Virus record (IMG/VR): IMGVR_UViG_3300036660_000031
Span: 9,148-73,147 of that record
Direction: 5' to 3' (one strand)
Source of the DNA: a virus
Taxonomy: Duplodnaviria > Caudoviricetes
Length of the DNA: 64,000 nucleotides
Position 1 is the stretch's first letter. The number at the start of each line of letters is the position of its first letter. Under the pieces are notes generated by a model. That model saw only the letters and a list, made by a program, of their open reading frames with translations, was not told the origin of the DNA and did no database searches. This document shows, piece by piece, positions 1-64,000 of the stretch. Both the position numbers and the translations under genes were made by a program.

Positions 1-1
1 G

Positions 2-277
2 GTACAGATACTCTTTAATACTCACATTATTAAAAGAACTGTAATTAAAGACAGTGATTTATTCACTGACTCAATCATCAGAACAGGTGGTGGTACATCT
101 CTCTACCATGTCCGAGAGGACATTATTGAAAGTAAACCTACTGCTGCCATCATCTTCACAGACTTGGAATGCTCGCCAATGGCTACCCTGCCATTCAGCG
201 TACCAATTATCTGGGTAATTGTTGGCAAAGTAAAAAACCCTGTCCCGTTTGGAGTACCTGTGTACATAGACTTATGA
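2..277 (+). CDS. C-terminal end (truncated by window edge) of vWA/DUF2201 metallopeptidase-associated protein, N4 gp25-like
   Basis: Own translation of frame 2: ...IRTGGGTSLYHV...AAIIFTDLEC..LPFSVPIIWVIV..., the GGGT / IIFTD / PxxWV pattern of vWA-like DUF2201 C-termini; stop TGA 275-277 overlaps the next ATG. Confidence 0.7.
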   Translation, partial: VQILFNTHIIKRTVIKDSDLFTDSIIRTGGGTSLYHVREDIIESKPTAAIIFTDLECSPMATLPFSVPIIWVIVGKVKNPVPFGVPVYIDL

Positions 278-714
278 TCCAAATTAGAACAATAAACGAT
301 ACAGATAAAGAAGCTATTGACGCCTATGTCAATGCTCGTGTTTGGGAACGTGCAGAAAAAAAGTGGGTAACCACTATTGATTCTGAACTAATTCGTACTG
401 CTTGCAAAAACGAAAACCCAGACATTCATTCCGTCATCATCGAAGAAACTTACCTACTCCTATTCAGCATCGTAAAACTATGGTTTTCTAGCGAGCAATT
501 CCTTGAAGAAAAGCTTTTGATTAAACTATTGGATGGGCCGGGTAAGTTCTCTGATGTGACTAAAGCATTTGATCAAATGGCCCAAAACCTTCGCATTGAC
601 CACATTGTTGTGGGTACTGCGATGGCTCCCAACGACAAAGCATTAGTACGCATGTACATGCGTAACGGCTTTGAACAAAGCGCAACCGGACTCTATAAAC
701 AAATCGAGACATAA
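274..714 (+). CDS. GNAT-fold (acetyltransferase-like) protein
   Basis: ATG 274 coupled to upstream stop (ATGA); C-terminal NDKALVRMYMRNGFEQ resembles the GNAT 'N..A..lY.r.GF' motif. Confidence 0.5.
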   Translation: MIQIRTINDTDKEAIDAYVNARVWERAEKKWVTTIDSELIRTACKNENPDIHSVIIEETYLLLFSIVKLWFSSEQFLEEKLLIKLLDGPGKFSDVTKAFDQMAQNLRIDHIVVGTAMAPNDKALVRMYMRNGFEQSATGLYKQIET

Positions 715-716
715 CC

Positions 717-989
717 ATGTTAGACAAAGACCTTTTAATAGGAATTTCTGCCACAAAAATCATTAATAAAACATCTGTTGAATGGAATGCTTCTGTAAAG
801 CAACAAAAAGTTCGCAATACTGGTGGCAAAACCATAACCTTAAACTGTACTTCCCCCCCTTTAGCTATTAAATCTGAAAAAACCCATGCTGTACTTCCTT
901 GCTCTTTTCACGTTAATCCTCCTATGGCTTGTACTAAAACCTGTACGCTACAACCACAATGCCAGTTTCCAAGTGAAAGTGTTGACTAA
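717..989 (+). CDS. hypothetical protein (doubtful 3' part)
   Basis: Fills the gap right after the GNAT stop but overlaps thyX by about 100 nt; no recognisable motif. Confidence 0.3.
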   Translation: MLDKDLLIGISATKIINKTSVEWNASVKQQKVRNTGGKTITLNCTSPPLAIKSEKTHAVLPCSFHVNPPMACTKTCTLQPQCQFPSESVD

Positions 990-1872
990 CAGTCGAGCAA
1001 CTACTGGTGTTGAAGCTGTGACTTTCTACTTGAGGTATCCACGATTTATCCATGCGGAAATAATGACGCACAAAGACTTCAGCCGTAGTGCTGCAAGTTC
1101 TCGTGCTATTCCAGTAAAGAAAGTTCTCTCTCAAGTCTGGAGCAATCCAGCTATGCCTACATATTGGGGTGTCAATCGTCCCGGTATGCAGGCTAAAGAA
1201 GAACTAACTGGCTGGCGTAAAACCGCTGCAATGAATATCTGGTTGCTTACAGGCAAGGCTGTATGCGTGTTTGCTTATCTGTTGGTTCAATTGAACCTAC
1301 ATAAGCAACTCGCTAACCGTATCCTAGAACCGTGGCAACTTATGCACGTTACTTTGACAACGGCAAAACTGGCTAATTTCTGGAACCTACGTATTCACCC
1401 AGATGCACAACCTGAAATTTGTTATTTAGCTACGTTAATGAAAAGCACCTTGGATGAAACTCCTGCAACTATTTTAAAAGAAGGTGAATGGCATCTGCCT
1501 TGGATTGATCTTAAAGATATTAAACCTGCACATATTGCTGCTACCAAGTACAAAATGCCATACATAGAAGTATTGGTTCGTATCTCTGCTGCTCGTTGTG
1601 CTCGGTCTAGTTACGCTACCTTTGGTGGTAGTCGTGACATTACAAAAGACTTAGACCTGTACGACAAGTTAATCACTACAAAGCCTGTACATGCTTCCCC
1701 TGCTGAACATCAAGTAACTCCTGATAGTCAGCACAGTATGTACTACCACTTTGGTGAAAGTACAGACGCTATCCACAGCAAAAAAGTATGGCGCTTCCCA
1801 GAACTGCATGGCAACATGACAGGCTGGATTCAACATCGACGCCAAATACCAGAACACTACTTTGAAGGTTGA
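886..1872 (+). CDS. thyX: FAD-dependent thymidylate synthase (ThyX/Thy1), N4 gp30-like
   Basis: RYPRFIHAEIMTHKDFSRSAASSRAIP, HKQLANRILEPW, RIHPDAQPEI, HASPAEH motifs; start uncertain. Confidence 0.9.
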   Translation: MLYFLALFTLILLWLVLKPVRYNHNASFQVKVLTNSRATTGVEAVTFYLRYPRFIHAEIMTHKDFSRSAASSRAIPVKKVLSQVWSNPAMPTYWGVNRPGMQAKEELTGWRKTAAMNIWLLTGKAVCVFAYLLVQLNLHKQLANRILEPWQLMHVTLTTAKLANFWNLRIHPDAQPEICYLATLMKSTLDETPATILKEGEWHLPWIDLKDIKPAHIAATKYKMPYIEVLVRISAARCARSSYATFGGSRDITKDLDLYDKLITTKPVHASPAEHQVTPDSQHSMYYHFGESTDAIHSKKVWRFPELHGNMTGWIQHRRQIPEHYFEG

Positions 1873-1905
1873 CCCTTCTATCCTTGTTTTGGTTCGTTAG
1901 CTCTC

Positions 1906-1930
1906 AAGCCCCTACTTAGGGGCTTTTTTT
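1906..1930 (+). terminator. rho-independent terminator
   Basis: AAGCCCCT-ACTT-AGGGGCTT followed by T run. Confidence 0.8.
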
Positions 1931-1950
1931 AACCCTCAAGGAGAATTCTC

Positions 1951-4326
1951 ATGGAAGTAAACCACACAGCCGATCACGTAACTCATGCAGTTGTCGGCGG
2001 TTCAGCCCCCATTCATATGGGTATCAGCGACAGTGCAGAATTCTTTCAGATTCTTTCCAGTACGCTTTATTCTGACCAAAAATTGGCCGTTGCTCGTGAG
2101 ACTCTTTGCAATGCTTGGGATGCCCACGTCGAAGCAGGATGCACTGATACTCCTATACGTATCACCATAGCTTCAGACAAAATTACAATCCGTGATTACG
2201 GTAAAGGTATCCACCGTGATCAAATTGGCCCTATCTATGGTGTTTACGGCAATAGCACCAAGAAAAATGATGGCCTACAAACTGGTGGCTTCGGTCTTGG
2301 TTGCAAAGCTCCTTTCGCATACACAGACCATTTCCAAGTGTCTTCAGCACATGAAGGAACCAAAACAATCTATAGCATGAGCAAATCTTCTGCTCAGGTA
2401 GGTGGCAAGCCAGCAATCATCCCTATTACATCCTTTCCCACCACTGAAACTGGTTTGGAAGTCTCTATCAATATGCGGGGTGGTGACCACATTGCTTTCC
2501 GTGCTTTGATGGAAACTGTTATTGCCAATGGTGAAATGAAAGCTTTGATCAACGAAGTTGAATGCAAAACTATTCCATTTAGTACAGCCAAACATGGTTT
2601 TGCAATCCTAAATAAAAACCCATTACCTGATGGAAAATTCAACACAAGCTTGAGCATTTGTGTGCGTTATGGCAATGTAATTTACCCATTAGCAGATCAA
2701 AAAGGCGTCATTGGCTTTATGAAAGCCTGTGAAATAATGGAACGATTACCTAAAAAGAATACTTATGGCGGTACTCCAGTTGCTTGCTTAATATTGTTGG
2801 CTCCACCACACAGCATCAGTGTCACTCCAAGTCGTGAATCTCTGTCTATGCAGGAACACACTATCAATACCGTAAATGGTTTGATTAATAACTTCCTTGA
2901 GTACGCCAAGCAAAAGACTAATAGCCTAAACAACATTTTGTTATCTGAAATGGTGGAAAAAGCTGAAAACTTTGAACTATTAGATATGGACTTGCCTTTA
3001 GGCAAAAACGTATTTAATCGTATTTCTTGGTTTGAAACTGACTACATGATTACTGATATTAATCAGATGAAACGTGCATTCTTCTCACAAAGAATGGAAC
3101 CAAACTTACGTAAAAAGGACTACCTTAATCGAATAAACAAGGCAAAGAGTATCGACTTGCTTGCTTATGGCAAAGCACATTCTCTATATCGCTTTGTCCA
3201 ACGTAATAAGTTGGGTAGATATGACGAGAAAGACAATTGGGTTGGTAAACACATCGTGCGGCCTGTAATGCGAAGGATGATTAAGAATTCTGATCTAAAC
3301 ATCAACCGATTGTTTTTTGTTGGTATTGGTGAATGCAAACAAGCAACTGCTAACTTTGAAGCACCTGTAAATGTTATACCTCGTTATGCTCGCCCTAATG
3401 TAGTGATTCACTATGTTCGTAAAGACGTAACACAGCGTATTGCAAAAGAAGGGACTCTCATAGGAGATGGTATTTTAGGCACTTTGCTTTATCACGTACC
3501 CCGTGTAGGAGCCAAAGTAAAAGCTGCTGTCGAATTCTTTGAAAAGTATGGCTACAACGTAATTGATCTTACCAAACCATTACCCGGTGAAAGCATTGAA
3601 GCTGTTGGCCCTGCTGAACGTGTCAAATCAAACACTGTAAGACAACTAGGACTTATTGCACTAAGCGAAGGTATTGGACGTAGTGGTTTCCATGCCAATA
3701 GTTTGTATGAAGCCAGTGCTAAACGAGTAATGAAGCCTACTTGCGTGTTCTTATGTAGTGATACAGACGGACAAAAAGGTATGAACAGACTTGATGGCAT
3801 AGGCGACATGTCTGATGTTGTGGCTGAAATGTATGGCTCGATTTCTGGAGTAGCTAAAACTCTTGATCAGTACACACGTTATAAAGAGAAAGGAATTGAA
3901 GATGGCGTAGAGTACGTAATCAAAGATGTTGTCAACTACATAACAAATTCTGATGTGATTCTTAATCACATAACGGCACATCAAACATTGAGTAGCAGAA
4001 GCCTCTACAACGATGTGTACAGCATACTTTTGAGAAACGAAAAAGTAGCTAATCATTTCAAACTGCCATTCATTACTGACCCACAGGACAAAAAGTATTT
4101 GGCTCTCTGGAACCATATACTGAAGAACTGTCGGTGGAAACTGGACGGTGTTGTTTCAGACACAGAGAAAGATATTGATTCACTTCCAGAGCATCAAGCC
4201 ACATTAGACATTTGTACCAAGATTAAAAACTCTAAGTTTTTAGCTTGTATAAATCCATATTTCACATCAGAGATCAAAAGCAATCCCGCTTTTCTGATTG
4301 AGTTTATCAACTTCCTAATCAAGTAA
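1951..4326 (+). CDS. rIIA: rIIA-like protein (GHKL/Hsp90-type ATPase N-terminus)
   Basis: LYSDQKLAVARETLCNAWDAH, IRDYGKGI, GGFGLGCKAPFAYTD; SD AAGGAG; adjacent to rIIB as in N4-like phages. Confidence 0.9.
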   Translation: MEVNHTADHVTHAVVGGSAPIHMGISDSAEFFQILSSTLYSDQKLAVARETLCNAWDAHVEAGCTDTPIRITIASDKITIRDYGKGIHRDQIGPIYGVYGNSTKKNDGLQTGGFGLGCKAPFAYTDHFQVSSAHEGTKTIYSMSKSSAQVGGKPAIIPITSFPTTETGLEVSINMRGGDHIAFRALMETVIANGEMKALINEVECKTIPFSTAKHGFAILNKNPLPDGKFNTSLSICVRYGNVIYPLADQKGVIGFMKACEIMERLPKKNTYGGTPVACLILLAPPHSISVTPSRESLSMQEHTINTVNGLINNFLEYAKQKTNSLNNILLSEMVEKAENFELLDMDLPLGKNVFNRISWFETDYMITDINQMKRAFFSQRMEPNLRKKDYLNRINKAKSIDLLAYGKAHSLYRFVQRNKLGRYDEKDNWVGKHIVRPVMRRMIKNSDLNINRLFFVGIGECKQATANFEAPVNVIPRYARPNVVIHYVRKDVTQRIAKEGTLIGDGILGTLLYHVPRVGAKVKAAVEFFEKYGYNVIDLTKPLPGESIEAVGPAERVKSNTVRQLGLIALSEGIGRSGFHANSLYEASAKRVMKPTCVFLCSDTDGQKGMNRLDGIGDMSDVVAEMYGSISGVAKTLDQYTRYKEKGIEDGVEYVIKDVVNYITNSDVILNHITAHQTLSSRSLYNDVYSILLRNEKVANHFKLPFITDPQDKKYLALWNHILKNCRWKLDGVVSDTEKDIDSLPEHQATLDICTKIKNSKFLACINPYFTSEIKSNPAFLIEFINFLIK

Positions 4327-4331
4327 AAAAC

Positions 4332-5792
4332 ATGACCAATATCATCAAAGTGATAGGCGTAGTAGTCGATACGCAACAAGCTACTTTCTACAAAGAAAAT
4401 GGCGAAACAGTTGTCATCCTTCAAGGTGACACAAGGTTAGCAAACCTTATCCGTACAGTAACTCCCATTCTTGCTAATGGCAATGGGGCGGTTGCTGAGA
4501 TTGATCTGGATGCCTATCCAGAAAATTTAGATAACCCCTTCAATACCTACGAAGAACGTAGCAGTGGTCTAGTAAAGTTCTTCCGTATTGCTAAGAGCAA
4601 GCTTGCTGCGTTCTTTAGCAACAAAGAAGAACAAAACCAACCCATCGAAGAAATGTCTTTAGGCGTAAGCAGCACAACACCAATAATGTCAGCAATGGAA
4701 GACATTATGGCTCACGCTGTACCAGTGAAGAACGGTATCAACCGTACTGCTCTGGAAGCAACAGAAGAATCAGTAGCTGAAACTATCATTGCCGTTGTCG
4801 GTGAAAACATCATTCCTGATGCTCACAAACTGGAACAACAGTTCAAACGATCCAATGAACAAACGCACACCGTAGGTATGCAGAAGTTCATGGAACGTAT
4901 TGCTGTTGTAGCAGGCAAGCGTAGTCATTCAGTACAAGACTTAATGCGTTTCATGGAACGTGGTGATCTGCCTGTAGCTGAAGATGGAAGCATCGTCATC
5001 TACAAGATACTTAAAAAACGTTCCAAAAGTGCTCATCCGGGCTTTACTTATGTGGATTGCCACAGCGGTAATGTTCCTCAACGTGTTGGCTCCTACGTTC
5101 ACATGGATGAATCATTGGTTGATCCTAATCGTCGCAATGAATGCTCCAATGGTTTGCATGTCGCAAGACGTGGTTACTTAGCTGGCTTCAGTGGCGATGT
5201 AGTGACAATCTGCAAGGTTCGCCCTGAAGACGTGATTGCTGTGCCTGACTACGATGCAAACAAAATGCGTGTCTGTGGTTACCACATCGTTTCTGAACTA
5301 CCAAGTGAGGACTTCGATCATCTTCGTTGCAACAATCCTATCAAGACTGAAGCAGGTAAAAAGCTTTTGGCTCAAGCTTTGTCAGGCAACCATCCACCAC
5401 CTGATAGTGATGTGCTTATCACACAACAAACAGGTGGTGGCATTGTTATCTCCAATCCAGTGCAAGACGTTAATGTCGATGCAGTAGCTGTGGTGATGGT
5501 TGTAAAAGAAATCGAAGCTACGATCTTGGATACAAATCCTGAAGCTAATGTCTGTGTTGAATTAGTCGATGTAAGAAACTTGTCTGATGAAGTCACAGAA
5601 ACTGTGGCTACTGGAAAGACTCGTGCTGAACTTGCAAAAGACCTGTTCAAGATTTGGAAAGCTGCTCCAAAAGGAACTAAACAACCTTCTGCTCTCGCTT
5701 TGAAAACATTCAAGCGTAGTAAAAAGATTGGATGGGATCGTTTAGGTATCTCTGAGAAAGATGGCAAAGCCATTGAAAAAGACGCAGGCTGA
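4332..5792 (+). CDS. rIIB: rIIB-like protein
   Basis: LPVAEDGSIVIYK, VDPNRRNECSNGLHVA, CKVRPEDVIAVP, KMRVCGY. Confidence 0.9.
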   Translation: MTNIIKVIGVVVDTQQATFYKENGETVVILQGDTRLANLIRTVTPILANGNGAVAEIDLDAYPENLDNPFNTYEERSSGLVKFFRIAKSKLAAFFSNKEEQNQPIEEMSLGVSSTTPIMSAMEDIMAHAVPVKNGINRTALEATEESVAETIIAVVGENIIPDAHKLEQQFKRSNEQTHTVGMQKFMERIAVVAGKRSHSVQDLMRFMERGDLPVAEDGSIVIYKILKKRSKSAHPGFTYVDCHSGNVPQRVGSYVHMDESLVDPNRRNECSNGLHVARRGYLAGFSGDVVTICKVRPEDVIAVPDYDANKMRVCGYHIVSELPSEDFDHLRCNNPIKTEAGKKLLAQALSGNHPPPDSDVLITQQTGGGIVISNPVQDVNVDAVAVVMVVKEIEATILDTNPEANVCVELVDVRNLSDEVTETVATGKTRAELAKDLFKIWKAAPKGTKQPSALALKTFKRSKKIGWDRLGISEKDGKAIEKDAG

Positions 5793-5797
5793 TAGAT

Positions 5798-5838
5798 TTC
5801 CAAGGTGAAGATACACTAGAGGTATCTTTATCTTGGAG
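5798..5838 (+). promoter_or_regulatory. 17-bp RNA hairpin that buries the SD of the next gene
   Basis: TTCCAAGGTGAAGATAC / GTATCTTTATCTTGGAG pair with G-U wobbles; GGAG SD at 5835-5838 lies in the 3' arm. Confidence 0.55.
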
Positions 5839-5843
5839 CTATC

Positions 5844-6176
5844 ATGCCCCGTACTCGTCGAACCAAAAAGACAATTCCAGACTCCGATCTTATTCGGTTA
5901 AACAGTCTGGGATTCTCTCTCCAAACTATCGGCTCTACATTGGGCTGTCATCCAACCACTGTAACGCTACGTCTAAAAGACATAGGTGTATCGCCTGCCG
6001 ATACTCGTCGCACGTTCATGGAAGATGTGCTTATGAAGATGCCAATAGCTCAACTCGAATGGGTTGAGAACCAACTTGGCCCCCACTACTCTATCAAGGA
6101 CTTTGTGAGGAACCTCATAACTAACGCATATCTGGAATACAAAAATGAAAGTCAATTTTCTGAAACTGGTTCGTAA
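5844..6176 (+). CDS. helix-turn-helix protein, N4 gp35-like
   Basis: LNSLGFSLQTIGSTLGCHPTTVTLRL HTH pattern; position after rIIB. Confidence 0.7.
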   Translation: MPRTRRTKKTIPDSDLIRLNSLGFSLQTIGSTLGCHPTTVTLRLKDIGVSPADTRRTFMEDVLMKMPIAQLEWVENQLGPHYSIKDFVRNLITNAYLEYKNESQFSETGS

Positions 6177-6561
6177 AGCCATGACCCCAACTTACGGCAC
6201 ACCCGGTGCTGCTGCCTTTGACATTTACGCTTCTAAATCAACTATCGGAACTGAGAAAGTTATCGTAGAAACTGGAATTTCTATTGAAATCCCTCCCGGC
6301 TACGAAATGCAGATTCGTCCTCGCAGTGGACTTGCTTTTAAAAACCGTGTTCACGCCTTTGCAGGAACAATTGATAGTGACTATCGTGGCGAAATCAAAA
6401 TACTGCTCATGGGTGAATCTACTGGACAAGTAATCAATGTCTTTCATGGTGATCGTATTGCACAAGGCATTATCAGACCAGTTGAACAAGTAGAGTTTGT
6501 TCAGGTCGATGAACTTTCCGACACACAACGTGGTACTGGCGGCTTCGGCAGCACAGGCTAA
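6145..6561 (+). CDS. dut: trimeric dUTPase
   Basis: All five motifs: AAAFDI, IRPRSGLA, GTIDSDYRGEI, GDRIAQ, RGTGGFGSTG. Confidence 0.95.
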   Translation: MKVNFLKLVRKAMTPTYGTPGAAAFDIYASKSTIGTEKVIVETGISIEIPPGYEMQIRPRSGLAFKNRVHAFAGTIDSDYRGEIKILLMGESTGQVINVFHGDRIAQGIIRPVEQVEFVQVDELSDTQRGTGGFGSTG

Positions 6562-6582
6562 ATCTCAAACCCATCTACTACT

Positions 6583-6607
6583 GCCCCTCCTTGGAGGGGC
6601 TTCTTTC
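6583..6607 (+). terminator. rho-independent terminator
   Basis: GCCCCTC-CTTG-GAGGGGC then TTCTTT. Confidence 0.7.
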
Positions 6608-6610
6608 GTT

Positions 6611-7915
6611 ATGACTACAGAAACAAAACCAATCAAGCCCCTCAATAAAGGTCAACAAGCAGCAGCAGATGGCTTCTTTGCTTTTCTATTTACAGAAGAG
6701 AAAGAACTAATCCTATCTGGTCCCGGTGGATACGGTAAAACGTACTTGCTAGGCCATTTGATTGACGAAATCATGCCTAAGTACTTCAAGTCATGTGACT
6801 TGATGGGCATCAAACCAGAATTTGATTCTGTGCATATGACTGCTACCACTAACAAGGCTGCTGAAGTCTTGGGTGAAGCAACTGGAAGACCAGCTTCCAC
6901 CATTCATTCGTTCCTTGGACTTCGTGTTCAAGAAGACTATAAAACGGGCAGAACCAACCTAATTAAGATCAAAGACAAGTGGATAGTCCATCAGCGTGAA
7001 ATCATTTTCATTGATGAGTGCTCAATGATTGATAAAGACTTACGCCGAATCATCTTGGAAGGTACGCTTAAAAGCAAGATCGTCTATGTGGGTGATCACT
7101 ATCAGCTACCCCCTGTGTTTGAAGACCTGTCTCCAATCTACAAAGACAAGCTTCCATTCTTTGAACTAACTCAACCTATGAGAACAGACGTGCCTGAGAT
7201 TCAGGCTGTATGTGATCAGCTTCGTGAGACTGTCCGTACTGGAATCTTTCAGCCTATCAAGGCTACTCCCGGTGTAGTTGATTGGCTCGATACAGATGAA
7301 GTTATGGCTCTGGTAGACCAGAAGTTTGTTCAAGAAGAAGTTAATGGTCGTGTGCTTGCTTATAGCAATAACCAAGTCAATGCCCTCAACCAGCATATAC
7401 GTGCTCAACGTGGCTTGCCTGAAGACTTCCAAGTCGGTGACAAGCTGATAAGCAACAGTGCTCTGCAATTGTCTACTGGCAATGTTTCTGTAGAAGAACC
7501 AATAACCATAATCGCCATCTCTAAAGATGTTGAAACTATGAAAGTAGGTGGTGCTGAATTCGATGTACGGTACATGGACTTTGAAACTCCATTTAATACA
7601 TTTACACAAGTACCTGTGCCTGTAGACAGGACACACTTTACATCTCTCATGAAATACTTCGCCAGCCAGAAAAGCTGGATGGATTACTATGAGTTGAAAA
7701 ACAAGTATCCTGATTTACGTCCTAGAGATGCCTGCACTGTGCATAAGGCACAAGGTTCTACTTACGACATTGTGTTCATTGACTTAGACAATCTGTCTAC
7801 CTGTACTCAACCCAAACTAGTTGCTCGACTGCTTTATGTGGCGTTCTCACGTCCAAGAAGCAGGATTGTGATGTATGGTCAGCTAGCTCAACGATATGGA
7901 GGTGTCTACGAATGA
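6611..7915 (+). CDS. SF1B Dda/RecD-like DNA helicase, N4 gp37-like
   Basis: Walker A GPGGYGKT, IDECSM, YVGDHYQLPPV, TVHKAQGSTYD, LLYVAFSR; start taken at ATG 6611 after the terminator. Confidence 0.93.
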   Translation: MTTETKPIKPLNKGQQAAADGFFAFLFTEEKELILSGPGGYGKTYLLGHLIDEIMPKYFKSCDLMGIKPEFDSVHMTATTNKAAEVLGEATGRPASTIHSFLGLRVQEDYKTGRTNLIKIKDKWIVHQREIIFIDECSMIDKDLRRIILEGTLKSKIVYVGDHYQLPPVFEDLSPIYKDKLPFFELTQPMRTDVPEIQAVCDQLRETVRTGIFQPIKATPGVVDWLDTDEVMALVDQKFVQEEVNGRVLAYSNNQVNALNQHIRAQRGLPEDFQVGDKLISNSALQLSTGNVSVEEPITIIAISKDVETMKVGGAEFDVRYMDFETPFNTFTQVPVPVDRTHFTSLMKYFASQKSWMDYYELKNKYPDLRPRDACTVHKAQGSTYDIVFIDLDNLSTCTQPKLVARLLYVAFSRPRSRIVMYGQLAQRYGGVYE

Positions 7916-8385
7916 ATACGTTCGACCTTGGAATAGAGGTGAAAGAAACTCTATTGGAGCCAGAACACAAAGCATTTCAACGCAATGTGGAAAGCTTAGT
8001 AATACGAAACACTGATGATCCTTCAGTGTTGGCCTTTATGTATAACGGAGTTGTTTTCAACGCTGCTACTGCTAAAAGACCTATTCGTAATGCAATTTCT
8101 CTTTCGTTGCATCTAACAGATGAAATGAAAGATAACGTGCATATGCTAAAGCTGGCAACACGAGATGCTCAAACAGTATGGCAAGCATTGCTTCCACTTG
8201 TAGAAGCGCACGGCCCTCAAAATGGATTACCTGAGAATTTGAAAGCTATCTTGCGATCAAAGTTCTCTCCCCGAACTACTCCTTTTGAGGAAATCATAAA
8301 AGACACTACTGAGTTATTCCTTAAAAATTGGATGGATGCTTCCAATCAATTGGCTTACCTCATTTCACTAAGAATAGTAATTTAA
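7912..8385 (+). CDS. hypothetical protein, N4 gp38 position
   Basis: Coupled to helicase stop and to pol start; synteny. Confidence 0.65.
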   Translation: MNTFDLGIEVKETLLEPEHKAFQRNVESLVIRNTDDPSVLAFMYNGVVFNAATAKRPIRNAISLSLHLTDEMKDNVHMLKLATRDAQTVWQALLPLVEAHGPQNGLPENLKAILRSKFSPRTTPFEEIIKDTTELFLKNWMDASNQLAYLISLRIVI

Positions 8386-10466
8386 TGAGACACATACTTT
8401 TTGGTGATTCCACCATTTCAAAAACAGTCTGCATACTCTCCGTGTACTTAAACAAGGTAGAGATGGTTAAGACTTATATGACTCCTTTTGGGCTAGATGA
8501 AGATGCTTTCATGGCTGTGGACTTGTACCAAGACCCCCAGAAAAAGAAAACTGCTAAGGCCGTACTAAAGGAATATACAACTACTGACTTGCTGCCTTTG
8601 TTCCATGAACAAGACATTAAGTATGTACTGTGTACCGATGCTGAGTACTTTAAAGTGCTCACTGGTGTCATGAAGGTGGACATTAACTTAGGGTATGTAC
8701 TCCCCTGCTCATACGATCCAACTATCCATGTGGCTTACGCCCCATCTTATAAAGCGGTGTTCTATGATCCAGCATCAGCAAAGCCCAAGATTGAAACAGC
8801 TATGCATTCTCTTGGGAACCATATGGAAGGAGGATACAAACCTCCCGGCGACAACATCATCAAGTTTGAAGCCTATCCAAACACTGTGCAAGAAATCAGC
8901 GGTTGGCTGGACAAGCTACTCGCAATGGATTGTCCACTTACCTGTGACATTGAAGCCTTCAGTCTCAAGCACCATACGGCAGGAATCGGTTCCATTTCAT
9001 TCTCTTGGAACCAACATGAAGGAATCGCTTTTCTGGTGGACTATTTACCTACCGGGGATGGTGTCTCGGCTCCCTTTGGTTCACAAATAAGCAATGGGCC
9101 TGTACGTGAACTATTAGCAAACTTCTTCATGCAAATGAAGCACAAGGTGATTTATCACAACATAGCATATGACGCTTATGTGCTGATCTATCAATTGTTC
9201 ATGGCTAACATCATTGACACTGATGGCCTGCTTAAAGGCATCAATATCTTGCTTGGTAAGTGGGACTGTACCAAACTCATTTCCTATTTGGCTACCAACA
9301 CTTGTGCTGGTAACGAGCTAGGTCTGAAGGTCCAAGCCCAGGAATTTGCTGGCAATTGGGCTGTTGAAGAAATCAAAGACATTACAAAGATTGAACCAAC
9401 AAAGCTACTCAAGTACAACTTAGTGGATGCTCTATCTACTTGGTATGTGTATAACAAACACCAACCAACTATGGTAGCTGATCAACAGCTAGAGATATAC
9501 GAGACTCTGTTTCAACCAACTACTGTTGACATCATACAGATGCAGTTAACAGGCATACCTTTGAACATGGTACGTGTGCTAGAAGTAGAGGTAGAACTGC
9601 AAGCTGACTATAACAGTGCTGTTAATCGTATCGCCAATTGTTCCTTGGTTCAAGACTTTGCGTATCAACGCAAGCTCAATTGGATCAAGACAAAGAATGC
9701 TGGCTACAAGAAAAAAGTTATCGGTATGGCTGAAGCTAATGCTGAGTTGCTTAAACCAAAAAATGATGTTCGGTGGAATCCAAACTCATATCCCCAAGTA
9801 CAGGAACTGCTTTATGAAATGATTGGCTTGCCTATCATTGAACTAACTGACAATAAGCAACCAGCGGTTGACGGTGAGACTATTCAGAACCTGAAGAATC
9901 ACACTACAGATCAAAAAGTTTTAGACTTGTTAGACGCATTTTCAGACTACGCTGCTGTAAATAAGATCGTGACGGGATTTATTCCTGCCATGAAGTGTGC
10001 AGCCCTTGGGCCTGATGGATGGCACTATCTGTTCGGTAACTTCAATCTTGGAGGTACGCTATCAGGCAGACTATCTAGTAGTAACCCTAACTTGCAGAAC
10101 CTGCCTGCTAATAAAAAGAAAGGTCAAAAGGATTTTGCAAAGCTAATTAAATCATGTGTTGAAGCCCCTCCCGGATGGTTGTTTGTTGGTCTGGACTTTG
10201 CTTCACTTGAAGATAGAATCTCGGCTCTCACAACAAAAGACCCAAACAAACTAACGGTTTATTTAGAAGGTTTTGACGGCCACAGTTTAAGAGCACAGAC
10301 TTACTTCAGTGAGGCAATGCCAGATATTGAACGTGCCCCCACTGGAGCCAAGTGCTACAAGGCGCTAGTTGGTACACAGGAAATTTACTTTCATGATCAT
10401 GAAACCATCATGTACATGGGGAAAACCGTGACAGGCACTGAACTTGTTCAGCTATTGTCTTTTTAA
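8385..10466 (+). CDS. polA: family A DNA polymerase, N-terminal fragment (UDG-like N-domain, 3'-5' exonuclease, thumb, motif A); lacks motifs B and C
   Basis: ExoI CDIEAF, ExoII YHNIAYD, ExoIII YNLVDA, TLSGRLSSSNPNLQNLP, motif A GLDFASLEDRI; stops TAA 10464-10466 before motif B. Confidence 0.93.
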   Translation: MRHILFGDSTISKTVCILSVYLNKVEMVKTYMTPFGLDEDAFMAVDLYQDPQKKKTAKAVLKEYTTTDLLPLFHEQDIKYVLCTDAEYFKVLTGVMKVDINLGYVLPCSYDPTIHVAYAPSYKAVFYDPASAKPKIETAMHSLGNHMEGGYKPPGDNIIKFEAYPNTVQEISGWLDKLLAMDCPLTCDIEAFSLKHHTAGIGSISFSWNQHEGIAFLVDYLPTGDGVSAPFGSQISNGPVRELLANFFMQMKHKVIYHNIAYDAYVLIYQLFMANIIDTDGLLKGINILLGKWDCTKLISYLATNTCAGNELGLKVQAQEFAGNWAVEEIKDITKIEPTKLLKYNLVDALSTWYVYNKHQPTMVADQQLEIYETLFQPTTVDIIQMQLTGIPLNMVRVLEVEVELQADYNSAVNRIANCSLVQDFAYQRKLNWIKTKNAGYKKKVIGMAEANAELLKPKNDVRWNPNSYPQVQELLYEMIGLPIIELTDNKQPAVDGETIQNLKNHTTDQKVLDLLDAFSDYAAVNKIVTGFIPAMKCAALGPDGWHYLFGNFNLGGTLSGRLSSSNPNLQNLPANKKKGQKDFAKLIKSCVEAPPGWLFVGLDFASLEDRISALTTKDPNKLTVYLEGFDGHSLRAQTYFSEAMPDIERAPTGAKCYKALVGTQEIYFHDHETIMYMGKTVTGTELVQLLSF

Positions 10467-10471
10467 ACAAC

Positions 10472-10496
10472 ACCACCTAACTAGGTGGTTTTTTTA
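10472..10496 (+). terminator. rho-independent terminator directly after the pol N-fragment
   Basis: ACCACCT-AACT-AGGTGGT followed by T7. Confidence 0.8.
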
Positions 10497-10508
10497 GCTT
10501 CACATAAC

Positions 10509-12431
10509 ATGACTATAGAACAAACAATATTTGAAACACCACAACAGGAATACATCGCTAAAAGCAAATACGCCCGGTATTTAGATAAGGAAAAAAGACG
10601 AGAAACATGGGGAGAAACTGTTCAACGATACTTCGATTTTGCCCATGAACACATTGAAGAAAAGTTTCCACAAGCTTCGACTAAATGGCATGAAGTTGAA
10701 GCAGAAATGCAATATCAAGTTTTCTCCTTGAGAACCATGCCCTCAATGCGATTGCTAATGACTGCTGGTGAAGCAGTTAAACGCAACAACATTGCAGCCT
10801 ACAACTGCCACTATGCTGCTATCGACAAGGTACGCAAATTTAGTGACATGCTGTTGATTCTCATGCACGGTACTGGCTCAGGCTTTTCATGTGAACGACA
10901 AGCAATTGCCAAGCTACCGGCAGTACCTGACACAGTGAATAAGACAGACGATGTAATCGTTGTCAAAGATTCCAAAGAAGGTTGGGCAAATGCTTTTAGC
11001 ATTCTGCTTCGCCACCTTTATCAAGGTGCTATTCCAAAAATTGACTACTCCAAAGTACGCCCTAAAGGAGCACGCCTCAAAACTTTTGGTGGTCGTGCTT
11101 CTGGTCCTGAACCACTGAAGAAACTATTTGATTTTGTTAGCAACTTGTTTCTTCATGCGGCTGGCCGTAAGCTGACTTCATTGGAAGTCCATGATATTTG
11201 CTGCTTGATTGCAGACATTGTGGTTGTCGGTGGTGTACGCCGTTCTGCACTTATCAGCCTGAGTAATCTGTCTGATCTGCGTATGCGTGATGCTAAAGAA
11301 GGTCAGTGGTGGACTGCTCACGGACACCGTGGTTTAGCTAACAACTCTGCCGTATATACAGAACGTCCTGAAGTGGAAATCTTCATGGCTGAATGGTTGG
11401 CTCTTATCAAATCCAAGTCTGGTGAGCGTGGAATCTTCAACCGTCAAGCTGCTAGAAAGCAAGCTGCACGTTGGGGCAGACGTTCGGCTGATGCAGATTA
11501 TGGATGCAATCCATGCTCTGAAATTCTGCTGCTGTCTAACGAGATGTGTAATCTTACTGAAGCTGTAATCCGTAAGGGTGACAGTTATGAAGTTATTAAA
11601 GAGAAGATTCGTATAGCAACCATTATGGGTGTCTATCAGTCTTCACTGACAGACTTCAAAGGTGTAGATGCAGAACTGCAACGCAATTGTGAAGAAGAAC
11701 GTCTGCTTGGTGTGTCCATGACAGGCGTGATGGATCACGAAATCCTGAACAACGTAAACCCAACAGCTATTCAATGGCTGGAAGACTTGCGTGATTATTC
11801 CCGTGAAGTGGCAACAGAATGGGCTGGATACTTTGGTATCAATGTCTCTGTGGCTATCACTTGCAATAAGCCTTCAGGCACTGTGGCTCAACTCACTAAT
11901 GCTGGCACTGGCGGTTTACATCCACGATTCGGTAAGCATTACATTCGTACCTATCGTCAAGACAACAAAGACCCATTGACTCAGTTCCTTAAAGAACAAG
12001 GTATTGCATGGGAACCAAGTGTGACTAAGCCAGAGACTGAAACTATTTTCAGCTTTGTAGTGGAGTCTCCTGATGGTGCAGTGATGCGTGATGATCGTAC
12101 TGCGATAGAACAGTTAGAGCATTGGCTCATGTTCCAACGTCACTGGTGTGAGCACAAGCCTTCAATCACTATCTACGTCAAAGACCATGAGTGGCTAGAA
12201 GCTGGTGCATGGGTATACAAACACTTTGATGAAGTCTGTGGAGTAAGCTTCTTGCCTTTTGATAATGGTTCGTATCGTCAAGCACCGTTCCAAGAAATCA
12301 CAAAAGAAGAGTACAGGGAATTCATTGCCAAGTACCCCGGCACGATTGACTGGAGTAAGTTTGTTGAACTCGATGACATGACCGAAGGTGGTCAAGAACT
12401 AGCCTGCACTGGCGGTGCTTGCCTGATCTAA
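10509..12431 (+). CDS. nrdJ: class II (adenosylcobalamin-dependent) ribonucleotide reductase, monomeric type, no ATP cone
   Basis: MPSMR, AYNC, GTGSGFS, GGVRRSALIS, NPCSE, CNLTE, KPSGT, C-terminal ELACTGGAC; no nrdB partner in window. Confidence 0.93.
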   Translation: MTIEQTIFETPQQEYIAKSKYARYLDKEKRRETWGETVQRYFDFAHEHIEEKFPQASTKWHEVEAEMQYQVFSLRTMPSMRLLMTAGEAVKRNNIAAYNCHYAAIDKVRKFSDMLLILMHGTGSGFSCERQAIAKLPAVPDTVNKTDDVIVVKDSKEGWANAFSILLRHLYQGAIPKIDYSKVRPKGARLKTFGGRASGPEPLKKLFDFVSNLFLHAAGRKLTSLEVHDICCLIADIVVVGGVRRSALISLSNLSDLRMRDAKEGQWWTAHGHRGLANNSAVYTERPEVEIFMAEWLALIKSKSGERGIFNRQAARKQAARWGRRSADADYGCNPCSEILLLSNEMCNLTEAVIRKGDSYEVIKEKIRIATIMGVYQSSLTDFKGVDAELQRNCEEERLLGVSMTGVMDHEILNNVNPTAIQWLEDLRDYSREVATEWAGYFGINVSVAITCNKPSGTVAQLTNAGTGGLHPRFGKHYIRTYRQDNKDPLTQFLKEQGIAWEPSVTKPETETIFSFVVESPDGAVMRDDRTAIEQLEHWLMFQRHWCEHKPSITIYVKDHEWLEAGAWVYKHFDEVCGVSFLPFDNGSYRQAPFQEITKEEYREFIAKYPGTIDWSKFVELDDMTEGGQELACTGGACLI

Positions 12432-12441
12432 GCTGAAAGAC

Positions 12442-12473
12442 AAAGCCCGGAACACTCTGGGCTTTGTTTCTTT
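12442..12473 (+). terminator. hairpin/terminator after nrdJ
   Basis: AAAGCCCGG-AACACT-CTGGGCTTT then GTTTCTTT. Confidence 0.6.
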
Positions 12474-12498
12474 GGTTCTAACACTCAAGGAGATACTT

Positions 12499-12693
12499 AT
12501 GGAAATCATTGAACAGGGTCAACTACCAGAAGAAAAAGAGTACACCGCAAAGTGTTCTAACTGCCAAACCAAATTCAAGTTTCAAGCTAAAGAAGCTCTT
12601 GGTCGTAATTGCAATCGTAATGAAAGCTACCTGAGTGTAATTTGCCCTTACTCTAAATGCGGTAAACAAGTGTATGTAGAAGTCCAATGTTAG
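12499..12693 (+). CDS. small Zn-ribbon protein (64 aa)
   Basis: SD AAGGAG; CSNC...CPYSKC cysteine pairs. Confidence 0.75.
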   Translation: MEIIEQGQLPEEKEYTAKCSNCQTKFKFQAKEALGRNCNRNESYLSVICPYSKCGKQVYVEVQC

Positions 12694-13421
12694 TCATTGA
12701 TCAACTTATCGCAGCAGTCACTGAAGTGACTGTTAGTGAGCACGATGTAGCTCGTATCAATTCCATTGAAGTACATTACAAACCCAAACGACAAGATAGC
12801 AAAGCACCAACCTTTGCACTGACATACCAAGGTACTTGGTCAACACTGGTCAAGAACTGTGGCTTCTCACCTCAAGTAGCTAAAGAAATTGAACAAAGAT
12901 ACCACGGACTCTATGCTGTCAGTACTGAGTGGGTACAAAAGAAACTGAACCAAGCAGCTAAGGAAGGGTACATCACAGGTGCATTCGGCCTGAGACTGCG
13001 TACTCCTTTGTTGGCTCAAGTTGTACGGGGTAATCGACAGACTCCCCGTGAAGCAGAGGCTGAAGGCCGTACTGCTGGTAATGCGTTAGGTCAAAGCTGG
13101 TGTTTACTAAACTCACGAGCTTGGGCTGCAACTATGAAAATTGTCCGTGCTAGCCCTTATAGGACGACGATCAGACCTTGTGCCCAAATCCATGACGCTG
13201 GTTATGCTTTGGTTCGTGATGACATTGAACCAATCATGTTTTTGAATGAGCATCTTGTACGTGAAGTTCAATGGAACAATCACCCCGATATTTACCACCC
13301 TGAAGTTGGATTAGGTGGTGAACTCTCTATTTTCTATCCAACATGGAAAGATGAAATTGGTATCCCAAATGGGGCCACTGAAGATGAAATATTTACTATA
13401 GTAAAAAAGGTATTTTCATGA
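12687..13421 (+). CDS. polA: family A DNA polymerase, C-terminal fragment (fingers/motif B, motif C)
   Basis: Motif B RQDSKAPTFALTYQG, GYITGAFGLRLRTP, RTAGNALGQS, motif C QIHDA; ATG overlaps the Zn-ribbon stop. Confidence 0.93.
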   Translation: MLVIDQLIAAVTEVTVSEHDVARINSIEVHYKPKRQDSKAPTFALTYQGTWSTLVKNCGFSPQVAKEIEQRYHGLYAVSTEWVQKKLNQAAKEGYITGAFGLRLRTPLLAQVVRGNRQTPREAEAEGRTAGNALGQSWCLLNSRAWAATMKIVRASPYRTTIRPCAQIHDAGYALVRDDIEPIMFLNEHLVREVQWNNHPDIYHPEVGLGGELSIFYPTWKDEIGIPNGATEDEIFTIVKKVFS

Positions 13422-13549
13422 AGCAATTTATAAAAGATAACGTGGCATTCTGCGTGCTGCTTACTTGTGCTGCTATCGCTTTGATAGTATTCAGCCAAGT
13501 CATGACAGCAATTGGTATCCTCGTTGTCGCCACATTCACGTTAAAATAA
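13418..13549 (+). CDS. small membrane protein (43 aa)
   Basis: Own translation MKQFIKDNVAFCVLLTCAAIALIVFSQVMTAIGILVVATFTLK; ATGA overlap with pol stop. Confidence 0.55.
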   Translation: MKQFIKDNVAFCVLLTCAAIALIVFSQVMTAIGILVVATFTLK

Positions 13550-13571
13550 CTGTCTACACCCATCCCCGCAC

Positions 13572-13595
13572 AGGAGCCAATTGGCTCCTTTTCTT
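13572..13595 (+). terminator. terminator-like palindrome
   Basis: AGGAGCC-AATT-GGCTCCT then TTTCTT. Confidence 0.6.
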
Positions 13596-13618
13596 CCCTC
13601 TGTACTTAGGAAAATCAT

Positions 13619-13939
13619 ATGATTGAAAAAGCACCCGTCGATGAGTCTATGACTATGCAGCATTACTTCTTGCTTGCTGGCAGTGTCGCCTATCGAGTCC
13701 CATCAGAAAATGGTGAAAACACTATTGGCGTGATTACGCTTAATGGCATCATCACCACTGATAACCAAGCACTTCGCATGAGTGATCTGGGCAAAGCTCA
13801 GAAAGTTTTGCAACACCACTTCCGTCTTAAAACAAACGACAGCACCCTTGAAATTGTTGACGTGGTTCTGGTAAACGTGTTCTATCTGGGCTTCCAGTCC
13901 CCGATGATGTTCAACGATCTTGGAGTCCCGATTCAATAA
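13619..13939 (+). CDS. hypothetical protein, N4 gp40 position
   Basis: SD AGGA; synteny. Confidence 0.65.
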   Translation: MIEKAPVDESMTMQHYFLLAGSVAYRVPSENGENTIGVITLNGIITTDNQALRMSDLGKAQKVLQHHFRLKTNDSTLEIVDVVLVNVFYLGFQSPMMFNDLGVPIQ

Positions 13940-14262
13940 TGATTACTGAACCAAAGGTATTGACTGGTGGCAAGGTCAATTACTATTTAGTTAAAGTAAC
14001 TCATCCTCAGCGTGAAGAACAACCTTCTTATCAAGCGGAATGCGAAGACATTATTCGTGCTCTGAAAATGACGTTTGATGAGGGTTGTGAATTCAAAGCT
14101 ATTTGGCGTACTGCTTCTGCCCGTATAGGCAATGGCAAAGCAGGCCAAGGTGCTATGTATGACGCTGAGAAACGAGTCCACTATGCCGGTGCCTGTCTCC
14201 GTCAATATCAACAAGACAAGATACGGGAAGAATCTACCCCTAAACAGGAGTTAATCAAATGA
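13939..14262 (+). CDS. DUF3310-like protein (T7 gp1.7-related)
   Basis: NYY...ECEDIIRALKMTFDEGCEFKAIWR pattern. Confidence 0.65.
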   Translation: MITEPKVLTGGKVNYYLVKVTHPQREEQPSYQAECEDIIRALKMTFDEGCEFKAIWRTASARIGNGKAGQGAMYDAEKRVHYAGACLRQYQQDKIREESTPKQELIK

Positions 14263-15230
14263 TTATCACCAACAAAAATGATATAGCTTTGCCTATGGCT
14301 GTGTGGTTACTTAATGACGAGTACGACTACATCAACGAACCAAACTACATTAGTGCAACCACATTAATGAAGCCAGTACGTCAAGCAGTTCTTGCTAAAC
14401 GTGTACCCATTGAAAGTCGTGGCTTTGATTTAAGTGACTTGATTGCTTCACGTATAGGGACTGCTCTGCATGACTCTATCGAAAAAGCAGTTAACAACAA
14501 CATGTCCAAAGCATTGAGTATGCTTGGTTACCCCGAAAGTGTTATCAAACGCGTGGTAGTCAATCCAACAGTTGACGACCTTGAAGGCATTGACGATCCA
14601 ATCATACTGTGGACTGAACAACGGACTACAAAGAAGGTTGGCAAGTGGACTGTAGGCGGTAAGTTTGACTTAGTAGCTGAAGGAATCATCCAAGACTACA
14701 AGTCAACTTCTGCATACACATGGTTGTATGGTGATCGTGATGATGAACACCGTCTGCAACTGTCCATCTACAAGTGGTTGAACCCTAACAAGATCACTGA
14801 AGACTACGGAATCATTAACTACATTTTCACTGACTGGTCTAAAGCTATTGCTGCACAGAACCCTAAGTATCCACAATCAAAGCTGATAGTTAAAAACTTG
14901 ACGCTGCTGGAACCAAAGGAAGTACAGCAATGGGTGATAAGCAAACTTCATCAGCTAGAAAAGCTGGAGACTGCACCAGACAAAAGCATTCCTGAATGCA
15001 CCTCAGAAGAATTGTGGATGTCCGATCCCGCGTATAAGTATTACGCTAATCCTGCTGCCACTGCTGGCAGATCAACTAAAAACTTTGATTTTTTGCATGA
15101 GGCGAATGCCCACCTAAAAGCCAAAGGTGTGGGAGTGGTGAAGACCATTCTTGGAGAACCTAAACGATGCGGTTACTGTCCTGCGTATGACGTATGCAAA
15201 CAGAAAGACCGTTATTTCAACCTACCATAA
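14259..15230 (+). CDS. PD-(D/E)xK nuclease, N4 gp42-like
   Basis: ISATTLMKP, GTALHDSIE, GKFDLV...QDYKSTS, C-terminal RCGYCPAYDVC. Confidence 0.8.
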   Translation: MIITNKNDIALPMAVWLLNDEYDYINEPNYISATTLMKPVRQAVLAKRVPIESRGFDLSDLIASRIGTALHDSIEKAVNNNMSKALSMLGYPESVIKRVVVNPTVDDLEGIDDPIILWTEQRTTKKVGKWTVGGKFDLVAEGIIQDYKSTSAYTWLYGDRDDEHRLQLSIYKWLNPNKITEDYGIINYIFTDWSKAIAAQNPKYPQSKLIVKNLTLLEPKEVQQWVISKLHQLEKLETAPDKSIPECTSEELWMSDPAYKYYANPAATAGRSTKNFDFLHEANAHLKAKGVGVVKTILGEPKRCGYCPAYDVCKQKDRYFNLP

Positions 15231-15242
15231 CGAGAGAATTAA

Positions 15243-17393
15243 ATGATTGACCTGACCGGAATTAACCACCATCCAGCAATAGAAGAAATTGTTGAAGTGC
15301 TTTGCGCTAAGACACAGAATACTGACAAAGGATTTTTTCGTACTGAAGCTGCTTTCTTCTTCGGCAAAATGGCTGCTGCAATGCGTGCAACTATCCTGAC
15401 GAAAGATCGTGGCGAGATTCCAGTCAACATTTATGCCTTGGCTCTTGCTACTTCTGGCTTCGGCAAAGGCCACTCTGTCCACATCTTTGAGAATGAATTT
15501 CTCATGGGATTCAAGAAGCGATTCATGGAAGACACCTTCCCTGTAGTCGCTGAAAAGAATCTTTGGGACATTGCCAATGACCGTGCTGCCAAGAACGGTA
15601 ACGATCCACAGGAAGAGTTTGACAAGGTAGCTGCCTCATTTAAACGTGCTGGTGCCTACCCATTCACCTTTGACTCTGGCACTACGCCTGCTGTGAAGCA
15701 ACTGCGTAATAAACTGCTGCTTGCCAATTGCGGTTCTATCAATATGCAAGTCGATGAGATTGGTTCCAATCTTGAAGGCTCTGCTGAATTGTTGAACCTC
15801 TATCTTGAGTTGTATGACCAAGGTATTGTCAAACAGAAGCTGACCAAGAACACTCCAGAATCACAACGTGACGAAGAGATTGACGGTAAGACTCCCACTA
15901 ACATGTTGCTGTTTGGCACTCCTGCCAAGCTGCTCGATGGTGGCCCTACTGAAGATGCGTTCTACAGTTTGCTTGAGACTGGCTATGCTCGTCGTTGCCT
16001 GTTTGGTTGGGGTCAGCAAGATCGCAAAGCTAGCCATTCACAGACACCTGAAGAAATTTATCAGAAGCTGATCCAACCACAGAACTCGTCTATCGTGACA
16101 AAGTGGGCAACCCGCTTTCATGGATTGGCAGACCCTGCTCGGTTTGGTTGGGAAATTGAATTGGAAGATGACGTAGCTGTTGAACTGATTCGCTATAAGA
16201 AAAGCTGTGAACAAATGGCTGATGCTTTGGCTGATCACAAAGAAATACAGAAAGCAGAACTGTCTCACCGTTACTTCAAAGCTCTCAAGCTGGCTGGTGC
16301 TTATGCATTCATTGATGGTTCCAACAAGCTTTCAATAGACAACCTGAAACAAGCAATTTTGCTGGTAGAAGAATCTGGCGAAGCTTTCAAGATCATCTTG
16401 AACCGTGAAAAGACCTATGTGAAATTGGCTCGTTATATCGCTGCTGAAGACACTGAGTTGACTCATGCAGACTTGCACGAAGCATTACCGTTCTACAAGA
16501 CAGGTAATGCAGCACGCAATGAAATGATCAGCTTGGCTACAGCATGGGGCTACAAGCAGCACATCTTAATCAAGAAAACATTCGTTGATGGTATTGAGTT
16601 CTTCCACGGTGAAACTTTGCAAGAAACTAACCTTGATGAACTAACGTTGTCATACAGTGATCACTTTGCTTATCACTATGAAGCTCAGACTGCATCCTTT
16701 GAACAACTACATTTGTTGACTCAAGCTGATGGCTTGCATTGGTGCAATCATGCATTCAAGAACGAACATCGTGCAGAAGAGAACGTATTAGTTGGCTTCA
16801 ACATGATTGTGATTGACGTGGATGGTGGTACTCCTATCGCTACTGTGCATGAACTACTTAAAGAGTACAAGTTCATGACGTATACAACCAAGCGTCACAC
16901 TGATGAAGATAACCGCTTCAGAATTATCTTGCCTATGAACTACCGCTTAGAGTTAGAAGCTGATGACTACCATGCATTCATGAACTCTATTGTGGAATGG
17001 CTTCCATTCAAAACTGATGAAGAAGCTAATCAACGATCACGTAAATGGTTGTCGTGTGCTGAAGGTGTTCACCATTACAACACTGAAGGTGCGATGTTTG
17101 ATGTACTGAAGTTCATACCTAAGACTAGCAAGAATGAAGAATTCAAGTCTGAGATGAAGAAGGTCGAGTCAATGGATAACCTAGAACGCTGGTTTGCTCA
17201 ACGTATTGCTTCAGGCAATCGGAACAATCAGATGGTCAAATTTGCATTGACACTCGTAGACGGTGGTATGGATTTCTACACTGTGCAGGCACAGGTTCAT
17301 GCTTTCAATAAGAAGCTAAACAATCCATTAGCTCCTAACGAGATTGAGAACACCATCATGCAGACCGTAGCCAAGAAGCTGTCTGGTAAATAA
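15243..17393 (+). CDS. DNA primase (N4 gp43/Dns-like)
   Basis: ATSGFGKGHS, DEIGSN, IVIDVDGG, YTTKRH, NRFRIILP, C-terminal GNRNNQMVKF (PriCT-like). Confidence 0.85.
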   Translation: MIDLTGINHHPAIEEIVEVLCAKTQNTDKGFFRTEAAFFFGKMAAAMRATILTKDRGEIPVNIYALALATSGFGKGHSVHIFENEFLMGFKKRFMEDTFPVVAEKNLWDIANDRAAKNGNDPQEEFDKVAASFKRAGAYPFTFDSGTTPAVKQLRNKLLLANCGSINMQVDEIGSNLEGSAELLNLYLELYDQGIVKQKLTKNTPESQRDEEIDGKTPTNMLLFGTPAKLLDGGPTEDAFYSLLETGYARRCLFGWGQQDRKASHSQTPEEIYQKLIQPQNSSIVTKWATRFHGLADPARFGWEIELEDDVAVELIRYKKSCEQMADALADHKEIQKAELSHRYFKALKLAGAYAFIDGSNKLSIDNLKQAILLVEESGEAFKIILNREKTYVKLARYIAAEDTELTHADLHEALPFYKTGNAARNEMISLATAWGYKQHILIKKTFVDGIEFFHGETLQETNLDELTLSYSDHFAYHYEAQTASFEQLHLLTQADGLHWCNHAFKNEHRAEENVLVGFNMIVIDVDGGTPIATVHELLKEYKFMTYTTKRHTDEDNRFRIILPMNYRLELEADDYHAFMNSIVEWLPFKTDEEANQRSRKWLSCAEGVHHYNTEGAMFDVLKFIPKTSKNEEFKSEMKKVESMDNLERWFAQRIASGNRNNQMVKFALTLVDGGMDFYTVQAQVHAFNKKLNNPLAPNEIENTIMQTVAKKLSGK

Positions 17394-17397
17394 AACC

Positions 17398-17433
17398 GAA
17401 CCAAGTGAAGAATCCCATTTCTTTATTTGGTTC
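17398..17433 (+). promoter_or_regulatory. 15-bp RNA hairpin related in sequence to the one at 5798-5838
   Basis: GAACCAAGTGAAGAA-TCCCAT-TTCTTTATTTGGTTC pairs fully with G-U wobbles. Confidence 0.55.
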
Positions 17434-17452
17434 ATAACCCTTGAAGGAAACT

Positions 17453-18211
17453 ATGTCAGAAACAATTGAAGAACCCATTGCACCTAATGATCAACTAATA
17501 GCCATCGTTGGATACTCTGCTACTGGTAAGAGTGCAAGCTTGCGTAATATAAGAAGCAAATCCAGATGGCTGTATCTGAACTGTGAATCAGGCAAACGCC
17601 TGCCGTTCAAGAATAACTTCAACAGCATCACCATCACCGATCCCCAAGAGGTGCTGGACTACATGCAAGAAGCTATTGACAACCCTGAAGAAGTTGATGG
17701 CATCATTATTGACTCTATTACTTTCCTGATGGAAATGTACGAGTCTATGTGTGTACTGACTTCTGCCAATACTATGGCTGCATGGGGTGCTTACCAGCAA
17801 TACTTCAAGACACTGTTGCAGCAAATGGTTCCAAAGTTTGGTAAGCCAGTGATTTTCATTGCACACGTTAAAGACGAAGTGGATGAAAAGAATTTGGAAA
17901 CCAAGACTTTTATTCCGGTTAAAGGTGCTCTCAAGGGGGTAGGTATTGAAGCTTATTTCTCCTGCATCGTAGCTGCAAAACGCTTGTCTATTAAAGATTT
18001 AAAGGACTATCACAACACCTTACTACCCATCACTGAAGACGATGAAGTGCAAGGCTACAAACACGTATTTCAAACCCGGTTAACCAAAAAAACAATCGGT
18101 GAGCGTATTCGTGGACCAATGGGCATGTTCACTCGTGAACAGACATTCATCGACAATGACGCCCAACTTCTGTTGGATCATTTGCATAAATTCTACTCTG
18201 CTGAAGAGTAA
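17453..18211 (+). CDS. AAA/Sak4-like ATPase, N4 gp44-like
   Basis: Walker A GYSATGKS, IIIDSITF, IAHVKDE; SD AAGGA before ATG 17453. Confidence 0.85.
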   Translation: MSETIEEPIAPNDQLIAIVGYSATGKSASLRNIRSKSRWLYLNCESGKRLPFKNNFNSITITDPQEVLDYMQEAIDNPEEVDGIIIDSITFLMEMYESMCVLTSANTMAAWGAYQQYFKTLLQQMVPKFGKPVIFIAHVKDEVDEKNLETKTFIPVKGALKGVGIEAYFSCIVAAKRLSIKDLKDYHNTLLPITEDDEVQGYKHVFQTRLTKKTIGERIRGPMGMFTREQTFIDNDAQLLLDHLHKFYSAEE

Positions 18212-18247
18212 ACTCACCCTCCCTGAAATTAGAAAGTAAATAAAATT

Positions 18248-18991
18248 ATGTCATTTTTCAAAAATCTCTCAACCGATGGCCTCGAAAAACAAGAAGACCG
18301 TCTTGGTGGTGGTGGCCTGTGGGACACCAATATGTATGATGGCCGTGTCAAAATGGCCTACGCTGCCAGCTATGACAGCGGTGCTCAGTACATTCAACTG
18401 ATCCTTGCCAAAGATGGTAAAGAGTATCGTGAACGAATTCTGATCACAAACGGCAAGGGTGAAAACTTCTATACCAAGGATGGTAAGAAGCTGCCACTCA
18501 TGGGCTTCAGCATGATTGATTCACTCTGCGTGTTGACTACTGATCAGCCATTGTCTGCACAGGATGTAGAAGAAAAGATTGTCAACGTCTATGACTACGA
18601 GTTGAAGAAGGAAGTACCTACTGCTGTACCAGTTCTGACAGGTTTGTTGGATCAAGAAGTGACCTTTGCTATTGAACGTCAGCTTGGCTTTAAGCAAGCC
18701 AAAGGTGGTGATGGCAAGTATCACGATACGGCTGAAGAGCAAGAAACCAATGAACTGCAAAAGTTCTATCACACTGAAACCAAGCTGACGGTGACTGAAG
18801 CAGAGCAAGGTTTAGAAGAAGGCGTGTTCTATCACAAGTGGCTTGCTGCCAATGTAGATGAAAATGGTATTGGCAAAGTGCGTGACAAGCGTAAAGGAAC
18901 CAAGAACGTAGCTGGTGCTGCTGGCAAGCCTCCTGTGGCTGGTGGTGCTATCGCTGGTGTCAAGAAATCTATCTTCGGCAAGAAAGCCTAA
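18248..18991 (+). CDS. ssb: single-stranded DNA-binding protein, N4 gp45-like
   Basis: DRLGGGG, GAQY, KFYH.ET..TV.E, basic C-terminal tail ..KKSIFGKKA; synteny. Confidence 0.8.
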   Translation: MSFFKNLSTDGLEKQEDRLGGGGLWDTNMYDGRVKMAYAASYDSGAQYIQLILAKDGKEYRERILITNGKGENFYTKDGKKLPLMGFSMIDSLCVLTTDQPLSAQDVEEKIVNVYDYELKKEVPTAVPVLTGLLDQEVTFAIERQLGFKQAKGGDGKYHDTAEEQETNELQKFYHTETKLTVTEAEQGLEEGVFYHKWLAANVDENGIGKVRDKRKGTKNVAGAAGKPPVAGGAIAGVKKSIFGKKA

Positions 18992-19548
18992 TGAAAATCC
19001 CTGTCTGTGGAATGGACCCCAGTTTACGTAACTGGGGCATAGCTGAAGCTATGCTCGACCTAGAGACAGGGTACTTGGATACCCCACTGCTGACACTGAT
19101 ACAAACAGTTGATCCAGTGGGGAAACAAGTTCGACAAAACTCCAAAGACCTTTCTTTGGCAGAACAAATCTGTGCAATAGCTTTACCCATAGCACGTAGT
19201 GCTAAAGTACTATTCGTTGAGGTGCCTCACGGTTCACAGTCTGCCAGAGCAATGGTTAGTTATGGAGTTTGCTGTGGCGTACTTGGTTGCTTCAGAGCAA
19301 TGGGCATTCCCATAATTCAAGTAGCGCCTGCTGATGTGAAAAGCTCATTCACTGGAAACAAGCAGGCCACAAAAGAAGAGATGATTGCTCAAGCAGTACT
19401 TGAGTATCCTCTTGCTAACTTCCCTCGACAAAGGGGAAAACTGGTAGCTAAAGCAGAGCACGTTGCTGATGCAATAGCTGCCATTCATGCTGGTGTACTA
19501 ACACCAGAATTTTCAAACATCATGCGTATTTACAAACAAATAGGTTAA
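18991..19548 (+). CDS. RuvC-like Holliday junction resolvase, N4 gp46-like
   Basis: GMDPSLRNWG, FVEVPHGSQS, EHVADAIAAI. Confidence 0.85.
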   Translation: MKIPVCGMDPSLRNWGIAEAMLDLETGYLDTPLLTLIQTVDPVGKQVRQNSKDLSLAEQICAIALPIARSAKVLFVEVPHGSQSARAMVSYGVCCGVLGCFRAMGIPIIQVAPADVKSSFTGNKQATKEEMIAQAVLEYPLANFPRQRGKLVAKAEHVADAIAAIHAGVLTPEFSNIMRIYKQIG

Positions 19549-19550
19549 TC

Positions 19551-20030
19551 ATGCAACTCATCCTCCCTCAATCCGATCTTGAACAAGCCATCAAGAACTA
19601 CGTCAACGATCTGGTCAACATCAAAGAAGGTACGACCATTGAAATTGATTTGAAAGCTGGCCGTGGTCTTGACGGTTTTACAGCCACAGTTGACATCAAT
19701 AAAATTGGTGGCCCATCTGCTCCGAAGACTGTTGTGCCTGCCGCTTTACCAATGGTACAACCTGTACGTGAGCCAAGCAAAGGCATTCTGCGTGGTGTTG
19801 CAGTACCTGTTCCTGAGACAGTTGCTGAACCAGAAGCACAGCCAGAAGCAGTACAGCAAGCAGAAGCTGATCCAGTTCCTGAAGTAGTGGAACTGCCTAC
19901 TCCTGAAGCTGAGGCTACTAAAAGTGAGCAGCCCAAAGCTGCTACGCCTAAAGCGACGGAAGAGCCTGCTGCCGTTGCTGCCACCCCTACTCGTCGTCCC
20001 ATTTTCGGGAATTTGAAAAAGCCAGAGTAA
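19551..20030 (+). CDS. hypothetical protein with Pro/Ala/Glu-rich disordered C-half
   Basis: MQLILPQSDLEQAIKNYV.. N-terminus typical of this N4-like locus; low-complexity tail. Confidence 0.7.
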   Translation: MQLILPQSDLEQAIKNYVNDLVNIKEGTTIEIDLKAGRGLDGFTATVDINKIGGPSAPKTVVPAALPMVQPVREPSKGILRGVAVPVPETVAEPEAQPEAVQQAEADPVPEVVELPTPEAEATKSEQPKAATPKATEEPAAVAATPTRRPIFGNLKKPE

Positions 20031-20034
20031 GAAC

Positions 20035-20169
20035 ATGACGGTCATCCTATACATCGTATTAGGTGTGGCCGCTGTTCTTGCTATGAGTTCGGCAATAATC
20101 GCAGCGGCTCCATACGTTGCAATGTTTCTTGTCATTGGTATAGTGATGTACTTCATTACCAAAGACTAA
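20035..20169 (+). CDS. small membrane protein (44 aa)
   Basis: Own translation MTVILYIVLGVAAVLAMSSAIIAAAPYVAMFLVIGIVMYFITKD. Confidence 0.6.
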   Translation: MTVILYIVLGVAAVLAMSSAIIAAAPYVAMFLVIGIVMYFITKD

Positions 20170-20431
20170 TAAGAAATGACACCCCGGAAAGTACGGGGGC
20201 TATCATTGAAAGATTTTGAGACTTAATCTGTTAGTAAATACTAGTTAAGGCTAGCAGAAAAAGTGGGCATTCAGTAAGCACTGAAGTAGTAATTCAGAAG
20301 GCTACACGCACTTGGAAAGAGCGACAACTATTTAAGTTGGCAGGCTATTCATACCGTTTACCTAAGAATCTTTCAATGATGGTGATAGCAATCTCAAAGG
20401 TATTGAGGATAAAAAGATTTAGAGTGATTAC

Positions 20432-20506
20432 GGTGGGTGTCGCCAAATGGATTAAGGCAAGGGCGAATGTGCCCTATCGTTGGTTCGATTCCAATCACCC
20501 ACCCCA
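20432..20506 (+). tRNA. tRNA-His-like RNA with aberrant anticodon arm (pseudo-tRNA or tRNA mimic)
   Basis: G-1 + GTGGGTG/CACCCAC acceptor stem, discriminator C, encoded CCA; D arm GCC-AAATGGATTAA-GGC; T arm GTTGG-TTCGATT-CCAAT; anticodon arm AGGGC-GAATGT-GCCCT has a 6-nt loop. Confidence 0.75.
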
Positions 20507-20590
20507 AACATATAGCAGCCTGAGATTTACAGATACTGCTTATGTGGGTAGTTTGCTAGTTCTACGACTTGAAAAAACTAGCACCCATTT

Positions 20591-20620
20591 TGTGAGAGAC
20601 AAACCATCTTGTCTCTCACA
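20591..20620. terminator. perfect 12-bp inverted repeat between convergent transcription units
   Basis: TGTGAGAGACAA-ACCATC-TTGTCTCTCACA, 8 nt from the vRNAP stop. Confidence 0.65.
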
Positions 20621-20628
20621 TTTCCCCA

Positions 20629-23600
20629 TTAATGAGTCATTGCCCACCAAGGGTTCAATGCTGGAGCACGTAGTCCCATTCCTGGCCCCATTGAATATCC
20701 TAAAGTTCCACTCACAGCTTTGGTTAAGAAGTTGTCTTCGATAGGAGAACCAATAGGTCCAAACATGGCAGGCACAGGCATCAAGCCTGATACAAAAGCA
20801 TGTACAGGATTGTTTCTCAACATCGAAGCAGCTACCTTAGTAGAACGCAGCTTGAAGTTGTAGAACCAAAGCAAACCAATCTGCTCCAGATAACCACGGA
20901 ATCTACCGGGCAACCTGTCATAGTTAATAAACTCTTCGGTGATCATCGCCATAGCTTCAGCAGGAGGTTTACCTTTACGCAGAACTAACTCGTCATACAT
21001 GATCGCTTTAGCCAAGAAGTCTCCATACTGGACGGCCTTCTGCAAGCCTTGAAACAACGCCGTGTCTTTAGTAATGTAGGCATAACGTCCGGCATTACGA
21101 ATAGATTCAGGAAGCTTGCTCACTTGCTTCTCGATGTACTCTTGCCAACGTCCTTGGCTCAAATCAACGTCATCGTGCATCACACCCACATCTGAAATCG
21201 CAGTAAATTCACCAGCTTCAATTAAAGGCCAGATCGTCAACCGACGTTGTGCATCCTTGAGTGATTGAATCTCAGCCTCAAGCTTCAGTACAGCATTGGT
21301 TCCTACAGCAGCACGTAACTCAGCTTCAGCATCAACCTGACGCAAGCGGTTCTTAACGTATGAGTTAATCTCAATTGTCTTGCTGTTGGACTTCTTCAGA
21401 ATGTCCAACAATGGGACACCACGAGACTTTAACTGAACCATGTTAGATACAAGGTTCATTACAGGAACAATCACAGACTTCACAACAATAGTTGTACGAG
21501 CATCGCTCATGAAGTTTGAAAGAATCTTCTCACCGTTAGTCAGGTGGCTGAAAGCTTTGTTGCCCATCACACCTAAAGCAACACGTTTAAAGATTTCCTG
21601 TGTTTCATCAGAGAACCGGGTATTACCTGTCCAAGCATCACCGACTGAAGCAGCACGATAACCAAAAGCATCAAACAGCATGTCACGACGAACCATAAAT
21701 TCGTCATCAGAACCAACTGCATTAGCCATGTAGTCTTTAACTGAAGCAGGCATGATCTTCAGTGCGTCTTTCAGCACAGGGTCTTTGGCATCATAGATAT
21801 TGACATACTCAGAAGCACGGCCTGCTTGTAAGTCTTTCTTGTACATAGCAACCATGTTGTCTACCAACTTGTCATTGACAGAACTAGCCATAGCTTCTTC
21901 AACCTGACGACCACGCCACACACCAAGCATTTGGTGTAGCTTGTCATTCTTCTGCAAGCGTTCCAACTGCGTTGGATCAATAGAGCGTTCATAAGCAATC
22001 ACGTCACCAGTAGGGCCGAACACAGGCATCAGTTGTTCATTAGTTCTTTTCTCAGCACCAAGAGCAATACGCTTAGTAATCTCAGCAACCACAGCAGGTT
22101 CATTGATCATGCCAGCAGTCAGACCTTGTGTATAACCGTGCATGGCAGTTACGCCACCAGCAGTAATGTTCACGTTCTGCACAATGCCTTGGCTAAATGG
22201 AGCACGAGTAGGAGTGTTGCTAAAGTAGTAACTCTTCTTGAGTGGATACTTCTCACCACCAGCACCATCGTAGGAACCAACCATGACATAGCTCATAGCA
22301 GTCAGGCGTGCATGTTGTGTATCGTCAGCAACTATCAGAGACATACCAGAAGATTGAACCGATGGAATGTAGCCTTTGTAGTGATTGAAAAGTGAACCAG
22401 AATTAGCAAGTGCCTTGTCTGTCTCGTCCTTACGTTGTTGCTTCAGGTAAGAGAACGTGAAGTCCAGACCGGCATCATCAGACAGTTCGTTGAAGGTATT
22501 ACGCTCGGCTTGTTCCATATCCCGAACAGCGTACAGCGATACCAGTTGGTCAATGTCACTAGTCAAAACTGGAGTGATCGTGATCTTGGCAACACGCTCA
22601 TTGAACATACGGGAGATAGCTTCTGCATTACGCAGCAAGTTAGAACCCGGATTACCAGTCTTCATGTAGTCAGCCAGTTGCTTGGACTTAGCCAAGTAAC
22701 GTGGAGCATGTACACCAGTGAGTACCTTGATTGCATCTTCCTTGGCTTTAATGGCTTGGGCCATCTTAGCTTTATTGCGAATCAGTTCTTTGATTTCAAC
22801 GAAAGGAATATTGAGAGAAACCAAATCAGTCTTACCCATGACTTTATTGAGATCAGTCCACTGCTCATTAGTCAGAGTAGTTTTAAATTCTTTCTCAATA
22901 CGCAGTGGAACATTCTCACGGAACTCTTGACGAACAGCAGCAACAGTAGAACGCACCTTTTTGATCATGTCGTAAATGTCAGCATTGGAACCAACACGAC
23001 CAATCAGATCATTGGCAAAGTCACGCAATGGCTGTAGACCTTCACGACTGCTCATTGCAGACAGAGCACCTTCAGCACTTGCTTCAGCAGTAGTGTTAGT
23101 CAAAGTACCAGAGACAGCTTTGACAACTTCACCAGCAACAACTACATATTTGTTGTTTGAGGTCTTTAGCTTGTTGCCTAAATTAGCACCAGCCAGAGCC
23201 AAATCACCAAGGCGATCAACTACTTTACCGTTGGCAGTATCAACCCAACCACCCATCTTGTCACCCATCATCGTGAGTACGGTAGCTTTCTTATCAACAG
23301 TATCAAGAATGTTTTCCTGTAAACCATCAATAGCTTCCCGAACAGAGTCAGTATCTTTGGTTCCAGACAGGCGATTAGACAATGCTTCCATAGCGTTATT
23401 GCCGTAGTTACGCAGGTAATCATCCAGTGTAGTGCCAGTGTTTTTAGCAACTTCAGGCATAGTCATAGTAGACAGAATAGTCCTAAAGCTATCATCAACA
23501 GTAGCTAAAGCAAAGAACACTGGCATTAAAGAACTACGTCCAGCAGAATCTTTAACCAGCAAAGTTTTACCCATGATCAAGTCATACTTCTCCTGTGCAT

Positions 23601-26600
23601 AGAACCTATCAGCAGGATCATTGAGTTGTGGGTTAACCATGAAGTTCTCTACTTCAAGCTGCTTAGTAACGTGGTTGTATAACTCTTGTGCTTTAGCAAT
23701 TGAAGCAGGATTCAAAGCAGCTTCTGTACTCAATGCACCCACTACAACTTGGAAAGTACTTTTCTGTTGTTGGCTCATAGGGAAACTTGCAGACACAGTA
23801 TTAGTCAAAACAGTTGCATGATTAACAGCAGTGTTCTTCTTCACCTGATTAACCAAACCATTAAACAAAGGCTCCATCATTTCCAGATAAGCAGTCTCAA
23901 TCTGATTAAGACGAGCATCATTGCCATAGGCAGTTGAGTGACGCAAGATCAAAGCCTTACCTGCATTTACAGGGTTAGGCTGACGACGAGTACTAATCAA
24001 AGCAGTGTTAAACCGTACTTGATTAAAGAAGTCTCGTGGCAGTTTGTCAGGGCTAGAACCAAAGAAGATATTACGGATGGTGTTAACCACAGCACGGGTG
24101 AACTTCACCAATGCAGAAGGGTTAGCCTTGGTAGCTTTACCAACTTCAATCAGAGCTTCGTTAGTAGTGGCCCATGCCATCAGTTCATTCAGTTCAGCAG
24201 CATCACCAAACTCAGACTTAGCAGCTTTCATTGAATTGATTGCCTGAGTGACAGCAAGGTTCTGTTCTGGAGTACGCTCCAGAGCACCGTTATGCTGCAT
24301 CGTATAGAACTGGTCACGTAGAGCTTTCAAACGCTCCACAGCAGCCACAGTGACTTTATCTTTGTTGGTTCCTGCGATAGCAGACTGTACTTTTTCAAAG
24401 GTAGCAGCATGAACCAACTCATGTACCAGTACTTCAGGACTGCCTGAAGTTAGGAAGATAAGCTTGCTTTCTGGCAAAGTCAAACCATCAGCAGAACCAA
24501 GTAAACCACCAGTCTCTGTTTGAATGTCTTCACGAGTACCAACGATCACACGATAGTCACGCATAGCAGGGCTACGCAATGCTTGCTTGGCAGTCTCTTG
24601 CAAGTCAGCAGGCATCTTCCGAACCAAGGTCAATACACCCTCAAAAGTCATCATGATCCTTGGGATCATTTTCTTTTCGAGTGGCTTGAGTTCTTCACTG
24701 TTTGAATCACGGGCAAAGCTGATCTTGCTGATCCTACGGAACTCTTCTTTGTATATTTCATTCAGACGAGCGATCTGCTCATCTTCTGGCATCATGGACA
24801 GGTCTTCACCTTCATTCTGGTAAGGAGCTTCAGCAGAGGCCATCTGATCAACAGAGTGACGTACACGCTTCAAGGTGGCATGACGAGCATCAATCTCATT
24901 AGCCATGTTCTCAATGACACCACTCACATAGTCCAGTCCGTCAGAGAAACTAATATCACTTAGACCCAAAGAAGTAAAGGTACGCTGCATGGCTTCGACT
25001 TCACGCTCATTGCCCATAGTGTCAGCCATAACTTGCTTCATGTTAGGCAACGAAGCTCTAAAGCTATCAGCAACAGCCCTCATAGGATTACCCTGCCATG
25101 TCTGAGACACGGCAGTATTAGCTTGCAGTGATCCTTCTTTAATCTTGTCAACGGGCATGTTCACACCGTCAAAGATTTTCAAGGTGCCAGCAATAGCATT
25201 AGGCATAGTGCTCATAAGCTGCATCATCAGACCGTCACCCATACCAATGTTCAGGAATGGGGAACCAGCAACACCAGCATGGTCAGGTGCAAACACTGAA
25301 GCATCCATTGCATAGTCACCAGCCAGAGCTTGAGAGAATGCACTGACATTCACCATAGTCTGAGATGTACTAGCTATCAAGAACTCTTGAGCCTTAGTTT
25401 TCACAGTAGGGAACTGTTTGATTAAGTCAGCCATGATTGCTTGCTGTTCATTACGGCTCAGGAACTGAGTCTTAGGACGAGCATGTTTCTGCACAGCTTG
25501 ATAAACAGCAGCTTCAAACCTAGCAGTCATAGCAATGGATTGCAGGTTAGTAGCAACCTGAATCATCTGTGATGAATCCATCACTTCAGTACCGACAGTT
25601 TCTTCGATACCTTTACGCAATGGCTCAACGAACATCTTCAGCATGTTCTCTTGTAGCGACTTCAAATGTAGACCACCTACCTTAAAAGTAGCTGGAGTAC
25701 CCCAATTCATTGGTGGAACTTTTGTATATACAGTGTTTCCATCAGGGCCAGTTGAGCTTGTACTGGTAGGAATAATGACGTACTTTTCCTTCTTCTTGGA
25801 GAATTTCACAAAGGTATCTGTGAGCATGGACATTGAATCAAGAAAGTCTGAGTACATAGATTCAGCAGACTTATTAGCTGAAGCCATTGAACCAAACATA
25901 GCATCATGGAATTTCATGCCGGGGTTGGCAGCTTGTTTCTGCATAGCCTCAGACATTTTGGCGTAGATACTATCGAGCAGTTCAGCCGTAACTTTGTTAG
26001 CAATACCACGAGCGCCAGAACCATAAACAGTGATGGTCAATGGATTCTTAGCCACACCACGTTGTAGTTCGATTTCACCAGTCTTCTCATTGATCGACAC
26101 GTCCTTAACAAAGACGTTCATCAAACGCATGAGAGGACTGATCAAACGATTTGCATTGTCAGATTCCAAACGTTGTTGCATCTCAATTCTGCGTTCAGCA
26201 AACTTGAGAGTAGAAGCCATATACAGATCAACACCATCAGTCTTACGGTGTTCATTCATTGTTTGATCGGGTGTCAAGAACAGACCACCCTTGGCAACAT
26301 TACGCAACCAGTTAGGAGTAAACCTACCAGAAGCCAAGTTAACCATTGCATTGATTGGGCCGTTGGTCACACCGTCTGCTTCAACATAAACAGCAGTGTC
26401 GTACTCAGAAGGCATACCACCGTCTTCAATCATGTTCTGAAGGCGAGCATAGTCAACGATTGCATGTAGTCCCATGAACGTACTACCAGCAGCAGGCATC
26501 GCAGCTTTGATAACAGAAACAGCATCACTATCTACTGAACCAGTAGCATCATACTTTTGCATCAAAAGCAGAGCATCTTTCAGATTACCAGCAAACAAAG

Positions 26601-29600
26601 TTTTTACTTTGGCAATGGAATCTTCCAAAGGAATAGTGTGTACTTTCACACCAAGCATCTGTGCGACAGACAACATATAGTTGTTGTAATCTTCTTGGTT
26701 CGTCATATCAATCTTGGATTGATTAGGCATGAGTGCTTCACGAACCAACTTAGAAGCTTGGGGATTCTGACGACCAAGCATCTGCATACGACCAACCCGG
26801 CTTATGCCGTAAGCAAAGCGTACAGGTACTTGAGTACGGTTCTTTCCAATAGTATCAGCTACGTTATCTATCTCTTTAGTACGAGCCAACAGGGAATCAA
26901 ATGCAGCAGTGATTGACAGGTTCTTACCTTCAACAGACTCAAGGTGAGTCTTATTAAACAAGGCACGCTTCTTTTCATCAATCTTGCCAGCACCAAAGAT
27001 TTCAATCAAACCATCAGGTTTAAGTTGCTCATACAGTTTGAGCATTAGTTCATTCAAAAAGAATGGAGTCTTCTGTTCAGCTTCTATAGCTTTGGTTTGT
27101 TCAGCAGTCAGTGCCACATCAGCATTGTTCATCTGTGACTTAGCAACTGGAGGAATAGCATCCCCAAAATACATAGACTCTGGTACTTCAGAGTTAGCAA
27201 TCTCAGATAGTAATGTGGGGTAACCCTCATAAGCATCATTGCCAAGCACAGCATGGTCAAGCTTGAAAGTGTGCAAGTCTTTATTAGTACCAACGTTCAA
27301 CAGCTTATGGTCAACCAGTTTGGCTTCCATCATAGACATAAGAACTTCAGTAGCAACAGCTTGTGGAATACCTATCGTAGCTGATTGGGTGTAATCATTG
27401 TTGCCCTTCAAACCCCAGAACTCTGTGATGTTTGCAGCGATACGTGGAACCACATCAACCAACAGCAGCAGATCACCACCATTGAACTCAGCCAACATCT
27501 CAGGAGATACTTCGTCTTCAGCAATATTGAGAATCTTGGCAATGTCTTTCTCTTCACGAATAGGGCCAGAGTTCGTAGCATTCTGGAACCAATCTATACC
27601 AGCCAGAACAGCAGACTCTACAAGTTCTTGGTTATAGGCATAACCACCTTTGCCATCAGAATCAGCAATACTCAATACTTTGCCACGCAGGAAGTCACTA
27701 ACGTCAGTACCTTTATCAAGCAGTTGACGTAGGGTCAAACCCTTATTCTTAGGCACAACGTCCAACTGTTTATTCAAGTTGGCGTTCATCATTTGAACTA
27801 GCTTACGAGTCATCACAGGTACACGGTTACGATAGTACTCTGTGATTTCAGGAGTCAACTTACGTTTCTCAGTTGTACCCATGAAAGTATTGAATGACTC
27901 ACGAGACTGCATAGCATCTTTAAGTGCTTGTGCAGGGGAACCAGAACCAAAGAAGCGAGAGACAACCTTACGCAAATTGAATGCTTTAGCCAGTGAAGTA
28001 CCTTCGTCTTTTGTAGGTGTCACCAAATTAGGATAAGCATCTGCTACAGTTTTAATAGCAAGAGGTGCTTCTGGCTCAACGCTTGGCGGCGTTTCTACTA
28101 GTGGTTCAACCACTGGTGGAGTATCAACTACAGGGGGTGGAACTACAACAACAGGTGAAGCAGGAGTAATCTTAGCTACCACTGGAGTAGGAGTTACAAC
28201 GGCTTTAGGGGCTTCTTCCTGCACTGCAATATCAGCACCGGCAGTAGTCTCACGCAGATTCATTTCAGCGTCTAACTGTTTGAATCGTAAGCGTTCTGCA
28301 TAGCCCGGTGTAACCATTTCTTTATCTAATTGGTTCTGCAAAGTAGCATCAGAAGCTTTCTTAATAGCTACTGGAATACTTAATTCCTTGGGGGCTTTTT
28401 GTTTTACGCCTGTTCTTGCTTCTTGCGTTCCAACAGATTTTGCAACACTTCCATCCGATTCTTTGGTGGTAGTGACCGTAGTTCCTTCAGGGATTGTTCC
28501 TTCGATTTCGGCTTGGGTAGTTGTAATTTCATTTAGTAATTCCTGCTCAGTAAATTGATTTTCAAGTTGATTAAGTGTTTGATCCAATTGCTTTAATAAG
28601 TCTTCTGTTTCATTGGTCAAATAATTCTGATTGCGTAGCTTTTCTTTGATGTACTCAGTAGCAGCGACTTCATCTGTACCACGTAAACTAAATGGTAAAA
28701 ACTCATCAAGAGCGCCATCAGCAACACGATCAACAAGTGAACTACCCGGTTTACCTCTCAATAAGCTATATCGCTTTTTCCATTCTTTGCCATAAGTATC
28801 TAACAAGTCAGACTCATTCATTGAGTTTTTGATAGCACTCCATAAACTACTTGGATTCTTACGTTTGGTTGAACGAATCTTTTTCTCAACCTTAGCAATT
28901 TTTTGTTCTGTAGTTGGTTCAACAGCGGCAGCTTTAACCTTTTTAGGTGTCTTAGCTACGGGATCAGCTTTAGGGGGTACAGAAACTGAAACAGGGGTTT
29001 CTACTACTGGAGCAGGAGTAGTTTGTTTTACACCATAGCCACGTTTGCCATTAGCAAACTCAGCAGCTACTTCAGGAGCTTTGCCTTGAAGGATTGCATC
29101 CAGTTCAGGAATAGGCAGGCTATCCAATTGCAGGGCAGGATAAGCCTCAGCTAAACCATTGTGTACTTGGGCCAGGAATCTAGCTTCAGCAGTCACAGTA
29201 TTAGCAAAGCGAAGTGAACCAACCTGATTAGGGGTAACACCGATCAGCTTCTTGGAAGGAACCATCTTAAAGCCAGCAGCAGCCGACAGTACATTTGCAG
29301 CTACCCGTGGTGCATCAGGGCCAGCAGCAAAGTGTTCATTAATTGCTTTTACTTTGTTAGCCTGACCTTGGGCAAACATACCAAACAGTTTCAATGCACC
29401 TTGAGCAGCAGCCATGTCACCGTTGTTGATCAGCTTAGTAATATGGTTAGCATGTTGTAAAGCCGAACGCTTACCATCCACATTACGGCCATCATCATCT
29501 TCAGTTTTGACTTGGAATGCCACAATGTCTTTAGGCCGTGGATCACCAGCAGCTTGCAAACGTTTGTCGTAGTCAATAGCAGCACGCATCACAGTCTTAG

Positions 29601-31638
29601 CTGTATTCAATGCACCTAGTTGTTGTTTGGTCAGTTTAATGTCACCGTCTTGTGCCATCTTCAGAACAACAGCAGCGACTTCTGGATTAACCTTTGTAGC
29701 ATCCATCTGTGCAGCAGCAACCACGATTTGAGCAGACTCACGAGTCTGTTTAAGATCGTTCAGGAAAACTTTGGCATCATCAGTAGCAAGAAACTGTGAA
29801 GCAACTTCCATTGCTTTTTGTACTTCAAAAGACTCACCAATAGCATTCTCAATACCTGACAGTTCTTCCATGTGCATACGCACAGCTTCAGGCAGTGATT
29901 CCTTATCAATGTTCCCCATAGTGGAACTGGCTTCTGCCAGTGGAGCCAACAAAGCAAGGAGGGCAACACCCTTACCAAAACTCTGTTGCAAGTCCTTCTC
30001 ACCACGAATGTTCTTAACCAGTGCAGATACTGCTTCAGTACGAGTAGCAGCACCTTGGATAATGTCTTTTGCACCACTTAGCAATGGGCTATCGAGTTCA
30101 CCTTCAGCAATCTTCAGTGAGTTCATAAAGCCAGAGTAGGCATCCATTGCAGCAGCTTTAGGTGCAGCAGTCTCAGGAGTATCTTGTGGCGTAGGAGCCA
30201 ATGCTTGTACAACTTCAGCTTGTACTTGTGGTTCAACTTGAGCCAAAGCAATAGTCTTCTCAACCACACGATTGATAGAAGCAGGACCAGCAGCAGCATT
30301 TTTCTCTACAACTGCATCACCTTTCAAAGCCAGATACTCAGTAGCACCCACCAAGGCAGAGCCAGCACCACTCACAGCAGCTTGAATTGTCCGACCAGTA
30401 GCAGAAGGTGTTTGCAATGCTCCAGCAGTTCCTAAGCCATATAGGGCACCAGTACCAATTTGTTCGCCAACACCTTGAGACAGAGTTTTGTCTGTATCAG
30501 CAAACATTTGAATGGCTTTGTTCTGGGCTAGTTGTCCAGTACCACCTTGAATACCTTCTTCCAGTGTCTCTCTACCAAGGTTTCCAGCAACAGCTTTAAC
30601 TGATGCAGCTTTTAATGGATTAGCAGCAAAACCATCCACTAATTTACCAGCAGCGATAGCAGCAGGCAAAGTAACGACAGCAGAAGTTAGACCTGCACGA
30701 TTAGCCAGTGTTGACTTAGCTTCCTCTTTAGTCATTCCTTCAGCAATCATTCCAGCGTAATCAGGTGAACCCTTCATTAGCTTTTCATGATCCATGCCCA
30801 TGATCTCATTGGCAGTACCTTGATAAGCACCACCAGATTCAAGAGCACCAATTGCCAATGGAACACCGTACTTAGCAGTAGCCCCACCTGCTTTTTGAAG
30901 CAAGCCAGCTACAGGTGAAATAGACAATAAAGAACCAACACCTTGAGCAATACCATCACCCAAGGTTGTTGGATCAGTACCAGCATTCTTGACGCTAGAC
31001 ATAACGTCACGGCCAATACGAGACAGTGACGAACTAAGGTCAGTCTTACCTGAAGCCAAGTCTTGTTCAAATTGGAGAGTGCTATCACGCTCATCCATTT
31101 GGTTCTCAGCAGCCAGCAATCTACGTTTGGCTTGCAGAGCAGGGGATTGTGTGGACTGACCAAACTTGGTCATTTTGTCCAAACCTTCAGCAGCCCACAG
31201 ACCAGCATCTTTATTCAGTATGCCTAAACCTAGAGCACCAATGCCACCCAATGAATTAGCAATGCCCATACCGACACCAGACACAGTATCAGCAGCAGTT
31301 TGTTCTAGGGTACGTTGAGCAAGCTTGTCGTTTAAGACTTGCTGATCAGCAGCAGACTTAGCAAGGATTGCATTGTTTGCAGCATCTTGCCCGTACTTCT
31401 GATCCATCTGAGTAGGGGTTAAATAGCGGGAATCATATTCTTGTTCTGGGGCAGACATGACCCCTGAATTACTAGAAGCTCCAACACTAGGAGCATAAAG
31501 AGTTTGTGGGGTGACACCACCCAATGATGCTTTTTTGGCTTCCGATGCTTGGGCAACTTGTGCTTGTTTTTGTTGACCAACTGTACCGACTATCCCAGTC
31601 GATGCTTTTTCTAACAGATCATTGAGAAGTGGGTTCAC
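20629..31638 (-). CDS. virion-encapsidated RNA polymerase (N4 gp50-like), 3669 aa
   Basis: SRVGR, motif A EADGVTNG, motif B RGVAKNPLTITVYG, motif C IFDG; size; no Cys noticed on read-through. Confidence 0.97.
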   Translation of the reverse strand: MNPLLNDLLEKASTGIVGTVGQQKQAQVAQASEAKKASLGGVTPQTLYAPSVGASSNSGVMSAPEQEYDSRYLTPTQMDQKYGQDAANNAILAKSAADQQVLNDKLAQRTLEQTAADTVSGVGMGIANSLGGIGALGLGILNKDAGLWAAEGLDKMTKFGQSTQSPALQAKRRLLAAENQMDERDSTLQFEQDLASGKTDLSSSLSRIGRDVMSSVKNAGTDPTTLGDGIAQGVGSLLSISPVAGLLQKAGGATAKYGVPLAIGALESGGAYQGTANEIMGMDHEKLMKGSPDYAGMIAEGMTKEEAKSTLANRAGLTSAVVTLPAAIAAGKLVDGFAANPLKAASVKAVAGNLGRETLEEGIQGGTGQLAQNKAIQMFADTDKTLSQGVGEQIGTGALYGLGTAGALQTPSATGRTIQAAVSGAGSALVGATEYLALKGDAVVEKNAAAGPASINRVVEKTIALAQVEPQVQAEVVQALAPTPQDTPETAAPKAAAMDAYSGFMNSLKIAEGELDSPLLSGAKDIIQGAATRTEAVSALVKNIRGEKDLQQSFGKGVALLALLAPLAEASSTMGNIDKESLPEAVRMHMEELSGIENAIGESFEVQKAMEVASQFLATDDAKVFLNDLKQTRESAQIVVAAAQMDATKVNPEVAAVVLKMAQDGDIKLTKQQLGALNTAKTVMRAAIDYDKRLQAAGDPRPKDIVAFQVKTEDDDGRNVDGKRSALQHANHITKLINNGDMAAAQGALKLFGMFAQGQANKVKAINEHFAAGPDAPRVAANVLSAAAGFKMVPSKKLIGVTPNQVGSLRFANTVTAEARFLAQVHNGLAEAYPALQLDSLPIPELDAILQGKAPEVAAEFANGKRGYGVKQTTPAPVVETPVSVSVPPKADPVAKTPKKVKAAAVEPTTEQKIAKVEKKIRSTKRKNPSSLWSAIKNSMNESDLLDTYGKEWKKRYSLLRGKPGSSLVDRVADGALDEFLPFSLRGTDEVAATEYIKEKLRNQNYLTNETEDLLKQLDQTLNQLENQFTEQELLNEITTTQAEIEGTIPEGTTVTTTKESDGSVAKSVGTQEARTGVKQKAPKELSIPVAIKKASDATLQNQLDKEMVTPGYAERLRFKQLDAEMNLRETTAGADIAVQEEAPKAVVTPTPVVAKITPASPVVVVPPPVVDTPPVVEPLVETPPSVEPEAPLAIKTVADAYPNLVTPTKDEGTSLAKAFNLRKVVSRFFGSGSPAQALKDAMQSRESFNTFMGTTEKRKLTPEITEYYRNRVPVMTRKLVQMMNANLNKQLDVVPKNKGLTLRQLLDKGTDVSDFLRGKVLSIADSDGKGGYAYNQELVESAVLAGIDWFQNATNSGPIREEKDIAKILNIAEDEVSPEMLAEFNGGDLLLLVDVVPRIAANITEFWGLKGNNDYTQSATIGIPQAVATEVLMSMMEAKLVDHKLLNVGTNKDLHTFKLDHAVLGNDAYEGYPTLLSEIANSEVPESMYFGDAIPPVAKSQMNNADVALTAEQTKAIEAEQKTPFFLNELMLKLYEQLKPDGLIEIFGAGKIDEKKRALFNKTHLESVEGKNLSITAAFDSLLARTKEIDNVADTIGKNRTQVPVRFAYGISRVGRMQMLGRQNPQASKLVREALMPNQSKIDMTNQEDYNNYMLSVAQMLGVKVHTIPLEDSIAKVKTLFAGNLKDALLLMQKYDATGSVDSDAVSVIKAAMPAAGSTFMGLHAIVDYARLQNMIEDGGMPSEYDTAVYVEADGVTNGPINAMVNLASGRFTPNWLRNVAKGGLFLTPDQTMNEHRKTDGVDLYMASTLKFAERRIEMQQRLESDNANRLISPLMRLMNVFVKDVSINEKTGEIELQRGVAKNPLTITVYGSGARGIANKVTAELLDSIYAKMSEAMQKQAANPGMKFHDAMFGSMASANKSAESMYSDFLDSMSMLTDTFVKFSKKKEKYVIIPTSTSSTGPDGNTVYTKVPPMNWGTPATFKVGGLHLKSLQENMLKMFVEPLRKGIEETVGTEVMDSSQMIQVATNLQSIAMTARFEAAVYQAVQKHARPKTQFLSRNEQQAIMADLIKQFPTVKTKAQEFLIASTSQTMVNVSAFSQALAGDYAMDASVFAPDHAGVAGSPFLNIGMGDGLMMQLMSTMPNAIAGTLKIFDGVNMPVDKIKEGSLQANTAVSQTWQGNPMRAVADSFRASLPNMKQVMADTMGNEREVEAMQRTFTSLGLSDISFSDGLDYVSGVIENMANEIDARHATLKRVRHSVDQMASAEAPYQNEGEDLSMMPEDEQIARLNEIYKEEFRRISKISFARDSNSEELKPLEKKMIPRIMMTFEGVLTLVRKMPADLQETAKQALRSPAMRDYRVIVGTREDIQTETGGLLGSADGLTLPESKLIFLTSGSPEVLVHELVHAATFEKVQSAIAGTNKDKVTVAAVERLKALRDQFYTMQHNGALERTPEQNLAVTQAINSMKAAKSEFGDAAELNELMAWATTNEALIEVGKATKANPSALVKFTRAVVNTIRNIFFGSSPDKLPRDFFNQVRFNTALISTRRQPNPVNAGKALILRHSTAYGNDARLNQIETAYLEMMEPLFNGLVNQVKKNTAVNHATVLTNTVSASFPMSQQQKSTFQVVVGALSTEAALNPASIAKAQELYNHVTKQLEVENFMVNPQLNDPADRFYAQEKYDLIMGKTLLVKDSAGRSSLMPVFFALATVDDSFRTILSTMTMPEVAKNTGTTLDDYLRNYGNNAMEALSNRLSGTKDTDSVREAIDGLQENILDTVDKKATVLTMMGDKMGGWVDTANGKVVDRLGDLALAGANLGNKLKTSNNKYVVVAGEVVKAVSGTLTNTTAEASAEGALSAMSSREGLQPLRDFANDLIGRVGSNADIYDMIKKVRSTVAAVRQEFRENVPLRIEKEFKTTLTNEQWTDLNKVMGKTDLVSLNIPFVEIKELIRNKAKMAQAIKAKEDAIKVLTGVHAPRYLAKSKQLADYMKTGNPGSNLLRNAEAISRMFNERVAKITITPVLTSDIDQLVSLYAVRDMEQAERNTFNELSDDAGLDFTFSYLKQQRKDETDKALANSGSLFNHYKGYIPSVQSSGMSLIVADDTQHARLTAMSYVMVGSYDGAGGEKYPLKKSYYFSNTPTRAPFSQGIVQNVNITAGGVTAMHGYTQGLTAGMINEPAVVAEITKRIALGAEKRTNEQLMPVFGPTGDVIAYERSIDPTQLERLQKNDKLHQMLGVWRGRQVEEAMASSVNDKLVDNMVAMYKKDLQAGRASEYVNIYDAKDPVLKDALKIMPASVKDYMANAVGSDDEFMVRRDMLFDAFGYRAASVGDAWTGNTRFSDETQEIFKRVALGVMGNKAFSHLTNGEKILSNFMSDARTTIVVKSVIVPVMNLVSNMVQLKSRGVPLLDILKKSNSKTIEINSYVKNRLRQVDAEAELRAAVGTNAVLKLEAEIQSLKDAQRRLTIWPLIEAGEFTAISDVGVMHDDVDLSQGRWQEYIEKQVSKLPESIRNAGRYAYITKDTALFQGLQKAVQYGDFLAKAIMYDELVLRKGKPPAEAMAMITEEFINYDRLPGRFRGYLEQIGLLWFYNFKLRSTKVAASMLRNNPVHAFVSGLMPVPAMFGPIGSPIEDNFLTKAVSGTLGYSMGPGMGLRAPALNPWWAMTH

Positions 31639-31709
31639 AGTACGCCTTATTAAATCAAAGCTAAGTATAACTAATGGGAACCCTCACAGGAGAATTCCCA
31701 TCAGTAACT

Positions 31710-34004
31710 TTAAGGGTTCATATCAAGGAATGCTTTCTCAGCTTCTGCCAAAGATTTGAAAGATTGCTTGCCAATACGTTGGAATGCAGGATTAGGGATA
31801 ACCCTATAAAACGGCACATTCGGATCACGTATTGTAGGCGGCAATTCGAGTTGCCATGTCTTACCACCATCAGTAGTTCTAACTGGAGCAACACTCTTGT
31901 CAGCCTTTTTCAACAGGCTTGCAGCTTTAGCTTCCGTAGAAGCACCCGTAACAGCAGGACGTTCTGGCACAGGGTCAGTACGCATACCGGGTTGAGCTAT
32001 GTTAGCAGTAGCCTGACTAACTGATTGCTCAGTTATACGAGAATCAGCCTGATCAATAAGTGCCTGTTTGTACATTTCTTCAGCACCGGGAGTACCTTTT
32101 CTAACAGCACCTGCGGCAGCAGCTACCAGTGCATCAGCCTGCTTGGTAGCAGATTGAGCATCATTAATTGCTTGCTCATTCTGTGCATAAATAGAACTGG
32201 TACGTTCAGCATTGAGCAGTTTACCGTTCTTCTTGTAGTCCTGAACCAAGGTTTTAAGACGACTTTCGTTAATGCTTTTTTGCCATCCCATCGGACCTTC
32301 ACCAAAGATATTCAGTTTACGGTCAGTGTTGGTTCCAGCTTCTTTTAATACCTCAGCAGCAACAGCACCATTAACACCCAACTGTTCTTTAACATAATTA
32401 AGTTGTGTCTCAATTTCAGCAGGTTGAGTCTTGCTGAATGGGCCATCTTTACCAGTCAAGTTGTTGGTAATGGTAGCTGTAGAAGTGTCAGTACCATATG
32501 AAGACTTGGCAATCTTCACCAGATTCATAACTTCAGAAGCACCACTACTTGCCTTAGCCAGAGTGTTAGCAGTAGAACCAGAAGAAGCAGACAGAGCGAG
32601 TTCTGCACTGCTAGGCATACCAGCATTGAACTTACCAATATGACGTTCAGACCAGCTTTGAACAGTGTCACCATCCTTGAAGCCATTCTTCTTCATGGCA
32701 TCCAAAGTCTCAGCACTTGGCTTACCACCTTTCAAAGCAGTCAAGATACCGGGTCCAACATTGTGAACCAAGTAAAGATTCTGGGGTGTGACAGGAAGTC
32801 CAGCTTCTTTAATGTAGCCAGAATTCTCTTTAGCTAAGAGAGCACTAGCCATGATATTCACATCAGCATTCTTACGAGGATCATTGTCTTTCTGGAAATT
32901 AGAAGCATCGACTGGCAACATACCAAGGGATTTACCTTCAGCACTGTTAGCCAAGTTGTTCCAAGTCTTCTGTGTAAATTGACCGGGACCAGTTGCACCT
33001 GTAGGAGAAATAGCACCTTTTAGGCCACCCTCCATATTCAACATCCCTGTCATGTACTCAGAAGGAATGCCATACTTTTCAGCAGCAGCAGAAGCTACCT
33101 TAGAAATCGCAGGTGTCATACCTTTAGAGGAAGATACAGAACCACCACCTCCACCAGCAAGTAAAGTTTCAGCAGGCGTGTTGATTGAAGGGAACAGTCC
33201 TTTCAATGCTGTAGTCAGATTAGCAATGTAGCCAATAGGCTTCTTGTTAGTAACTGCTTCACCTAAGATAGCGTTAGCCTGTGCTTCAGTAGCAAGACCA
33301 CCACTTGATTGCAGACGAGCCAAATCACCCATGAGTGTCTGGTTGTTCTGATACTGATCTTCAGTACGATTACGATCACGCTCAAGCAATCCACGATCTT
33401 GAATTGCTTCATTGTTAAGGCGATTCTCTTTGCCCCAACCAAAGGACTTCAGACGATCAAAGAGTGCATTGTCTTGGTTCAAGTTCACTTCATCTTGACG
33501 ATTCTTGACACCTTGTCCAGTATTCACTAGAAGTTGACCGGCATTACTGCCAGTCAATGCAGCAACTCTTAGAGGGTCCATTGCTTCATTCTGGGCTATC
33601 TCTCTAGTCTTTGCAGCAACTAACAAAGGGTCCATTAATGCAGCTTGATTGTTTTCAGCAGTCTTACCAGCAATAAGTAGCGGGTTAAGCTGACTACGGT
33701 AGTCCATGTTCTGTTGATTAGAAGCATTCTCAATCAAGTTACTAGAACGAGACATGACCTTGGCTAGTGCTTCAGCAGAAGCATTACCCACAGGCATAGC
33801 ACCAGAAGCTATATCAGTTTGAAGCTGTCCAGCATCTGAGTAACCAGCTAATTTAGCTAACACGCCTTGATCAGCAAACTGACCAACAGCACCAGAAGCA
33901 CCGTTGGCAGCATTAGAAAAAAGTCGTGCAGCCGAATTAATGCTGTCTTGGACACCAGCAAAATTAGGGCCAACAACTTGTTGCCACGTTAGGGGTTTAT
34001 TCAT
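31710..34004 (-). CDS. internal virion/ejection protein with lytic transglycosylase (SLT) domain, N4 gp51-like
   Basis: AAEKYGIP...MLNMEGG...SPTGATGPGQF, VNIMASA, YLVHNVG; position next to vRNAP. Confidence 0.75.
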   Translation of the reverse strand: MNKPLTWQQVVGPNFAGVQDSINSAARLFSNAANGASGAVGQFADQGVLAKLAGYSDAGQLQTDIASGAMPVGNASAEALAKVMSRSSNLIENASNQQNMDYRSQLNPLLIAGKTAENNQAALMDPLLVAAKTREIAQNEAMDPLRVAALTGSNAGQLLVNTGQGVKNRQDEVNLNQDNALFDRLKSFGWGKENRLNNEAIQDRGLLERDRNRTEDQYQNNQTLMGDLARLQSSGGLATEAQANAILGEAVTNKKPIGYIANLTTALKGLFPSINTPAETLLAGGGGGSVSSSKGMTPAISKVASAAAEKYGIPSEYMTGMLNMEGGLKGAISPTGATGPGQFTQKTWNNLANSAEGKSLGMLPVDASNFQKDNDPRKNADVNIMASALLAKENSGYIKEAGLPVTPQNLYLVHNVGPGILTALKGGKPSAETLDAMKKNGFKDGDTVQSWSERHIGKFNAGMPSSAELALSASSGSTANTLAKASSGASEVMNLVKIAKSSYGTDTSTATITNNLTGKDGPFSKTQPAEIETQLNYVKEQLGVNGAVAAEVLKEAGTNTDRKLNIFGEGPMGWQKSINESRLKTLVQDYKKNGKLLNAERTSSIYAQNEQAINDAQSATKQADALVAAAAGAVRKGTPGAEEMYKQALIDQADSRITEQSVSQATANIAQPGMRTDPVPERPAVTGASTEAKAASLLKKADKSVAPVRTTDGGKTWQLELPPTIRDPNVPFYRVIPNPAFQRIGKQSFKSLAEAEKAFLDMNP

Positions 34005-34016
34005 GATGTGCCTTTA

Positions 34017-34553
34017 TTAACGGGTAAGTTTTTTACGCTCGTATTCTGCTTGAGCTTTAGAAGGATCGTCACCATTGAACTGACCACGAGTACGAAGACG
34101 GTCATCAAGAGTACTGTTGTATGCTTTAAGACTGTTATTCAAGTTGGTGTTGGTCACATCTTTAGTAAGATTAAACTGATCACGGGCAAGGTTGACAGAC
34201 TTAGCACCCATCCAAAGATTAGCCAAAGAACCAAGTCCCTGCATACCAAGCTGTAAAGTAGGCATATTCATGCCAAGACCAGAGTTAGCAAAAAAGCCAC
34301 CTCCCGCACCTTGAGTACCAACACCCCATGTAGGAATGCCACCACCTTGTCCATTCATACTCACATTGCCACTGGTTCCCATCATACCAATTGGGTTGAA
34401 TTGTTGGCTCTGGGTAGAACCAAAGTTCTGACCAAAAGTATTCATTGCAGCGCCAGCAGCATCACCAGTTGCAGGAGGCGCACCAAAAGTAGGAAACTGC
34501 ATTCCCTGAGAAGGGAACTGTGGTGCCTGTGGATTAAACGAGTAGTTAGCCAT
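34017..34553 (-). CDS. small structural/ejection protein, N4 gp52-like
   Basis: GLGSLANLWMG..QFNLTKD..NTNLNNSLKAYNSTLDDR; synteny. Confidence 0.75.
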   Translation of the reverse strand: MANYSFNPQAPQFPSQGMQFPTFGAPPATGDAAGAAMNTFGQNFGSTQSQQFNPIGMMGTSGNVSMNGQGGGIPTWGVGTQGAGGGFFANSGLGMNMPTLQLGMQGLGSLANLWMGAKSVNLARDQFNLTKDVTNTNLNNSLKAYNSTLDDRLRTRGQFNGDDPSKAQAEYERKKLTR

Positions 34554-34561
34554 ATTAGTTC

Positions 34562-37282
34562 TCAATCAAGATAAGGTAATTTAAGTTGTGGTCCAGGAAA
34601 TTCTTCCACTAATTTAAGGGAGGTATCCGCAATTTCAGTACCTGTCATCATGGTTCTTGTGAAGAACTGATCGGGCCTTTCTGTTGCGTAGCGGGTAGCT
34701 TCAGCAATCATTGTTGGATCAACACCTGAGTCTTTTAGCAACTCTTGGGTCATTGTATTGATCTTCTCCATCGCAAGTTTGCTTTCAGCAATCATGTCTA
34801 TCGTCTGCTTATTCAAGTCTACAGCCACACCTTGTAGGTGATTGCTGTATTCCTGCAAACCACTCATAGAGAGTTTAATCAAATTATCAGCTTTTGTTAA
34901 TTCTGCCCACTGAGCATTTATGTCAAAGGTTGCTCCGTTGACTGCCATGCTAATGACAACCATCGAAACAATCGCACCAACAACATTACCAAAAGATGAT
35001 CCAAAAAGTGAGCCAGCAGCTTTAGTGATTATCGCAGCGACCAGAGAAGCAACCAAGGCATTAGCTATGGCCCCTGCAACAATTGCAGCAGTACCAGCAA
35101 AACCTAGTGACACACCTACTGCAATGTTGCTTCCAAGAACACCAGCAGTACCAGCACCGATACCACCAGTGGCAACAGAAATAGCAATGATTGCTACGAT
35201 TAAAAGAATCTTGAAAGCACCTGTGGCATACCAAGGGGTAGTGGTAGTTTGCACCTCATAGTAATTTAGAACCAAGAAAGCACACTCAAGACTGAGTTGG
35301 GTACGGCGAATGAGGTTAGTTTCTCTAAACACTGCTTCATGCAGTGGAACAATAAAGCCAGAGTTTTCATCTTTTTTGTCGATGGCTTCAAATGCCAAAG
35401 TCTGCACCACCTTACCACCATACACATTGTTTGTATGTACTAGATCGAAGTATTCATATTCTTCCCAAAGTGTGTCTGAGATTTGACAACCAAATGCAAC
35501 CAGCATAGTAGTGCTAGTAACATACTGGGTTGACGCTGGAGCATCAGCAGTAGCTGGAGTATATGTAGGCACATCAATGCTGACACTGCCTTTGTTAACT
35601 GCCCAAGCATTACCTACCTTGCCACCAGCACGAGGATTCATACCAGAACCAACAATACGATTGCCACCTTTACCAGCAACGGAAACACTGTATTGCCAAT
35701 TCTCTATGCCATTAAGAGCAGTAACCTCAAAGGAGTATTGCTGTGGTGTAGGTGGAATAGGGCGTGTATCTGCAAGAGATGCATTGAGTAAAGCTTCAGA
35801 TTGATTTGATGCTTGGTAGTTGGCTACGAATTGCAACCACGCTGTTTGAAAGTCATCAGAGTCACGCAAGAAACGTGTATCAGATGGGGTTGAATCAGCC
35901 AAGTTTTTAAAAAACTCATACAGGTAAGTTAATCCATCTTGTTGTTGAGTTCCCAGAGCCACACCAAATACTATCCAAGCATGGTCAATCTTACTGACAT
36001 CTGGATTATTTTCTAATGATTTAAGAATGTCATCGTACTTGTCGCCACTTCCAAAAGCTTTACGTACAGCTTTTTTATTCCAACTATATTGCTCAGGAAA
36101 GTTAGTAGCATTAATAGGTGCATTGGTTCTACGAATTGGGATCACAGGAAAGAACTTCTGGATTGTGCCAACCATATTAAACAGCACACTGTTTCCATAA
36201 GGACTCGTACCTTGCTTGTAAACTACAAGTTGAACAGGTTCCCATTTCTCATCACGAGTAGTTTGGGTAAGTACATGGTGTTGCCATGTGATGATAACCA
36301 CAGGCATTGTCGTAGTGGTGATAGTAGTTTTAGTGACACCACCCACAGTAGAATTAGTCGAAGTCTTGGTAGTAGTGGAACCAAGAATATATTGACTGTA
36401 TATATAAGCGGTAGTTGTTGTAGTGGTAGCCACAATATCAGGTGTTGCCTGAACACTATCAACTCTAGTAAAGACACCTTCTTCTCTGGCGTATATAGGA
36501 TTCTCAACAGTAGTTACTGTGTTATTAGTGGAAGGTGTATTGTCAGAGTAAGTGATTAAAGTTCTAACTGTTTTAGTTCCAGACACAGGAGTGGGAACTA
36601 ATATGTAGCTACCCACAAAACCAGTAGTGTTTGGCTTATTAGCTGTATACATCCAACCAGTGTCATAAAAGACTGATCCGACTTGGGTACGCTCTTCATA
36701 GTACAGATAAGCATACAAGCTTGGTGTATTAACATCAAAAGGTGGTACATAAACAACTTGAGTACCATCAGCAAAGTTAATGAGTAATGCCCCCGTAACT
36801 ATAGTAATTGGGTATCCTTGTGCGTTGATAGTATCGTATGTCTCTTGTTTGACTTCAAAGTTCTGACCCCGATAATTGGGGTAGTATTTGTAGATATATA
36901 CCAAAGCAATAGATTGCAGATCAACAGTACCAACTGAATAACTAACAATACGCTTTTGTCTATTAGGTACAGGTGGAACCAAGAAGTCAAAGCCTTCTTC
37001 ACCTAATACATATGAAGTGACTGCAATACCTTGATAGTTACCCACTCGGTTATTAAATCCAGATCGTTCTGCCCACTTAGCAAAACGCATGTAAGCAGTG
37101 GCAGGGCCACTAATATGTGATTTAACAATACCAACACCCAAACCATTGGCAGACTTACCAGACACCACAAGACTAAGTATGGTGTTCTTCATGTAGTTAC
37201 CTCGGCTAGCTACATCCCCTGCCAAGTTATAGGCAGAGGAGCCAGCCGATATAGTTGTAGTTGTCTTACTTTTGAATCCCAC
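34562..37282 (-). CDS. structural protein, N4 gp53-like
   Basis: SSAYNLAGD, FFPVIPIR, IDHAWIVFGV, FIVPLH, PWYATGAFK..; GTG start with SD AAGGA. Confidence 0.8.
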   Translation of the reverse strand: MGFKSKTTTTISAGSSAYNLAGDVASRGNYMKNTILSLVVSGKSANGLGVGIVKSHISGPATAYMRFAKWAERSGFNNRVGNYQGIAVTSYVLGEEGFDFLVPPVPNRQKRIVSYSVGTVDLQSIALVYIYKYYPNYRGQNFEVKQETYDTINAQGYPITIVTGALLINFADGTQVVYVPPFDVNTPSLYAYLYYEERTQVGSVFYDTGWMYTANKPNTTGFVGSYILVPTPVSGTKTVRTLITYSDNTPSTNNTVTTVENPIYAREEGVFTRVDSVQATPDIVATTTTTTAYIYSQYILGSTTTKTSTNSTVGGVTKTTITTTTMPVVIITWQHHVLTQTTRDEKWEPVQLVVYKQGTSPYGNSVLFNMVGTIQKFFPVIPIRRTNAPINATNFPEQYSWNKKAVRKAFGSGDKYDDILKSLENNPDVSKIDHAWIVFGVALGTQQQDGLTYLYEFFKNLADSTPSDTRFLRDSDDFQTAWLQFVANYQASNQSEALLNASLADTRPIPPTPQQYSFEVTALNGIENWQYSVSVAGKGGNRIVGSGMNPRAGGKVGNAWAVNKGSVSIDVPTYTPATADAPASTQYVTSTTMLVAFGCQISDTLWEEYEYFDLVHTNNVYGGKVVQTLAFEAIDKKDENSGFIVPLHEAVFRETNLIRRTQLSLECAFLVLNYYEVQTTTTPWYATGAFKILLIVAIIAISVATGGIGAGTAGVLGSNIAVGVSLGFAGTAAIVAGAIANALVASLVAAIITKAAGSLFGSSFGNVVGAIVSMVVISMAVNGATFDINAQWAELTKADNLIKLSMSGLQEYSNHLQGVAVDLNKQTIDMIAESKLAMEKINTMTQELLKDSGVDPTMIAEATRYATERPDQFFTRTMMTGTEIADTSLKLVEEFPGPQLKLPYLD

Positions 37283-37291
37283 AAGACTTCC

Positions 37292-38542
37292 TTATAGACC
37301 GTTATTGTTTTTAACGGAAGATAGCACCTGCGAAATATTAGCAGCATTAAACGAGCCGGGAGTGTCAATACCTTCGTCCACAGCTTTGTGTGAAATCCAA
37401 GCATCAGTAAAGAGCTTGGCAGCATTGATCTCTGAACTACGTTGGTAGCTACTAATTTGTTGACTGTATAGTTGTTTTTGTTTACCAAGTGAACCAGAAA
37501 CAAACTGACCATCTTCACGTATATCAAGAGTTTGTGCACGTTGAACTTCTTTTTGTTCATCAAGCAACCTGAGTTGTGCAGGCATCATTTGATTCAAACT
37601 ATAGACACCAGTATCCAGTTGGTTCTGGGTGATCAAAAGCTGTCGTGGCAATATATTGGTAAGCGTGTACTGAGCAGTATTGTTCTGTATAGTCATCTGC
37701 TCACTTTGCTTAGGCAGAATCGTATTCAGATTAAACAGACCAGTATTCAATTGGTTCTGTGTAAGTTCCATCTGTTTAGGCAGAATGTTGGTCAAGCTGT
37801 ATTGAGCAGTCGCATTCTCAATTGTTTTACCAGCAACATTAGCAGGCAGTACCACAGTACGGTTATACAGTTCAGTATCCAGTTGACTCTGATTCAATTC
37901 GACTTGCTTAGGCAAGACAGTACCAAGATTGAACAAAGCAGTGTCATTCTGAATAGTCAGTTGAGCACTCTGCTTAGGCAAAATGTTAATCAGATTAAAG
38001 TCCTGAACTTCTATCTGTTTGAGATTCAAACAATACTGTGCATCTTCATTTGCCATACGCAGTTTGGTTAAAGCAAACTCTGCCTTCTGGTTCTGAGCAC
38101 GAATCTGGGCAATAGCCAGTTCAACACCAGCCAACTTCAGTTGTACCTTGCCTGTAATAGCAGCAATCTGTGAATTTACAGCAGCCCAATAAGCCTGATC
38201 ACGGCCAAGCAAAAACTGAGTAGCATTGCCCATAGCAACCTGAACCAAAGCAATATATGCCTTGGAGTACTCAGCACCTACGATACGACCAGCAGCAAAC
38301 TCTTCTTTTAAGTGTGCTTTCACACTGGTCATTAGATTGTCAAATGCACCGTCACCATTAACCAAACCATTAGTTAGTTCAGCAATGCCAAGCTTGGGGA
38401 TTTGTTGGTACAACGGGTTGTCAATACCACCCGGCAATTCAAATTCTGGTCCCGTTACAGGGAATGTAGGAATGACAAAGTTTTCCCCTGCTGTCACTGT
38501 AGTCAGCAAGGAGTTAGCGAGAATATCTGCACCACAGGACAT
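37292..38542 (-). CDS. structural protein, N4 gp54-like, with 22-aa tandem repeats
   Basis: GDGAFDNLM, HLKEEFAAGRIVGAEYSKAYI, GSLGKQKQLY; repeat block 37574-37999. Confidence 0.8.
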   Translation of the reverse strand: MSCGADILANSLLTTVTAGENFVIPTFPVTGPEFELPGGIDNPLYQQIPKLGIAELTNGLVNGDGAFDNLMTSVKAHLKEEFAAGRIVGAEYSKAYIALVQVAMGNATQFLLGRDQAYWAAVNSQIAAITGKVQLKLAGVELAIAQIRAQNQKAEFALTKLRMANEDAQYCLNLKQIEVQDFNLINILPKQSAQLTIQNDTALFNLGTVLPKQVELNQSQLDTELYNRTVVLPANVAGKTIENATAQYSLTNILPKQMELTQNQLNTGLFNLNTILPKQSEQMTIQNNTAQYTLTNILPRQLLITQNQLDTGVYSLNQMMPAQLRLLDEQKEVQRAQTLDIREDGQFVSGSLGKQKQLYSQQISSYQRSSEINAAKLFTDAWISHKAVDEGIDTPGSFNAANISQVLSSVKNNNGL

Positions 38543-38562
38543 AAGGAATTCCTTTTCAATTG

Positions 38563-38585
38563 AAAACGGCCCGATCTACGGGCCG
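38563..38585 (-). terminator. rho-independent terminator
   Basis: CGGCCCG/CGGGCCG stem followed by TTTT on the minus strand. Confidence 0.65.
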
Positions 38586-38607
38586 CTTGATGTTACCTCA
38601 AAAGAGC

Positions 38608-39339
38608 TTACTTGTTGCCAGCAGCCGCTTGTGCTGAGGCCAATTGAGTCAACTCTTCAGTAGTCAACGGAGGTAAAACTTCTAGTGAGAACTCACGCGC
38701 CCATGAAGTTTCGATCTTGATCTGACGAGTAATTTTGTCAGTGAAAGTACGGATGTTCTGGAACCGACGAGATTCAAGTTCAGTAAAGATGCAATAAGGT
38801 ACATGGTAACCTTCATCAGAAGCTTCACCGTAAGGGATGTACTTCTTAACAGCACCAAGAAATTCATTGGCAACTGTAAAGACTTCACCGGGAAGGTCTT
38901 TCTTTTTTGGATCAAGGTTCTGAATACGCAAGCGAACCAATTTCATTTGGCTCTGTACCATGTGTTCACGAAGAGAAAGTTTCTTCTTTGGGGGAACTGG
39001 AACAGGGTCAGCAGTTTCCAAAGGGTTCACTGAAGCAAGTGGATTGGGGGCAAACGTCACTTCTTTAGAAGGAGGATTCAATGATTGTTCGTTTGGAGTA
39101 TTGTCCACAGCTTCATCATCGCCATCAACTTCTTCTTCTGGCTCATTGTCAGCAATCAGTTTTTCACCAGATTGAGCAGCATTAACTTTCTCACGCAGTT
39201 TCTCAAGTTTAATGTTGTTAGAAAACTTCAAGCCCATCAGCTTGGCACGTTGTTTAAGCAAAGACAACTCATCATCTTGTACGCTTGAGTCAGCTTCATC
39301 ATTTTGAGTCTCGTTACGAGATTGTTCATTTTCAGTCAT
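38608..39339 (-). CDS. conserved protein, N4 gp55-like
   Basis: LKQRAKLMG, KLVRLRIQNLDPKKKDLPGEVFTVAN. Confidence 0.8.
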   Translation of the reverse strand: MTENEQSRNETQNDEADSSVQDDELSLLKQRAKLMGLKFSNNIKLEKLREKVNAAQSGEKLIADNEPEEEVDGDDEAVDNTPNEQSLNPPSKEVTFAPNPLASVNPLETADPVPVPPKKKLSLREHMVQSQMKLVRLRIQNLDPKKKDLPGEVFTVANEFLGAVKKYIPYGEASDEGYHVPYCIFTELESRRFQNIRTFTDKITRQIKIETSWAREFSLEVLPPLTTEELTQLASAQAAAGNK

Positions 39340-39363
39340 AGTAAATACCTGTATGGGATAGAG

Positions 39364-39396
39364 AAAAAGGAAGAAGGAGACTAGCTCCTTCTTCCT
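39364..39396 (-). terminator. rho-independent terminator after major capsid gene
   Basis: 12-bp AGGAAGAAGGAG/CTCCTTCTTCCT stem followed by TTTT on the minus strand. Confidence 0.8.
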
Positions 39397-39414
39397 ATCT
39401 TAACTCACTGTAGA

Positions 39415-40644
39415 TTAAACAGGAGCAACAGCTTTGATCAGTGCAATCCGCTCTGGGCGGGTAACAAGGATACCGTAGTACCACTTGATTGAACTGAAGC
39501 CAGTTTCACCGTAAGGATCATTACGGTCAGCAGTCTCACGGCCCGGCATTTTGGTCATAACCGTAAACTTGACAGACTTACCATCAGTCTGGAAACCGAT
39601 AGTCGTAAAGGACTGATCACCAACAACCAACATTGGGAACACGTCATAACGCTCTTGTCCACCAACAGTTGAAGTACGGAAACCGGGGTTGCTCGTAGCA
39701 ACTGCACCAGCACCAGCCCAATGGAGCATGTCAGGAACTTGCACGATACGCAAAGGACCAACAGAACCGATCTCACCGTTCAACGCAGTACCTGCATCAG
39801 CGTAATGCTGAATGGCAATAAATGCAGGATTGCCGAACGTGTCCTTGATTTCCATAACAGGAGCAGCAAGTTCAGAACCAATGTATGCAATACGGCCAGC
39901 ACCAATAACTTTGGTGTCGATGTAACGTGAACCAGAAATAACCGTGGTCTGTTTAGGAGTACGGTTGTCATCCAGCATTGCATTCAAGCGAGTGATGTTG
40001 CGGTAGCTGATCACCGAAGCTGGAATTTCAGGAACTGCACCAGCGGCAGGAGTCACTTGACCAGTAATGGTAGCGTTGGAAGTAGCAGCACCGGCATACA
40101 GAACTACACCAGCCGAAGCCAGCAAGTCTTTTTGCAACACATCTTCTGTAACTTTCGTGGCACCAGTCATCAGTTCACGGCTCAGGTGTTCTTTGAGCAT
40201 GTCATCACTGTCAAAGTCCATAGACTCTTGAGTGAATTCATAAAAGAAACCAAACTTGTGCAACGTGCCTTCACGGGCAAGACGAGTGAAACCAATACGA
40301 TTCACACGGCCACCGTTCTCAGTCAGAACAGGAAGCTTGCTTGTGATATAGCCAATGTCCTTAGACGAGCCATACAAATTGCCGTTAGCAATCGTGACAC
40401 CATTTGCATCAATGCCTTGATCATTGACATTACGATCATCAAGAATAGGAACATACTCATAGACCTTAATGGTCTTGCCGTAGTTCTTAGGCATGTTAGT
40501 CACTGAAGCCAGTGGCATGAAGAACTGTTCACGGCGTGCCTCGATAAGAGACTTCCGTAGCCAGTAGAAAGAATTCATTTGATCACTGCTAGCCGAGTCT
40601 ACACTCGACTTTTGACCAGCGATAGGAGCGTTATAGTTCAACAT
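39415..40644 (-). CDS. major capsid protein (N4 gp56-like)
   Basis: [61 protein letters not shown]. Confidence 0.95.
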
Positions 40645-40656
40645 TTAAATTAGTCC

Positions 40657-41859
40657 TTATAGGCGGTTTTGCCAATTTTTCAGAAAATCGTCATCACTCA
40701 AGTTTTCAAGCTTGGCGACAGGAACAATACGTTTCGGGGTTAGTCGTGTAGAGGCGGCTGCATTTGCTGCTGCTCCGTTGGTTAAAGACGACTTAGGGGC
40801 AGCTACACGGGTAGCTACTGGCGTTATAACTGGAGAATTAGTTTGCTTAGGCGCATTATGCACAACTTGATTGTTTGTTGCATTTAAATTATTAAATGCA
40901 CCACGAGTATGTAACTCATTACCAATAGCAATATATGAAGTAATGAACGGTGTACCCGCTGGAATCTTTCCCAGAACGGCTTGCCGATTAACTTCAGTCG
41001 TAATAATGTCGTAAACGCCATTCTCACGTTGCTGCTGAATCGTTGCCATTGCCTCTGGAGTCTTCCACAGCTCTTGTTTGCTGGCGTCATCCCAAGATGA
41101 GTTAATCAAAGAGATGGTTTCTTTTCCTGCTGGAGTGGACTGTAAGTCTTCCAACACTGCACGGAAAGCAATCTCTTGATCTGTCACCTTGTGATTACCT
41201 GCTTCATAAGCTGGCTCAACTGACACATCAATATCCAGTGGATCAACACCGGAATCTTTAATAAGCTTCTTGAGAGCTTCAGGATTCTTCTTCTCCAAAT
41301 CAATGTAGAAGGAGAGCTTTGCTTCATCAAGCATCCCATTATTTTCCAACATCGCAAGAATCTTACGATGTGGTGCAATGTCCTGCATCTTGCGAGTGAA
41401 GTTAGCACCCATAGAAGCAAGCTGACGGAGTTCATCCAAACTTTGGATTTCGACCGTCTTACCATTGGCTTTAAGTGGCGCAAGCGCCGCTTTATATTGC
41501 TCTTCATAATTGATAACAACCGGCTTCTCATCAGTAGCAGGTTTGTCGTCAACTAGTTTTTTCTCTTTTGGTTCCTCTTTAACTGGTGGCTTTAAGTCAC
41601 CATCAGACTCAACAGAAGCTTCTTTATCAGTTTCAGGTTTTTCCTCAGAAGGCGGTACTTCTGACCCATCCGTAGCTGGAACCTCTACTACTGTATCCCC
41701 TTCAACTGTCTCTTCCTCAGTAGGAGTTTCAACAACTTCTTCTTGGGTTTCTTGGGTTGGAGTTTCAAGTTCTGTTTCGCCAACAGGAGGCTTAACCTCG
41801 TCAACTACTACAGCCGGAGGGGGAGCATTCAAGAACTCGTCATCAGTAAGTACAGACAT
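40657..41859 (-). CDS. acidic scaffold/tape-measure-like protein, N4 gp57-like
   Basis: Acidic N-half; APLKANGK, MGANFTRKMQ, MLENNG. Confidence 0.8.
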   Translation of the reverse strand: MSVLTDDEFLNAPPPAVVVDEVKPPVGETELETPTQETQEEVVETPTEEETVEGDTVVEVPATDGSEVPPSEEKPETDKEASVESDGDLKPPVKEEPKEKKLVDDKPATDEKPVVINYEEQYKAALAPLKANGKTVEIQSLDELRQLASMGANFTRKMQDIAPHRKILAMLENNGMLDEAKLSFYIDLEKKNPEALKKLIKDSGVDPLDIDVSVEPAYEAGNHKVTDQEIAFRAVLEDLQSTPAGKETISLINSSWDDASKQELWKTPEAMATIQQQRENGVYDIITTEVNRQAVLGKIPAGTPFITSYIAIGNELHTRGAFNNLNATNNQVVHNAPKQTNSPVITPVATRVAAPKSSLTNGAAANAAASTRLTPKRIVPVAKLENLSDDDFLKNWQNRL

Positions 41860-41865
41860 GGTTGT

Positions 41866-42219
41866 TTACCCCACATCCACTATTTGATCAGCTTCAGCAC
41901 GAGCCTCTTCTAACTGGTCATCAAGTTGGCCTATCTGGTCTTCAGCAGCATTGCCCATCTGAATAAGCACAGATAGGTAACGCTTCAAATGGCCCGAAGC
42001 TTGGGCAATAGCCAAAGCATCTTTCTGGTTCTTTTCAGGAATAGCAGGATCAGCAGAGATTTGTGCATAACGAGCGCACTCATGAAGCATAAAGTTTTCA
42101 CTAATCACCTTTCGGAAATCTGAATTTTGAGTGAGTCGCTGCACGGCTGCACGCAACTCAAGGGCTTTTTGAAAACCTACTCGTTGGTTTTCAAGTTGTT
42201 CTACGGTGACTTCAGACAT
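41866..42219 (-). CDS. coiled-coil protein, N4 gp58-like
   Basis: RLTQNSDFRKVI..F, synteny between portal and gp57. Confidence 0.75.
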   Translation of the reverse strand: MSEVTVEQLENQRVGFQKALELRAAVQRLTQNSDFRKVISENFMLHECARYAQISADPAIPEKNQKDALAIAQASGHLKRYLSVLIQMGNAAEDQIGQLDDQLEEARAEADQIVDVG

Positions 42220-42236
42220 GCTGATTGGTCTTTCAG

Positions 42237-44555
42237 TTAAAGGTTAATAGCAGGGTTAAGTGCAGGGTCCAGCCTTGGATCAAACTGACCGGAACCAAGG
42301 GAATACTGAGGGTCTAGTTCAGCGGCTTGATTACGTTCTAATGAACTTTGTGCTGGTGCATCATCAAGTTTATCACTAACTCTGTTGAATCCTATTGCAG
42401 CAGCTAAATCAGGAGCTACTTCACCCTCTTTCTTAGGTGTAGTGAGTGCCTTAGTAACCTGCAAGTCTTGATTACCTTTAGCTTGACCCTTCATCTTCTC
42501 AAGATCACGAGCATGTTTAGTACCAGTCTCTTGTTCAACAAAGTTCAGATCAAGAGAATCTTTGTTAGCACGGGACTCTTCAGCTTTAGCAAGATTGAGT
42601 TGTGCTTCAGAGTTGATCTTAGCAACCTCTGCACGCTTCTTCTCAATATCAAGTTTAATCATCTCTAGCTGTTCAGGAGTAGGTTCAGGCGGTTTGTAGT
42701 TACGAAGCTTATGAGCTAACTCAGGCATACGCTTTAGTTCTGCAATTTCAGCAAGCAGACCCAAGGTAACTTCAGTACCAGCATTAGGCCCAACAGTCTG
42801 GAGAATAAAACCAAGGTCTTTAGACTTGGAATCATCAATCTCAGCAGTGGAAATATCTACTTCAAGATCAAAGTCACCCGGTAAATCTTCACGAAGAATA
42901 TCAGCAAACTCATCATTGGTGACACGAACAACTTCCTTCTCAGACAAGAAGGCAGCATTCATCTTGATAATCTTGTAGCCAACATCAGAGATTGCTTTAG
43001 CCAATCTACGAAGGATTGCCATTTCACGTTTGGACGAAGCATCCAGTACACCACGAATACCGGCAGCTACATCACCATAAGCTTCACCAGAAATACCACC
43101 ACCAAAAGACTTCACACCAGTAAGTGCCTCAGCTTCTTGGTTCTGGAGGTTCAGCATTAACAATGCTGACTGTGGCAACTCTGGGTACTTGTGCTCAATC
43201 AGTCCAGCTTGAGGACTAACTGTAGGATTGAACTCGTAGTCTTGACCATTTTCATACCGACGACGGTTAAGTGGATCAAGCATTCCTTTAGCAAAGCCTT
43301 GCTGACCATTAGCAGACCGACCCAACAGATCAATCATTCCACGGGTAACAGCACCAAGGATTGCTTGGTTGTCTTCTAGCAATTCAGCATCAGGCTCACC
43401 ATACATCTCACGTTTGACCGGGAGATACTTGGCAATAACGAATGGCAGTTTTTTATCTGGGTATGGATTCTCTTCCATACGGATCATGATGTTGCCGATC
43501 CAAGTAGCAACAATACTTGTCAGTATGCCCTTGCCATCAATATCGTAGAAACCCCAATACTCATGGGCCACTACTTTCTTACGTGGGGCATCTTGAAATT
43601 GAAAATCTGTAGGAGTCTTAGTAGCAAATTCAGCATCTGATACTGGAGCACCATTTGTCCAGTTCACTTTGTCCAGATTAGAGTAGCGATCTTTCTCTGC
43701 TTCAAGGTCAGCCTTGCAAGTCTCAAAGGCGACAACAGCAAACTTTGCTTTCTCTACGTCACCACCACAGGACGGATCAAAGATCACATTCTCTGGGTTC
43801 TCAACAGAAACTGTAGGGTGGTTAAAAACAACTTGTTCTACTTCGACTTCCTGCTCACCATTCTGTACAGCAACTAAAGCTTGACCAGTCTCTTCGTAGT
43901 AATTGATTGCTTCCTTGATTAAAGGATCAGCTTTCTCGTCAAACTCACGAGGGTTTATGGCTTTAACTTCCATGCCTTGCTGAAATGCCATGACCTGTTC
44001 TTGACTTTGAAACTCAAAGTACTCATAGACAGGAGCCATTTCCTTAACCATTACAGTCTTACGCTTCCAGCCAACACGGAGAACGCATGTACCTTCATCA
44101 ACAGTTGCACGAACGAAATCATCAATAAGGTTGACCCTATTGAGCTTGGTTCTGAATTGGTAGTTAAGCAGTATTTCGTTTTGCTTGGCAGACTTGGTAT
44201 CTTCAAAAGTATTGGGGCTAACCTTGAACAGTTTACTGGTTCCTAAAAACGGTTCAGTAAGTGCAGAGTAACGCCATTCAGCTTGACGACGAATGAGCTT
44301 AGGTTGCACAGAAGAACGACCTTTAACTTTCGTAGGTCGTGCTTTACCTTTGCAAGCCATCAAATCATTCCATACATTAATCTTCCCAATCTGTGCGCTA
44401 TGAGCACCTTGGGCCTGCTCCATATCATGCTTGAGTTGAGCAATAGACGGTTCTTTTTTCCAATCAGTCAGCTTGGCCGATTGATTGGGATCAAGAGGAT
44501 TGTCACGACTGATAATGTCGTGCTTGGGTGCATGATTAGAAGAGTCGTCGATCAT
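42237..44555 (-). CDS. portal protein (N4 gp59-like)
   Basis: [54 protein letters not shown]. Confidence 0.95.
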
Positions 44556-45045
44556 TTGTTATTTGCTCGTAGTAAAGCTGTCGTTGTCGTTCGCACTGTC
44601 CAAGAGTTTCCCTGAATTCAAATACCAAGCTTCGGCCTTCTTCAAGAGTTCTGTCGAGTTGGGTTGTGTAGTTGGCAAGACGTTCTCGCTGAGAGGCTGT
44701 ACCTTCGGATTGACGTTTATAAATTGAAGCTCTGGCTTCCGAAGAGCGCAACCTGTTAGTGTACTCAGACTGCATAGCAGCAAGAGCTTTAGCATGGTTG
44801 GCTTTAAGTGTAGTGAATTCATTATCAATCCTTCGACTTTCAGTATTGTGGAACTCTTCTTTTTTCGCAATTGCTAGGTTTAGACTAGCAATTGTTTCAT
44901 CCCTTTTTTTAGCTTCTACATCCCATTTAGCCTGTACTTTAGCAGCACCGTGGTTGGAACCAAGAAGGTAGACTGACCCTACACTTACTATGAAAGTAAG
45001 TACAAGGATAATCAATAGCCAAATATTTCGAGTTAGTGAGAACAT
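44536..45045 (-). CDS. Rz: i-spanin
   Basis: N-terminal TM then coiled coil; position in lysis cassette. Confidence 0.85.
44559..44795 (-). CDS. Rz1: o-spanin lipoprotein embedded in Rz
   Basis: [16 protein letters not shown] lipobox, Pro-rich mature part, different frame fully inside Rz. Confidence 0.8.
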   Translation of the reverse strand: MLKLLLLCSLSTLTGCALRKPELQFINVNPKVQPLSENVLPTTQPNSTELLKKAEAWYLNSGKLLDSANDNDSFTTSK

Positions 45046-45240
45046 TTAAGGCAGTGTGTGAGGGTCAACTATAGTTTGGAATTGAGCCAAAAACACAATT
45101 CCAGCTTCCTGTAGTTTGGTTAATTTACCTCCCGCAATATTACTTGGTTGGTAGACACGACCAGAATATTGTTTGGCAGGGTTAAATGGAATTGGTGGGC
45201 CAACCCACATACCTCCTTGGTAGTTGTCATCAATTGGCAT
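45046..45240 (-). CDS. small hypothetical protein between endolysin and Rz
   Basis: SD AAGGGA; fills the gap exactly; Pro/Gly-rich. Confidence 0.5.
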   Translation of the reverse strand: MPIDDNYQGGMWVGPPIPFNPAKQYSGRVYQPSNIAGGKLTKLQEAGIVFLAQFQTIVDPHTLP

Positions 45241-45249
45241 AACATCCCT

Positions 45250-45819
45250 TTAAGTAAAAGTTTCGTAAGCACTCGCCATTTTCCCATGATAGTTGTTATC
45301 TTCATAGCCTATTCCGTTGTAGCCCAAAGCAAAACCTCTCCAATCTTTTGTACGTATGTCAGAGGCCAGTCCTGCGGACACTACATAACGAACAAACATC
45401 TTGAGATGCTCGCCTTCAGATTTGTAGGCAGCATTGACAAAATCTTGTATGGTACTAAAACCAACAAGGGGGTAGTTAAACCCCATTACTTGAAACATAC
45501 CCCAACTAACAGACATAAGTGCAGCATTGCGATCAAGCAAAATTGCACGAGTTAAACGTTTCTGTTCAGCCTCCCAATTACGCCCATAAAACTTCTTAGT
45601 CCATTTCTTGAAAGAAAGATCAGGTGCTTGAAGATCAAATTTACCATTAGTAAACTTGTGGAACTTATGACCTTCAAACAAAGTAAGAGGTGAACCATCA
45701 GGGTTAAAGCCCCCACGACCACCAGATTCTACTTGAGCTACTGCTTTAATAGCCGCAACTTCACACTTGAGAAAATCCGCTGACCACTGAAAGTCAGATT
45801 CAGTGATATGCGGTTTCAT
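45250..45819 (-). CDS. endolysin, N-acetylmuramidase (DUF3380 family)
   Basis: AIKAVAQVESGG, LFEGHKF, SWGMFQVMGFN, FALGYNG; ATG 45819 overlaps the upstream stop. Confidence 0.92.
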   Translation of the reverse strand: MKPHITESDFQWSADFLKCEVAAIKAVAQVESGGRGGFNPDGSPLTLFEGHKFHKFTNGKFDLQAPDLSFKKWTKKFYGRNWEAEQKRLTRAILLDRNAALMSVSWGMFQVMGFNYPLVGFSTIQDFVNAAYKSEGEHLKMFVRYVVSAGLASDIRTKDWRGFALGYNGIGYEDNNYHGKMASAYETFT

Positions 45820-46085
45820 ACTTTTGCTTCTAACGATTTTGGAGCAACACTTTTTTGACGCCAAGCACGTAAAGGGATGATGATAAGAATCAAAAACAAT
45901 TGCAATTTGGATTTACTTGCATCACTCAGAAAAGGTGTTGCAACATTGAACACTAAGTCAATGTTATCAAGACCAGTTTGAAGCAAATCAGGTAAAGCAG
46001 CAGCAATAATTGCTGCCCAAAAAGTAAAGGTTTTGAGTAAGTTAGGTATGAAGTGTTTGTCATACCATGCTTTAAGTGTGTTCAT
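45816..46085 (-). CDS. putative holin
   Basis: 89 aa, two hydrophobic segments, basic C-terminus, directly upstream of endolysin. Confidence 0.6.
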   Translation of the reverse strand: MNTLKAWYDKHFIPNLLKTFTFWAAIIAAALPDLLQTGLDNIDLVFNVATPFLSDASKSKLQLFLILIIIPLRAWRQKSVAPKSLEAKV

Positions 46086-46555
46086 AAAACTTCTACATCC
46101 ATAGTTAGTAAAACAGGAATCGGATACAGCTTATGTACTGGATTGCATTCATAGTCCAGCACTGTAATTAATACTCCTACGCCCGGTGTTGCAGCAGAAG
46201 GTACTTTGACGCTAAGAATTAAAGAATCAGGAGTCCTTCTATTTTGATCATCCAAAGCTATAGAGTTCATTATCTGAGCGCCTTCTGTTATGTCATAACG
46301 TGAACCAGAACTATCGTAAAACATTCTGGAATAAGTGACAGAACAATGACGATGCATTTCTCTTTTCACAGTTGCACGAAAAATAACTACATCACCTGCT
46401 TTCGTAGGTTTAGATGTGTAGCTAACCATAACAAAAGGTGGACTTCTATCTAGCGACCATACTATCACTTGAGCCAAAGCACCAAAGATCAAAAAGATTC
46501 CTATAAGTATAGTAACAGTAGCTACTCGGTTAATCTTTTGAGTGGGGTTCATCAT
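46082..46555 (-). CDS. single-pass membrane protein with Cys-pair extracytoplasmic beta domain (lysis regulator candidate)
   Basis: N-terminal TM, then beta-rich domain with two Cys; coupled to neighbours. Confidence 0.55.
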   Translation of the reverse strand: MMNPTQKINRVATVTILIGIFLIFGALAQVIVWSLDRSPPFVMVSYTSKPTKAGDVVIFRATVKREMHRHCSVTYSRMFYDSSGSRYDITEGAQIMNSIALDDQNRRTPDSLILSVKVPSAATPGVGVLITVLDYECNPVHKLYPIPVLLTMDVEVL

Positions 46556-46860
46556 TTCGGAGGCCAGCCTTCCATTGGAGGAATACTAATTCCCTCCTGA
46601 TTATGAATAAAAGATTCAAGCACATAAATACGGCGCATAAACAAAGACTTCTCTTCTAAAACCCTAGATAAATCTCTTCGTAGACTTGATATTTCCTCCT
46701 GTAGTCTATTGCTTAGTGCAATCCTTGCCTCGTTTTCACGTAGCTCAGACTCTTTTGCTTTTGCATCAATGTGACTCATAAGCCATTTGGCACCACCACC
46801 AAGAATAGCAAAGAATGAGCCAAGAGCAGCGATGATTAGTGTGAAATCTGTAGGAGACAT
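46552..46860 (-). CDS. TM + coiled-coil protein (holin/antiholin candidate)
   Basis: N-terminal hydrophobic helix then charged coiled coil; first gene of lysis cassette. Confidence 0.55.
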   Translation of the reverse strand: MSPTDFTLIIAALGSFFAILGGGAKWLMSHIDAKAKESELRENEARIALSNRLQEEISSLRRDLSRVLEEKSLFMRRIYVLESFIHNQEGISIPPMEGWPPK

Positions 46861-46939
46861 TCGTGGGTGTCCTGAAGTCTTCTGCCTTTCGGAGACAGTT
46901 AGGGTTAACGTTAATATTTGAATTGTTAAAACGAGCCAA

Positions 46940-46972
46940 AGACTCAGTAACCCTTTTGAAGTTACTGAGTCT
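46940..46972 (-). terminator. 12-bp hairpin after tail fibre gene
   Basis: AGACTCAGTAAC/GTTACTGAGTCT. Confidence 0.6.
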
Positions 46973-46997
46973 AAGCTTTTAACCTAACTAGATCAGA

Positions 46998-49652
46998 TTA
47001 AGTAGGGGTCTTTGACCGCACAAAACCTTCTACACCATCACGCAAGGCAGGAGTCAGATCGCTCAAGGTATGCACCGAGTAATAAATATCGGAACCAGAG
47101 AAACCATTGCCCGGAGTACCTGCAAAGAATCCACCATTCAAAGCAAAGTCAATATTGGTTGAACTGCAAGCAGCACAAGCAGCACTAACGATTATTCCAC
47201 CATTCACTTGCAAGAATATTTCAGTGCTTGTCTGCCAAGCTTTAACCAAAACATTAATGTTAGGTGGATTAGCGTTCAATGGGGCCAAGACTTGAGAAGC
47301 AATCTGCACATTGGTAGCACCAGTACCAACACGGAAAGTTATTCTGCCTAAGTATGATTCATACTGGATAGAACGACCGTCATTGATAGTGACTTGATCT
47401 GACCAAATGAATGGGTAATCAACCAAAACTTTTGCACCTAAGCAGATGAAGAAGTTAGTTGACGCCGCACCACCCCGGTCACCACTACCACCGCCACCAC
47501 CGTTTGATGTGAATTCAGCATAAGTGTTAAGTGCTTTAAATGCACCAAGATCACGGTAGTAAGCTTCAGCGCCCGAAGCAATATAAACATTGTTTGCATT
47601 GCTAGAGCGATCAAGCCAAGTCCACACTGGATCATTTGCATTAATAACAGTACTTGGACCATTCTTTTGCAGGTAGTTCAACTGAGGATCAAACCATGCA
47701 CCATTTTGTCCACCGTTGTAGGCAAACGCATTGGTAATAGCAACTTCACCAGTATTAACCGCAGGAGGGGGAACAACTACAGTACCACCGCCAGAGAACC
47801 GGTTAATCATTGAAGTCAGGTAAGCAGGGAAAGAAGATGCAACCTTATCGTGCATAGACCAAGTAAAGAATCCACGGGTGTTTGGTTGAGCAGCTATCAA
47901 TTTGTCTACTTCACGTTCAGCTTCAGCTAAAGTCAAGCAGTCATCAAAGATGCCACGAGCATTACCATGAGACAAACCCAGAACAACTTTTGTTGGTCCC
48001 AATTCATTGATCCAGTCCACCATTTTTCGATACACATAGTCCACGCCTTTGACGTAAGCAGTGTCATAAAACTGTGGAGCCACATAGCTAAGTAAACCAG
48101 CAGCATTTAGTGCTTTAGCAACAACAAGGTCATATGGGCTATATGCATTAACGCCAATTGCATCAGGAGAAGGTGGCATTGTGACCGAGAAATTCGGACC
48201 ATAAAAATCACGCAACGTCTGACTGATATAAACCATCTCACTAGTGTTAGTGGTAACAGCAGCAGGAGTGTCTTTAGAAATTTGACGCAGATAAGCTTCA
48301 AAAGTATTCCAGTCAATACCGTCAATCTTTCCACCCAACTGAGTCACCATGTTTTTAAACGAAGTGATGAAGTTGTTTGAACGAGCACGAGTGTCAAAGT
48401 TGAAACCGTTCCAAGCACCGCCAACAGTCAAAATCACACGAACTCCACGGGCGCGAAGTGCAGCAATTTTATCGTTGGAGATAGGTGGCTCACCAGCATT
48501 AGGCATTTGGAAAGTACCGTCGCCCAAGTTATCCCGTTGGTTCGGAATAGAAGGAGTACCAGCAGGCTGCATGTTAAACAAATAAACCGTGTTTACTTGA
48601 GAAGGAATGTCATTAAGCGTGAATGTGAATGGGTACTCATAAACTTCATGGTACATAGCTATAACGTCAGCAGGTACAGCAATCAAACCATTTGCATCAA
48701 CTACTACGACATTGGCACTAGTACGGCTACTAACAGTAGCACCAGCGGTACTTTCAGCACCTGCACTATTTACAGCTTTAACAACCCACGTATATGCTGT
48801 ATCTGCAACAAGACCGTTAGCCACAAAGCTATTTGTAGTAATTGGGGTGCTATTAGCTTTTGTAGCATTACGATATACGTTATAGCTAACCGCATTAGTA
48901 GAAGGACTCCAATCAAGACGTGTGCTACTTGCAGTGATATTACTCAACGTAAGGTTAGTAGGTGCCAACACAGCAGCAGTAGGAGCTACAACAGCGCCTG
49001 TAGGAATGCCTTTGCGATACATGCGGCCTTTCATGATAAGCCCATCAGAAATGAATTCATAAATATCCTCTGTTTCATCAGTAATAGAAGGTTCAGGAAC
49101 AGTATTGCCTTCCCACCTGTAAGCTGAACTGAAGCCCAATGTAAATTGGCCTGCACCAGCACCACGGCGTACAGCAAGATAATAAATACCGCGTTCAAGG
49201 TTTGACGGATTCGCCATAACAGTTGAACCAGTAAGATTCAACAGTGAGTAAGAGCGAAGGTACAACGGCCAAACAACGTTAGGTGACCAAGTAAGAACTT
49301 GTTCAGTAAGAGGTATTACAGCAGCAGTACCGGCTGGACCAGCAGGACCAACTGTACCGGGAGCACCATTAGTTCCGTTAACACCAATCACACCATCAGT
49401 ACCGGGTGGACCAGATGGACCGGGAAGTCCATTGGTTCCATTAGCACCGGGTAAACCATTAGAACCGTTAGTACCATTAGCACCCGGATTACCGGGATCA
49501 CCTTTTGGTCCCTGTATACCTTGAGGACCAGCGGCACCAGCAGCAGATGCGGCAGCTAAAGCTGCATTTTTTGCAGCAACAGCAGAAGCAGTTAGGTCTG
49601 TAATGCTTTGTATAAGTCCAGCAATTTGAGCATTAGTAGCGGAAGTAGCCAT
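46998..49652 (-). CDS. tail fibre/spike: collagen repeats, FN3, GH18 chitinase-like TIM barrel, C-terminal LamG-like domain
   Basis: About 22 Gly-X-Y triplets; APTNL..LDWS..YNVYRN..YTWVVKAVNSAG (FN3); RVILTVGG..DGIDWNTFE..PQFY..GFFTWS (GH18-like); SD AGGA before ATG 49652. Confidence 0.8.
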   Translation of the reverse strand: MATSATNAQIAGLIQSITDLTASAVAAKNAALAAASAAGAAGPQGIQGPKGDPGNPGANGTNGSNGLPGANGTNGLPGPSGPPGTDGVIGVNGTNGAPGTVGPAGPAGTAAVIPLTEQVLTWSPNVVWPLYLRSYSLLNLTGSTVMANPSNLERGIYYLAVRRGAGAGQFTLGFSSAYRWEGNTVPEPSITDETEDIYEFISDGLIMKGRMYRKGIPTGAVVAPTAAVLAPTNLTLSNITASSTRLDWSPSTNAVSYNVYRNATKANSTPITTNSFVANGLVADTAYTWVVKAVNSAGAESTAGATVSSRTSANVVVVDANGLIAVPADVIAMYHEVYEYPFTFTLNDIPSQVNTVYLFNMQPAGTPSIPNQRDNLGDGTFQMPNAGEPPISNDKIAALRARGVRVILTVGGAWNGFNFDTRARSNNFITSFKNMVTQLGGKIDGIDWNTFEAYLRQISKDTPAAVTTNTSEMVYISQTLRDFYGPNFSVTMPPSPDAIGVNAYSPYDLVVAKALNAAGLLSYVAPQFYDTAYVKGVDYVYRKMVDWINELGPTKVVLGLSHGNARGIFDDCLTLAEAEREVDKLIAAQPNTRGFFTWSMHDKVASSFPAYLTSMINRFSGGGTVVVPPPAVNTGEVAITNAFAYNGGQNGAWFDPQLNYLQKNGPSTVINANDPVWTWLDRSSNANNVYIASGAEAYYRDLGAFKALNTYAEFTSNGGGGGSGDRGGAASTNFFICLGAKVLVDYPFIWSDQVTINDGRSIQYESYLGRITFRVGTGATNVQIASQVLAPLNANPPNINVLVKAWQTSTEIFLQVNGGIIVSAACAACSSTNIDFALNGGFFAGTPGNGFSGSDIYYSVHTLSDLTPALRDGVEGFVRSKTPT
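49329..49530 (-). repeat. collagen-like Gly-X-Y coding repeat
   Basis: GPQGIQGPKGDPGNPGANGTNG...GPAGPAG. Confidence 0.9.
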
Positions 49653-49662
49653 GAATGTATTC

Positions 49663-50262
49663 CTATACGTTGTTAATAACAATTGTTTGAGTCTGAGCAA
49701 TAGAGGTGGCAATTTCAATGAAATGTCCTTCAAAAGTCCCTTCAATACCGATTTGAGCTAACAAGGCTGCGTCAACACTATTCTTTACAACCAGTGCTGC
49801 ATCAGTTAATGCTTGAGCTTGTCCCATAGTAGTTGCTGTAGTAGCAGCAGAAAGTTGGGCAGCACTAGCAGAAACCTGAGCAGCGTCTGCTTCTAGTCCA
49901 GCAAGACGCAGTTGTTCAGTCACAAGAGCAGGCACACCAGTAAGAGAGTTTACTAGATTTGAGACGTTAGCTTCCAGCAGTATTAGTGAAGGGACATTTG
50001 CGTTTAAAGATTGTAAAACTGTCAGGTTTAATGCTAGTGCAGTTAGTTCCGCTTTTATAGCATCTAAACGAATAATCTCAGGCAACGTCATGGAGACAGA
50101 AACAAGTTCTGCCATACGATTCGAGAGATTCTGTACATGAACCATGCGATCCGCAACATAGCGAACAACACTGTAGCCGTTGCCAATTAAACGGTCTACA
50201 TGAGGTTCATTGGTTCCATAAGCATCACCACCAGCGTTTTGAAAAACAGATTGGTATCCCAT
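49663..50262 (-). CDS. tail fibre attachment/adaptor protein (N4 gp66-like N-terminus only)
   Basis: VDRLIGNGYSVVRYV N-terminal motif, coiled coil, C-terminal IATSIAQTQTIV. Confidence 0.6.
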   Translation of the reverse strand: MGYQSVFQNAGGDAYGTNEPHVDRLIGNGYSVVRYVADRMVHVQNLSNRMAELVSVSMTLPEIIRLDAIKAELTALALNLTVLQSLNANVPSLILLEANVSNLVNSLTGVPALVTEQLRLAGLEADAAQVSASAAQLSAATTATTMGQAQALTDAALVVKNSVDAALLAQIGIEGTFEGHFIEIATSIAQTQTIVINNV

Positions 50263-50263
50263 T

Positions 50264-50971
50264 TTATATCCAGCCTCTTAGTTTAAAGCGTGTGTTATCT
50301 TCACTGATACTTTGATTGAGTACGTCTGTTTCTACAATTTCATTGCAGATAGTATCAAAACGAACCATGTGACCTTGCCCAATTGCTTGAGCTTCAGCCG
50401 TATTCATATTTGAATAGACACTGCTTGCAATGAATGCAGTCAAAGCACCGTGAAGGGAATCAGGTAATTCAATGTATTTGTGCCCACCTTCTTTAAGTTC
50501 CAGTAAGGGGTGACTTGCTTGATAAGCCACTGATAACACTTCATTGAACTGAGGGTTGTTAACCTGAATCAGTCGGATGGATGGTGTATTTACAGACCAG
50601 ATGTTATTGTTGACATTAAGGGGACGTTCTCTACCCCAGGAATTATGCACCGATGTGACTTTAAGTACATCACCCATAAACCTATCGCTAGATAAGTCAC
50701 GGATGTAGGCAAAATCAGCAACAGTAGGATCATAACCAGAAGCGGAGAATTCAGGTCGCAAATGGTAGAAAGTTAAACCCTCAACCAGTTCGATAATGCA
50801 GTCTTTTTCTTTGAGGGTGTACTTGGTGTACAAGCGTTTAAGTCCTTCATTACAAAAGTAGACAACCTGTGGTTGTTTACTCTCATCAATAGTACCTACT
50901 TCCACTTGTGCCATGTGGTGATTCGATAACTCGCCATAAGCGAGCATCGAAAAGAGATCATTAAGAAGCAT
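50264..50971 (-). CDS. tail/head-tail connector protein, N4 gp67-like
   Basis: LAYGELSN, NEGLKRLYTKY.LKE, KFKLRGW-type C-terminal end (TRFKLRGWI). Confidence 0.8.
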   Translation of the reverse strand: MLLNDLFSMLAYGELSNHHMAQVEVGTIDESKQPQVVYFCNEGLKRLYTKYTLKEKDCIIELVEGLTFYHLRPEFSASGYDPTVADFAYIRDLSSDRFMGDVLKVTSVHNSWGRERPLNVNNNIWSVNTPSIRLIQVNNPQFNEVLSVAYQASHPLLELKEGGHKYIELPDSLHGALTAFIASSVYSNMNTAEAQAIGQGHMVRFDTICNEIVETDVLNQSISEDNTRFKLRGWI

Positions 50972-50982
50972 AAATTGAATCC

Positions 50983-52575
50983 TTAAACAATATAGGAGGC
51001 AAGCCCACTAAGACCTTCAGCCTCTTGTTGTTCTTCCCAGATACCATTCTCATCAGGAGTAATGGGGGCAGATTCAGAAGGTTTCCAAGGGGTCATTGAA
51101 GCAAGTTGAGAGATTGTGTCAATACAGTCATCTTTACCCTTTATGCCGGACTTGGTGACTAGTCGTAATTGTCCCATGAAGATACCCATGATAACGCTAC
51201 GTTTCATTTCTTCGGGGAAATACATCTTGCCAAGCTTAAATAAAGGCAGAACCAAACCAAACCTAGTGAGCTTATCCGACATAGAACGTAAGCCCGGATT
51301 GCCACTACGCTCATTCGATGCCAGATTAAAGAACGTATTCTTGGTCATCATCTCTGACTGAATCCACTTAATGAATGCTTGCTGTTGTCCAGAGACTTCA
51401 ATACCAACAGACTGAGGTTTGTATTGTTGAACCAAACGAAACAGATCATTCAAGGATTTATCCATAGTCTGACGTTCGCATACACCGTCAACCCAGAACC
51501 AATCACCATTAGAATTGTAAGCCCAGACACTGATCACTGAGAAGTCAGCAGTTTGTTTAGCTGAAGTAGCGAAGTCAGTTGTGATATAAAAGTTGAAAGT
51601 ACTTTTCTTAGCCAACAACTTGGCACGCTCATACCAGCGAATTTCGCCTTCTTGTACTAGACGTTCTTCTTCAGAAGAAATCCTAAGCATCAACTCTTGA
51701 AAGAATCCAGCTTCCTTGCCTGTCTTAACTGCCATGTCATATTGAGCAGCCACATAGTCAAAAGTAAACCGATCTTCCCAAGCACCTACAAACTCTTCTC
51801 GTGTGCAGGGGAATCGTTCACATACCGGCCAAACGTTAACGTCCCAAGCTCCAGATTCAACAGCCTCAATCAGAATGTCTTCCTTGCTAAAAGGAGTTCC
51901 GTTAAAGATTACCTTTCTTCGGGTTGGGTCCATTGCATGATTCACCCCCTTATATACAGTGTCCTTGATAGATTCCATAGCAACCTTTGACTTAGAGTCA
52001 TCATCGCTAACCAGATCATCCAAGATGCATAGAGTAGGTCGCTTACCAAAAATCTTAGTTCCCCGTAATCCTGTCTTGGCTCCAAACATCTTTACACCCA
52101 ACATCATGCCATCTCTGTTCTGAAACTCCAGATAGTTATCAGTGAACTTGGCTGTAGGTATCCAGTACTGAAGGAACTCACTATTGTTGTAGCGGAACTC
52201 AATGTTCTTTCGTGCAGACTTAACACCGTTCTCCATTGAGTCTGATACATAGATCATCCCGCTTACTCTACCGAAGTTAGGCAAGTAACCGAACTGAGCT
52301 ACAAACAATGTTAAGTACTCCATGAACAGAGTAGTCTTTGCTGCACCACGGAAACAAAGATTAGCAATGTAGTCACTGACTCCTTGTGCAACTTTGTCCA
52401 GCATAGCTAGATGTACTGGTGGAGTCTTGTGAGACTCTCCTTGCCCACCATTAACTAACTTGATCCAGTTCATAAAGATCAAAGAGAACTCACTCGGCAT
52501 ATAAGTAGGACTATTTAAGATAGTGTAGTCAACACTATCTAGCCATTGATCAATCTCTTGTTTAATTAACGTCAT
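50983..52575 (-). CDS. terL: terminase large subunit (N4 gp68-like)
   Basis: CFRGAAKTT, GAKTGLRG, ILDDL, FNGTPF, YITTDFATS, DDCIDTISQL. Confidence 0.95.
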   Translation of the reverse strand: MTLIKQEIDQWLDSVDYTILNSPTYMPSEFSLIFMNWIKLVNGGQGESHKTPPVHLAMLDKVAQGVSDYIANLCFRGAAKTTLFMEYLTLFVAQFGYLPNFGRVSGMIYVSDSMENGVKSARKNIEFRYNNSEFLQYWIPTAKFTDNYLEFQNRDGMMLGVKMFGAKTGLRGTKIFGKRPTLCILDDLVSDDDSKSKVAMESIKDTVYKGVNHAMDPTRRKVIFNGTPFSKEDILIEAVESGAWDVNVWPVCERFPCTREEFVGAWEDRFTFDYVAAQYDMAVKTGKEAGFFQELMLRISSEEERLVQEGEIRWYERAKLLAKKSTFNFYITTDFATSAKQTADFSVISVWAYNSNGDWFWVDGVCERQTMDKSLNDLFRLVQQYKPQSVGIEVSGQQQAFIKWIQSEMMTKNTFFNLASNERSGNPGLRSMSDKLTRFGLVLPLFKLGKMYFPEEMKRSVIMGIFMGQLRLVTKSGIKGKDDCIDTISQLASMTPWKPSESAPITPDENGIWEEQQEAEGLSGLASYIV

Positions 52576-53248
52576 TCTTTACTTCCACATCAATGATGAT
52601 TTGTGAAGCAATCTCTTTAGCAGTTGATCCTTCACGAATCATTTCTTGCTGTTGCTGTGCCATACGCACCAAGAGTTCACGCATTTCTTTAACACCTGAA
52701 GTGTCACGCATGTCTACATTGATAAGTGGGCCTGCTTCCTTTGGCTTTGCCAAGTGAGTCATCAGACTATTAGCTGCATCACTACGAACCTTGGGGCTAA
52801 CCATATGATCACGCATGATAGTAGCTTGAGTATTGATAGCTTCTTGGAATATGTCTTGGTTCAGAACCCATGATGGAACCAGAGTCTGTTCCATGATCTT
52901 GTTGACTAACTTGTTCTTGCTATAGGCATGAACATAAGCACTGACATCTTTCATCGGTGTACCTTGAGCCATGAGCTTCTGGTATCGCTGAGGGAAAGTT
53001 TTAATGTAGGCGTCTTGGTTGCTGCACTTCATTAGTTTGTAGCTGACGTACTTCACAGCATTCAAATAGTCTTCTGTCTTGTACTTACCTTCAGACAACA
53101 CGCCTGTATAGCCCAAGAAGTTTTCCCTAATCAGTTCAGCTTCCTCTTGATTAGTACTGACAGAGTTAAGTTGATCAGCCAGTGTTTGTGTTGCGCTACT
53201 TCTTAAATTAGATGGAAGTGTCTTTGATAAGAGTTCTACAGTGAACAT
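52562..53248 (-). CDS. N4 gp69-like protein (probable small terminase/DNA-packaging protein)
   Basis: YLNAVKYVSYKLM, YIKTFPQRY, NKLVNKIMEQT, SPKVRSDAANSLMTHL. Confidence 0.8.
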   Translation of the reverse strand: MFTVELLSKTLPSNLRSSATQTLADQLNSVSTNQEEAELIRENFLGYTGVLSEGKYKTEDYLNAVKYVSYKLMKCSNQDAYIKTFPQRYQKLMAQGTPMKDVSAYVHAYSKNKLVNKIMEQTLVPSWVLNQDIFQEAINTQATIMRDHMVSPKVRSDAANSLMTHLAKPKEAGPLINVDMRDTSGVKEMRELLVRMAQQQQEMIREGSTAKEIASQIIIDVEVKNDVN

Positions 53249-53259
53249 GACTTGATTCC

Positions 53260-53511
53260 TTAGATATTTGTTTGCGTACCGGACCGGCGAATTCTCACGC
53301 CAAGAATCCATGAGTAGCTTTCCATGTGGTAAAGCTGTTCCCGTAACGATGCTTGCTCGATTGGTTCCAGAGTCTCTACAAGTTTAGAACCAAGGAATAA
53401 ACGCAGGGCTGTAGTCTTCTTATCAAGTTCTCCACGTTCATCAATCACGCGGTGTACCCAAGATTGTTTGTTTTGGTTTGTGTCTGGTGAGGTTGACATG
53501 GGTTTACTCAT
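53260..53511 (-). CDS. small conserved phage protein (crAss001_48-like)
   Basis: RVIDERGELDKK..AL..FL...EQASLREQL..M..YS.IL..RI pattern. Confidence 0.6.
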   Translation of the reverse strand: MSKPMSTSPDTNQNKQSWVHRVIDERGELDKKTTALRLFLGSKLVETLEPIEQASLREQLYHMESYSWILGVRIRRSGTQTNI

Positions 53512-53821
53512 GGTGGGTGAATTAGGCTTATACTTTAACCTACCTTTCACTCCCCTGTTCAAATCTCCCTTAGCACTAAGAGAAAGAGATGGGGATTCCT
53601 ATGTCTGCTGGTGTTATACACCATCAAACTAAAAAGGGATTCCCATAACACCCATCCTTGATATAGAATTCAATTCGGCTGGGTGAACCCGTAAGCAGTA
53701 AGTGGGGTTGGCATGAAAACCACTGCAATCAGAGACTGCGATCTCCTCACATTCCTAACAATGTGCTAGTAGTTGATCTGATAGTTTAGACAAGTAATCT
53801 TCAACACTTGTCACTGTGTAG

Positions 53822-53862
53822 AGGGGAGAGTAGCTTAATTGCTTCTCTCCCCTTTTCTTTTT
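53822..53862 (+). terminator. rho-independent terminator
   Basis: AGGGGAGAG..CTCTCCCCT stem followed by TTTCTTTTT. Confidence 0.7.
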
Positions 53863-53892
53863 AACCAACAGGATTAGGATTAGGATTCCACC

Positions 53893-54336
53893 ATGCCCAG
53901 ACTAAACGACTTCTACCAAGAAGAGTACAACACAAAGTTTGAACGTGAACACAAGCAAAACAAACGAAGCATCGCAGTCTTCAACACTGAAGGCGAAGCA
54001 CTAGGCATAGTCACTCTTTGCTTTGACACCATTGAAAGAATGTTCGCATACAGGAACATTACACTCATACTAGAAGGCCATGCCTTTGCAACTATAGCTC
54101 TGTACTGTAGTCACCTTGTATATACATACGAAGGTAGACCGAACCAGAACTACCCACAGTTACTGATGAACTGTACTGGTGGTTCTCCACAAGCTATGGA
54201 GTCTATAAACTTTCTTGCTCTATCTAATATATTGAACCAACACATACACATGGGACTTAAAGAGTTCCATATGCGTATAGACACTCCACAACGCTATGAG
54301 TACAGAGAGAAGGACAAGTACAGACTTACTCTGTGA
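53893..54336 (+). CDS. hypothetical protein near genome end
   Basis: 147-aa ORF with AGGA SD inside (AGGATT)x3. Confidence 0.55.
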   Translation: MPRLNDFYQEEYNTKFEREHKQNKRSIAVFNTEGEALGIVTLCFDTIERMFAYRNITLILEGHAFATIALYCSHLVYTYEGRPNQNYPQLLMNCTGGSPQAMESINFLALSNILNQHIHMGLKEFHMRIDTPQRYEYREKDKYRLTL

Positions 54337-54500
54337 TAGACAGGAAAAGTTCTAGAAAATATCTCGCAGATTTTTTGGAACTTTTTAATTTAGTCATTGC
54401 TGTGTACAGCTTTATAGTATCGGGGCTTACACGCCCCTACACATACACATACCCCCCGGTATACACACACTCCATACACGTAGGTACACCCCATGTCATT

Positions 54501-54520
54501 GCGCCTGTCGGCGCTCATGG
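54501..54520 (+). promoter_or_regulatory. vRNAP hairpin promoter P1-like (4-nt loop)
   Basis: Template strand 5'-CC ATGA GCGCC GACA GGCGC-3', same layout as N4 early promoters; upstream of gp1. Confidence 0.75.
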
Positions 54521-54553
54521 CACTATCGCCTCGTATTAACTGGAGTTACCCTC

Positions 54554-54865
54554 ATGTCCACATCACGCTTCACCCTTGGTTCCATACTTACTACAGTATC
54601 AACCACTGCTAACACCCTCACGTCTACCATCAGTAGCGTAGGTAAGGGTGCAGAGATGCTCAATGCTTTCGTAGAAAAGCAAGCTAAAGAGCAAGCATAT
54701 CGCTATGACTTAGAACATAAAGTCTTTCAAGAGACTACTAAGGTAGAACTAGCAGATCAATTAGCTACATCAGCTAAAACAATTGATGCTAAGAAACACA
54801 AAGATCCTGCTTATGCAGCTTCCTTTGATCACTTCTATTCCCTTCTTGATACAAAACAAGAATAA
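54554..54865 (+). CDS. N4 gp1-like early protein (RNAP II cofactor)
   Basis: TLGSILTTVSTTAN..GAEMLNAFV; first gene after P1. Confidence 0.7.
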   Translation: MSTSRFTLGSILTTVSTTANTLTSTISSVGKGAEMLNAFVEKQAKEQAYRYDLEHKVFQETTKVELADQLATSAKTIDAKKHKDPAYAASFDHFYSLLDTKQE

Positions 54866-54869
54866 GACT

Positions 54870-54889
54870 AAAGGCCATTCGGCCTTTTT
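54870..54889 (+). terminator. terminator after gp1
   Basis: AAAGGCC-ATTC-GGCCTTTTT. Confidence 0.7.
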
Positions 54890-54961
54890 AATTTAGATAG
54901 AGAGATAACAAATCTCTATTTAAAAATCCTACTTTTAAAAAAAGTTAAAAGTAAAATCTCT

Positions 54962-55010
54962 CAAAAACAAATCTGTCTTTTGAGATTGTTCAAAACCAAA
55001 TCTGTCTTTT
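54962..55010 (+). repeat. two 20-bp direct repeats in an AT-rich spacer
   Basis: CAAAAACAAATCTGTCTTTT (54962) and CAAAACCAAATCTGTCTTTT (54991). Confidence 0.75.
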
Positions 55011-55033
55011 AAACATTTCACCGGAGAAATATC

Positions 55034-55147
55034 ATGCTCGTACTAGAAATTTACTACAGTCGTTTACTCCACGTATTACTGGCATACACAGTAATCTTCG
55101 GTGGAGTAGCAATTCTGTACTCGTTATTCAACTATTTAGTTGTTTAA
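55034..55147 (+). CDS. small membrane peptide (37 aa)
   Basis: SD GGAG; MLVLEIYYSRLLHVLLAYTVIFGGVAILYSLFNYLVV. Confidence 0.5.
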   Translation: MLVLEIYYSRLLHVLLAYTVIFGGVAILYSLFNYLVV

Positions 55148-55166
55148 CAAACCCTCGTAAAAGATA

Positions 55167-55186
55167 GCGCCTGACGGCGCTTTTGG
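55167..55186 (+). promoter_or_regulatory. vRNAP hairpin promoter P2-like (4-nt loop)
   Basis: Template strand 5'-CC AAAA GCGCC GTCA GGCGC-3'; upstream of gp2. Confidence 0.75.
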
Positions 55187-55224
55187 GCAAATTCGCCCTG
55201 TTAGTTTTAACTGGAGTATTTCTC

Positions 55225-55635
55225 ATGTCCAACCAAATCGACATCTCTAAACAAGTTTTCGGTGCCAAGTCTTCTGCTCCTGCAAGTAAGGCTGACCGTC
55301 CTAAAGCTCAACTTTGGATCAACCTTGGTTATTCTGTTGAAGTAGAAGATACCGAAGGCAACAAAGACATTCGCTTCATCAATCTGCCAATGGGCTTGCC
55401 CTTGGATACGATGGAAGAAGTCGCTACCAATAGCAGCAATCAAACCTTCGCAGCTATGCAAGTAGCTAAGAATGATTTGCTCAAGCAACTCGTTGCAGCC
55501 GGTGCTGATCTCAAGCCCGGCGAAGAGCGTATCGTTAAGCTTGAAGTTCAGTTGCGTCGTGTCAACGATGCTGGCAGTAATGCAGCTCTTGCTGATCCGA
55601 ACGTTAATCCGTTCCTGCGTAAACAGACCTTCTAA
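55225..55635 (+). CDS. N4 gp2-like ssDNA-binding RNAP II activator
   Basis: RPKAQLWINLGY..FINLPMGLPLD..ARNDL-like AKNDLL..LKPGEE..LRRV. Confidence 0.85.
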   Translation: MSNQIDISKQVFGAKSSAPASKADRPKAQLWINLGYSVEVEDTEGNKDIRFINLPMGLPLDTMEEVATNSSNQTFAAMQVAKNDLLKQLVAAGADLKPGEERIVKLEVQLRRVNDAGSNAALADPNVNPFLRKQTF

Positions 55636-55641
55636 ATAATT

Positions 55642-55684
55642 GGCATCGCTACCACCTTCGGGTTAGGTAGTGGTGCCTTTTTTT
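55642..55684 (+). terminator. strong terminator after gp2
   Basis: GGCATCGCTACC/GGTAGTGGTGCC stem capped by ACC-TTCG-GGT, followed by T7. Confidence 0.85.
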
Positions 55685-55712
55685 ATCTCAACAATTCATT
55701 GGAGAATCAACC

Positions 55713-55799
55713 ATGTCCGTCACTGACCGTATCGCTATCATTTCAATGTTCATTACCAGTTCTATGATCAGCATAACAGCCATCATTAGACTTATCTAA
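55713..55799 (+). CDS. small hydrophobic peptide (28 aa)
   Basis: SD GGAG; MSVTDRIAIISMFITSSMISITAIIRLI. Confidence 0.4.
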   Translation: MSVTDRIAIISMFITSSMISITAIIRLI

Positions 55800-55970
55800 A
55801 GCTGTGAGCAGTCCTATCAAGGGCTAGCTCACACTGCTTTTTAAGTTAAAGATGGACTAACTTAGTTCTACTTAGTTAAACTCAGTAAAGTAGAAAATGA
55901 AAGACTATAAGTCTACTTATTCAACTTTACTACGATAGACACCTATAAGACTATCAGTACTTTGGCTATT

Positions 55971-55990
55971 GCTCCTGTCGTCGCTTATGA
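55971..55990 (+). promoter_or_regulatory. vRNAP hairpin promoter P3-like (imperfect stem)
   Basis: Template strand 5'-TC ATAA GCGAC GACA GGAGC-3'; same loop and spacing, two G-A mismatches. Confidence 0.55.
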
Positions 55991-56014
55991 AGTTCATTTA
56001 ACTAAGGAAAATCC

Positions 56015-56377
56015 ATGAAGAAACTCAACTTAATCATTGCTGGTGGTCGTGATTTCAACGACTATCCAACGTTAGAGAATGCTATGAAAGTAGTTAATTC
56101 TATGCACCCAGACACTGAGATAACCATCATCAGTGGCTGTGCTCGTGGAGCAGATCATCTAGGTCTGCTCTATGCAACCCAGTATGGCCTTGCAGCAATA
56201 AGAATGCCTGCTGACTGGGATCAACAAGGTAAACGTGCTGGCTTTATTCGCAATGCAACTATGGCTAGAGAAGCAGATGCTTTACTAGCATTCTGGGATG
56301 GTGAAAGCAAAGGCACTTATCACATGATTAGCTGCATGAACGACCTTCAAAAACAAACAATACTTGTCAGATATTAA
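56015..56377 (+). CDS. DUF2493/YspA-like SLOG family protein
   Basis: IIAGGRDFNDY, IISGCARGAD, AGFIRN..MA, AFWDGESKGT. Confidence 0.9.
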   Translation: MKKLNLIIAGGRDFNDYPTLENAMKVVNSMHPDTEITIISGCARGADHLGLLYATQYGLAAIRMPADWDQQGKRAGFIRNATMAREADALLAFWDGESKGTYHMISCMNDLQKQTILVRY

Positions 56378-56379
56378 AA

Positions 56380-56634
56380 ATGAAATGCAATCAATGCTCT
56401 GCTTGCTGCATTGAAATCTCCATCTCTTCAGCAATTCCCGGTATGCCTAACGGGAAGAAAGCTGGAGAGCCTTGTGTAAATTTAACCAACAACCTCTGTT
56501 CAATATTTGGACAGAGCAATCGACCAAGTGTCTGTTCTAGCTTCCAAGCTAGTCTTGACACTTGTGGAGCTACATACGAAATCTCTGCCCAGAAAATTCA
56601 CTGGATGGAATATAAAACTCAACCGAGGAATTGA
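56380..56634 (+). CDS. YkgJ-family cysteine-cluster (Zn/Fe-S) protein
   Basis: CNQCSACC, ISSAIPGMPNGKKAGEPC, LCSIFG..RPSVC. Confidence 0.85.
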   Translation: MKCNQCSACCIEISISSAIPGMPNGKKAGEPCVNLTNNLCSIFGQSNRPSVCSSFQASLDTCGATYEISAQKIHWMEYKTQPRN

Positions 56635-56635
56635 A

Positions 56636-56917
56636 ATGCTTACCTTAGAAGAATTTGTCAAATACATCAACAAACTTGCCTTGCATGATTGGTTCTTTGA
56701 TTATTCAGATGATCCTAGCGTCTGGAAAAGAGGCAATGCAAGTCATAGGCAACTTGTTGAAGAGGCAGCAAAACATCCCGTATTAGCTCAAGCATTAGAA
56801 GCTTGGGAAGAATACGTACTCAGTGATGGCAGAAGTCCTAGTGGTCTTCAGGCAAAAGAAAACATCATTTTGATGCTACGTAATCAAATCAGCGAACCAT
56901 TACGTAATTTCGGCTGA
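56636..56917 (+). CDS. hypothetical phage protein
   Basis: LHDWFFDYSDDPSVWKRG motif; SD GAGG. Confidence 0.65.
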   Translation: MLTLEEFVKYINKLALHDWFFDYSDDPSVWKRGNASHRQLVEEAAKHPVLAQALEAWEEYVLSDGRSPSGLQAKENIILMLRNQISEPLRNFG

Positions 56918-56940
56918 ACCAAACTAACGAAGGTGCTTAA

Positions 56941-57075
56941 ATGACAAACTACTCTTTAGTACTGATTAACTCACAAGGATCAGTACCTAAATGGAGACTC
57001 CTTCAAAGAGCCTTCATCTTAAAACATCTGTCTTTCATCCAATACTTTGTAGCTCTATTAGCTATTGAAGAGTAA
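56941..57075 (+). CDS. small hypothetical protein (44 aa)
   Basis: SD AAGG; own translation MTNYSLVLINSQG.. Confidence 0.4.
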   Translation: MTNYSLVLINSQGSVPKWRLLQRAFILKHLSFIQYFVALLAIEE

Positions 57076-57104
57076 GTACAACATTAACTAACTTAGGAGA
57101 AAGT

Positions 57105-57605
57105 ATGTCTTCATTCATCAAACCTATTGTTGGAGCCACAGTTGACTACTGGCCTAACACAACTGATACAGTGAACCAAAGATACTTAGCAACTATCTGC
57201 CGTGTAGATGACTATAACAATGTCGATCTTAATATTGAATATGCTGATGATAGCCATCAATACATCTACAAAGTACCTGTACTCAAGAATGGTAATGTCA
57301 TGCCTGTGAACTACGGTGCTTATGCTACATGGCTTGACCAGCCAGAAATAGCACAGAACACCAAAGGTGTCTCATTCAGCCATGCTTTAAAGAACTTAAA
57401 AGCTGGCTTTCAAGTTTATCGCTCAGGCTGGCATACTCAAGAATGGCTTGAATTACAAACGCCTGACGAGAATAGCAAGATGAGTGAGCCATACATATTC
57501 ATCGTAAATGCATGTGGAACACATTATGGTAATTCCAAACCAAAGCGTGTTCCTTATGTGTTATCACACGCTGACGTGCTTGCAGAAGATTGGCACACTC
57601 AGTAA
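57105..57605 (+). CDS. N-terminal beta domain fused to DUF2829 (Tad2-like) domain
   Basis: SFSHALKNLKAGFQVYRSGW..WLELQ.PDENSKMSEPYIFI..VPY..SHADVLAEDW. Confidence 0.8.
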   Translation: MSSFIKPIVGATVDYWPNTTDTVNQRYLATICRVDDYNNVDLNIEYADDSHQYIYKVPVLKNGNVMPVNYGAYATWLDQPEIAQNTKGVSFSHALKNLKAGFQVYRSGWHTQEWLELQTPDENSKMSEPYIFIVNACGTHYGNSKPKRVPYVLSHADVLAEDWHTQ

Positions 57606-57619
57606 TTAAGTAAACAAAC

Positions 57620-57641
57620 AGCCCCAGAAATGGGGCTTTTT
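57620..57641 (+). terminator. rho-independent terminator
   Basis: AGCCCCA-GAAA-TGGGGCT TTTT. Confidence 0.8.
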
Positions 57642-57658
57642 AACGTCTGGAGATAGTC

Positions 57659-57967
57659 ATGAAATACGATCTACCCACTGAACCAACCCAAGTAATGCTC
57701 AAAGCAGCTACTACCTACAGCAATCAATGCCATGCTTTGCATATGGTTCCTAGTGGTAAAGGTTACTACGAAGCTATGGTCAAAGCTCAAATCGAAGATA
57801 TTAAAGCTGACTGGCGTAGCAAAGGATTTTACGAAAGTAATAAACCTTGTTGCATCTGTGGCAGTACAGACAAGATTGGCATTGAACCTCGGTTCAACTA
57901 CTCAGTATGTGAACAACATTCCAAACTTTCACCTGTACAAGTTACCTACAGGACAGTAAAGAAATGA
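57659..57967 (+). CDS. hypothetical protein with C-terminal Cys cluster
   Basis: SD GGAG; CCICG..CEQH. Confidence 0.6.
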   Translation: MKYDLPTEPTQVMLKAATTYSNQCHALHMVPSGKGYYEAMVKAQIEDIKADWRSKGFYESNKPCCICGSTDKIGIEPRFNYSVCEQHSKLSPVQVTYRTVKK

Positions 57968-58176
57968 ACTGCGTACATTGCCAACTACCCATCAAGTTAA
58001 CACCCACTGCTGCTGAACGTGCAGCATCTGACCCAACTGGTAAGACTGCTGCTTACTATGAAAGCCTCTTTGACTACCACGCTAGTTGCACTATATTGTT
58101 GCGTAAACAATCTATTAAGGAACTATTAAATGAAACTCAACGAACAAGAGTTGGAACTGATATACGCACTGCGTAG
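57964..58176 (+). CDS. small Cys/His early protein
   Basis: CVHC..LTPTAAERAA...LFDYHASC; coupled to upstream gene. Confidence 0.6.
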   Translation: MNCVHCQLPIKLTPTAAERAASDPTGKTAAYYESLFDYHASCTILLRKQSIKELLNETQRTRVGTDIRTA

Positions 58177-58315
58177 TACAGCCGACCGCATAGAAACAGG
58201 TGCATGGGTATTGGAACGCAATACTAACAAGCATCTGTTTATCGACGTTAACACAGGCGGTGTAATACAAAAATTCACCATCATTATGGATATTGCTCAC
58301 TTTAGGGAGAAATGA
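58130..58315 (+). CDS. hypothetical protein
   Basis: SD AAGGA. Confidence 0.5.
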   Translation: MKLNEQELELIYALRSTADRIETGAWVLERNTNKHLFIDVNTGGVIQKFTIIMDIAHFREK

Positions 58316-58316
58316 A

Positions 58317-58484
58317 ATGATTGCCCGTAGAGAAAACACTAACAAGCTCTTGTTTACCTTCATGATCTTTCTAGTGCTCTTTACAGGCACTGGAATGTAT
58401 GTAGCTAAGGGTTATACACAAGAAATAGATCAGTTTAAAAAGAAAGAAACAAATGATCAAACCTCTTTACCTTATACGGCATAA
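58317..58484 (+). CDS. small membrane protein
   Basis: One hydrophobic segment; SD GGAG. Confidence 0.5.
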   Translation: MIARRENTNKLLFTFMIFLVLFTGTGMYVAKGYTQEIDQFKKKETNDQTSLPYTA

Positions 58485-58788
58485 ACCAACTGGTTTCTAC
58501 ATGCCTGAACCAACAGGTCATCTAAAAAGAGGCTCTAGCTTTTGGGAACCAAAAGAACAAGCCGAACAACCACGTATCTTCATAAGTGAACGATCAGCTA
58601 AAGCTGCATTGGTTCAATGGCTACGTGGTGAACACCATCCTGTATGGGAATACGAAGGAACAGCTTCCTATACAGCCGGTGCCGAAGTACGTTCCGTAGA
58701 ACATCGTCGCAAGGAGGACATGGAAGTATTAACTGTCTATTTAACACTCAACCCATGCTCTGCATTGGGCCTATTTCCTGGAGCTTAA
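58453..58788 (+). CDS. hypothetical phage protein
   Basis: LYLIRHKPTGFYMP..PRIF..ERSAKAALVQW pattern. Confidence 0.6.
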   Translation: MIKPLYLIRHKPTGFYMPEPTGHLKRGSSFWEPKEQAEQPRIFISERSAKAALVQWLRGEHHPVWEYEGTASYTAGAEVRSVEHRRKEDMEVLTVYLTLNPCSALGLFPGA

Positions 58789-58964
58789 TGATGTGCATTA
58801 CGCCAACCAGAATGATCACCATAAGAATCACTCTTGAGTATTCAGACAAACCATCAATAACTTTTGACAAAGTAGTTTTTGAAGCTAATGCTGAATTGGT
58901 TATAGAACAATACAGAGATGTGAATCAAACAATTAAAGCAACTTACGTTGTTAAAAGGCAATGA
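58788..58964 (+). CDS. hypothetical protein
   Basis: Coupled start (TAATG); fills the gap. Confidence 0.35.
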   Translation: MMCITPTRMITIRITLEYSDKPSITFDKVVFEANAELVIEQYRDVNQTIKATYVVKRQ

Positions 58965-58965
58965 A

Positions 58966-59340
58966 ATGATCTTTGTATTTGGTTCTAATCTGGCTGGCAT
59001 TCACGGTGCTGGTGCAGCTAAGTTCGCACTCAACGAACGTGGTGCTATCTGGGGTAGAGGCTATGGCTTTCAAGGCACTAGCTTCGCTATCCCTACCAAA
59101 GATGGTCGTATTCAAACACTACCACCTCACAGAGTTGTTCATTACGTCCGAGCATTCATCACTGAAGCTGAAAGATGCAATGAAGAAGTCTTCCAAGTAA
59201 CTCGTATAGGCTGTGGCCTAGCTGGTTATACAGATGCAATGATTGCACCTCTGTTCGCTAAAGCACCCCTTAACTGTCTATTCGACACTGCTTGGCAACC
59301 CATACTGGGTGACGAGCACATGTACTGGGGAACTCTATAA
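58966..59340 (+). CDS. N4 gp14/A1S_2505-like macro-domain-related protein
   Basis: IFVFGSNLAGIHGAGAA, FAIPTK, FQVTRIGCGLAGY..IAPLF. Confidence 0.8.
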   Translation: MIFVFGSNLAGIHGAGAAKFALNERGAIWGRGYGFQGTSFAIPTKDGRIQTLPPHRVVHYVRAFITEAERCNEEVFQVTRIGCGLAGYTDAMIAPLFAKAPLNCLFDTAWQPILGDEHMYWGTL

Positions 59341-59367
59341 CGCTAGTTAATACACCAAGGAACCAAC

Positions 59368-60183
59368 ATGTCCAAGCTAACTGATAAAGACTTACTGCAA
59401 TCAACACTAGAAGACTTGTTCGACAAGCATCAATTGATACCACGTATCAAGCAAGAGATGCAGAACATTGCACAGTTCACTGAAGTGATGGAACAACACA
59501 ACATTGATCCTAAGTTCGGTATTGATTTGCTCACACATATGGCTATCCAAAGGCGTTGCAAAATCAACGTATTGGTAGGCATTCTGCGTCACCACTATCA
59601 AGACTCACAGCGTACTGCTGATGAAATCTGCAAGTGTGCTGATGCTGATCTTGTGGACTTTGATCCTCGTATTGGACTATTGATAACGATAGCTCAAGTA
59701 AGCTCTGAACTTCAAATAGAGATTGACAAGTACCAATACCCACTGCCTATGGTAGTGGCACCTGAAGTCATTAAAGACAATGATCACAATGGCTATCGCA
59801 TCAATAAGTTTGGTTCTGTCATTCTCAAGGACAACCAGACTGATGATGATGTGTGCCTAGATCACCTTAACCGTTGCAATGCAATGGCCCTGACTATCAA
59901 TCAGGAAGTCATGACTATGGTTAGGAACCAATGGAAGAACCTCGACAAGCCTAAAGATGGTGAATCATTGGAAGAGTACCGTAAGCGAGTCAAAGCATTT
60001 GAGAAGTATGACCGTACTTCCCGTGATGTGATGAAGCTTCTGCTGAGTGAGGGTAACGAACTCTATCTCACTCATAAGTATGACAAGCGTGGCCGTACCT
60101 ACTGCCAAGGCTATCAAGTCACTTACCAAGGTAATGCTTGGAACAAAGCCGTTGTAGAGTTTTCAAACAAGGAACTGATATGA
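59368..60183 (+). CDS. RNA polymerase II subunit 1 (N4 gp15-like)
   Basis: YQYPLPMVVAP, DDVCLDHLN, YLTHKYDKRGRTYCQGY. Confidence 0.92.
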   Translation: MSKLTDKDLLQSTLEDLFDKHQLIPRIKQEMQNIAQFTEVMEQHNIDPKFGIDLLTHMAIQRRCKINVLVGILRHHYQDSQRTADEICKCADADLVDFDPRIGLLITIAQVSSELQIEIDKYQYPLPMVVAPEVIKDNDHNGYRINKFGSVILKDNQTDDDVCLDHLNRCNAMALTINQEVMTMVRNQWKNLDKPKDGESLEEYRKRVKAFEKYDRTSRDVMKLLLSEGNELYLTHKYDKRGRTYCQGYQVTYQGNAWNKAVVEFSNKELI

Positions 60184-60401
60184 AACACACATCAAACACC
60201 TTTGAAGTAGGTGAAACTGTTATTGCTACTGGCTGGTACAACTGGAGTATCACCAGTGGTAAAGAGTACACCGTAACTAAGTACCAACCTGAAATGCGTG
60301 AAGAAACCTTTACATGGCCTGCCTATGTCACTGTCATAGATGACACAGGTAAGCCACTGACAGGTCACACATACAGGTTCAAGAAGAAGGAACTAGTATG
60401 A
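60180..60401 (+). CDS. small hypothetical protein between RNAP II subunits
   Basis: ATGA-coupled to gp15. Confidence 0.6.
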   Translation: MKHTSNTFEVGETVIATGWYNWSITSGKEYTVTKYQPEMREETFTWPAYVTVIDDTGKPLTGHTYRFKKKELV

Positions 60402-60589
60402 GCACGCTGCCTGAATGGTTAGAAATCACTCTCGCAATACTCTTTGTATTGTGGACTATCAAAATAGCTACGCAACTCATGTGCGTAATATTGCTTGATA
60501 AGGAAGCTTTCAACCCTAATAGTGCTCCAGAAGTAATTCTCTGGACAGTCCTACTCATAGCACTCACCTGCTATTTGTCTTTCACTTAA
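60398..60589 (+). CDS. small two-TM membrane protein
   Basis: Two hydrophobic helices; coupled start. Confidence 0.55.
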   Translation: MSTLPEWLEITLAILFVLWTIKIATQLMCVILLDKEAFNPNSAPEVILWTVLLIALTCYLSFT

Positions 60590-60612
60590 TCAACAACCAC
60601 TAGGAGTTAGTC

Positions 60613-61827
60613 ATGCAAACCTTTACACCCCGTGAATACCTCAAAATTGATATTGCCAACTCCTTTGGTTTAGACAAAAAGGATTGGGACGAGCGTATTG
60701 CTTGGTTCGATAAGAACGAGCACAACCTGCTTGATCAAATCAAACAAGCTGACACTCCTGCTTTATATTACGCTGGCGTTATGGCATGGCGTGATGTGAA
60801 CCAAGGCAAACCAAGTGGTTACCCAATCTCATTGGATGGCTGCTCATCAGGTCTGCAACTGCTAGCTTGCCTTACTGGTGACATGGAAGCTGCAAAGCTT
60901 TGTGGTGTTATCAGCACAGGTCATCGTGAAGATGCTTACAGCATCATTTACAAAGCAATGCTTGACGCATGTGATACCTCTAACAATGTCACTCGTGACA
61001 TGTGCAAGAGTGCAATCATGACTGCGTTGTATGGCTCTACTGCTATACCCAGAGAAGTTTTTGGTGAAGGCGAACTGTTGAGCATCTTTTACAAAACGAT
61101 GTCTGACAATGCTCCCTATGCTTGGAACCTAAACACAATGTTCCAAGAAATGTGGGATGACACCGTATCCATACATTCATGGGTACTGCCTGACAACTTC
61201 CATGTACATGTGAAAGTACAGAGCAAAGTGGAAGAAACATTCCACTATCTTGAGCAACCTTATGAAGTAACTTACTACGTCAATGCACCTAGTGCTGAAG
61301 GTCGTAGTCTTGGAGCCAACACCATTCACTCAGTGGATGGTTTAGTAGTTCGTGAAATGAACCGTCGCTGCAACTACGATAGTGTCGTTGTTTACAACGC
61401 ACTTGAAGCTGTAGTTCAGCATGGCCGTGATGTAGCTGCTGAGCATCTGCTGGTGCCTGATGATAATACTGACATGCTGCTGACCTTGTGGGATCACTAC
61501 AAGGAAAGCGGTTATTTGTCTGCTCGTATCCTTGATCACATCACTGACTTCAATGCTCGTTATGTAGACCGTCAAGCGATCTTTGATCTCATTGACTCTC
61601 TGCCTAAGAAGCCATTTGAAATCCTGACAATCCATGATTGTTTCCGTTGCCTGCCATCCTATGCCAATGATCTTCGCAAGCAGTACAACCTGCAACTCGC
61701 ACTTATTGCCAAAAGCAAAATGCTGCAAACTATTTTGACGGGCGTGCTTAATAAGCCAATCGTTATGTATAAACCAAATCCAGATATGTGGAAACTCATT
61801 CTGGAAGCAGATTACTCGCTAAGTTGA
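60613..61827 (+). CDS. RNA polymerase II subunit 2 (N4 gp16-like)
   Basis: SLDGCSSGLQ (motif A), RDMCKSAIMTALYG (motif B), ANTIHSVDG, TIHDCF (motif C). Confidence 0.94.
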   Translation: MQTFTPREYLKIDIANSFGLDKKDWDERIAWFDKNEHNLLDQIKQADTPALYYAGVMAWRDVNQGKPSGYPISLDGCSSGLQLLACLTGDMEAAKLCGVISTGHREDAYSIIYKAMLDACDTSNNVTRDMCKSAIMTALYGSTAIPREVFGEGELLSIFYKTMSDNAPYAWNLNTMFQEMWDDTVSIHSWVLPDNFHVHVKVQSKVEETFHYLEQPYEVTYYVNAPSAEGRSLGANTIHSVDGLVVREMNRRCNYDSVVVYNALEAVVQHGRDVAAEHLLVPDDNTDMLLTLWDHYKESGYLSARILDHITDFNARYVDRQAIFDLIDSLPKKPFEILTIHDCFRCLPSYANDLRKQYNLQLALIAKSKMLQTILTGVLNKPIVMYKPNPDMWKLILEADYSLS

Positions 61828-61835
61828 TTAAAATG

Positions 61836-61877
61836 ACCACTTACTCCCCACAAGGGAGTAAGTGGTTTATTTTTTTA
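61836..61877 (+). terminator. rho-independent terminator
   Basis: 13-bp ACCACTTACTCCC/GGGAGTAAGTGGT stem followed by T-rich run. Confidence 0.85.
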
Positions 61878-61901
61878 TTTAACTCTTGAAAAGGTAATGA
61901 A

Positions 61902-62165
61902 ATGGCTGATAGAAACTTGGCATACAACCCACTAACTAAGGTTGCTCGCATACTTCCTAGTGCGACAGCAATGCCTGCTGGTTTTACCAATGCAGGTGTG
62001 ATTCATCATGAAGACCCAAATGATAACCACATCAAATTTGCTGTGAGTCACACACTATTCCAGCATGTGCAAGAACGACTGTATAAACAGTTTAGTGTTC
62101 AAGACATGGCTTCTGTGACTATCTTTGGTGGCCTTGCTGCCGCTGATCCTGTACTGGTAGAGTAA
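61902..62165 (+). CDS. capsid decoration protein, N4 gp17-like (short form)
   Basis: AYNPLTKVA...PAGFT..HTLFQHVQERLY; position after gp16. Confidence 0.6.
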   Translation: MADRNLAYNPLTKVARILPSATAMPAGFTNAGVIHHEDPNDNHIKFAVSHTLFQHVQERLYKQFSVQDMASVTIFGGLAAADPVLVE

Positions 62166-62173
62166 TCTACCGA

Positions 62174-62479
62174 TCAGCGATCCACTATTTTCAAGTAGAT
62201 GGATCGTTGATCTGTTCGGGTAGGCGTCACAATCGTGAAGAGCACCCTGTGAACTTTCCCCACAGTTCCACCTGAAATCAACAGAGACACAACCCCATCA
62301 GTAATAACAGGCTCACTTTGCTTTGCAAGTGTCCCTTCAACTGTGACTGTTGCACTGGCAATAGTGTCACCAACCTTAGCAAGCCAAACTTTCCAAGACT
62401 GTGAGTAATCCAAAGTAGCACCCACTGCTTTGATAATAGTGGGCTTGCTTGGGTCAGTAAGATCGTAAGACTTAGACAT
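62174..62479 (-). CDS. fibre-tail adaptor-like protein
   Basis: LDYSQSWKVWL..GDTIASAT..LLISGGTVG..T.T.RTDQRSI.LKI..R family pattern. Confidence 0.7.
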   Translation of the reverse strand: MSKSYDLTDPSKPTIIKAVGATLDYSQSWKVWLAKVGDTIASATVTVEGTLAKQSEPVITDGVVSLLISGGTVGKVHRVLFTIVTPTRTDQRSIYLKIVDR

Positions 62480-62493
62480 GATTAGGTTTTTTC

Positions 62494-63999
62494 TTAGGTA
62501 GGTGTGTCAATAACACGTTGTTCTGATTGAATATCCAGCATTCGCTGCTCAATTTCTATATACAGATTCCTGTCTTCTACAGGAACATGGTACATGCGGT
62601 ATTCACTATCCCTATAACTATTTAGCTGTATGTGCCCAAGAACTATAGCAAAACCAACAGACCTACCTTTACCTGATTTAATACTTCCAGCACGTCCAAC
62701 TATTACAGTCTTACCTGAAGCTGAACCAGCAGTGTCAAGTATGTTAGTGATCCTAGACTGAACCAATGCAGCACCGGCTGAGAAGCCATTGCCCTGCATG
62801 ATCACACCTAGTCTAGCAACAGTAGCAGACGATCCTTGAGACTGACCTTCAGCACCAACGACATACCCAGACTGACCAATTACTTCACTGGTTCCAATTG
62901 CTGAACCATCAGCAAAAGTGTCAACTGAATAGAAATCAAAACCGTATACAGTAGAACTACCGGCAGAACTACCTACAGCTTGCTTGGTATAAGCTGCCCT
63001 ACCACCGTTGGAAATAGCTATACCAGAGGCACTACCAGTTGCTTGGTTCAATGCACCAGAAGCACCCGTGCTCGTAGCCAAACTTGAAGCAAGACCTTCA
63101 GACTCAACAACATAACTGGTAGGAGCATTGGCTGTGCTGGTTCCTTGCGAAAGACCTGTGACTGCCTGCCTTGCACTGGCTTGACCGTTAGTAGTTGCAA
63201 TGCCAACTGAAGAACCTGAAACACTAATAAGAGTGGCTGTACTTGCACCACTATAACCATCAACTACAGCACTACCGTTAGATTGACCAGACGAGTAAAC
63301 ACGAGCACCACTGACAGCATTAACTGTAGCAATGCCTGCAACAGCACCCGTAGTAAGAAAGCGATTAGCTGAAGTACTGTTAGCAGTGGCACTACCTGCA
63401 TCTGTTCCAACAGTACTCAATATCTTAGCTGTAGCACCATTCGTAGTTGCACTAGCAACTGAACTACCCACAGAATCAACAGTACTGGATGATGGGCTGT
63501 TGGCAATAGCAACGCCTGACGATGCACCTGTAGCAGCCGAAATAACACTCGCATTGCTTGATACAGTAGCAGAACCTGCACTTGTGCCTGCTACCAAAGT
63601 AATAGCAAGAGAGCTAGCATTGGTAACGGCTATACCAGATGCAGAACCCACACCACCAAATTTATAAGCACTTTGACCAGCAATTGTGGCTACACCAGCA
63701 ACAGGTGAAGTAGCACCAGCAATTGAACTAGTGTTACCACTTGCAGTAGCAGAACTAGTATCAGAACCAACTGAACCAGTGATATATGTTGCTGTAGCTA
63801 AAGCAGTTGCTACACCTGTGGAAGCACCTGACGCATCGACAATAGTTCTTAAACTAGAATCACCGAGGACATCAGCAATACCTGTAGAAGCACCCGTTGC
63901 TTCAATGATATTTCCAGAAACGACCATAGCTGCCATCGACTCAGTGGCAATTACATTCCGTTCTGCTAACGTAGGAACATAGTTCTTCAGTAACGTGAT
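62494..63999 (-). CDS. Ala/Ser/Gly/Thr-rich repetitive fibre-like protein, 5' end beyond window
   Basis: Frame stays open upstream of ATG 63936 to the window edge (ITLLKNYVPTLAERNVIATES..); G-x-S/A-x-G repeats; C-terminal ..EDR..IE.EQR.. motif. Confidence 0.7.
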   Translation of the reverse strand: MTLLKNYVPTLAERNVIATESMAAMVVSGNIIEATGASTGIADVLGDSSLRTIVDASGASTGVATALATATYITGSVGSDTSSATASGNTSSIAGATSPVAGVATIAGQSAYKFGGVGSASGIAVTNASSLAITLVAGTSAGSATVSSNASVISAATGASSGVAIANSPSSSTVDSVGSSVASATTNGATAKILSTVGTDAGSATANSTSANRFLTTGAVAGIATVNAVSGARVYSSGQSNGSAVVDGYSGASTATLISVSGSSVGIATTNGQASARQAVTGLSQGTSTANAPTSYVVESEGLASSLATSTGASGALNQATGSASGIAISNGGRAAYTKQAVGSSAGSSTVYGFDFYSVDTFADGSAIGTSEVIGQSGYVVGAEGQSQGSSATVARLGVIMQGNGFSAGAALVQSRITNILDTAGSASGKTVIVGRAGSIKSGKGRSVGFAIVLGHIQLNSYRDSEYRMYHVPVEDRNLYIEIEQRMLDIQSEQRVIDTPT

Positions 64000-64000
64000 C

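What the first reader, a model, noticed from the sequence alone, without database searches (positions are those of the whole stretch)
8385..13421. DNA polymerase gene split in two by a complete class II ribonucleotide reductase gene, with no homing endonuclease
Seen: the only replicative polymerase is split. Exo I-III and catalytic motif A (DFASLE, about 10194) are in 8385-10466, while motif B (RQDSK..TY, about 12789) and motif C (QIHDA, about 13190) are in 12687-13421. The 2.2-kb gap holds a terminator, an intact nrdJ, a hairpin and a Zn-ribbon ORF. Both halves look intact, with no internal stops or motif decay. Known: PolA needs the motif A and motif C aspartates in one active site. Described fractured phage genes (e.g. 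Aeh1 nrdA split by mobE; split-intein fractured genes) are broken by homing endonucleases. Inference: a heterodimeric PolA assembles in trans across its palm, and the dNTP-supply enzyme sits inside the polymerase locus. This could be a co-inherited Pol-RNR module, or even a physical complex that channels dNTPs.
Basis: partly seen in the sequence, partly recalled or inferred. Interest (0 to 1): 0.88.

Follow-up and report, generated by a model that had tools for sequence, protein, structure and literature searches.

The report
Split phage DNA polymerase carrying nrdJ
This uncultured N4-like phage encodes its only DNA polymerase as two separate genes broken at the tip of the fingers domain, a break shared by many uncultured relatives, and the ribonucleotide reductase between the halves is cargo of one lineage and not an obligate partner of the polymerase.

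Summary
The only family A polymerase of this 73-kb N4-like phage is encoded as 8385-10466 (exonuclease, thumb, motif A) and 12687-13421 (motifs B and C). Between them lie a terminator hairpin, an intact monomeric class II reductase gene (nrdJ), a second hairpin and a 64-aa zinc-ribbon ORF.

The break is at the fingers tip, not in the palm. No polymerase residue is lost. The N-half gains a 44-aa tail and the C-half a roughly 17-23-aa head that unsplit enzymes lack.

The same break occurs in at least 15 independent contigs. Their gaps are empty (47-180 nt) or hold unknown small ORFs, a glutaredoxin, an HNH endonuclease, or nrdJ. About 1,400 proteins of C-half size match the C-half. The nrdJ version defines one clade, and all three genes in it are under strong purifying selection (dN/dS 0.06-0.10). 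No intron or intein signal was found.

Best reading: an inherited "genes-in-pieces" two-subunit polymerase, probably made by a homing endonuclease that has since been lost. The tails probably clasp the halves together, and the gap serves as an insertion site for accessory genes. A Pol-RNR complex has no support.

This scan has noted split N4-like polymerases on other DNA. I found no published description. It is a new variant of a known kind.

The parts
8385..10466 (+). PolA N-half (gp39-N): 3'-5' exonuclease, thumb, palm motif A and the first fingers helices, then a tail
   Evidence: Pfam DNA_pol_A positions 21-202, PHROG 17; aligns to residues 1-649 of unsplit Axy13 and DFL12phi1 polymerases
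10332..10463 (+). 44-aa C-terminal tail of the N-half, absent from unsplit polymerases; predicted four short strands plus a helix
   Evidence: Alignments A1 and A4; AF2 model of the N-half, strands 657-683 and helix 684-692, pLDDT 63-83; conserved in L013, L014, L008 and L024
10472..10496 (+). Terminator-like hairpin (7-bp stem) plus T7, directly after the N-half stop
   Evidence: Same position but different stem sequence in L013, L014 and L006. A hairpin also follows the N-half stop in the empty-gap relatives L009, L023 and L025
10509..12431 (+). nrdJ, a monomeric class II (RTPR-like) ribonucleotide reductase, 640 aa, intact
   Evidence: PHROG 367 E 2e-169 over its full length; Pfam RNR-II_ins_dom, RNR_Alpha and barrel; best solved structure 1L1L, E 2e-49; 83-86% identical orthologues in the same position in L013-L016
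12438..12479 (+). Second hairpin (14 pairs) with a T-rich tail after nrdJ, followed by the Shine-Dalgarno AAGGAG at 12487-12492
   Evidence: conserved in L013, L014 and L006 (A3)
12499..12693 (+). 64-aa six-cysteine zinc-ribbon ORF (PHROG 2834, function unknown), found only in this phage among the nrdJ clade
   Evidence: A3 shows it sits on the Shine-Dalgarno sequence that serves the C-half in relatives, and its first six codons resemble the C-half's. Homologues occur in Burkholderia, Psychrobacter and Rhizobium phages
12687..13421 (+). PolA C-half (gp39-C): head extension, fingers O-helix (motif B), palm motif C and the C-terminus
   Evidence: Pfam DNA_pol_A positions 203-305, PHROG 2573 and 17; 68% identical to the C-terminal 229 residues of the unsplit Axy13 polymerase
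12687..12755 (+). N-terminal head of the C-half (23 aa). The first 17 or so residues have no counterpart in unsplit enzymes
   Evidence: The head is conserved as a pattern across 85 C-half clusters. In the model of the continuous-insert enzyme P0235 the matching segment is a strand followed by a helix

Best explanation
The replicative family A polymerase is an inherited 'genes-in-pieces' enzyme. Two separately translated polypeptides re-form one polymerase. The break sits in a surface mini-domain at the fingers tip. The N-half carries motif A and ends in a small beta-rich tail. The C-half begins with a strand-plus-helix head and carries motifs B and C. The tail and head most likely pair as a clasp that holds the halves together (inferred). 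The fracture was most likely made by a free-standing HNH homing endonuclease cassette that also brought the tails. The endonuclease has since been lost from this lineage (inferred from relatives). The endonuclease-free gap, bounded by a hairpin and by the C-half's ribosome-binding site, then took up accessory genes. nrdJ entered once in the ancestor of this clade. The zinc-ribbon ORF entered later, in this phage only, and took over the C-half's ribosome-binding site, so the C-half is now translated by stop-start coupling. nrdJ supplies deoxynucleotides like any phage-borne reductase. Its position reflects where DNA could be inserted, not a requirement of the polymerase.
For: Shown: the Pfam profile is divided exactly at 202/203, with no polymerase residue lost and extra tail and head added. 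These are the only PolA matches in the genome. The same order recurs in five further assemblies with halves 73-79% and nrdJ 83-86% identical. dN/dS is 0.06-0.10 for the N-half, nrdJ and the C-half, with dS 0.9-2.6. The same break occurs with an empty gap (L009/L010, L023, L025, L109, L111), unknown ORFs (L008, L024), a glutaredoxin (L108) and an HNH (L110). 1,429 proteins in the C-half size range match the C-half, against 2,373 full-length relatives. Of the 120 best matches in that size range, 85 clusters have this break and head. HNH genes make other breaks in the same gene (L026, L006, L019, L110). The HNH-linked tail at the neighbouring site resembles this tail (8 of 20 identical, E 5e-4). 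Tail type and head type co-vary in 8 of 8 loci. A full-length enzyme with the tail and head fused (P0235) folds at pLDDT 90 with the insert as hairpin, loop, strand and helix, and the break falls in the loop. There is no Rfam intron and no intein or Hint match even at E<=10. The next nearest nrdJ is only 62% identical. The zinc-ribbon ORF sits on the Shine-Dalgarno sequence and start that serve the C-half in relatives. Precedent: the Aeh1 NrdA tails are essential for activity (PMC3045599); gene 43 of T4-related phages is split with or without an endonuclease (PMC2988022); the PhiKZ split PolB is a stable 1:1 complex (PMC13648687).
Against: No direct evidence of assembly or activity exists. No endonuclease or remnant is present in this gap, and only 1 of about 13 lineages examined has an HNH at this exact site. 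An endonuclease origin of this break is therefore an inference. The fused-insert enzymes (P0235, P0102) could be ancestral rather than re-fused. In that case the mini-domain came first and the break arose in another way. The tail similarity between sites is short and weak. Reduction-related cargo turns up twice (nrdJ, glutaredoxin), which a purely neutral cargo model does not predict, although it does not forbid it.
Confidence: 0.75

Rival explanations
1. Polymerase and reductase form a selected functional module: they are co-inherited and co-expressed, or NrdJ physically docks on the two-part polymerase and channels dNTPs.
For: nrdJ has stayed between the halves through dS of at least 0.9 under purifying selection. 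The reductase is of the RTPR type, and the solved RTPR reduces triphosphates, so it could feed a polymerase directly. An unrelated lineage carries a glutaredoxin in the same gap. An unchecked note of this scan reports RNR genes between the halves of a split PolB.
Against: Most lineages with this break have no reductase in the gap, and several have an empty gap. Terminator-like hairpins flank nrdJ on both sides, which suggests a self-contained cassette. In other phage groups the nearest nrdJ relatives lie a few kb from PolA as ordinary neighbours in the replication module. No interaction test could be run.
Confidence: 0.1
2. The break did not come from an endonuclease. A beta mini-domain was first inserted at the fingers tip, as in P0235. 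Later the gene was cut within that insert by ordinary illegitimate insertion of a terminator-bearing gene cassette (a moron), and HNH genes arrived afterwards.
For: Full-length and partial enzymes with a continuous insert exist (P0235, P0102). Most gaps at this site lack any nuclease. Both the end of the N-tail and the C-head seem to encode the same strand-helix segment, as an insertion with a junction duplication would leave (by eye).
Against: P0235 and P0102 nest among split forms in the C-half tree, as expected for re-fusion, although that tree is poorly resolved. The split state is scattered, with at least 21 changes on 181 leaves, which fits horizontal spread by homing. An HNH sits in this gap in L110. 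A similar tail comes with an HNH at the next site.
Confidence: 0.2
3. A single polymerase chain is restored by RNA splicing, protein trans-splicing or translational recoding.
For: Phage polymerase genes often host introns and inteins. The N-tail of this type has a conserved cysteine.
Against: There is no Rfam intron or ribozyme hit in 8000-14000 at E<=1. There is no intein or Hint match in the tails at E<=10. The tail plus head total about 60 aa, and the head does not end in the His-Asn plus Cys/Ser/Thr of inteins. Relatives with 47-60-nt gaps leave no room for a ribozyme. The two halves are 2.2 kb apart, each with its own stop and start.
Confidence: 0.03
4. Artefact or decay: a chimeric assembly, or a dying polymerase gene in a phage that relies on another polymerase.
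For: The record is a metagenome assembly.
Against: Independent assemblies from other samples share the arrangement. The genome is complete with terminal repeats. All motifs are intact and dN/dS is below 0.1. No other polymerase is present in the genome.
Confidence: 0.02

Closest known systems
Aeromonas phage Aeh1 nrdA-a / mobE / nrdA-b, the 'genes-in-pieces' reductase with assembly tails (Friedrich 2007; Crona 2010, PMC3045599)
   Same: An essential phage enzyme is cut into two separately translated genes within a conserved region. Unique C- and N-terminal tails at the junction are absent from unsplit homologues. There is no RNA or protein splicing.
   Different: Here the enzyme is a family A polymerase, not NrdA. 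No endonuclease remains in the gap, and a 1.9-kb metabolic gene occupies it instead. The split state is common to many lineages rather than a single phage. The role of the tails is untested.
gp43A/gp43B split family B polymerase of T4-related Aeromonas phages 25 and 44RR (Petrov 2010, as reviewed in PMC2988022)
   Same: A replicative phage polymerase is encoded as two genes. Some phages have only an untranslated intercistronic spacer between the halves, and others have an endonuclease gene there. This mirrors the empty and occupied gaps seen here.
   Different: The polymerase family differs (B versus A), as does the phage group. Cargo as large as an intact reductase gene is not mentioned in the review I read.
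HNH-split N4-like polymerases at neighbouring sites
   Same: The same gene family is cut, the pieces are separately translated, and similar tail and head extensions are present.
   Different: Those breaks lie before motif A or before the GYDGH helix and still hold the endonuclease. The window's break is at the fingers tip and holds none.
Split PolA genes noted in MEP401-type OM43 phages and in an uncultured cyanophage lineage (PMC10580990; bioRxiv 10.1101/325100)
   Same: [quoted passage not shown]
   Different: These are different phage families. The break points and tails are not described and no mechanism has been studied. I did not test whether the break site is homologous.
Fractured genes with split inteins (Dassa 2009, PMC2677866)
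   Same: The halves of a replication gene are separated by an inserted gene.
   Different: Those halves carry split-intein fragments and are ligated by trans-splicing. No intein fragment is detectable here.
PhiKZ DNAP-N/DNAP-C split family B polymerase (PMC13648687)
   Same: It shows experimentally that a phage replicative polymerase can work as a stable 1:1 complex of two gene products.
   Different: Family B, an unrelated phage, and a different break.

Membership tests
Family A DNA polymerase, N4 gp39-like | 3'-5' exonuclease domain plus polymerase motifs A, B and C | tested here: met
   Pfam DNA_pol_A positions 21-202 and 203-305 on two ORFs. The exonuclease match is weak (E 0.002) but PHROG 17 is full length. 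All motifs are invariant in A4 and A5.
Family A DNA polymerase, N4 gp39-like | Synteny helicase, small ORF, polymerase, gp42-like exonuclease, gp43-like primase | tested here: met
Genes-in-pieces made by a free-standing homing endonuclease (Aeh1 nrdA type) | A gene that is contiguous in relatives is present as two ORFs with their own stop and start | tested here: met
Genes-in-pieces made by a free-standing homing endonuclease (Aeh1 nrdA type) | Homing endonuclease gene in the gap | tested here: not met
   No nuclease family matches any gap ORF of the window. The feature is met only in relatives: L110 at this site, and L026, L006 and L019 at other sites.
Genes-in-pieces made by a free-standing homing endonuclease (Aeh1 nrdA type) | Junction tails absent from unsplit homologues | tested here: met
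   A 44-aa tail and a 17-23-aa head. 114 of the 120 full-length relatives listed were read across the junction (92, 22); only one (P0235) carries an insert there.
Genes-in-pieces made by a free-standing homing endonuclease (Aeh1 nrdA type) | Tails required for assembly or activity | not testable with these tools
This needs biochemistry.
Group I or II intron-interrupted gene | Ribozyme core in the intervening DNA | tested here: not met
   Rfam at E<=1 over 8000-14000 gave only a chance miRNA hit on the opposite strand. The gaps of relatives are 47-60 nt.
Intein or split-intein fractured gene | Hint-domain blocks at the junction (N-terminal Cys/Ser; C-terminal His-Asn followed by Cys/Ser/Thr) | tested here: not met
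   No Pfam match at E<=10 for tails or heads. Head ends do not fit the pattern.
Class II (B12-dependent) monomeric ribonucleotide reductase, RTPR-like | Alpha domain, class II insertion domain, ten-stranded barrel, C-terminal cysteine pair | tested here: met
   PF17975, PF21995 and PF02867 all above cut-off. PDB 1L1L at E 2e-49. The C-terminus carries Cys-x4-Cys in the reading frame of 10509-12431 (sequence).
Class II (B12-dependent) monomeric ribonucleotide reductase, RTPR-like | Cobalamin dependence and substrate (NTP or NDP) | not testable with these tools
   Needs an enzyme assay.

The most novel reading that the evidence does not exclude
The tail and head are a portable two-part clasp delivered by homing endonucleases. 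Once the endonuclease is lost, the clasped break becomes a protected 'cargo bay' inside an essential gene. That bay preferentially retains dNTP-supply genes (nrdJ here, a glutaredoxin in L108). Their expression, and perhaps their location at the replisome, would then be tied to the two polymerase subunits.
Probability: 0.12. Interest if true: 0.75.

Novelty: new variant of a known kind. Interest (0 to 1): 0.5.

Why it matters
It shows that a natural two-subunit family A polymerase is common among uncultured N4-like phages. C-half-sized relatives are more than half as numerous as full-length ones in a 5.8-billion-protein collection, yet I found none among about 50,000 deposited phage genomes. 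That gives polymerase biochemists a natural, selection-tested split site at the fingers tip, together with its own candidate clasp peptides. Both are directly testable and potentially useful for engineered split polymerases. For phage evolution it offers a series of stages of one element's life: endonuclease present, gap empty, gap filled with cargo, and tail and head apparently re-fused. It also shows how a fracture in an essential gene can become a stable insertion site for metabolic genes. Finally, it warns annotators that 'DNA polymerase' calls of about 245 and 690 aa in such contigs are halves of one enzyme.

Tried and rejected
3. Megablast of 8300-13500 against deposited phages: no match.
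4. tblastn of the type A and type B tails against 50,697 phage records: only the conserved polymerase part aligned, and no record covered at least 80% of the query. One apparent hit beside an 'endonuclease' (Klebsiella phage K60PH164C1) was a record full of pseudogene calls and was set aside.
5. The idea that the tails are a degenerate split intein: the conserved Cys/Ala position and a GD-T-V...DG pattern looked intein-like by eye, but no Hint or intein profile matched at E<=10, and the combined length of about 60 aa is too short. Dropped.
6. Whether nrdJ sits inside PolA in the phages with the nearest nrdJ genes (MEP402, HMO-2011, PaMx25, and 76 further IMG/VR loci beyond this clade's four): it does not. 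It is an ordinary neighbour or unlinked.
7. The C-half tree (FastTree, about 200 columns) gives at least 21 changes between split and unsplit states. Resolution is low, so I use it only to say the state is scattered, not to count events.
8. Source names for the NCBI-derived split proteins: none are recorded.
9. Literature searches for a split N4-like polymerase or nrdJ in its gap found nothing specific. Only open-access text was searched.


Full report
WHAT IS THERE. The window is 64 kb of a complete 73,147-bp virus record with terminal repeats. Its replication module has the N4-like order: helicase, small ORF, polymerase, small ORFs, gp42-like exonuclease, gp43-like primase. The polymerase is in two ORFs. 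ORF 8385-10466 (693 aa) matches Pfam DNA_pol_A positions 21-202 of 381, and ORF 12687-13421 (244 aa) matches positions 203-305. A whole-genome scan finds only these two PolA matches.

The 2.2-kb gap holds the following features:
- a 7-bp hairpin followed by seven T (10472-10496);
- nrdJ (10509-12431);
- a 14-pair hairpin with a T-rich tail (12438-12479);
- a Shine-Dalgarno sequence;
- a 64-aa six-cysteine zinc-ribbon ORF (12499-12693), whose stop overlaps the C-half start codon.

WHERE THE BREAK IS. I aligned both halves to the unsplit polymerases of Achromobacter phage Axy13 and Dinoroseobacter phage DFL12phi1. Nothing is missing. Homology of the N-half ends 45 residues after the motif A aspartate. 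Homology of the C-half resumes at the INSI helix, 11 residues before the motif B arginine. The break is therefore at the fingers tip, not in the palm, although motifs A and C do end up on different chains. The N-half then runs on for 44 extra residues. The C-half begins with about 17 residues that unsplit enzymes lack.

IT IS REAL AND INHERITED. Five further assembled phages have the same order of N-half, nrdJ and C-half: IMG/VR contigs L013, L014/L016 and L015, and the ENA/Logan contigs L006/L007. Their halves are 73-79% identical to the window's and their nrdJ is 83-86% identical. dN/dS is 0.06-0.10 for each of the three genes, at dS of about 0.9 between L013 and L014 and above 1.4 against the window. 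Both hairpins keep their positions while their stem sequences differ. This rules out mis-assembly and decay.

THE BREAK IS MUCH WIDER THAN THE nrdJ CLADE. A search limited to proteins of similar length found 1,429 relatives of the C-half. A search limited to longer proteins found 2,373 full-length ones. Of the 120 best matches of similar length, 85 clusters start with the same kind of head just before the INSI helix.

I fetched contexts for 13 lineages with this break:
- Empty gap of 47-180 nt: L009/L010, L023, L025, L109, L111.
- Six unknown small ORFs: L008.
- Three unknown ORFs: L024.
- Four ORFs including a glutaredoxin: L108.
- An HNH_3 endonuclease overlapping both pieces: L110.
- nrdJ: L013 to L016.
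- nrdJ carrying a LAGLIDADG intein: L006/L007.
- nrdJ plus the zinc-ribbon ORF: the window.

A hairpin directly after the N-half stop is present even in three of the empty gaps checked (L009, L023, L025). On a low-resolution tree of the C-half core, the split state is scattered among unsplit enzymes, with at least 21 changes on 181 leaves. I found no example among 50,697 deposited phage genomes, using short tail queries. The NCBI-derived examples carry no names.

ENDONUCLEASES DO FRACTURE THIS GENE. HNH genes sit at two other break sites. One lies before the GYDGH helix (L026, and the extra break in L006). The other lies before motif A (L019, L110). In L006 and L110 the polymerase is thus in three pieces. 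The tail that accompanies the HNH in L026 resembles the window's tail (8 of 20 identical, E 5e-4 for the pair). It also shows the same alternation of short strands ending in a helix. This evidence is suggestive, not strong.

THE TAILS. Two tail types exist, and each goes with its own head type in all eight loci compared. One has a conserved cysteine (window, L013, L014, L008, L024). The other has alanine at that position (L009, L023, L025).

One full-length enzyme (P0235, 908 aa) and one C-terminal piece (P0102) carry tail and head fused as a continuous 36-42-aa insert. I could read the junction in 114 of the 120 full-length relatives listed, and the other 113 are the short form. An AlphaFold model of P0235 (pLDDT 90) shows the insert as a beta-hairpin (649-662), a loop (663-672), a third strand (673-675) and then the INSI helix. 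pLDDT in the insert is 61-79. The natural break falls in the loop. In split enzymes the hairpin therefore belongs to the N-half and the third strand and helix to the C-half. This suggests a sheet completed across the two chains.

The window's N-half, folded alone with a thin alignment, gives a poor palm. Its tail nevertheless forms four strands and a helix at pLDDT 63-83. By eye, the end of the N-tail and the C-head seem to encode the same strand-helix segment twice, which hints at a junction duplication.

WHAT IT IS NOT. No intron or ribozyme family matches 8000-14000 at E<=1. No intein or Hint profile matches either half, or the isolated tails and heads at E<=10. Relatives with 47-60-nt gaps leave no room for a ribozyme.

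THE CARGO. The reductase is full length against PHROG 367 (E 2e-169). It has the alpha, class II insertion and barrel domains. Its best solved relative is the monomeric L. leichmannii triphosphate reductase 1L1L (E 2e-49). Outside this clade the nearest nrdJ is 62% identical, and most are 52-57%. In those phages nrdJ is an ordinary member of the replication module or unlinked to PolA. This points to one acquisition in the clade's ancestor. nrdJ is somewhat less diverged than the flanking halves (86% against 75-79% identity; dS 1.4 against 2.6 or saturated). I did not explain this.

The zinc-ribbon ORF is unique to the window. It sits on the Shine-Dalgarno sequence and start that serve the C-half in L013, L014 and L006. 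Its first six codons resemble the C-half's first six. It therefore inserted at the very start of the C-half, which is now translated by stop-start overlap. Its homologues are unannotated ORFs in Burkholderia jumbo phages, a Psychrobacter phage and a Rhizobium phage.

MECHANISM, WITH STATUS.
- Shown: the enzyme is made from two genes, and the arrangement is old and selected. The break is shared widely and its gap content varies. No splicing signal is detectable.
- Inferred, likely: the halves assemble non-covalently, helped by the tail and head. The precedents are the Aeh1 NrdA tails (PMC3045599) and the PhiKZ split PolB complex (PMC13648687).
- Inferred, fairly likely: an HNH cassette made the break and brought the tails. 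The endonuclease was then lost and the gap became an insertion site.
- Not supported: nrdJ is needed by, or bound to, the polymerase.

COMPARISON AND NOVELTY. The kind is known: fragmented phage genes reassembled through element-derived tails (Aeh1 nrdA), and polymerase gene 43 of T4-related phages split with either a bare spacer or an endonuclease (PMC2988022). Split PolA genes have been mentioned in passing for OM43 phages and a cyanophage lineage (PMC10580990; 10.1101/325100). HNH-split genes in N4-like phages have been reported for RNAP2 and an ATPase (PMC3915230, PMC5418858). I found no paper on a split N4-like polymerase or on nrdJ within one.

Earlier notes of this scan report HNH-split and cargo-bearing N4-like polymerases in other genomes, so the scan has seen the phenomenon before on other DNA. 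What is new here is the endonuclease-free fingers-tip break as a common state of uncultured N4-like phages. Also new are its candidate clasp and its use as a site holding a complete, selected metabolic gene. I class it as a new variant of a known kind, with interest 0.5.

Noticed in passing
L015:2636-2683 (IMGVR_UViG_3300048691_000011): In this nrdJ-clade relative the C-half is interrupted inside motif B by a 48-nt insert. The insert has three in-frame stops and a 9-bp hairpin, and identical ACC codons stand just before it and at its end. After it the frame resumes exactly. This could be a gene-60-like translational bypass, a tiny hairpin element with a 3-bp target duplication, or a defective variant. 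The insert is unique in IMG/VR.
   Followed up: partly
L006:270-6735: The closest nrdJ-bearing relative from another sample has its polymerase in three pieces: 671 aa, HNH_3, an 84-aa middle piece, then nrdJ, then the C-half. Its nrdJ carries a LAGLIDADG intein.
   Followed up: partly
L110:1644-5744: Another lineage also has the polymerase in three pieces with two HNH_3 genes. The 99-aa middle piece starts exactly at motif A. Two Tad2-like genes follow the C-half.
   Followed up: partly
L108:4554-4997: A glutaredoxin-domain ORF is the last of four cargo genes in the same polymerase gap of an unrelated lineage. This is a second redox or dNTP-related gene at this site.
   Followed up: no
window 12499-12693: The six-cysteine zinc-ribbon ORF took over the C-half's ribosome-binding site and resembles its first six codons. 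Its homologues are unannotated ORFs in Burkholderia phages BcepSauron and BcepSaruman, Psychrobacter phage pOW20-A and a Rhizobium phage. Its position right after nrdJ recalls a scan note on free-standing RNR-type zinc fingers. I did not test this.
   Followed up: partly
P0235 and P0102 (metagenome proteins): These enzymes have the tail and head fused in frame as a 36-42-aa insert at the fingers tip. They may be re-fused former splits or the ancestral state.
   Followed up: partly
window 10509-12431 compared with 8385-10466 and 12687-13421: nrdJ is less diverged from L013 (86% aa, dS 1.4) than the polymerase halves around it (75-79% aa, dS 2.6 or saturated). This could reflect later exchange of nrdJ within the clade or stronger codon constraint.
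   Followed up: no
L111:4500-4939: The N-part of this polymerase changes frame just before motif A in a contig of 2.2x coverage. This is probably an assembly error, not a further break.
   Followed up: partly
window 13572-13589 and 6583-6600: Two further strong terminator-like hairpins lie in the replication module. In this 10-kb stretch sigma-70-like promoter matches are far fewer than in shuffles (4 against 17.4), as expected for a phage that uses its own RNA polymerases.
   Followed up: no
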